Assembly: GCF_048403405.1 (NCBI RefSeq) | Contig: NZ_CP183132.1 | Source of the DNA: Escherichia coli | GTDB taxonomy: Bacteria > Pseudomonadota > Gammaproteobacteria > Enterobacterales > Enterobacteriaceae | DNA length: 6,055 bases | Direction: 5' to 3' (one strand) | In this document: piece by piece, positions 1 to 6,055 of the stretch | Layout: each line of letters opens with the position of its first letter | How positions within the stretch are numbered: position 1 is the stretch's first letter | Program-made: the position numbers and the translations under genes | The notes under the pieces: generated by a model | The model's input: the letters and a program-made list of their open reading frames with translations, nothing else | Told to the model about the DNA's origin: nothing | Databases searched by the model: none

Positions 1-2
1 TC

Positions 3-31
3 TTGAGATCCTTTTTTTCTGCGCGTAATCT
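3..31 (+). promoter_or_regulatory. RNAII (primer RNA) promoter: -35 TTGAGA (3-8), 17-bp spacer, -10 TAATCT (26-31), TSS near 38-39
   Basis: Sequence tcTTGAGAtcctttttttctgcgcgTAATCTgctgcctGtaaac matches the ColE1/pMB1 RNAII promoter block. A second copy with its true upstream context lies at 5634..5662. Confidence 0.8.
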
Positions 32-38
32 GCTGCCT

Positions 39-145
39 GTAAACGAAAAAACCGCCTTGCAGGGCGGTTTGATCGAAGGTTAAGTCAGCTTGCAGACTGC
101 TTAACCAGGTAACTGTCTTATGCGAGACGAGTCACCAAAATTGTT
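39..145 (-). ncRNA. RNAI: RNAI antisense copy-number control RNA (~107 nt)
   Basis: The 5' end maps to the reverse complement of ccaaaattgtt (ColE1 ccaaatactgt -> ACAGUAUUUGG). A -35 TTGAAG (rc of 175-180) and -10 CTACAC (rc of 152-157) lie upstream on the minus strand. The 3' end is the stem aaaccgcc/ggcggttt (49-56/63-70) followed by U6 on the minus strand. A duplicate copy lies at 5670..5776. Confidence 0.75.
44..70 (-). terminator. RNAI intrinsic terminator (stem-loop I' plus U-tract)
   Basis: Minus strand reads aaaccgcc-cugcaa-ggcgguuu followed by uuuucg. This 8-bp GC-rich stem plus U-run is the same architecture as the ColE1 RNAI terminator. Confidence 0.7.
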
Positions 146-589
146 CTTCTAGTGTAGCCGCACTCCGGCAGCCACTTCAAGTACTCTCTAAATATCTCGC
201 ACATGACTTTTACCAATGGCTGCTGCCAGTGGCGCTTTGTGGTGTCTTTTCCGGGTTGGACCCAAGAGAACAGTTACCGGAGAAGGCGCAGCAGTCGGGC
301 TGAACGGGGGGTTCCTGCATACAGCCCAGCCCGGAGCGAACTGCCTAAGTCGCCCCGAGATACCAGAAGACGTGAGCTATGAGAAAGCGCCACGTGTCCC
401 GTAAGGGAGAAAGGCGGAAAAGGTATCCGGTAATCGATATGGCGGGAACGTGGGGGCGCAGGAGGGAGCGATTCACCGGAAACGGTGATGATCTTTAAGC
501 CACGTCGGGTTTCGCCACCGCTGGCGGATTTCATGGTTGAGCCGCAAGGCTCCCACAGATGCACCGAAAAAGTGTCTGTTTTGTGAAGT

Positions 590-630
590 CCGTCAGGGGG
601 GCGGAGCCTATGGAAAAAGCGCCTCCGGCG
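590..630 (+). other. ori: origin of leading-strand DNA synthesis (RNase H processing / RNA-DNA transition region), approximate
   Basis: Conserved block gtcaggggggcggagcctatggaaaaagcgcc about 555 nt downstream of the RNAII start, homologous to the pMB1 origin point region. Confidence 0.55.
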
Positions 631-869
631 CGGCCTTTCCCGGGGTTTCGTTTTTTGCGTACATGTTCTTTCCTGGTTTATCCCCGGGTTCTGTGGATAA
701 CAGGGTTAGCGTTTTTGAGAAAGGAGAGTCCGCTCGCCGCAGCCGAACGACCGAGCGTAGCGAGTCAGTGAGCGAGGAAGCGGAAGAGCGCCTGAACTGG
801 CATTTTCTCCTTACGCATCTGTGCGGCATTTCACACCGGACATGGCGCACTTTTCATACAATCCGCACT

Positions 870-950
870 GATGCCGAATGGTTAAGCCAGTATACACTCC
901 GCTATCGCTACGTGACTGGGTCAGGGCTTCGCCCCGACACCCCAAAGGTC
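870..950 (-). other. oriT: oriT / bom (basis of mobility) with nic region; nick expected on the minus strand within 883-900
   Basis: ttaagccagtatacactccgctatcgctacgtgactgggtca…gccccgacaccc is near-identical to the pBR322/ColE1 bom region, including the rc cggagtgtatactggcttaa nic-site block and the GC-rich inverted repeat. Confidence 0.75.
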
Positions 951-1035
951 AACGGCCTGACGCGCCCTGGCGGGCTTGTCTGCTCCCGGCATCCGCTCAC
1001 AGACAAGCTGTGACCGTCTCCGGGAGCTGCATGTG

Positions 1036-1227
1036 TCAGCGGTTTTCACCGTCATCCCCGAAGCGTGCGAGGCAACTGCGGTAAAGCTCATCGGCGTGGT
1101 CGTGAAGCGATTCACAGATGTCTGCCTGTTCATCCGCGTCCAGTTCGTTGAGCTTCTCCAGCAGCGTTAATGTCTGGCCTCTGATGAAGCGGGCCATGTT
1201 AAGGGCGGTTTTTTCCTGTTTGGTCAC
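1036..1227 (-). CDS. rop: Rop/Rom RNA one modulator, 63 aa, GTG start
   Basis: Translation VTKQEKTALNMARFIRGQTLTLLEKLNELDADEQADICESLHDHADELYRSCLARFGDDGENR is essentially identical to ColE1/pMB1 Rop. GTG at 1227-1225 is preceded by ggaggcatca (SD), as in pBR322. The 87-aa ORF in the ORF track (1036..1299) is an upstream in-frame extension. Confidence 0.95.
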   Translation of the reverse strand: MTKQEKTALNMARFIRGQTLTLLEKLNELDADEQADICESLHDHADELYRSCLARFGDDGENR

Positions 1228-1258
1228 TGATGCCTCCGTGTAAGGGGGGGTTCTGTTC

Positions 1259-1615
1259 ATGGGGGTAATGATACCGATGAAACGCGAGAGGATGCTCACG
1301 ATACGGGTTACTGATGATGAACATGCCCGGTTACTGGAACGCTGTGAGGGTAAACAACTGGCGGTATGGATGCGGCGGGTCTGCCTGGGTGAGCCGGTTG
1401 CCCGTTCCGGGAAGCTGCCGACACTGGCACCGCCGTTACTGCGTCAGCTGGCCGCCATCGGGAATAACCTTAACCAGACAGCGAGGAAGGTGAACAGCGG
1501 GCAGTGGTCTTCCGGTGACCGGGTTCAGGTGGTGGCCGCACTGATGGCCATCGGGGATGAGCTGCGCCGGCTGCGTCTGGCGGTCAGGGAACAGGGGGCG
1601 CGGGATGATAGTTAA
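1259..1615 (+). CDS. mbeC: MbeC/MobC-like relaxosome accessory protein (ribbon-helix-helix); alternative start ATG 1292 (MLTIRV…)
   Basis: MLTIRVTDDEHARLLERCEGKQLAVWMRRVCL… matches ColE1 MbeC, whose truncated 5' part is also retained in pBR322. ATG 1259 has aaggggggg 8 nt upstream. Stop TAA 1613-1615 overlaps the mbeA start. Confidence 0.8.
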   Translation: MGVMIPMKRERMLTIRVTDDEHARLLERCEGKQLAVWMRRVCLGEPVARSGKLPTLAPPLLRQLAAIGNNLNQTARKVNSGQWSSGDRVQVVAALMAIGDELRRLRLAVREQGARDDS

Positions 1616-3170
1616 GTTTCATGCCAGGGGAAAAGGTGGTGGCAGTGGTCCGGTTGATTACCTGCTGGGAAGGGAGCGTAACCGGGAAGGGGCAACGGTG
1701 CTTCAGGGGAATCCGGAAGAGGTCCGGGAACTCATCGATGCCACGCCATTTGCGAAGAAATACACGTCAGGTGTTCTGTCGTTCGCGGAGAAGGAGCTGC
1801 CGCCTGGAGGGCGTGAAAAAGTGATGGCGAGCTTTGAGCGTGTACTGATGCCCGGTCTCGAGAAAAATCAGTACAGCATCCTGTGGGTGGAGCACCAGGA
1901 CAAGGGACGGCTTGAGCTGAATTTTGTCATTCCGAACATGGAGCTACAGACCGGAAAACGCCTCCAGCCGTACTACGACCGGGCAGACAGGCCGAGAATT
2001 GATGCCTGGCAGACGCTGGTGAATCACCATTACGGTCTGCATGACCCCAACGCCCCGGAGAACCGCCGGACGCTGACCCTTCCTGATAACCTGCCGGAAA
2101 CGAAACAGGCGCTTGCTGAGGGCGTCACACGCGGGATAGACGCGCTTTACCATGCCGGAGAGATAAAAGGCCGTCAGGATGTGATTCAGGCGCTCACAGA
2201 GGCGGGGCTTGAAGTGGTCAGGGTGACGCGAAGCAGTATCAGCATTGCAGACCCGAACGGCGGGAGGAATATCAGACTGAAAGGAGCGTTTTATGAGCAA
2301 TCTTTTACAGACGGGCGCGGAGTTCGAGAAAAAGCTGAAAGAGAGAGCCGAATCTACAGAGAAAATGCTGAACGACGAGTTCAGGAAGCTCGAAGAATCT
2401 GTAAACAGGGAACTGACCTCAAACGAATCTTTAATCAGGAACGCTATCAACGACCATACAACAGCCCTGAAAGAACTGCTGGAGAGGTATCAGAAAACGA
2501 CCGTCGATACGATGGACGCGCACTGGAAAACCGTACTGAAAATGAGCGTGAAACGCTGGCTGTGGCTGATTATCGTCTCAGTACTGATGTTTGCCACGAC
2601 CGGGAGTCTGCTGTGGTACCAGGGCATGAAGATAAACGCGAATATGAATATTCTCCGCGAGCAGAAAGAGAGTCTGGAGAAGCTGAACGCGAAGACATGG
2701 GGCGTGCGTTATCACGAGGACAGCAACGGACGTTTTCTGGTGTTGCCGAAGGGGATGAAAGCCGAAACGAACTGGACGAAGGACAACGGCAAACTGAACG
2801 CAGTGAGACTGGTGCAGGAGTGACAGAGCATGACGGAGCTGGAAAGACATTTGCTGAACGCATTAGAGCAACTGCAACAGGACTATATGCAGCGGCTGAA
2901 CGAATGGGAGAACGCCTTCGTGGAATTGCAGAAAATGTTTTCGCTTACGCAACGGGACAACGCGATGCTGAACGGGCGAGTCATGCAGTTGAGTCAGCAG
3001 GTGCAGCACTTGAGCGAGCGGACAGAACGCTTGAGCCAGTTATACAGCGAGAACAGGAGATAAGGGATGAACGGCTGATGCAGGAACGCGAACATGAGTT
3101 ATCTCTGGAGCGGGAGCGTCAGCCGGAAATCCAGGAGCGGACACTGGATGGCCCTTCGCTGGGATGGTGA
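1605..3170 (+). CDS. mbeA: MbeA relaxase, MOB(HEN) family, 521 aa
   Basis: MIVKFHARGKGGGSGPVDYLLG… is the ColE1 MbeA N-terminus, with catalytic Tyr19 (1659-1661) and the H97-E104-N106 motif (VEHQDKGRLELNF). ATG 1605 is preceded by gggggcgcggg. The E/R-rich low-complexity C-terminal half is typical. The ORF track's 537-aa call (start 1557) is an upstream extension. Confidence 0.9.
   Translation: MIVKFHARGKGGGSGPVDYLLGRERNREGATVLQGNPEEVRELIDATPFAKKYTSGVLSFAEKELPPGGREKVMASFERVLMPGLEKNQYSILWVEHQDKGRLELNFVIPNMELQTGKRLQPYYDRADRPRIDAWQTLVNHHYGLHDPNAPENRRTLTLPDNLPETKQALAEGVTRGIDALYHAGEIKGRQDVIQALTEAGLEVVRVTRSSISIADPNGGRNIRLKGAFYEQSFTDGRGVREKAERESRIYRENAERRVQEARRICKQGTDLKRIFNQERYQRPYNSPERTAGEVSENDRRYDGRALENRTENERETLAVADYRLSTDVCHDRESAVVPGHEDKREYEYSPRAERESGEAEREDMGRALSRGQQRTFSGVAEGDESRNELDEGQRQTERSETGAGVTEHDGAGKTFAERIRATATGLYAAAERMGERLRGIAENVFAYATGQRDAERASHAVESAGAALERADRTLEPVIQREQEIRDERLMQEREHELSLERERQPEIQERTLDGPSLGW
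2293..2823 (+). CDS. mbeB: MbeB mobilisation protein, 176 aa, one TM segment; nested inside mbeA in a different frame
   Basis: MSNLLQTGAEFEKKLKERAE…WLWLIIVSVLMFATTGSLLWY… matches ColE1 MbeB. SD aaggag lies 6 nt upstream of ATG 2293. The gene sits entirely inside mbeA at +1 offset, the known ColE1 arrangement. Confidence 0.85.
   Translation: MSNLLQTGAEFEKKLKERAESTEKMLNDEFRKLEESVNRELTSNESLIRNAINDHTTALKELLERYQKTTVDTMDAHWKTVLKMSVKRWLWLIIVSVLMFATTGSLLWYQGMKINANMNILREQKESLEKLNAKTWGVRYHEDSNGRFLVLPKGMKAETNWTKDNGKLNAVRLVQE
2830..3063 (+). CDS. mbeD: MbeD mobilisation / entry-exclusion-like protein, 77 aa; nested inside mbeA
   Basis: MTELERHLLNALEQLQQDYMQRLNEWENAF… matches ColE1 MbeD. SD aggag lies 9-10 nt upstream. 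The gene starts 7 nt after the mbeB stop, in the same frame as mbeB. Confidence 0.8.
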   Translation: MTELERHLLNALEQLQQDYMQRLNEWENAFVELQKMFSLTQRDNAMLNGRVMQLSQQVQHLSERTERLSQLYSENRR

Positions 3171-3230
3171 AACCATGAAAAATGACGTGTTCAGTGGATT
3201 AAGGCGGGCTAATGTGGCCTGTAGCATCTG

Positions 3231-3248
3231 GTTGCATAGGTATTCATG
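3231..3248. promoter_or_regulatory. ARG box (ArgR binding site) of the cer-like accessory region
   Basis: gtTGCATaggtATTCAtg: 11 of 14 core positions match the TGAAT-W4-ATTCA ArgR consensus. It lies ~105 bp upstream of the XerC arm, the spacing seen in ColE1 cer. Confidence 0.5.
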
Positions 3249-3250
3249 CG

Positions 3251-3375
3251 GTTAAAATTTATCAGGTGCGATCGCGGCAGTTTTTCGGGTGGTTTGTTGC
3301 CATTTTTACCTGTCTGCTGCCGTGATCGCACCGAACGCGTTTTGGCGGTGCGTACAATGCGACGTTATGGTAAAT
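3251..3375. other. cer: cer-like multimer resolution site: accessory sequences plus XerC arm GGTGCGTACAA (3347-3357), 7-bp central region TGCGACG (3358-3364), XerD arm TTATGGTAAAT (3365-3375)
   Basis: Both arms are identical to the ColE1 cer XerC and XerD arms as I recall them. The upstream ~100 bp (…atcaggtgcgatcgcggcagtttttcgggtggtttgttgccatttttacctgtctgctgccgtgatcgcacc…) closely matches the ColE1 cer accessory sequence. It lies between mob and the cargo segment, as cer does in ColE1. Confidence 0.8.
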
Positions 3376-3459
3376 GGAGCGGATTTTCAGGAAGGAGTGA
3401 TACTAACAACTCGAACACTGTGCAAATAATGATTTTTTTAAAATATCGGTAACGATAAT

Positions 3460-3500
3460 AAATTATTTCGTTTTACGCCGGTAATAAATATAATGTAGTT
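3460..3500 (+). promoter_or_regulatory. candidate sigma70 promoter for the cargo operon: perfect -10 TATAAT at 3489-3494, AT-rich UP-like upstream, weak -35
   Basis: ataaaTATAATgtag sits ~50 bp upstream of the ORF A start. No good TTGACA is present at the 17-bp spacing. Alternative -10 tatata at 3505-3510. Confidence 0.35.
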
Positions 3501-3543
3501 TCAGTATATAAAAAAATATATGAGGTGTCTTGTGGGAGCTTTC

Positions 3544-4596
3544 ATGAATCTTCAACAACGTATAAATAAACTACCACAATTATCATCCAGTTTTTCATTT
3601 GGAAAAGATATTGATAATATTCATTCATTTATCTTTAACGAAACTTCTAAAGATAAAATTGAAGATTTACTAAGAAAATGGGTGTCAGGCAATCAGCCCT
3701 GTGTATTTGGTAAATTGGCAAGCAAGAAAATTAAAGGGCTTGATTTCCATTTATCTATTGTAAATAGCCCCCAACTATATAATGATGATGGTCATTTGTT
3801 TGATTTTTTGCGTAATGAAAGAGTTCGTTTTAAAGAACGCGCAAGAAGAGGAGAGGTCAGTGCGCATCTCATTTATTTTATTCATCCACAACTTGCCTTT
3901 GCTCGTCCATCAGAAGAGTTAGTGGACATACAAAAATATATTTGTTCGCTGCATATGCCAGAGTGCTATCCAATAAAAGAGGATGTTATTTATACTGAAA
4001 GCGTACCATTTCAGGATAAAGATGGGCTAAAAATATATAAGGCTGGTGTTAATGTTTTTTACTCTTCTGCTCATAGAACAAGAAATCATGATAGAAGAAT
4101 ACCAGGGGGAATACTTATTTCTGTAAATGCCCCGGGGCATTTTATGAGGCTGGCGATAGAAAAAGGTTTCTATAAAGATCAAGAACAAGCGTTAGCGGAT
4201 ATTCGTAACATGACTATTCAGTCTGTTGGTAAGGGTGGGTATTCACATCCGGAAGGGATTTCTACAACATGGCATTCAGAATCTAATTTGGATCGTTTTG
4301 GATGCCCAGTGCACACCGGTAATAGTTCTTATTACAGCGGTTTTTATCATACTGATGTATTAATTCCAGGAGAATTAACTAAGGATGAAAGATTGCTCCA
4401 TGAAATAGAAAATAGTGATCCAATGATCTTCAACTGGAATGTATTGTTTTATGTTTCATTAGAAGAGTTTCCTATAGATGATCCTTATTATGGAGAGTTT
4501 ATTGGTATTCCTGTAGATGATGCATCTATGTTTTTTAACTCCTTTCAACCAAGGAAATTTGAAAACAAACCCCTTTATGAGAAAGAGGATGATTAA
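3544..4596 (+). CDS. hypothetical cytoplasmic protein, 350 aa; no recognisable family; first gene of the cargo operon
   Basis: A 1.05-kb uninterrupted frame in ~30% GC DNA, where chance ORFs of this length are very unlikely. ATG 3544 has GGGAG (3534-3538) 5 nt upstream. The ORF track's start at 3520 has no SD. No signal peptide or TM segment. Stop TAA 4594-4596 lies 1 nt before the ORF B start. Confidence 0.8.
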   Translation: MNLQQRINKLPQLSSSFSFGKDIDNIHSFIFNETSKDKIEDLLRKWVSGNQPCVFGKLASKKIKGLDFHLSIVNSPQLYNDDGHLFDFLRNERVRFKERARRGEVSAHLIYFIHPQLAFARPSEELVDIQKYICSLHMPECYPIKEDVIYTESVPFQDKDGLKIYKAGVNVFYSSAHRTRNHDRRIPGGILISVNAPGHFMRLAIEKGFYKDQEQALADIRNMTIQSVGKGGYSHPEGISTTWHSESNLDRFGCPVHTGNSSYYSGFYHTDVLIPGELTKDERLLHEIENSDPMIFNWNVLFYVSLEEFPIDDPYYGEFIGIPVDDASMFFNSFQPRKFENKPLYEKEDD

Positions 4597-4597
4597 T

Positions 4598-5464
4598 ATG
4601 ATTAAAGGAATGCTTTTTGCTTTTTTAGCAGCGTTCTCATGGGGGGCAGCTATCGTAATGAGCAAAAAAGGAGTTGAAGAACTAGATGCCGGAGGGGTGT
4701 TTTTCTGGCAGATTTGTAGTGCAGTAATACTATCTTGGATAGTTCTTTTTATAAAAAGAAAAAAACTCCCATTAAACTCAAAAGCGATACTTGCTTATGC
4801 GACAGGCGTTTTTGAACCATTCTTAGCGTATACTTTTACACTCTACGGACTTTATTTTATTTCAGCAGGAAGCGCATCAATTATTTTTTCACTTGAATCA
4901 GTGTTTATATTGGTGTTGTCTGTTCTTATTTGCTCAGTTAAAATTAATTCCCCGCAATATTTTATATTGTTCCTTATAGGTGCAATTGTTGGCAGTATTT
5001 TGGTAGCCTTGCCAGACATCAGTAATGGATCGAATAATATTGTTGGATATTGTCTTGTTGTTGCCGGTGTGTTATCGGCAGCATTTTATGTTGTTATATC
5101 GTCTCGCCTTATTAAATCGTTTGAGCCTATCACATTATTGAGCGGACAGTTGACATTCTCCCTTATACTGTCATCGCTCTTTATTTTTATATCTAAATCA
5201 TCAATTTATCTTCCGTTGGAATCCGTGATTATTGTTTTTTCATCTGGAATATTACAATATTTTTTAGCTTTTTGTTTTTACTTGAACTCCTTGCGTTGGC
5301 TCCCAGTTCATTTGGCAGGGATAATGTTGTACTTTATTCCGCTAGTTGCATTATTTTTGTCATGGTTGTTTTTGGATGAACAATTCACATTCTTACAGGG
5401 GGTAGGATTTATTGTAACTGTGCTAAGTGTATATTTTCTTAACAGAAAATACTCAGAGGAGTAA
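4598..5464 (+). CDS. EamA/DMT-superfamily permease, 288 aa, ~10 TM helices (two EamA repeats)
   Basis: N-terminal LFAFLAAFSWGAAIVMSKK matches the EamA signature (…F.WG..F…K). About 10 hydrophobic spans alternate with short loops (e.g. GGVFFWQICSAVILSWIVLFI, IVGYCLVVAGVLSAAFYVVISS, LPVHLAGIMLYFIPLVALFLSWLFL). ATG 4598 has SD AAGAGGA 8 nt upstream (ATG 4589 is also possible) and is translationally coupled to ORF A. The ORF track's start at 4517 would overlap ORF A by 80 nt and is unlikely. Confidence 0.9.
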   Translation: MIKGMLFAFLAAFSWGAAIVMSKKGVEELDAGGVFFWQICSAVILSWIVLFIKRKKLPLNSKAILAYATGVFEPFLAYTFTLYGLYFISAGSASIIFSLESVFILVLSVLICSVKINSPQYFILFLIGAIVGSILVALPDISNGSNNIVGYCLVVAGVLSAAFYVVISSRLIKSFEPITLLSGQLTFSLILSSLFIFISKSSIYLPLESVIIVFSSGILQYFLAFCFYLNSLRWLPVHLAGIMLYFIPLVALFLSWLFLDEQFTFLQGVGFIVTVLSVYFLNRKYSEE

Positions 5465-5631
5465 CATTCTGTTCAGGATTGCCCCCCGGCCTCCATCGAT
5501 ACCGTGCCAAATGCACGTAAAAAACGGGAGCGTTTCTGGTGTCGGAATGTAACCAAGGGGGTCAGAGGCGCGCTAAAACGCTCTCAGGGGAGTCAAATAG
5601 AGACGTTTGTAACAAAAAGATCAAAGGATCC

Positions 5632-6055
5632 TCTTGAGATCCTTTTTTTCTGCGCGTAATCTGCTGCCTGTAAACGAAAAAACCGCCTTGCAGGGCGGTT
5701 TGATCGAAGGTTAAGTCAGCTTGCAGACTGCTTAACCAGGTAACTGTCTTATGCGAGACGAGTCACCAAAATTGTTCTTCTAGTGTAGCCGCACTCCGGC
5801 AGCCACTTCAAGTACTCTCTAAATATCTCGCACATGACTTTTACCAATGGCTGCTGCCAGTGGCGCTTTGTGGTGTCTTTTCCGGGTTGGACCCAAGAGA
5901 ACAGTTACCGGAGAAGGCGCAGCAGTCGGGCTGAACGGGGGGTTCCTGCATACAGCCCAGCCCGGAGCGAACTGCCTAAGTCGCCCCGAGATACCAGAAG
6001 ACGTGAGCTATGAGAAAGCGCCACGTGTCCCGTAAGGGAGAAAGGCGGAAAAGGT
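5632..6055. repeat. terminal redundancy: exact copy of 1..424 caused by reading past the circular junction; plasmid unit length 5631 bp
   Basis: 5632.. tcttgagatcctttttttctgcgcgtaatc… equals position 1 onward, through …aaggcggaaaaggt = 411..424. The ORF 5847..6035 duplicates 216..404. Confidence 0.95.

Follow-up and report, generated by a model that had tools for sequence, protein, structure and literature searches.

A predicted cer-type Xer site of the 7-bp class at the backbone/cargo seam of a widespread ColE1-family plasmid

In reviews and primary papers, plasmid Xer sites have a central region of 6–8 bp. At cer, the accessory sequences together with ArgR and PepA restrict recombination to sites carried on one molecule, XerC makes a Holliday junction whose resolution does not depend on Xer, and intermolecular Xer recombination is rare as a result of this accessory-protein filter. 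Recombination at oriT and cer sites has been cited as a driver of ColE1-plasmid evolution. According to the authors of PMC7315355, this crossover gives rise to hybrid cer sites, and the reference list of that paper includes, by title, a report of in vivo recombination between cer and NTP16 nmr. In the supplement of Fournes et al. (NAR 2025, PMC11724359), the characterised site of NTP16 reads GGTGCGCGTAA-TGAGACG-TTATGGTAAAT.

The plasmid and its cer-type site

The window, i.e., the whole stretch of 6,055 nt analyzed here, runs slightly more than once around a circle of 5,631 bp (bases 1–424 are repeated at 5632–6055), and is 100% identical to NC_022662 (E. coli JJ1886) and to more than 100 other records in PLSDB, the hosts of which are E. 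coli, Salmonella, Klebsiella, and Shigella. This small multicopy replicon belongs to the ColE1 family, with RNAI (the only family returned by an Rfam scan at gathering thresholds), rop, and mbeC/A/B/D-type genes (Rop, MobC/MbeB/MbeD). BLAST homology to ColE1 covers 1–3375 with 84.6% identity, its last matching base being the end of the XerD arm, and is followed by approximately 2.2 kb (3376 to ~5614) that have no ColE1 counterpart, until the match resumes near 5615 in the RNAII promoter region; the DNA right of the XerD arm is therefore as unlike ColE1 as the first-pass annotation had claimed. Two PLSDB records of about twice 5,631 bp, NZ_CP146562.1 (11,262 bp) and NZ_CP127313.1 (11,304 bp), contain two copies of cer and/or of the cargo and could be either true head-to-tail dimers or assembly artefacts.

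Judged by sequence comparison, positions 3223–3375 are predicted to be a cer-type multimer-resolution (Xer) site of a ColE1-family plasmid (Table 1). Two 11-bp arms in the cer arrangement enclose a central region of 7 bp, within the 6–8 bp of cer-type sites, and about 180 bp of XerC-side accessory sequence, 91–94% identical to that of ColE1, carry an ArgR box some 100 bp from the core (3347–3375, the 29-mer GGTGCGTACAATGCGACGTTATGGTAAAT). The ColE1-like left part noticed in the first-pass annotation was confirmed, as 111 of 118 positions of the accessory DNA at 3229–3346 (94%) are identical to ColE1 cer, while the distance from the ArgR box to the XerC arm is 114 bp in the window vs. 113 bp in ColE1 and pUB2380. 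A start of the site at 3251, as proposed there, is too far right, since the ArgR box already lies at 3233. The 8-bp ColE1 centre had been given correctly, with ColE1 (NC_001371) and pColK-K235 both reading GGTGCGTACAA-TTAAGGGA-TTATGGTAAAT, and the 7-bp centre TGCGACG was read correctly as well. Over the 153 bp of 3223–3375, identity was 91.5% with ColE1, 78% with ColA (reference site taken from the published supplement of PMC11724359), and approximately 70% with ColE3, CloDF13, NTP16, and pJHCMW1; the comparison with cer, ckr, parB, and car that had been proposed earlier thus found ColE1 closest, with the breakpoint relative to ColE1 after 3375. CloDF13 gave no BLAST match to the cer region of the window. 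The Pcer promoter and the Rcd checkpoint RNA are further elements located inside cer-type sites; of the Rfam families, RNAI alone was reported for the plasmid.

Table 1 Predicted features of the 5,631-bp plasmid (window coordinates)
Feature	Coordinates	Strand	Basis
Second pUB2380 junction interval, oriT region (TAAGCCAG at 883–890)	840–929		Three-way site comparison
cer accessory sequences, XerC side, from mbeA end to XerC arm	3171–3346	+	160/176 identical to ColE1
ArgR box TGCATAGGTATTCAT	3233–3247	+	Identical to ColE1 box
XerC-binding arm GGTGCGTACAA	3347–3357	+	11/11 vs. ColE1 and ColK
Central (crossover) region TGCGACG, 7 bp	3358–3364	+	NTP16 centre one base away
XerD-binding arm TTATGGTAAAT	3365–3375	+	11/11 vs. 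ColE1; crossover interval of pUB2380/ColE1/window
Short stretch of normal G+C, kin to ColE3/Col156-type XerD-side flank	3376–3403	+	18/21 (21/28) vs. L007, L023, L032
AT-rich two-gene cargo	3404–5470	+	G+C 0.28–0.41
CDS, 350 aa	3544–4596	+	No known family; limits from pUB2380/pS159-4 annotation
CDS, EamA/DMT transporter	4589–5464	+	Pfam EamA E = 4.6e−44; limits from pUB2380/pS159-4 annotation
Segment between cargo and replicon, 130 bp	5474–5602	+	94.6% identical to intergenic IncF plasmid DNA

The first-pass annotation took a 7-bp spacer to be unusual, which is at odds with the published range of 6–8 bp, with the 7 bp of NTP16 and with the 27 unique sites of 29 bp vs. 13 of 30 bp that were counted in part of the xrs list of PMC11724359. 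This supplement also has the exact 29-mer of the window and joins TGCGACG to two further XerC arms, and for NC_022662 (5,631 bp) its plasmid table gives an xrs at 2821 (−) whose accessory sequence is of the ArgR type. With a 29-bp core and a centre of the TGNGACG type, the window core falls by its sequence into an established class, that of the 7-bp, NTP16 nmr-like sites. This class is common, both the site and its plasmid have been catalogued before, and a mosaic model based on Xer and oriT has already appeared in print. A 40-base query spanning the core matched 154 PLSDB records, and a search of papers for the arm sequence returned only chance primer matches.

The rightward promoter of the EcoRI operon in pMB1 uses the cer centre TTAAGG as its −35 box (PMC7315355). 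The TGCGACG found in place of the pMB1/ColE1 centre removes this hexamer, and exchanges of the central region could thereby alter transcription into the cargo. No convincing promoter candidate was seen at the window core, and in promoter and terminator scans around the core and at the right end, only the known ori hairpins exceeded the level expected from shuffles.

A pdif-style module with two sites, suggested in the first-pass annotation, would have a second XerC/D site bounding the cargo at its far end. When both strands of the whole plasmid were scanned, no second Xer-like core was found at ≤ 6 mismatches (0.15 expected in shuffles), and weaker candidates occurred at chance frequency (2 observed vs. 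1.55 expected at ≤ 7 mismatches), so that no such site bounds the cargo there. The DNA right of the XerD arm had also been described as AT-rich, which holds for the genes themselves; the G+C content drops to ~30% only at ~3400–3420, not at 3376, placing the AT-rich genes ~30–45 bp right of the core. At the opposite side, the stretch 3176–3228, which follows mbeA and precedes the ArgR box, could not be aligned with L001 (a 5,873-bp sister plasmid) or L009 (pKSB1_9E_3), and so forms a further short patch of variable DNA where the accessory region begins.

Mosaic relatives and the XerD-arm boundary

The cer region was matched by 4,314 PLSDB records, and most of the sampled alignments ended at query base 205, equivalent to window position 3375. 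Seven plasmids that combine the TGCGACG core with different cargoes (among them restriction-modification genes, an Abi protein, methyltransferases, and a glycosyltransferase) all lose similarity to the window at 3375/3376, and these alignments mark the end of the XerD arm as the general conserved/variable (backbone/cargo) boundary in these plasmids. As the break is general to the family, a break relative to ColE1 is by itself no proof of a recombination event; the first-pass annotation had read it as a Xer footprint, which does not hold when the same break recurs at the outer end of the XerD arm in every comparison. Its wider idea of the core as a recombination seam found support in the mosaics pUB2380 (NC_025013), L015, and L041 and in the ColE3-type flank.

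In the PLSDB sample, the TGCGACG core stands beside at least eight unrelated right flanks and with four types of accessory sequence, and among the sampled flanks the TTAAGGGA centre occurs with at least three accessory types and at least seven right flanks; the flank sample drawn from genome contigs was mostly vector or plasmid contamination in unrelated genomes. In plasmid L015, the 2.1 kb that lead up to the XerC arm match ColE1 with 99.2% identity, but the centre is TGCGACG and the right flank is unrelated. L041 represents the mirror case, with the ColE1 core and 1.2 kb of its right flank (85%) but an NTP16-like accessory region, its homology to ColE1 starting 22 bp left of the XerC arm, while L009 is identical to the window only over 3262–3375 and differs on both sides. 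Together with pUB2380, these plasmids are natural relatives that share one side only, with a switch inside the core. Right of the XerD arm, the ColE3/Col156-type flank matches 18 of the first 21 bp of the window, compared with 3–9 of 21 for other right flanks and 13 of 21 for the best match elsewhere in the window. The window site thus has three components, with accessory DNA and XerC arm of the ColE1 type, a centre of the NTP16 type and, past the XerD arm, a short stub of the ColE3 type.

The cleanest mosaic case is pUB2380, in which the ColE1 core (TTAAGGGA) is joined directly to the right flank of the window. Leaving aside an IS1294/aph(3′)-Ia insertion, it has 0 differences from the window over 3365–5475 and 4 over 1–600, vs. 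~7% divergence over 600–3364. In a three-way comparison, pUB2380 was ColE1-type at 322 consecutive informative sites from 848 to 3364 and window-type from 3376 through the cargo and ori to ~840; the accessions of its Rop, MobC, MbeB, and MbeD proteins are the same as those of ColE1. The crossover lies within the 11-bp XerD arm (3365–3375) or at its boundary with the centre, in an island of identity of 11 bp that has a heterologous 7/8-bp centre on its left and no homology on its right. Site-specific exchange is the best explanation for this arrangement on the available comparisons, and XerCD presumably catalyzed this and the other exchanges. In PLSDB, pUB2380 is the only record with the ColE1-core/cargo junction, vs. 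137 records with the junction of the window type, and it is on this imbalance that the window-type plasmid is probably one parent and pUB2380 the recombinant.

The second junction of pUB2380 follows the last window-like site at 840, the first ColE1-like sites being 848, 877 (a window-specific SNP), and 929, which places it at 840–848, or at 840–929 if the single SNP at 848 is discounted. It could stem from either homologous recombination or relaxase action. The nic position in oriT, which we take to be CTGG/CTTA, was reportedly given by Varsaki et al. in 2003. A relaxase-made junction exactly at nic could not be shown, because the ColE1-type SNP 848 separates the junction from nic and the pUB2380 sequence looks error-prone over 620–840. 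Aligned to this conserved ori-oriT region, the pUB2380 record shows many private small deletions and substitutions that look like errors of an old sequence and limit the mapping of its second junction.

The comparison with pUB2380 provides, at base resolution, an example from nature of exchange within the core of a cer site and supports the published Xer/oriT model, a known one, with no new mechanism revealed. The centre was kept with the left parent, which implies either that strands were exchanged on the XerD side or that replication sorted out a heteroduplex centre; if the right parent carried TGCGACG, XerC-only exchange followed by replication would not leave the centre with the left parent. 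In L015 the outcome for the centre is the opposite.

Cargo and right-hand segment

The less understood item of the window is the cargo rather than the cer site. The 350-aa protein had no sequence match in Pfam, NCBIfam, PADLOC, or PDB. Copies of the gene pair with ~73% identity were found in three other contexts (L045, L047, and L051), i.e., a 6.7-kb ColE2-type Salmonella plasmid (L045; PF03090 Rep, MobA/L; gene pair at 4743–6679), a 43-kb E. coli contig with toxin-antitoxin genes, and a chromosomal setting resembling grxA-ybjM-ybjL. By this distribution, the pair behaves like a mobile cassette. The Xer site of L045 is located at 4399–4426 (−) and reads GGTACGCGTAA-cgggtg-TTATGGTAAAT, with the gene pair adjoining its accessory-sequence side. 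Direct descent of the cargo from a ColE2-type plasmid was rejected on account of this different geometry and because homology is confined to the two genes.

Right of the cargo, the IncF match of 5474–5602, a segment that precedes the RNAII promoter, is to large plasmids such as pTW14425_123.7k. The IS1294 and aph(3′)-Ia of pUB2380 (5402–8411 of its record, L002) are inserted directly after GTTC (5471–5474), the target of the IS91 family. Plasmids of 5,310 bp with aph(3′)-Ia (L003) retain 1–3826 and 5475–5631 of the window and have 3827–5474 replaced, a structure that suggests IS1294-mediated one-ended events. Elements of the IS91 family often adjoin these sites, and their reshaping of the cargo is clear.

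The first-pass annotation proposed that the cargo had been captured through the cer-type site. This could not be sustained, as the best crossover makes pUB2380 the recombinant and neither dates nor proves a capture in the window plasmid.

Origin of the seam and comparison with described systems

We consider it likely that this is a cer-type resolution site of the known 7-bp class, the core of which has become the backbone/cargo seam through Xer resolution of heterodimers. On a plasmid dimer, ArgR at its box and PepA would wrap the two accessory regions together, XerC and XerD would each occupy their 11-bp arms, and dimers would be converted to monomers by exchanging strands where the arms adjoin the 7-bp centre; the site is presumably active in vivo in this manner. 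Nearly all enterobacterial small plasmids have the same XerD arm and similar XerC arms, which may allow cross-resolution. As the accessory-protein filter makes intermolecular exchange rare, a prior joining step must be assumed: two related plasmids would fuse, either through homologous recombination between their ori/oriT/mob backbones or through a relaxase acting at oriT, and Xer would then resolve the heterodimer between its two non-identical cer-like sites. Each product would have the DNA left of the core from one parent and the DNA right of it from the other, leaving the seam between a rom-mob-cer backbone and a cargo-ori segment. We infer this two-step route to be the most likely one, as it respects the topological filter and predicts one variable junction and one exact junction at the core, as observed in pUB2380. 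Since the AT-rich genes lie ~30–45 bp past the core, they must have been joined to the ColE3-like stub at one or more additional junctions of non-Xer origin; neither this junction nor the right-hand one near 5470–5615 was made by Xer.

The same boundary could have arisen by selection, if cer was kept intact while dispensable DNA to its right was replaced by IS91/IS1294 rolling-circle events, transposition, or illegitimate recombination. IS91-family transposases do adjoin the site or the cargo in L010, L015, and pUB2380, the 5,310-bp aph(3′)-Ia plasmids have lost the cargo between 3826 and 5475 to other DNA, with the switch at GTTC, the target of IS1294, AT-rich DNA begins at ~3404–3420 instead of 3376, and the plasmid is without a second Xer site. 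Random replacement would, however, produce junctions at varied distances, yet nine or more independent flanks diverge at base 3376, and selection would explain neither the reassortment of centre and left arm (L015 vs. ColE1) nor breaks on the left with a shared right flank (L041) nor the switch inside the core of pUB2380, so we regard it as unlikely to be the main cause.

It is very improbable that the mosaicism is due purely to RecA-dependent homologous recombination between related backbones and that its coincidence with the core is a sampling effect. These backbones are 80–99% identical over kilobases, the second pUB2380 junction falls in conserved ori-oriT DNA, and the breakpoint of L009 at ~3262, inside the accessory DNA, indicates that homologous exchange acts here too. 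The pUB2380 crossover, on the other hand, is confined to the 11-bp island between a heterologous centre and a flank without homology, where by our estimate ~0.5% of crossovers spread uniformly over ~2.5 kb of homology would be expected. Efficient RecA recombination has a minimum of ~25 bp, more than this island offers. As for the centre, the arms identical to ColE1 and the 94% identity of the adjoining accessory DNA would be in keeping with a 7-bp centre derived from TTAAGGGA by local mutation or deletion, in which case the site would be no hybrid; TTAAGGGA and TGCGACG differ in length and at most positions, though, and TGCGACG is one base from the TGAGACG of NTP16 and is found with other XerC arms and in four families of accessory sequence, making this origin hardly credible.

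Within the reading we favour, namely fusion followed by Xer resolution, there is a slim chance that 7-bp sites take a catalytic path different from that of 8-bp cer, completing the exchange on the XerD side or escaping the accessory-protein filter. If so, the junction of pUB2380, with its centre kept from the left parent, would record an exchange on the XerD side that took place in nature, and the 7-bp class would be unusually active in intermolecular and heterologous exchange and drive cargo swapping among small enterobacterial plasmids. A known parallel is the 6-bp cer/parB “type II” hybrid, which escapes the filter in the way suggested here for 7-bp sites. Irrespective of the path, the cer-type site is of value for annotation, since it shows where backbone and cargo meet in a plasmid that ranks among the commonest small ones of E. 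coli, Salmonella, and Klebsiella.

Among the described systems, the pdif modules of Acinetobacter likewise have XerC/D sites at module borders but are flanked by two of them, vs. one in the window plasmid. Evolution of ColE1 plasmids by recombination at Xer and oriT sites was reportedly described by Tran in 2012 for qnrB19 plasmids and by Zakharova in 2002 for pECL18/pKPN2. In this model, one junction is at a single cer-like site and the second is in the oriT/ori region, as seen here, although the second junction of pUB2380 is not placeable at nic with certainty. pUB2380 shares the cargo and ori segment with the window and differs in its ColE1-type left part (rom-mob-cer) and centre and in the IS1294 and aph(3′)-Ia that follow the equivalent of 5474. 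The Col156-type plasmids ColE3/ColE2 have the same XerC and XerD arms and, beyond the XerD arm, similar first bases (18/21), whereas their centre is the 6-bp CGGGAG, their accessory sequence is another one, and their flank continues into a rep gene. NTP16 nmr has a 7-bp centre one base off (TGAGACG), shares the XerD arm, and likewise has GCGTTTTGGC directly before the XerC arm; it differs in this XerC arm, which reads GGTGCGCGTAA, and in its accessory sequence, which is only ~69% identical to that of the window. ColE1 cer (as well as ColK ckr and pMB1 cer) differs in its 8-bp centre TTAAGGGA and its unrelated right flank, and otherwise resembles the window site in its XerC/XerD arms, ArgR box, spacing, 94% identical accessory DNA, and position after mbeA and before the cargo.

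What the first reader, a model, noticed from the sequence alone, without database searches (positions are those of the whole stretch)
3405..5470. AT-rich two-gene cargo operon (unknown 350-aa protein plus EamA/DMT permease) in the colicin slot of a ColE1-type plasmid
GC falls from ~55-60% in the backbone to ~30% across 3405-5470 and returns to GC-rich at 5470. In ColE1 the interval between cer and the RNAII promoter holds cea-imm-kil. Here it holds a translationally coupled pair instead: a soluble protein I cannot place, followed directly by a 10-TM EamA-family permease. There is no LexA box and no lysis gene, so it is not a colicin module. A soluble enzyme-like protein tightly coupled to a DMT exporter or importer is what I would expect of a minimal small-molecule module. 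That could be synthesis or modification of a metabolite and its export (antimetabolite, signal or siderophore-like compound), or uptake and detoxification of one. Carriage on a multicopy mobilisable plasmid implies a selectable phenotype that is not classical drug resistance.
Basis: partly seen in the sequence, partly recalled or inferred. Interest (0 to 1): 0.85.

Follow-up and report, generated by a model that had tools for sequence, protein, structure and literature searches.

The report
Haem-oxygenase-like enzyme plus exporter on plasmid
The unplaceable 350-aa protein on this small E. coli plasmid looks like a very distant, unannotated relative of the haem enzymes that N-hydroxylate arginine; it is paired almost everywhere with the same EamA transporter, so the two genes are most likely a minimal make-and-export module for a modified arginine-like compound.

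Summary
The window is the circular 5631-bp ColE1-type plasmid pJJ1886_3. It carries a 34% GC island (3405-5470) between a cer-like site and the RNAI/RNAII origin. The island holds two tightly coupled genes: ORF A (3544-4596, 350 aa, soluble) and an EamA/DMT permease (4598-5464).

ORF A matches no Pfam, NCBIfam, PADLOC, PHROG or PDB sequence.
- Profile-profile alignment (P about 1e-4; controls much lower) puts invariant Cys53 (QPCVFG) on AglA's haem ligand Cys44 (YPCYFG).
- Secondary-structure order matches a canonical PF08892 model element by element.

Context points to arginine-type substrates. One metagenomic protein fuses an ORF A domain to a true PF08892 domain. Other neighbours are DDAH/arginine-dihydrolase-like or arginase-family genes.

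EamA adjoins ORF A in 32 of 36 informative non-actinobacterial species loci, in three different arrangements, often with a divergent MarR gene. Both genes are under purifying selection (dN/dS about 0.1).

Best reading: a haem N-oxygenase acting on an arginine-like metabolite, with export of the product. Haem binding, substrate and transport direction are inferred, not shown.

The parts
3405..5470 (.). AT-rich foreign island (34.4% GC) that holds the two-gene module
   Evidence: 34.4% GC against 55.4% in the backbone
3347..3375 (+). cer-like XerC/XerD core (GGTGCGTACAA-7 nt-TTATGGTAAAT); left boundary of the island
   Evidence: read directly; the consensus is recalled from memory and was not tested
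3403..3430 (+). weak sigma-70-like site (CTAACA-16-AATAAT), the only candidate promoter upstream of ORF A
   Evidence: 9 of 12 matches, no better than chance in this AT-rich DNA; function not shown
3534..3538 (+). Shine-Dalgarno GGGAG for ORF A, 5 nt before the ATG
3544..4596 (+). ORF A, 350 aa, soluble; a divergent AglA/YqcI-YcgG-like (putative thiolate-haem) oxygenase with a C-terminal extension of about 120 aa
3694..3711 (+). QPCVFG motif (Q51-G56); Cys53 (3700-3702) is the proposed proximal haem ligand
   Evidence: Invariant in 44 of 44 orthologues and present in 69 of 73 sister-family proteins. Aligned to AglA Cys44 in YPCYFG. AglA Cys44 is the haem thiolate (PMC12866846).
4087..4098 (+). 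HDRR (H182-R185), in the loop between two strands; R185 is the candidate haem-propionate ligand
   Evidence: D183 and R185 are conserved across the superfamily. The RR loop sits in the same place in the canonical PF08892 model. The low-confidence extended alignment puts R185 on AglA R166; this is not significant on its own.
4345..4356 (+). YHTD (Y268-D271) in the C-terminal extension, conserved across the superfamily; either a distal or substrate-pocket element or an alternative metal site
   Evidence: role inferred only
4585..4589 (+). Shine-Dalgarno GAGGA for ORF B, inside the 3' end of ORF A
4598..5464 (+). ORF B, 288 aa, EamA/DMT permease (two EamA domains, about 10 TM segments); starts 1 nt after the ORF A stop
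5674..5774 (-). RNAI of the ColE1-type replicon; right boundary marker
   Evidence: Rfam RF00106, 56.5 bits

Best explanation
ORF A and ORF B form a conserved two-gene small-molecule module acquired from a low-GC donor. It sits in the cargo position of a ColE1-type mobilisable plasmid.

ORF A is a very divergent member of the structural class founded by AglA, the YqcI/YcgG thiolate-ligated haem enzymes. Cys53, in the motif W-x4-QPCxFG, is the proposed proximal haem ligand. Using O2 and electrons from host ferredoxin or flavodoxin reductase systems, the enzyme would N-oxygenate a guanidino or amino metabolite. The most likely substrate is L-arginine or a close derivative. The translationally coupled EamA permease would then export the product and, in doing so, protect the producer. 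On the plasmid the MarR-type regulator that accompanies many chromosomal copies is missing, so expression is probably constitutive and multicopy.

Shown: the gene structure, the fold match, the conserved cysteine, the co-conservation with EamA and the purifying selection.

Inferred: haem binding, oxygenase chemistry, the arginine-type substrate and the direction of transport.
For: Fold:
- The AF2 model is confident (pLDDT 87.6, pTM 0.89).

Sequence:
- A profile of 117 ORF A superfamily sequences against about 120 PF08892 sequences plus AglA scores 36.5 (P 1.3e-4) over 82-107 columns, with Cys53 on AglA Cys44.
- Fourteen unrelated profile pairs score 11.6-24.9, reversed profiles 14-15.5, and 40 column shuffles 13.0 +/- 2.2 with a maximum of 18.7.
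- The motifs are QPCVFG in ORF A and YPCYFG in AglA.

Topology:
- An AF2 model of a canonical PF08892 protein has the same order of elements: H-[Cys]-H-E-H-E-H-E-E-[RR loop]-E-H-H.
- The Cys-to-RR spacing is 122 residues, against 132 in ORF A.

Known chemistry of the class:
- The family uses a thiolate haem and N-hydroxylates guanidine groups. Members work with generic ferredoxin and ferredoxin reductase and bind haem when made in E. coli (PMC12866846; bioRxiv 10.1101/2024.01.24.577118).

Context:
- P0099 is a natural fusion of an ORF A domain and a PF08892 domain (E 2.5e-47). It sits in an operon with a MatE exporter and has a MOSC gene nearby.
- In the actinobacterial operons, ORF A is followed by a DDAH/arginine-dihydrolase-like gene, a PLP decarboxylase, a saccharopine-dehydrogenase-like gene and EamA.
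- In a Saccharibacteria genome, an arginase-family gene starts 4 nt after ORF A.
- EamA is adjacent in 33 of 63 species loci and in the same cluster in 7 more, in three different arrangements.
- The Mantel correlation between ORF A and EamA pairwise identities is r 0.75.

Selection and spread:
- dN/dS is 0.09 for ORF A and 0.12 for EamA.
- 118 of 5426 complete E. coli genomes carry the pair, always on plasmids.
Against: - No Pfam PF08892 hit for any of 44 family members, even at E up to 10.
- The tool's own hhalign on the smaller alignments was not significant (E 0.37).
- Foldseek against the PDB gave only E >= 0.011.
- The middle of the protein, including the proposed propionate-binding Arg, is not alignable on its own.
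- No residue-level structural superposition or haem docking was possible.
- No ferredoxin or reductase gene lies on the plasmid or next to most chromosomal copies.
- MarR-plus-exporter arrangements are typical of inducible efflux or detoxification.
- An HxD motif (H269-D271) conserved across the superfamily, together with H182, could mark a non-haem metal site.
- The arginine-linked neighbours occur in a minority of lineages (about 9 actinobacterial species, one CPR genome and one fusion). The enterobacterial module has none.
Confidence: 0.5

Rival explanations
1. Inducible detoxification and efflux. ORF A chemically modifies an incoming toxic guanidino or amino compound, such as an arginine antimetabolite or a plant or microbial toxin, and EamA pumps out the compound or its product. 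On the plasmid this would be a non-classical resistance determinant.
For: A divergent MarR-family gene accompanies ORF A and EamA in many proteobacterial loci. The nearest NCBIfam matches for that regulator are MprA and BilQ. This resembles the pecS-pecM arrangement of a MarR regulator and an EamA efflux pump that responds to toxic exudates (PMC6391409 and PMC12288460). GNAT acetyltransferases are neighbours in several loci.
Against: All characterised relatives of the fold are biosynthetic N-oxygenases. Some lineages embed ORF A as the first gene of clearly biosynthetic-looking operons with a decarboxylase, a dehydrogenase and an exporter. A fusion to a second N-oxygenase domain fits sequential biosynthetic oxidation better.
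Confidence: 0.2
2. ORF A is not a haem protein. The invariant Cys53 would be a nucleophile or a metal ligand, and H182 with H269-x-D271 would form a non-haem iron or hydrolytic site on an AglA-like scaffold. The enzyme would still act on a small metabolite handled by EamA, but with different chemistry.
For: The HxD motif and several His, Asp and Tyr residues are conserved across the superfamily. The 120-aa C-terminal extension is absent from PF08892 proteins. Only the N-terminal 110 residues align significantly.
Against: Cys53 sits in the same PCxFG context and the same structural position as the proven haem thiolate of AglA and ChmN: after a helix and at the N-terminus of the next one. The RR loop is retained.
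Confidence: 0.15
3. Uptake and catabolism. EamA imports a guanidino compound and ORF A starts its breakdown, for use as a nitrogen source.
For: Some DMT proteins are importers (from memory). Arginase-like and DDAH-like neighbours are also catabolic enzyme types.
Against: The nearest named DMT models are exporters, and the matches are weak: YddG and the 2A78 carboxylate/amino acid/amine family. The fusion cluster uses a MatE efflux pump in place of EamA. A monooxygenase alone on the plasmid would not release usable nitrogen.
Confidence: 0.08
4. A plasmid-selfish or defence function (addiction, anti-phage or exclusion) unrelated to metabolism, or neutral cryptic cargo.
For: AT-rich two-gene islands on small plasmids are often defence or addiction modules. 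A sister-family member lies in an integrative, phage-like element.
Against: There are no PADLOC or PHROG hits for ORF A. The orthologues are chromosomal in many free-living bacteria, where they sit with regulators and metabolic genes. Purifying selection acts on both genes.
Confidence: 0.05

Closest known systems
YqcI/YcgG family (Pfam PF08892, COG 'FPC/CPF motif-containing protein'): haem-dependent guanidine N-oxygenases AglA, GntA, ChmN, DcsA, Mhr24 and AmbT
   Different: There is no detectable Pfam match, and identity to AglA is about 8%. The motif is QPC rather than FPC or YPC. A conserved C-terminal extension of about 120 aa (GNGG, W243, YHTD) replaces the short L2/CPF tail. The protein is 350 aa rather than about 240-275 aa. 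It is habitually paired with an EamA exporter instead of being embedded in NRPS or phosphonate clusters. Haem binding and activity are untested.
DcsA-DcsB step of D-cycloserine biosynthesis: a haem protein makes N-hydroxy-arginine and an arginase homologue releases hydroxyurea (recalled from memory; DcsA as a haem-binding family member is cited)
   Same: In the Saccharibacteria locus L030, ORF A is followed at 4 nt by an arginase-family gene. This is the same two-enzyme logic.
   Different: The arrangement was seen in only one lineage. The plasmid module has no hydrolase. The ORF A family is not PF08892.
pecS-pecM type loci: a MarR regulator with an EamA/DMT efflux pump
   Same: A MarR-family gene next to an EamA exporter gene, often divergently transcribed (PMC6391409 and PMC12288460).
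   Different: Here an enzyme gene is always part of the unit and is translationally coupled to the pump. The plasmid copy has lost the regulator, or never had one.
ColE1 colicin operon (cea-imm-kil) as the cargo of ColE1-type plasmids
   Same: The position is the same, between cer and the RNAII promoter of a mobilisable ColE1-type replicon. Related ST131 MOBP5/ColE1 plasmids carry ColE or ColK genes instead (PMC4270462).
   Different: There is no LexA box and no colicin, immunity or lysis homologue. The cargo is a metabolic enzyme plus a permease.
Nitric oxide synthase oxygenase domain (thiolate-haem arginine N-hydroxylase)
   Same: The proposed chemistry is the same, and a Trp lies a few residues before the Cys ligand. 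NOS haem domains are the top Foldseek PDB hits, alongside AglA.

Membership tests
YqcI/YcgG family (PF08892) | Significant match to the Pfam PF08892 profile | tested here: not met
   No hit for ORF A at E <= 0.1. None of the 44 family members hit at E <= 10. A true member (the P0099 C-terminal domain) scores E 2.5e-47 in the same library.
YqcI/YcgG family (PF08892) | AglA-type alpha/beta 'sandwich' fold | tested here: met
YqcI/YcgG family (PF08892) | Proximal cysteine in the FPC/YPC motif that ligates haem | tested here: met
   QPC with invariant P52 and C53. The motif is present in 69 of 73 sister-family sequences. Cys53 is aligned to AglA Cys44 by hhalign (P 1.3e-4). The role of Cys44 is documented in PMC12866846.
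YqcI/YcgG family (PF08892) | Basic residues that bind the haem propionates (AglA R166, K196, R200) | tested here: inconclusive
   R185 is superfamily-invariant and sits in the equivalent loop. It is aligned to R166 only in a low-confidence extension. That region is not significant on its own.
YqcI/YcgG family (PF08892) | C-terminal CPF motif | tested here: inconclusive
   A 'CP' (C252-P253) is present in most but not all orthologues, in a low-confidence loop of a non-homologous extension.
YqcI/YcgG family (PF08892) | Binds haem and N-hydroxylates a guanidine group | not testable with these tools
   This needs protein purification, UV-visible and CO-difference spectra, and LC-MS assays.
EamA / drug-metabolite transporter (DMT) superfamily | Two EamA repeats and about 10 TM helices | tested here: met
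   Pfam EamA E 6.8e-44 with two stretches. About 9-10 hydrophobic segments. Only weak matches to named NCBIfam subfamilies: 2A78 at 58 bits against a cut-off of 230, and YddG at 23 bits against 300.
ColE1-type mobilisable plasmid | RNAI/RNAII replicon, rop, MOBP5 mobilisation genes and a cer site | tested here: met
   RNAI. MobC/NikA-like, relaxase, MbeB and MbeD. Rop is annotated on the identical record. The cer-like core was read from the sequence (consensus from memory).
Colicin operon | SOS (LexA) box plus colicin, immunity and lysis genes | tested here: not met
   No LexA-box match in 3200-5600. No colicin-related Pfam family was hit.
Known anti-phage defence systems (PADLOC) | Match to a PADLOC model | tested here: not met
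   No hit for either protein at E <= 1.

The most novel reading that the evidence does not exclude
The module is a 'chemical colicin'. In this reading a previously unrecognised branch of thiolate-haem N-oxygenases turns host arginine into an N-hydroxyguanidine compound, either an arginine antimetabolite or an arginase-inhibiting, NO-releasing molecule such as N-hydroxy-arginine. The EamA pump secretes it. That would give E. coli and Salmonella carrying this multicopy plasmid, including pandemic ST131, a small-molecule weapon or a host-modulating factor in the position where relatives carry protein colicins.
Probability: 0.15. Interest if true: 0.9.

Novelty: new variant of a known kind. Interest (0 to 1): 0.72.

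Why it matters
The AglA structure was published in late 2025 as a new structural class of thiolate-haem enzymes with no structural neighbours. If ORF A belongs to that class, the class has a second large branch that no database recognises: 412 clusters at 50% identity, found in Proteobacteria, Actinobacteria, Cyanobacteria, CPR bacteria and Acidobacteria.

That branch comes with a fixed partner, an EamA exporter. This implies a widespread, undescribed secreted or effluxed metabolite derived from an arginine-like compound.

The smallest version of the module rides on a 5.6-kb multicopy plasmid found in about 2% of complete E. coli genomes, and also in Salmonella and Klebsiella. The reference record is from the ST131 H30-Rx urosepsis strain JJ1886. 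The system is therefore unusually easy to test: two genes, native E. coli expression, and a clear spectroscopic and LC-MS readout.

It would also give a function to a very common 'cryptic' Col-type plasmid.

Tried and rejected
- Sequence libraries gave nothing for ORF A: Pfam, NCBIfam, PADLOC, PHROGs, PDB by phmmer and PDB by family profile (best E 0.67, unrelated proteins).
- The tool's hhalign of the 44-sequence family against 30 PF08892 sequences was not significant (E 0.37). It became informative only with larger, more diverse alignments plus controls.
- The middle region alone (residues 138-240) does not align.
- Foldseek against the PDB gave no hit below E 0.01.
- Foldseek against viral structures gave nothing.
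- The AlphaFold-database libraries were unavailable.
- phmmer of the PF08892 domain of P0099 against the PDB missed AglA. A profile was needed.
- No LexA box and no inverted repeat or operator upstream of ORF A. Promoter-like sites are no more frequent than chance.
- Literature: nothing on the two RefSeq proteins and nothing linking hydroxyarginine with EamA. The ST131 plasmid papers list pJJ1886_3 only as a ColE1-like plasmid, with no function for the cargo. No open-access paper on DcsA/DcsB was found.
- The serine/threonine dehydratase and RimJ-like GNAT next to the Algicola copy, and cysDN next to the Pseudomonas copy, look like unrelated neighbours. I dropped an early sulfur/cysteine idea.
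Full report
**1. What the window is**

The 6055-base window is a circular permutation: bases 1-424 are identical to 5632-6055. It matches the 5631-bp plasmid pJJ1886_3 of E. coli ST131 strain JJ1886 (NC_022662.1) at 100% identity.

The backbone is ColE1-type:
- RNAI at 5674-5774 on the minus strand.
- MobC/NikA-like, relaxase, MbeB and MbeD genes.
- A Rop gene annotated on the identical record.
- A cer-like XerC/D core at 3347-3375, read against a consensus recalled from memory.

**2. The observation**

GC is 34.4% over 3405-5470, against 55.4% in the backbone.

ORF A runs 3544-4596, preceded by GGGAG five bases upstream. ORF B runs 4598-5464, preceded by GAGGA. One base separates the ORF A stop from the ORF B start. 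RefSeq annotates the same two CDSs as 'hypothetical protein' and 'DMT family transporter'.

ORF B has two EamA domains (E 6.8e-44) and about ten hydrophobic segments. ORF A has none.

There is no LexA box in the island, and no colicin, immunity or lysis family was hit.

**3. ORF A belongs to a real, conserved, unannotated family**

It has no hit in Pfam, NCBIfam, PADLOC, PHROGs or PDB sequences. The word-indexed search found 96 clusters, all named 'hypothetical'. They range from 62-99% identity in enterics, through about 53% in Algicola and marine metagenomes, to about 33-38% in Pseudomonas, Rhodopseudomonas and Steroidobacteraceae. The separate genome-collection scan in section 5 extends the range to Actinobacteria.

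An exhaustive HMMER search with the family profile found 412 representatives at E <= 1e-3 among 1.84 billion. They fall into two groups:
- An orthologue tier.
- A larger sister tier of 340-390 aa proteins with no Pfam domain.

The alignment shows a dense set of invariant residues: C53 in QPCxFG, AHxTxNHDRRxPGGxxxSxNxPG, SxGNGG, W243 and YxxxYHTDVLxP. The residues kept across both tiers are W46, Q51, P52, C53, F55, R93, G103, F172, D183, R185, P187-G189, S193, N195, G198, Y264, Y268-D271, Y303 and G321.

**4. Fold and distant homology**

The AglA paper (PMC12866846) reports the following:
- A new haem-binding sandwich fold.
- Haem iron ligated by the Cys44 thiolate.
- Haem propionates held by R166, K196 and R200.
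- Guanidine N-hydroxylation as the family's chemistry.

*Sequence comparison.* To test the match at sequence level I needed PF08892 sequences. They came from an unexpected source. P0099 is a 622-aa soil-metagenome protein found by the family profile. It is a natural fusion of an ORF A-type domain (residues 10-361) with a bona fide PF08892 domain (418-619, E 2.5e-47).

Homologues of that C-terminal domain gave a PF08892 profile that finds AglA in the PDB (E 3e-5). The alignment shows Cys44 in the motif YPCYFG. ORF A has QPCVFG.

The tool's hhalign of the two small alignments was not significant (E 0.37). Even so, the only segment it aligned was the cysteine motif and the helix before it.

With 117 superfamily sequences against about 120 PF08892 sequences plus AglA, hhalign scored 36.5-37.7 (P 1.3-1.9e-4) over 82-107 columns, with Cys53 on Cys44. 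Controls were well below that:

| Comparison | hhalign score |
|---|---|
| ORF A superfamily vs PF08892 | 36.5-37.7 |
| 14 unrelated profile pairs | 11.6-24.9 |
| Reversed profiles | 14-15.5 |
| 40 column shuffles | 13.0 +/- 2.2 (maximum 18.7) |

The middle part of the protein alone does not align. The proposed equivalence of R185 with AglA R166 therefore rests only on a low-confidence extension and on topology.

*Topology.* An AF2 model of a canonical PF08892 protein (P0253, pLDDT 82) has these elements in order:
- H51-65, Cys71, H72-80, E83-90, H94-113, E120-127, H133-152, E172-174, E177-185, the RxARRF loop (190-195), E199-204, H205-213, H217-232.

ORF A has these:
- H36-50, Cys53, H54-60, E68-73, H82-101, E107-113, H124-137, E151-158, E161-173, the HDRR loop (182-185), E189-195, H197-206, H213-227.

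The order is identical element by element. ORF A then continues for about 120 residues, carrying GNGG, W243 and YHTD, where PF08892 proteins have a short tail.

*Conclusion on membership.* ORF A is best described as a divergent branch of the AglA structural class that keeps the proximal cysteine. It is not a member of PF08892 as that family is currently defined.

**5. Genomic context**

*Survey of the EamA link.* A scan of one genome per species returned 63 loci from alpha-, beta- and gamma-Proteobacteria, Actinobacteria, Cyanobacteria, CPR bacteria and Acidobacteria. I searched six-frame ORFs with an EamA HMM built from five EamA genes that lie next to ORF A:

| EamA position relative to ORF A | Species loci |
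|---|---|
| Within 700 bp | 33 |
| Same strand, within 4 kb | 7 |
| Elsewhere in the locus | 2 |
| None found (at least 1.5 kb of flank each side) | 14 |
| Locus truncated, uninformative | 7 |

Of the 14 with none, 11 are actinobacterial and 8 of those are Nocardia. By my tally of the record titles, 32 of 36 informative non-actinobacterial loci have EamA directly adjacent.

*Arrangements differ.*
- ORF A then EamA, overlapping or coupled: enterics, Algicola, Burkholderiales, Steroidobacteraceae, Cyanobacteria and Saccharimonadales.
- EamA then ORF A: Pseudomonas.
- EamA-MarR divergent from ORF A: Rhodopseudomonas and Rhizobiales.

A MarR-family gene is a frequent third member.

*Co-inheritance and selection.* Pairwise identities of ORF A and of its EamA partner correlate (Mantel r 0.75, 0 of 2000 permutations reach it). 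Shared species phylogeny contributes to that figure.

A 75%-identical E. coli variant has the same coupled pair, in a different setting beside toxin-antitoxin genes of the kind common on plasmids. A 54%-identical marine variant has it as well. Between the two E. coli variants, dN/dS is 0.093 for ORF A and 0.118 for EamA.

*Pointers to the substrate.*
- Seven actinobacterial species loci share an operon of ORF A, a DDAH/arginine-dihydrolase-like gene, a PLP Orn/DAP/Arg-type decarboxylase, a saccharopine-dehydrogenase-like gene and EamA. For the second gene, NCBIfam gives dimethylargininase at 247 bits and arginine dihydrolase at 227 bits. In L023 an ornithine-cyclodeaminase-like gene lies upstream.
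- Two Amycolatopsis loci have the same enzymes but end in MarR and GNAT genes, with no EamA found in the locus.
- In a Saccharibacteria genome, an arginase-family gene starts 4 nt after ORF A.
- The fusion protein P0099 is followed by an unknown 347-aa protein and a MatE efflux pump, with an OprB porin and a MOSC-domain protein further on. From memory, MOSC and mARC proteins reduce N-hydroxylated compounds.
- Another metagenomic locus has LysR divergent from ORF A-EamA-Rieske oxygenase-MarR.

Three independent kinds of guanidino-group enzyme therefore recur next to ORF A: DDAH-like, arginase-like and YqcI/YcgG. An exporter is nearly always present, usually EamA and once MatE.

**6. Mechanism proposed**

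ORF A binds haem through Cys53. It takes electrons from host ferredoxin or flavodoxin systems and N-oxygenates a guanidino or amino metabolite, most likely arginine or a close derivative. Characterised relatives work with generic ferredoxin and reductase and load haem in E. coli. EamA exports the product.

The plasmid version is the bare core, without a regulator or tailoring enzymes. Its product would be a simple N-oxygenated primary metabolite. From memory, N5-hydroxy-L-arginine has been described as a natural arginine antimetabolite, and N-omega-hydroxy-arginine as an arginase inhibitor and NO precursor. Either would make sense of a competitive or host-directed role in the colicin position. 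This is speculation.

- Shown: gene structure, fold match, conserved cysteine, topology, co-conservation, selection and distribution.
- Inferred: haem binding, oxygenase activity, substrate, export direction and phenotype.

**7. Rivals**

- A MarR-controlled detoxification and efflux unit for an external toxic analogue remains plausible. It resembles the pecS-pecM type and GNAT genes are neighbours.
- The conserved HxD motif with H182 leaves room for a non-haem metal site.
- Uptake and catabolism, or a selfish or defence role, are less likely, for the reasons given under each rival.

**8. Distribution and literature**

The pair occurs in 118 of 5426 complete E. coli genomes. All 160 places are on plasmids and none on a chromosome. 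In all but one of the 124 matching records the best match is at least 99% identical. In PLSDB it occurs on about 5.6-kb mobilisable plasmids of E. coli, Salmonella and Klebsiella from humans, poultry, cattle and wastewater.

Papers on ST131 plasmids list pJJ1886_3 as a MOBP5/ColE1-like plasmid without assigning the cargo a function. No paper mentions the two RefSeq proteins.

**9. Verdict**

The new element is that the unplaced protein appears to be a second, unrecognised branch of a haem-enzyme class whose first structure was published in late 2025. That branch is tied to an exporter across several bacterial phyla. I rate it a new variant of a known kind, interest 0.72. Confidence in the overall mechanism is 0.5. 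My confidence is about 0.7 for the fold and cysteine homology, and about 0.45 for an arginine-type substrate.

Noticed in passing
window 1-424 and 5632-6055: The window is a circular permutation with a 424-bp terminal redundancy. The true molecule is 5631 bp and identical to pJJ1886_3.
   Followed up: yes
window 3347-3375: A cer-like XerC/XerD core, GGTGCGTACAA-TGCGACG-TTATGGTAAAT, lies directly before the AT-rich island. The central region appears to be 7 nt rather than the 8 nt I recall for ColE1 cer.
   Followed up: no
P0099; L075 2530-4398: A natural fusion of an ORF A-type domain with a canonical PF08892 YqcI/YcgG domain. It is followed by an unknown 347-aa protein, a MatE exporter, an OprB porin and a MOSC-domain protein. 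This may be a cluster for a doubly N-oxygenated product.
   Followed up: partly
P0119-P0240; L086 6001-7248: A larger sister family of 340-390 aa proteins with no Pfam domain keeps W..QPCxFGR, DxRxPGG and YHTD. One member lies in an integrase/D5-primase/PDDEXK mobile element, overlapping a 558-aa unknown gene. Its function may differ from that of the EamA-linked tier.
   Followed up: partly
L012 (Pseudomonas sp. A-RE-19) and L016 (Rhizobium wenxiniae HU50, 429-bp contig): Fragments 100% identical to the E. coli plasmid genes occur in assemblies of unrelated genera. This is either assembly contamination or a wider host range for the plasmid.
   Followed up: no
H54 and H55 (NZ_CP018114.1, NZ_CP069687.1): E. 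coli plasmids of 5.3 kb keep only the first 283 bp of ORF A. They look like deletion derivatives that lost the module, and would serve as natural negative controls.
   Followed up: no
window 4345-4356 (H269-T270-D271) and 4087-4089 (H182): An HxD motif conserved across both tiers, together with a conserved His, resembles a 2-His-1-carboxylate site. I could not check the geometry without model coordinates.
   Followed up: partly
window 4297-4302 (C252-P253): A 'CP' dipeptide is conserved in most orthologues, in a low-confidence loop. It recalls the C-terminal CPF motif of 'FPC/CPF motif-containing' YcgG proteins, but lies in a region that is not alignable.
   Followed up: no
L041 and other Nocardia loci (L043, L044, L046, L054, L056, L058, L062): A Nocardia subgroup of the family lacks EamA within 6 kb. 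In L041 it sits between a TetR regulator, a PNPOx-like gene and an ASCH-domain gene.
   Followed up: partly
L087 4955-9775: A metagenomic locus with LysR divergent from ORF A-EamA-Rieske ring-hydroxylating oxygenase-MarR. This is a second oxygenase type joined to the core pair.
   Followed up: no
PMC4270462: An 11.8-kb ST131 plasmid, pBIDMC38_1, is described as almost identical to pJJ1886_3 but carrying a Cfr10I restriction-modification system. Larger variants (7.1-7.6 kb and an 11.3-kb dimer) appear.
   Followed up: no

Follow-up and report, generated by a model that had tools for sequence, protein, structure and literature searches.

The YqcI/YcgG proteins (PF08892 / IPR014988), with the members AglA, GntA, ChmN, DcsA, AmbT and Mhr24, are haem N-oxygenases, and all characterised enzymes of this group are biosynthetic. 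As a class, the thiolate-haem guanidine N-oxygenases have been defined structurally only since 2025. In ChmN, mutation of the conserved cysteine resulted in the disappearance of the haem spectral features and of the colour. AglA has the topology a1-a2-b1-a3-b2-a4-L1-b3-b4-a5-L2, in which Cys44 of a Y-P-C44-Y-F-G sequence ligates the haem iron, and its activity was lost on mutating this cysteine, which is equivalent to C53 of the protein described below; its loop L2 was shown to be mobile and to gate the substrate (PMC12866846).

Small ColE1-type plasmids are generally held to be cryptic. In the literature that mentions pJJ1886_3, the accession of its ORF A protein, or hydroxyarginine together with EamA, no function was given for the cargo of this plasmid. 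The best reading of the present analysis is that ORF A represents an unannotated, distant and larger sister family of the YqcI/YcgG thiolate-haem N-oxygenases.

The two-gene cargo of pJJ1886_3

The window, by which the whole analysed stretch of 6,055 nucleotides is meant, represents the complete pJJ1886_3, a 5,631-bp mobilizable plasmid of the ColE1 type. The following features were assigned in its cargo region:

3400..5480, no strand: low-GC cargo block with ORF A and the DMT gene alone, GC about 0.35 compared to 0.56 for the ColE1 backbone
3534..3538, + strand: Shine-Dalgarno-like GGGAG, 5 nt upstream of ATG 3544, read in the sequence
3544..4596, + strand: ORF A CDS, 350 aa and stop codon; its product is proposed as a thiolate-haem N-oxygenase whose family, so far unannotated, is a sister to YqcI/YcgG
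4584..4589, + strand: Shine-Dalgarno AGAGGA of the transporter gene, overlapped by the 3'-terminal codons of ORF A
4598..5464, + strand: EamA/DMT-family transporter gene, 288 aa, multi-spanning (PF00892 EamA, E 6.8e-44, two repeats; RefSeq WP_001335763.1)

ORF A is listed as a "hypothetical protein" in RefSeq, and it was found exactly where a reading made from the sequence alone had placed it (3544-4596, + strand, 350 aa). It is a genuine, conserved gene which has so far remained without a name. About 100 full-length homologue clusters were identified, the relatives at E<=1e-3 comprise 411 representative proteins spread over many phyla, and ~40 residues are invariant across the fold. An alternative in-frame ATG at 3520 would give a protein of 358 aa, and on inspection of the sequence no Shine-Dalgarno site such as GGGAG was seen for it. 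ATG 3544 is the likelier start, since GGGAG is located 5 nt upstream, since RefSeq has chosen the same codon and since the N-termini of the homologues align there. The claim that the protein has no transmembrane segment was borne out (maximum of 0.91 for a 19-aa Kyte-Doolittle window), and a hydrophobic N-terminus is not present. A promoter candidate at 3403-3430 was discarded, because sigma-70-like sites in the region 3150-5800 occur at the expected number (9 compared to 8.7±2.6), so that this candidate is not evidence of a promoter.

The product of the second gene is named "DMT family transporter" in RefSeq and contains several hydrophobic segments. It shows weak similarity to carboxylate, amino-acid and amine transporters and to YddG, while none of the NCBIfam equivalog cut-offs was reached. 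Since its ATG follows the TAA of ORF A by 1 nt, the two genes form one operon and are probably translationally coupled.

The low-GC block behaves as a horizontally moving two-gene cassette. The same gene pair was identified as a low-GC island in the chromosome of Edwardsiella hoshinae, and a 75%-identical pair is present on an IncK2/Z plasmid. Plasmids of the pJJ1886_3 type occur in about 2% of complete E. coli genomes (118/5,426), where the pair is always plasmid-borne; among the carriers is the reference strain of the pandemic ST131. Such plasmids are also present in Salmonella from food animals. The ColE1 and IncK2/Z plasmids bearing the cassette were found in isolates from humans, poultry and swine.

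Proposed relation of ORF A to the YqcI/YcgG proteins

In searches of the sequence libraries, ORF A gave no match at E<=1 to Pfam-A, PF08892 included, or to NCBIfam, and it does not reach the gathering score of PF08892 (27 bits). Searches of the PDB sequences with the single sequence and with a 42-sequence profile resulted in chance-level matches alone (E>=0.3), for example to porphobilinogen synthase and Fab chains. The PADLOC models matched neither ORF A nor the DMT protein nor the sister-subfamily protein P0124, and ORF A was consequently dropped as a known defence gene. A role of the cargo as a colicin, immunity or lysis function was dropped as well, as no similarity was found; the analogy lies solely in the ColE1-type cargo position. 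The earlier exclusion of kinase, P-loop, Rossmann, GNAT and methyltransferase proteins was confirmed.

The AF2 model of ORF A (pLDDT 87.8, pTM 0.90) revealed the AglA-type sandwich fold, with a four-stranded sheet, three plus two flanking helices and the loops L1 and L2, and its secondary-structure order is that of AglA. When this model was used in Foldseek, the top four matches were all AglA entries (AglA PDB 9ub3), at an identity of just 8-12% in the structural alignment with AglA-type proteins.

The profile-profile comparison gave a weaker signal in the same direction. In hhalign, the 93-sequence profile of ORF A aligned with a 36-sequence YqcI profile with a score of 36-37 (P about 4e-4, at an HHsuite probability of 34-37% only), compared to 14.4±2.2 for column-shuffled profiles (maximum 19.5, n=60) and 18.9 for the reversed profile, and the cysteine motifs, QPC in ORF A and PC in YqcI, were in register. 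P0241 was left out of this comparison, since the end of an ORF A-like domain is still present at its N-terminus. In a separate hhalign run of the ORF A alignment (A1) against the YqcI alignment (A3) nothing was found, and A1 against the single C-terminal sequence of P0100 aligned just the W...PC motif, which was not significant. A match between the alignments A2 and A3 was rejected as spurious, because the genuine YqcI domain of P0100 is contained in A2. With a locally built YqcI HMM, marginal matches (E 0.004-0.16) were obtained for eight relatives of ORF A, all at aa ~45-130, in a searched set that did not include the protein of the window itself. P0100 is a natural fusion in which an ORF A-like domain is followed by a canonical PF08892 domain (E 2.5e-47), and P0241 is a second fusion of an ORF A-like and a YqcI/YcgG domain. 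The confident match to a known domain family, against which the sequence-only reading had set its claims, was obtained at the level of the fold and, with a weaker signal, in the profile-profile comparison, and not with any library HMM.

Besides the order of the secondary structure, ORF A shares with the YqcI/YcgG proteins a P-C-x-F-G cysteine loop at the corresponding position and a genomic link to arginine-handling enzymes. Probable further common features are a loop rich in basic residues that connects beta3 to beta4, with a strand behind it that ends in Asn/Gln, and a C-terminal C-P-(F/V/L/M) motif, which is degenerate in ORF A. However, with 350 aa it is outside the size of the single-domain YqcI/YcgG proteins (~240-275 aa). 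Residues ~263-350, with the invariant YHTD, have no counterpart in the YqcI alignment, and the motifs AHRTRNHDRRxPGG and SxGxGG are specific to the ORF A family. While the YqcI/YcgG genes belong to large natural-product gene clusters, ORF A is part of a stand-alone two-gene cassette on enterobacterial plasmids, and its near-obligate EamA exporter partner has not been described for YqcI/YcgG clusters.

Two other groups of haem enzymes were compared. The similarity of ORF A to the oxygenase domain of bacterial and mammalian nitric-oxide synthases is below significance, a test for the NOS fold was negative, and there is no sign in ORF A of pterin binding, of the R-C-x-G-R context or of a second reaction step that yields NO; ORF A does not belong to the NOS family. 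With cytochromes P450 the proposed chemistry is alike, with a Cys-ligated haem, O2 activation and electrons from external proteins of the ferredoxin/flavodoxin type. However, the fold is wholly different, P450 being all-alpha, the FxxGxRxCxG motif is absent, and no structural match was obtained.

Conserved motifs of the ORF A family

Conservation was counted in 42 close relatives and in the wider set of 93 sequences. ORF A had been described as having no recognisable motifs, which holds by eye and for the library HMMs. On the alignment of the homologues, however, four strong family signatures appear, namely QPC(L/V)FG(R/K) at 51-57, AHRTRNHDRRxPGG at 176-189, SxGxGG at 227-232 and YHTDVLxP at 268-275. 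Together with the loop between the last two, they are encoded by the following codons:

3694..3714, + strand: Q51-P-C53-V-F-G-K57, loop with the proposed thiolate ligand of the haem, where helix 54-60 has its N-terminus, from conservation and comparison with AglA
4069..4110, + strand: A176-HRTRNHDRRIPG-G189, the strongest of the family signatures, located in the loop that joins the beta3 hairpin to beta4, from conservation
4222..4239, + strand: S227-V-G-K-G-G232 (SxGxGG), invariant in ORF A's own subfamily and not in the sister subfamily
4276..4317, + strand: aa 245-258 (SESNLDRFGCPVHT), variable loop with GCPVH, the sole segment of the model with pLDDT<50
4345..4368, + strand: Y268-H-T-D-V-L-I-P275, signature specific for the ORF A superfamily, absent from canonical YqcI/YcgG, in the extra C-terminal ~90 aa

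Among the 93 relatives, C53 is kept in all, P52 in 92 and F55 in 91. C53, in the N-terminal third of the protein, is proposed to be the residue that matters most, and it is aligned with the haem-ligating Cys44 of AglA (PMC12866846). In the second signature, D183 and R185 are invariant throughout the superfamily, with R or H at position 184. The extended, low-confidence part of the hhalign alignment places HDRR...SVN195 opposite the YqcI region ARRF...VFN, which holds Arg166 and Gln177 of AglA. The propionates of AglA are bound by Arg166, Lys196 and Arg200, and R185 of ORF A, with R184 or H184, is located opposite the Arg-rich loop in this low-confidence part. Judged from conservation and from this alignment, R184/R185 are candidate binders of the haem propionates.

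The importance that had been assigned to the HTD residues is well supported, as H269 is found in 86/93, T270 in 91/93 and D271 in 93/93 sequences; within the YxxxYHTD context, Y264 is likewise invariant or nearly so. The invariant polar residues H182, D183, H269, D271, E140 and D147 have no described counterpart in YqcI/YcgG proteins. ORF A being ~100 aa longer than AglA and having these additional residues, its chemistry may differ.

The sequence-only reading had located the active site in aa 230-290, where it quoted the peptide GKGGYSHPEG...VLIPGE (found at aa 229-277, nt 4228-4374), and had suggested a Cys/His dyad in G-C254-P-V-H257. In this region the moderate conservation of C254 (30/42 and 66/93 sequences, 71%) and P255 (35/42 and 78/93, 84%) and the conserved SxGxGG and YHTD motifs close by speak for such a site. 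However, H257 is kept in only 7/42 sequences (17%), 12/42 close relatives have Arg, Val or Leu instead of C254, and the segment is the one with the low pLDDT. The richness in H/C/Y/G on which attention had been drawn (0.28 compared to 0.16 for the whole protein) is within chance, since the richest 61-aa window (0.295, from aa 226) was equalled or exceeded in 187/2000 shuffles of the protein. The dyad therefore fails on conservation, and its likelihood is close to negligible. The kinase-like look of the DRFG stretch was not upheld either, as F-G (aa 252-253) is variable and neither a kinase fold nor DFG-type motifs were found; a kinase/APH-like identity of ORF A has no support from fold or motifs in the Pfam, PDB sequence and fold searches. 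In the low-confidence tail of the hhalign profile alignment, GCPVH is aligned to WRCPFH / WRCPF of YqcI, and in the relatives C254-P255 is followed by F, V, L or M. YcgG proteins are named "FPC/CPF motif-containing", and the C-P of GCPVH is probably a degenerate form of CPF, the second of these two signatures; the loop aa 245-258 is possibly the counterpart of the substrate-gating L2.

Gene neighbourhoods and proposed function

With three peptide patterns, the YHTD signature being one of them, 57 loci were retrieved, and the ORF of the ORF A homologue was recovered in 53. In 43 of these 53 loci an EamA gene lies no more than 6 kb away, mostly overlapping the stop codon of the ORF A homologue, and the pairwise identities of ORF A and EamA co-vary (Pearson r = 0.81, 820 locus pairs). 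In actinomycete operons, ORF A is followed by genes for a dimethylargininase-like protein, a PLP-dependent decarboxylase of the Orn/DAP/Arg type and a saccharopine-dehydrogenase-like protein, and then by EamA or GNAT. In 4 loci the neighbours include a gene of the arginase family, which recalls the pairing of DcsA and DcsB. The locus of the fusion protein additionally encodes an amidinotransferase (E 4e-87 to StrB1) and a pyruvoyl arginine decarboxylase, together with a MOSC protein and an exporter of the MATE type. These neighbourhoods point to guanidino chemistry. The arginine-related neighbours occur mostly in actinomycete and metagenomic loci, and not with the enterobacterial two-gene cassette. 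A redox partner is neither encoded on the plasmid nor recurrent near the homologues.

That ORF A is an enzyme, as had been proposed, is very likely. We infer further, with a probability of about 0.55, that it is a soluble enzyme of the haem N-oxygenase type, belonging to an unannotated family and coupled to an exporter; this estimate extends to haem, chemistry, substrate and direction of transport. Haem would be sandwiched between the central beta-sheet and the helical face, with Cys53 of the QPCVFGK loop as the axial ligand and the propionates held by the invariant basic residues of the HDRR loop (R184/R185). Electrons would be delivered by host reductases of the ferredoxin/flavodoxin type, since no reductase is encoded nearby. 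O2 would be activated for the hydroxylation of an N-H group in a compound of the guanidino or amine type, such as arginine, agmatine or a close derivative, and the co-transcribed EamA/DMT transporter would carry either the product alone or substrate and product as a pair across the inner membrane. The gene pair of pJJ1886_3 would then be a "modify and export" cassette complete in itself, located where a ColE1-type plasmid carries its cargo. As ORF A is almost always paired with the export pump, the cargo probably makes the host modify and secrete a small guanidino compound, the substrate and the direction of transport being part of the prediction.

The same biochemical class could also serve resistance or detoxification, with ORF A using N-oxygenation to inactivate a toxic compound of external origin and of the guanidino or amine type (an antimetabolite from nature, an antibiotic, or a feed or biocide compound), the DMT pump expelling it and the chromosomal pairs being induced via MarR. 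A MarR-family regulator is encoded divergently or adjacently in 24/53 loci, and MarR regulators classically govern efflux and detoxification genes; moreover, the mobility of the cassette among low-GC islands and among ColE1 and IncK2/Z plasmids of human, poultry and swine isolates is the pattern expected of a selectable resistance trait. This role is nevertheless rather unlikely, considering that no known resistance family in Pfam-A or NCBIfam matched ORF A, that the actinomycete gene lies in a biosynthetic-looking operon with the decarboxylase and the saccharopine-dehydrogenase-like gene, that the characterised YqcI/YcgG enzymes serve biosynthesis, and that we know of no candidate toxin.

Somewhat less probable still is that ORF A has no more than the scaffold in common with AglA, without being a haem oxygenase. 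In this case Cys53 would be a nucleophile or a metal ligand, and H177/H182/D183 and H269/D271 would form a different active site, for example that of a metal-dependent transferase or hydrolase with guanidino or polyamine substrates. The many invariant polar residues particular to ORF A, the extra ~90-aa C-terminal region with the YHTD motif and the lack of a match to PF08892 are in agreement with this, and the fusion to a canonical YqcI domain would be more sensible if the two domains differed in their job. A non-catalytic ORF A that binds haem and, in the role of a sensor, a chaperone or a regulator, is responsible for gating or loading the DMT transporter would explain the tight one-to-one pairing with EamA, their apparent co-inheritance and the redox partner missing nearby, but it is very improbable, as the ~40 invariant residues over the fold and the biosynthetic-looking operons suit an enzyme better and the characterised relatives are all enzymes.

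Under the preferred reading of ORF A as an N-oxygenase with an exporter, the cargo could be a minimal two-gene factory that secretes an N-hydroxylated guanidino compound, for example N-hydroxy-arginine or N-hydroxy-agmatine, as a weapon or a signal; this is speculative and, on present evidence, unlikely. If true, the compound would be a small-molecule counterpart of the colicins usual in this plasmid slot, or a modulator of the arginase/NO metabolism of the host. More generally, an N-hydroxyguanidine product could affect microbial competition or the arginine/NO metabolism of the host, and enzymes of the ORF A family could be new biocatalysts for N-H hydroxylation. The persistence of the plasmid would be easier to account for with a biochemical hypothesis on its two cargo genes, the only ones it has, and the thiolate-haem N-oxygenase class would be extended to a sister family that is undetected by library HMMs.

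Two recurrent new contexts would be added to the class: an exporter of the EamA type dedicated to the enzyme, and TIR/caspase/CHAT loci for the sister branch. The sister subfamily adjoins genes for TIR, caspase, CHAT (CHAT-EAD1) and HamB-like helicase proteins instead of genes of arginine metabolism, so that guanidine N-oxygenation is not obviously the unifying function of the superfamily. Under the speculative weapon-or-signal reading, biological-conflict systems would receive N-oxygenated toxins or signals from the whole superfamily, and such a role has not been described for haem enzymes of the YqcI/YcgG type. EamA/DMT exporters are known for amino acids, like EamA/YdeD, YddG and RhtA, and for metallophores, like the CntI type; where such exporters are paired with an enzyme, the operon logic of enzyme plus exporter is the same as in the plasmid pair.

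The ORF A gene and its conserved residues

ORF A was found on the plus strand at 3544-4596, encoding 350 aa, at the position assigned in the sequence-only reading. It is clearly a real gene: its homologues form 96 clusters, nearly all of them full length, and a profile run against 1.84 billion representative proteins retrieved 411 at E<=1e-3. The ATG at 3544 is favoured as the start, because GGGAG is located 5 bases upstream, RefSeq uses the same start and the N-termini of the homologues align there. The TAA codon at 4594-4596 is followed by the ATG of the EamA/DMT transporter gene at 4598, with an AGAGGA ribosome-binding site lying within ORF A, and this tight gene junction is also conserved. 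No match to ORF A was obtained in Pfam, NCBIfam, PADLOC or PDB sequences. In RefSeq the protein is still labelled 'hypothetical', and a literature search retrieved no paper on it, the plasmid being regarded as cryptic.

Among 42 relatives (29-76% identity), 39 columns are invariant, and four signatures characterize the family.

Signature motifs of the ORF A family
aa 51-57, QPC(L/V)FG(R/K)
aa 176-189, AHRTRNHDRRxPGG
aa 227-232, SxGxGG
aa 264-275, YxxxYHTDVLxP

Inclusion of a sister subfamily (20-27% identity) gave a superfamily set of 93 sequences, in which W46, C53, D183, R185, N195, Y264 and D271 are still invariant and F55 and T270 are each kept in 91.

The peptide for which an enzyme active site had been suggested by eye was identified at aa 229-277, and the protein indeed has no TM segment. 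The reported His/Cys/Tyr/Gly richness of aa 230-290 holds numerically (0.28 versus 0.16 overall) but is not significant, since a 61-aa window equal to or richer than the richest observed (0.295) turned up in 187 of 2000 shuffles. HTD, singled out in the same reading, is among the best conserved features of ORF A. GCPVH, proposed as a Cys/His dyad, is not dyad-like: C254 is kept in 71% and P255 in 84% of the sequences, H257 in just 7 of 42, and aa 245-258, which hold this motif, form the sole segment of the structural model with a pLDDT below 50. The earlier observation was confirmed in part; the specific active-site proposal found no support.

Probable relationship to the YqcI/YcgG haem N-oxygenases

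The ORF A family is best described as an unannotated sister family of the YqcI/YcgG enzymes, the thiolate-haem guanidine N-oxygenases of PF08892. The AlphaFold2 model of ORF A, based on the 42-sequence alignment, is confident (pLDDT 87.8, pTM 0.90). In a Foldseek search against the PDB, four entries for AglA, one of the YqcI/YcgG enzymes, came out on top with weak E-values of 8e-3 to 1.6e-2 and a probability of up to 0.90; NOS haem domains ranked after AglA, at chance level. Helices and strands appear to succeed one another in the model as they do in the published AglA topology.

Elements of AglA and their predicted counterparts in the ORF A model
alpha1: H36-50
Cys ligand: C53
alpha2: H54-60
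beta1: E68-73
alpha3: H82-101
beta2: E107-113
alpha4: H124-137
L1: loop
beta3: E151-173 hairpin
beta4: E189-195
alpha5: H197-227
L2: long loop

The haem ligand of AglA is contained in Y-P-C44-Y-F-G (42-47), to which Q-P-C53-V-F-G (51-56) corresponds in ORF A. A local hhalign comparison of the 93-sequence superfamily profile with a 36-sequence YqcI/YcgG profile, including the AglA fragment, gave a score of 36-37 (P ~4e-4, probability just 34-37%) and brought the two Cys motifs into register; 60 column-shuffled profiles scored 14.4±2.2 (maximum 19.5) and a reversed profile 18.9. The YqcI HMM marginally matched eight members of the ORF A family, every one over aa ~45-130. Judged by the hhalign score relative to its controls and by these marginal matches, the ORF A family appears to be homologous to YqcI/YcgG at the superfamily level. 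It lies outside PF08892 as now defined, to which ORF A had no match in the Pfam search. At low stringency, HDRR...SVN195 of ORF A aligned with ARRF...VFN of YqcI, a segment with Arg166 and Gln177 of AglA, and GCPVH with the 'WRCPF' motif of YqcI; these extensions are suggestive only. The ORF A family differs from YqcI/YcgG in its distinct signature motifs, in being extended at the C-terminus and in its pairing with a dedicated exporter. We consider it likely that ORF A is homologous to the thiolate-haem enzymes, and more likely than the full mechanism proposed below.

Genomic context and proposed function

The two families are also joined in one polypeptide. In P0100, an ORF A homologue of 622 aa (L068 2530-4398), an ORF A-like domain (10-361) is followed by a canonical PF08892 domain (418-619, E 2.5e-47). 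P0241, whose N-terminal end consists of the last part of an ORF A-like domain, represents a second case of this fusion.

Neighbours at the P0100 locus
Rieske oxygenase
amidinotransferase (E 4e-87 to StrB1; SxtG and AGAT are also similar)
MATE exporter
OprB porin
MOSC protein
pyruvoyl-dependent arginine decarboxylase

MOSC/mARC-type proteins act as reductases of N-hydroxylated compounds, N-hydroxyguanidines among them. The locus probably represents an uncharacterised guanidino natural-product pathway.

For the subfamily of ORF A itself, a genome-collection scan identified 57 loci in Proteobacteria, Actinomycetota, Cyanobacteria, Acidobacteria and candidate phyla. Some homologues come from MAGs attributed to Saccharibacteria and Peribacteria, members of the candidate phyla radiation (L031, L045, L021), which may reflect either genuine presence or binning contamination; one of these homologues is directly followed by an arginase-family gene. 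Among the analysed loci, 53 yielded an ORF homologous to ORF A. In 43 of these 53, an EamA gene lies no more than 6 kb away, usually directly downstream with a 4-nt overlap, and 24 have a MarR-family regulator. An arginase-family neighbour occurs in 4 loci. Across 820 locus pairs, the identities between ORF A homologues track those between their EamA partners (Pearson r = 0.81), as co-inheritance would predict; shared phylogeny also adds to this correlation.

An actinomycete operon was found in about 10 loci (L020, L022, L024, L025, L027, L029, L033, L042, L055; about 5900-12200 in each). It consists, in order, of the ORF A homologue, a dimethylargininase/arginine-dihydrolase-like gene (NCBIfam E 6e-71; Pfam DDAH_eukar), a PLP-dependent decarboxylase of the Orn/DAP/Arg type, a saccharopine-dehydrogenase-like gene, an optional MarR gene and an EamA or GNAT gene, sometimes followed by an arginase-family gene. 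The decarboxylase/dehydrogenase pair presumably resembles polyamine enzymes of the carboxy(nor)spermidine or carboxyaminopropylagmatine type. This recurrent arginine/guanidino context agrees with the known YqcI/YcgG activity and is evidence independent of the fold.

In the proposed mechanism, ORF A would hold haem through Cys53, receive electrons from host ferredoxin/flavodoxin systems and activate O2 for the N-hydroxylation of a guanidino or amine compound. The product would then be exported by the DMT protein. The analysis itself shows the fold, the motif, the fusion, the genomic context and the linkage to the exporter; haem binding, the chemistry, the substrate, the transport direction and any selective benefit are inferred. 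We assign this overall mechanism a probability of about 0.55.

The superfamily serves more than one biological setting. The sister subfamily, with the motif WWxDHRxPGG and the same AglA-like fold, was identified in 80 metagenomic loci (L073-L152), and none of the 80 has an EamA neighbour. Recurrent neighbours are a 523-aa unknown protein (27 loci), caspase-like peptidases, ThsB-like TIR proteins, a fusion of a caspase and a HamB-like helicase, and CHAT-EAD1 proteins (examples: L092:7178-8746 -; L101:2849-5962 +; L087:6453-6839 +; L152:7127-8020 +). This is a neighbourhood of the conflict or defence type, apparently belonging to a system not yet described. It lowers confidence in guanidine N-oxygenation as a universal activity of the superfamily, and motivates the reading that a toxic or signalling N-oxygenated molecule may be exported.

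The plasmid and the mobility of the cassette

The window is a complete circular plasmid of 5,631 bp read past its start, with a 424-base overlap (1-424 = 5632-6055) and bases 1-300 repeated exactly at 5632-5931; the ORFs at 203-404 therefore recur at 5834-6035, and RNAI is present twice. Its sequence is that of pJJ1886_3 from E. coli ST131 strain JJ1886, and it is shared by many other plasmids of E. coli and Salmonella. The backbone is ColE1-like (GC ~56%).

Backbone features
43-143, repeated at 5674-5774, minus strand, RNAI
Rop gene
MobC-family protein gene
1557-3170, MbeA relaxase gene
2293-2823, plus strand, mbeB, out of frame inside mbeA (MbeB_N match, E 1e-18)
2830-3063, plus strand, mbeD, out of frame inside mbeA (MbeD_MobD match, E 4e-34)

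The nested mbeB and mbeD ORFs are absent from the five features annotated in the pJJ1886_3 RefSeq record. The cargo (~3400-5480, GC ~35%) contains just two genes, ORF A and the EamA/DMT transporter gene.

This two-gene cassette is mobile. In 5,426 complete E. coli genomes the ORF A gene was found in 118, always plasmid-borne and almost always with at least 99% identity. On the Edwardsiella hoshinae chromosome (L012 5400-8400), a two-gene island of ~41-48% GC lies in a chromosome of 51-62% GC and encodes proteins with 63% (ORF A) and 56% (EamA) identity to those of the window, which indicates that the two genes were transferred horizontally together. The 105-kb IncK2/Z conjugative plasmid pSTEC405_1 (L070, CP061218.1; segments 6989-8915 and 9620-12086) carries a 75%-identical pair of ORF A and DMT genes. 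This pair is flanked by colicin-locus fragments ('colicin transporter', lysis protein), and a serine acetyltransferase gene is located ~2.5 kb away. At an Algicola sagamiensis-like locus (L006), PALP and GNAT genes are located upstream of the ORF A/DMT pair.

Within 3150-5800 of the window, 6 terminator-like hairpins were found versus 1.7±1.4 expected. Several are located inside coding regions (4570-4588 on the minus strand, 4687-4710 and 5059-5083) or in the ori/RNAI region (5623-5701).

Follow-up and report, generated by a model that had tools for sequence, protein, structure and literature searches.

What does the permease gene at 4598..5464 (+ strand) transport, and how is it related to ORF A (3544..4596, + strand), the reading frame that ends one nucleotide before it? 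The two genes are the sole cargo of a widespread 'cryptic' plasmid, found also in the ST131 reference strain JJ1886, and are annotated merely as 'hypothetical protein' and 'DMT family transporter'. An earlier sequence-only reading had described the gene as an EamA/DMT permease, translationally coupled to ORF A and probably moving the substrate or product of that enzyme. In our analysis the main interest lies in the pair, an unexplored candidate enzyme–exporter cassette, more than in the permease alone. Literature searches by plasmid name, protein accession, 'D-type microcin' and ColE1 with EamA returned no functional information: no paper on either protein and no product or phenotype of the cassette were found, and the plasmid appears only as a sequence reference.

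The plasmid and its cargo

The window (the whole stretch of DNA analysed, 6,055 nt) is a complete circular plasmid of 5,631 bp with a 424-nt overlap (positions 203-382 recur at 5834-6013). It is a mobilisable plasmid of the ColE1 type and is 100% identical to many deposited plasmids, including the 5,631-bp NC_022662.1 of E. coli ST131 JJ1886. Identical copies also occur in Salmonella enterica, Klebsiella pneumoniae and K. oxytoca, the isolates of these three genera coming from humans, poultry, pigs and wastewater. On an identical copy RefSeq annotates Rop, MobC, MbeB and MbeD in addition to the 'hypothetical protein' and the 'DMT family transporter'.

Megablast similarity to hundreds of ColE1-type plasmids breaks off at ~3375 and restarts at ~5597-5615; the ~2.2 kb in between are therefore regarded as a foreign block, which carries ORF A and the permease gene and lies between a cer-like site and the origin. 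Its base composition is distinct, with 33-37% GC over 3400-5470 (35% for the gene pair) against ~53-60% in the backbone. The block is present in 118 of 5,426 complete E. coli genomes (~2%), plasmid-borne in every record and at least 99% identical in all but one, and in derivatives of the plasmid this slot is occupied by aph(3')-Ia. A scan of the cargo flanks detected no repeats resembling those of transposons or IS elements.

The left boundary is formed by the last backbone feature, a cer-like Xer recombination core (3347..3375, + strand) read from the sequence as GGTGCGTACAA-N7-TTATGGTAAAT, which we take to resemble the cer core of ColE1; an inverted repeat (3265-3280/3317-3332) lies just 5' of it. 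In the AT-rich leader that follows (3376..3543, + strand) GC drops from ~0.53 to 0.33-0.35. The leader holds one weak sigma-70-like match at 3403-3430, which reaches 9/12 in the consensus scan; such matches are no more numerous here than in shuffled sequence, so that this one is at most a candidate promoter. On the right, a GC-rich tail specific to this plasmid group (5465..5597, + strand) extends from the permease stop codon to the return of the common ColE1 backbone. Just upstream of the RNAII/RNAI region (RNAI at 5674-5774, - strand) the consensus scan picks out a terminator-like hairpin with a T-run (5623..5652, + strand), a plausible end of the cassette transcript.

The permease and its tie to ORF A

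The permease (RefSeq WP_001335763.1, 'DMT family transporter'; hereafter DMT) has 288 residues and ten transmembrane helices, its stop codon occupying 5462-5464. The junction with ORF A (4583..4600, + strand) consists of a Shine–Dalgarno sequence AAGAGGA at 4583-4589, the TAA of ORF A at 4594-4596, a single spacer T at 4597 and the ATG at 4598-4600, so that the gene limits and the 1-nt gap of the sequence-only reading are exact. A longer in-frame start at 4517 is not supported, since homologues of 287-289 residues align over 100% of the 288-residue form. The GAGG core of the Shine–Dalgarno sequence, 8 nt before the ATG, is located within ORF A. A common strand, the TAA-T-ATG arrangement, a ribosome-binding site inside the upstream gene and the retention of this layout in homologues are the marks of a translationally coupled pair, and start/stop overlaps of 4-13 nt are seen in the homologous pairs of E. 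coli, Edwardsiella, Algicola and Steroidobacteraceae. Junction layout and conserved tight spacing thus support the proposed coupling. The same reading had called the Shine–Dalgarno sequence strong; it is present and decent, not exceptionally strong. The further claim of 'stoichiometric' co-expression goes too far: a 1-nt gap speaks only for a shared transcript and for coupled translation.

Assignment to the EamA/DMT superfamily holds by every measure applied. Pfam EamA (PF00892) matches at E = 4.6e-44 (150.4 bits, cut-off 28.2) over two stretches that correspond to two tandem repeats. The AlphaFold (AF2) model (pLDDT 88.7) has ten long helices, and with it Foldseek returns a probability of 1.00 for all solved DMT folds (TPT, LicB, YddG, SLC35B1, Vrg4, CST and PfCRT); the TM-score is highest for TPT (5y78, 0.86), followed by LicB (0.76), with YddG at 0.66-0.68. 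The predicted structure accordingly has the 5+5 helices and the fold of the solved DMT proteins. Sequence identity to these is just 13-16%, and a search of PDB sequences with the permease gave no match above noise. All curated DMT subfamilies score below their cut-offs, among them TIGR00950 ('2A78'; 57.7 against 230 bits) and YddG (20.3 against 300 bits), and the protein does not qualify as a member of any characterised subfamily considered (RhtA, YddG, EamA/YdeD, TIGR00950, PecM). Among named proteins the closest is a 'probable indigoidine exporter' (31% identity). Because no subfamily cut-off is reached and no sequence relative is found in the PDB, the substrate cannot be read from the family. 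Among 42 ORF A-linked DMT proteins Glu73-Pro74, Glu100, Glu261, Gln184, Tyr164 and Tyr228 are at least 93% conserved; acidic residues conserved in or near the helices would suit a cationic substrate, which is only suggestive. The permease belongs to a new, enzyme-linked clade within a known transporter superfamily.

The link to the enzyme is borne out by comparative genomics. In a species-level scan (one genome per species) 57 loci with ORF A homologues were collected, 50 of them with usable flanks. A homologous DMT gene lies beside the ORF A homologue or in its operon at 43 of these 50 loci, which span several phyla: within 150 bp at 28, within 1.2 kb at seven, and 2.7-4.2 kb away in the same operon at eight; it is absent from the remaining seven. 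In all five lineages inspected through called genes, an EamA gene adjoins the ORF A homologue. On large E. coli plasmids (75% identity) the two genes overlap by 8 nt, in Algicola (53%) by 13 nt and in Steroidobacteraceae by 4 nt; in Pseudomonas (35%) the gene order is reversed, and the Rhodopseudomonas locus contains a divergent MarR-EamA pair. Approached from the permease side, Edwardsiella has the complete pair and Mycoavidus an intact DMT gene with a truncated ORF A remnant upstream, while one seemingly solitary DMT protein (43% identity) proves to have an annotated start fused to 47 codons of the ORF A C-terminus. All those DMT relatives above ~40% identity that were looked up have an ORF A gene or remnant directly upstream.

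The two proteins have also diverged in parallel (paired identities of 75/71, 62/56, 53/37, 35/33 and 34/31%). As a control, 80 metagenomic loci of a sister family, which hhalign joins to ORF A at probability 100, were inspected; 33 of them extend for 2 kb or more to either side of the gene, and no locus has a DMT neighbour. For one sister-family protein, P0146, the contig spans only 1.3 kb. The adjacency of ORF A and DMT is far beyond chance and the pairing is ancient. That the two genes have no functional connection and just happen to adjoin on a compact plasmid is effectively refuted by the synteny across phyla, the parallel divergence, the gene overlaps and the DMT-free sister family, and is almost certainly wrong. 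The permease thus very probably transports the substrate or product of ORF A, as had been proposed from the sequence. The finding named at that stage as contrary, a subfamily of firmly known substrate with normally solitary genes, is not what we see: no subfamily cut-off is reached, and the relatives above ~40% identity that were looked up have an ORF A neighbour or its remnant.

ORF A and its genomic company

If the permease serves the enzyme, its cargo has to be sought in what ORF A does. The protein has 350 residues from the best start at 3544 (RefSeq WP_001053268.1, 'hypothetical protein'). A word-indexed search found 96 relatives, all unnamed and without Pfam domains, and an exhaustive profile search 413 cluster representatives (E <= 1e-3); the family is sizeable and is named by no database. 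In Pfam, NCBIfam and PADLOC ORF A has no match, and it is thus not a known defence or resistance protein. The alignment contains the invariant motifs QPC (51-53, in QPCxFG(R/K)) and AH-x4-HDRR (176-185), together with GxGG (229-232), W243 and Y264, Y268 and D271 in YSxxYHTDVLxP. This pattern is enzyme-like, and ORF A is predicted to be an uncharacterised cytosolic enzyme.

Among structural neighbours of the predicted ORF A fold the YqcI/YcgG enzyme family ranks first and is alone in standing out, and the model has the α/β 'sandwich' of the AglA type. Motif resemblances accompany the fold. The YqcI/YcgG family carries the label 'FPC/CPF motif-containing'; the QPC (xPC) motif is invariant in ORF A and in its sister family, and many of these proteins have a later CP(F). 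ORF A itself has CPV at 252-254, a cysteine that is not invariant in the family. In the (non-significant) hhalign alignment the motifs fall in the same order, QPC opposite F(S/P)C, HDRR opposite ARRF and CP opposite CPF. A 622-residue protein from a soil metagenome (P0121) fuses an ORF A-like domain to a PF08892 (YqcI/YcgG) domain (E = 2.5e-47), and the core of one sister-family protein (P0169) ends in RCPFKK, identical to the end of the YqcI domain in P0121.

Sequence profiles do not join the two families. PF08892 has no match at E <= 10 to ORF A or any of the 57 relatives, and two sister-family proteins match it below threshold (0.015 and 0.11). Three hhalign runs of ORF A or its superfamily against the YqcI/YcgG alignment gave non-significant probabilities of 1.2% (P = 0.046), 0.3% and 0.5%. 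Neither the ORF A profile nor the YqcI domain found anything but noise among PDB sequences, AglA itself being missed. With Pfam and all three profile-profile comparisons negative, ORF A was not filed as a PF08892 member. Two other assignments were dropped. Foldseek likeness to the oxygenase domains of nitric-oxide synthases, which are thiolate-haem arginine hydroxylases too, is unreliable (TM ~0.2, probability <= 0.35), and an HD-domain reading of H177...H182-D183...D271 is at odds with the α/β sandwich model and the lack of HD-domain structural matches.

On the strength of the predicted fold, the short motifs and the one fusion, we credit ORF A with a YqcI/YcgG-like fold and a plausible haem-ligand cysteine (Cys53, the putative counterpart of Cys44 in AglA), while membership of PF08892 is not demonstrable. 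ORF A would then be an unrecognised and, by fold, very divergent relative of a recently defined enzyme class, and may bind haem and hydroxylate nitrogen. A make-and-export cassette could also be built on a different chemistry, with ORF A retaining only the old α/β sandwich scaffold and acting on another substrate through its invariant H177, H182, D183, R184, R185, Y264, Y268, H269 and D271. The failure of the profiles to join the families fits this reading, as do the ~110 extra residues of ORF A and its many invariant polar residues without counterpart in the YqcI/YcgG alignment; the two domains of the fusion protein may likewise give two activities, not one duplicated. It is also favoured by the absence of a conserved redox partner: among the genes around the ORF A homologues no reductase or ferredoxin recurs. 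We regard this version of the cassette as unlikely.

The neighbours of ORF A homologues point to a substrate class. In nine actinomycete species ORF A opens an operon that continues with a DDAH-like gene, a PLP-dependent decarboxylase of the DAP/ornithine type, a saccharopine-dehydrogenase-like gene and, where the flank extends far enough, a terminal DMT gene; in a tenth, Hamadaea, the operon has no DDAH-like gene. With 247 bits on the model for mycobacterial dimethylargininase and ~227-230 on those for arginine dihydrolase, the DDAH-like protein is read as a hydrolase of arginine guanidino groups. In Catelliglobosispora an SARP pathway activator and an ornithine-cyclodeaminase-like ORF precede the operon. 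After the fusion gene, the P0121 locus carries a gene for a pentein-like protein that weakly matches the C-terminus of DDAH (4.7e-5), and with it genes for a MatE efflux pump, an OprB porin and a MOSC protein. A truncated form of this pentein-like gene also stands behind a close YqcI homologue that lacks the fusion, where genes for a pyruvoyl arginine decarboxylase and again a MOSC protein come next. N-hydroxylated guanidines, like amidoximes, are reduced by enzymes of the MOSC/mARC type. A serine/threonine dehydratase gene and a RimJ-like gene upstream of the Algicola locus recur nowhere else and are probably unrelated. Taken together, these contexts suggest that the chemistry concerns arginine-type guanidino compounds and that the product is exported. 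The substrate, left open by the sequence-only reading, is to this extent narrowed, by way of the partner enzyme and its genomic company, to arginine/guanidino chemistry.

The same neighbourhoods bear on the direction of transport. DMT importers exist, the choline importer LicB being the second-best structural match, and the arginine-dihydrolase-like and ornithine-cyclodeaminase-like neighbours in Catelliglobosispora can be catabolic; the permease could thus bring in an environmental guanidino or amino compound of which ORF A catalyses the first catabolic step, to nutritional gain. Such an uptake system is very unlikely. A single enzyme would by itself release no usable carbon or nitrogen, and the plasmid has no downstream pathway; the SARP regulator and a layout like that of PecS/PecM favour export. 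Export is also preferred over uptake because a MATE pump takes the place of the DMT at the fusion locus. Outward transport is accordingly the direction we favour, with some confidence.

Regulators raise another possibility. MarR-type genes are, after DMT, the commonest neighbours of ORF A (30 of 57 loci) and are typical of ligand-induced resistance operons; GNAT acetyltransferases, often antimetabolite-resistance enzymes, occur at six loci and in Algicola. ORF A might then modify a toxin met from outside, a guanidino compound or an analogue of an amino acid, with the permease pumping out the compound or its product, and the plasmid would spread because the bacteria that carry it are protected, in the gut or in animal production. 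The occurrence of one identical plasmid in three genera, isolated from poultry, pigs, humans and wastewater, and of aph(3')-Ia at the cargo site of its derivatives, would agree with this. Detoxification is nevertheless an improbable alternative: ORF A matches no PADLOC or NCBIfam model, the actinomycete homologues lie in a biosynthesis-like operon (with an SARP activator in one case), an enzyme and a pump against the same toxin would be partly redundant, and on the plasmid the cassette lacks both sensor and regulator.

A putative make-and-export cassette among known systems

The arrangement that best accommodates these data is a cassette that makes and exports an N-oxygenated arginine-like metabolite, a scheme to which, taken in full, we give an even chance. 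One promoter in the AT-rich leader would give a bicistronic ORF A-DMT mRNA that may end at the hairpin and T-run (5623-5652), ahead of the origin. ORF A, working in the cytosol and most likely an oxygenase with cysteine-ligated haem and a fold distantly akin to the YqcI/YcgG guanidine N-hydroxylases, would act on an abundant arginine-type metabolite of the cell (guanidino or amino) and yield its N-oxygenated derivative. Its electrons would have to come from host ferredoxin/flavodoxin systems (host Fpr/flavodoxin), since no redox partner is encoded on the plasmid. The permease, made by coupled translation, would export the product, so secreting it and keeping the producer cytoplasm clear. With no MarR gene on the plasmid, no regulator in the cassette and a multicopy ColE1 replicon, expression is probably constitutive. 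The cassette may be the competitive or ecological payload of the plasmid, in the slot that holds colicin operons on related plasmids.

Several observations run against this scheme. ORF A has no significant sequence homology to YqcI/YcgG; the characterised YqcI/YcgG enzymes require a redox partner, and none is conserved near ORF A. ORF A exceeds AglA by ~110 residues and possesses a separate set of invariant His/Asp/Tyr residues, which leaves room for a different chemistry. Some DMT proteins, such as LicB, are importers, and the MarR association also suits inducible detoxification.

A more specific version would have ORF A make an arginine-derived N-hydroxy-guanidine antimetabolite, with the permease providing export and self-immunity; the cassette would then encode a non-ribosomal small-molecule 'microcin' as the sole payload of a pandemic ColE1-type plasmid, and might be the determinant, never sequenced, of one of the 'historical' low-molecular-weight microcins. 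N-hydroxyguanidines and hydroxyurea-type compounds inhibit ribonucleotide reductase, an activity that would explain a block in DNA synthesis. Reviews describe microcin D93 as a plasmid-borne, positively charged inhibitor of DNA synthesis of <1 kDa, whose gene was never identified and for which immunity is said to involve efflux (PMC10233263, PMC6795089). An N-hydroxyguanidine would fit these properties; the proposal as a whole is distinctly unlikely. The cassette nonetheless bears on a long-standing problem, the genes behind the small, non-peptide microcins that enterobacteria make. Should the pair indeed make and secrete a reactive arginine derivative, a very successful 'cryptic' plasmid would acquire a function, a Pfam-less branch of ~400 clusters would be added to the newly recognised non-P450 haem-thiolate N-hydroxylases, and one DMT clade would gain a defined enzyme partner, which is rare in this poorly understood superfamily.

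Known systems resemble parts of the cassette. The permease shares with the exporters EamA/YdeD, RhtA and YddG the two EamA repeats, the ten-helix fold, a length of ~290 residues and a structural match (YddG, 5i20); it differs in being defined by an obligate enzyme partner and in falling below the curated cut-offs. PecS/PecM, a MarR regulator with a DMT exporter, has its parallel in the MarR gene often found beside the DMT gene in homologous loci; the plasmid copy has no MarR gene and is thus not a regulator–exporter pair, whereas 30 of the 57 chromosomal loci have one. The haem-thiolate guanidine N-hydroxylases of the YqcI/YcgG family (AglA, DcsA, GntA and ChmN; PF08892) are alike in predicted fold and in the order of an invariant xPC cysteine after the N-terminal helix, an Arg-Arg motif and a CP motif; a domain of this family is fused to an ORF A-like domain in one natural protein, and both families occur near arginine/guanidino enzymes and exporters. 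ORF A differs in its ~110 additional residues, ~7% identity, a CPF cysteine that is not invariant and the lack of a redox partner nearby.

In D-cycloserine biosynthesis (dcsA/dcsB) a YqcI/YcgG hydroxylase forms N-hydroxy-arginine, from which an arginase-type enzyme releases hydroxyurea and ornithine (PMC12866846). The actinobacterial ORF A operons may follow the same sequence of guanidine N-oxygenase and guanidino hydrolase, with the DDAH/arginine-dihydrolase-like gene immediately downstream; their hydrolase belongs to the pentein superfamily, not to the arginases, and the plasmid cassette has none. With the colicin plasmids ColE1 and pColD-157 our plasmid shares an RNAI/RNAII origin, rop, mbeABCD, a cer-like site and low-GC cargo between cer and origin; the RNAI/II regions of pColD-157 and pJJ1886_3 are near-identical (PMC5841774). 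By analogy with microcin C and its MccC efflux pump, ORF A and the permease could be a production gene with an export/immunity gene. Unlike colicin and microcin plasmids, the cassette encodes neither a precursor peptide nor a bacteriocin, immunity or lysis protein, and its two proteins match no bacteriocin family in Pfam or NCBIfam; any product would be a small molecule of non-ribosomal origin.

The plasmid backbone and its cargo slot

Positions 1-424 of the window are repeated at 5632-6055, a 424-nt terminal redundancy of a complete circular plasmid of 5,631 bp. Plasmids 100% identical to it are found in E. coli ST131 JJ1886, Salmonella, K. pneumoniae and K. oxytoca, from wastewater, pigs, poultry and humans. 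The backbone gene set (window 1036-3170, 3265-3375 and 5674-5774) is standard ColE1-type. It comprises rop (minus strand, inside ORF 1036-1299), mbeC/mobC (about 1292-1615) and the relaxase ORF (1557-3170) with mbeB (2293-2823) and mbeD (2830-3063) nested inside it, together with a cer-like site within 3265-3375 and RNAI at 5674-5774. The relaxase is missing from the PLSDB gene table for the identical plasmid record. The cargo, ORF A (3544-4596) and the EamA transporter gene DMT (4598-5464), is followed 3' of the DMT stop by a GC-rich tail of ~130 nt (5465-5597) that is confined to this plasmid group and has no match in either the shared ColE1 backbone or the low-GC cargo.

The same backbone occurs in kanamycin-resistance derivatives [L016 (NZ_CP018120.1, 5,310 bp) and comparable plasmids from Salmonella], where ORF A is cut down to its first 94 codons and aph(3')-Ia stands in place of the remaining cassette. 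Because aph(3')-Ia has replaced most of the cassette, the cargo slot is an exchange hot spot.

Other alleles and remnants of the pair

A second ORF A-DMT allele (about 75% and 71% identity, respectively, to the window pair) is carried by conjugative E. coli plasmids of 105-130 kb (L002-L004; plasmid matches H56-H61). Its two genes overlap by 8 nt, and PIN/Phd and Fic/Phd toxin-antitoxin modules adjoin it. Farther along L002 lie a GFO_IDH_MocA oxidoreductase gene and a second EamA gene.

At two loci ORF A is truncated or decayed upstream of an intact DMT. In Mycoavidus sp. (L013 4453-5004) a remnant holding only residues 193-348 lies upstream of the transporter gene, and in L015 (5034-5171) only residues 292-338 are left, fused to the start of DMT. 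This suggests that the transporter is able to outlast its enzyme.

Pieces of the E. coli plasmid cassette also turn up, at 100% identity, on 0.4-7.6-kb contigs of assemblies assigned to Pseudomonas sp., Rhizobium wenxiniae and Collinsella sp. (L017, L022, L024); most likely they reflect contamination or a very recent transfer.

Neighbourhoods of ORF A relatives

Proteins of A3, the sister family of ORF A (L079-L158), have 340-395 aa and carry the motifs QPC and WWxDHRxP. None of the 80 A3 loci has a DMT neighbour; a caspase-domain protein accompanies the gene in 11 and an unannotated ORF of ~511 aa, with no Pfam match, in 39 (convergent to the A3 gene, an orientation taken from one locus).

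In actinomycetes the ORF A homologue heads a conserved operon (L026, L028, L030, L031, L033, L035, L039, L048, L061), followed in order by genes for a DDAH/arginine-dihydrolase-like protein, a PLP decarboxylase, a saccharopine-dehydrogenase-like protein and, in most loci, DMT. A SARP activator accompanies it in L030 (Catelliglobosispora), and the operon looks like a small, previously undescribed biosynthetic gene cluster. Soil metagenomes (L075-L077) contain a natural 622-aa fusion (gene at 2530-4398 of L075), followed by genes for a pentein-like protein, a MatE pump, an OprB porin and a MOSC protein; the fusion joins an ORF A-like domain to a true YqcI/YcgG (PF08892) domain, the family of haem-thiolate guanidine N-hydroxylases that is nearest to ORF A in predicted fold.
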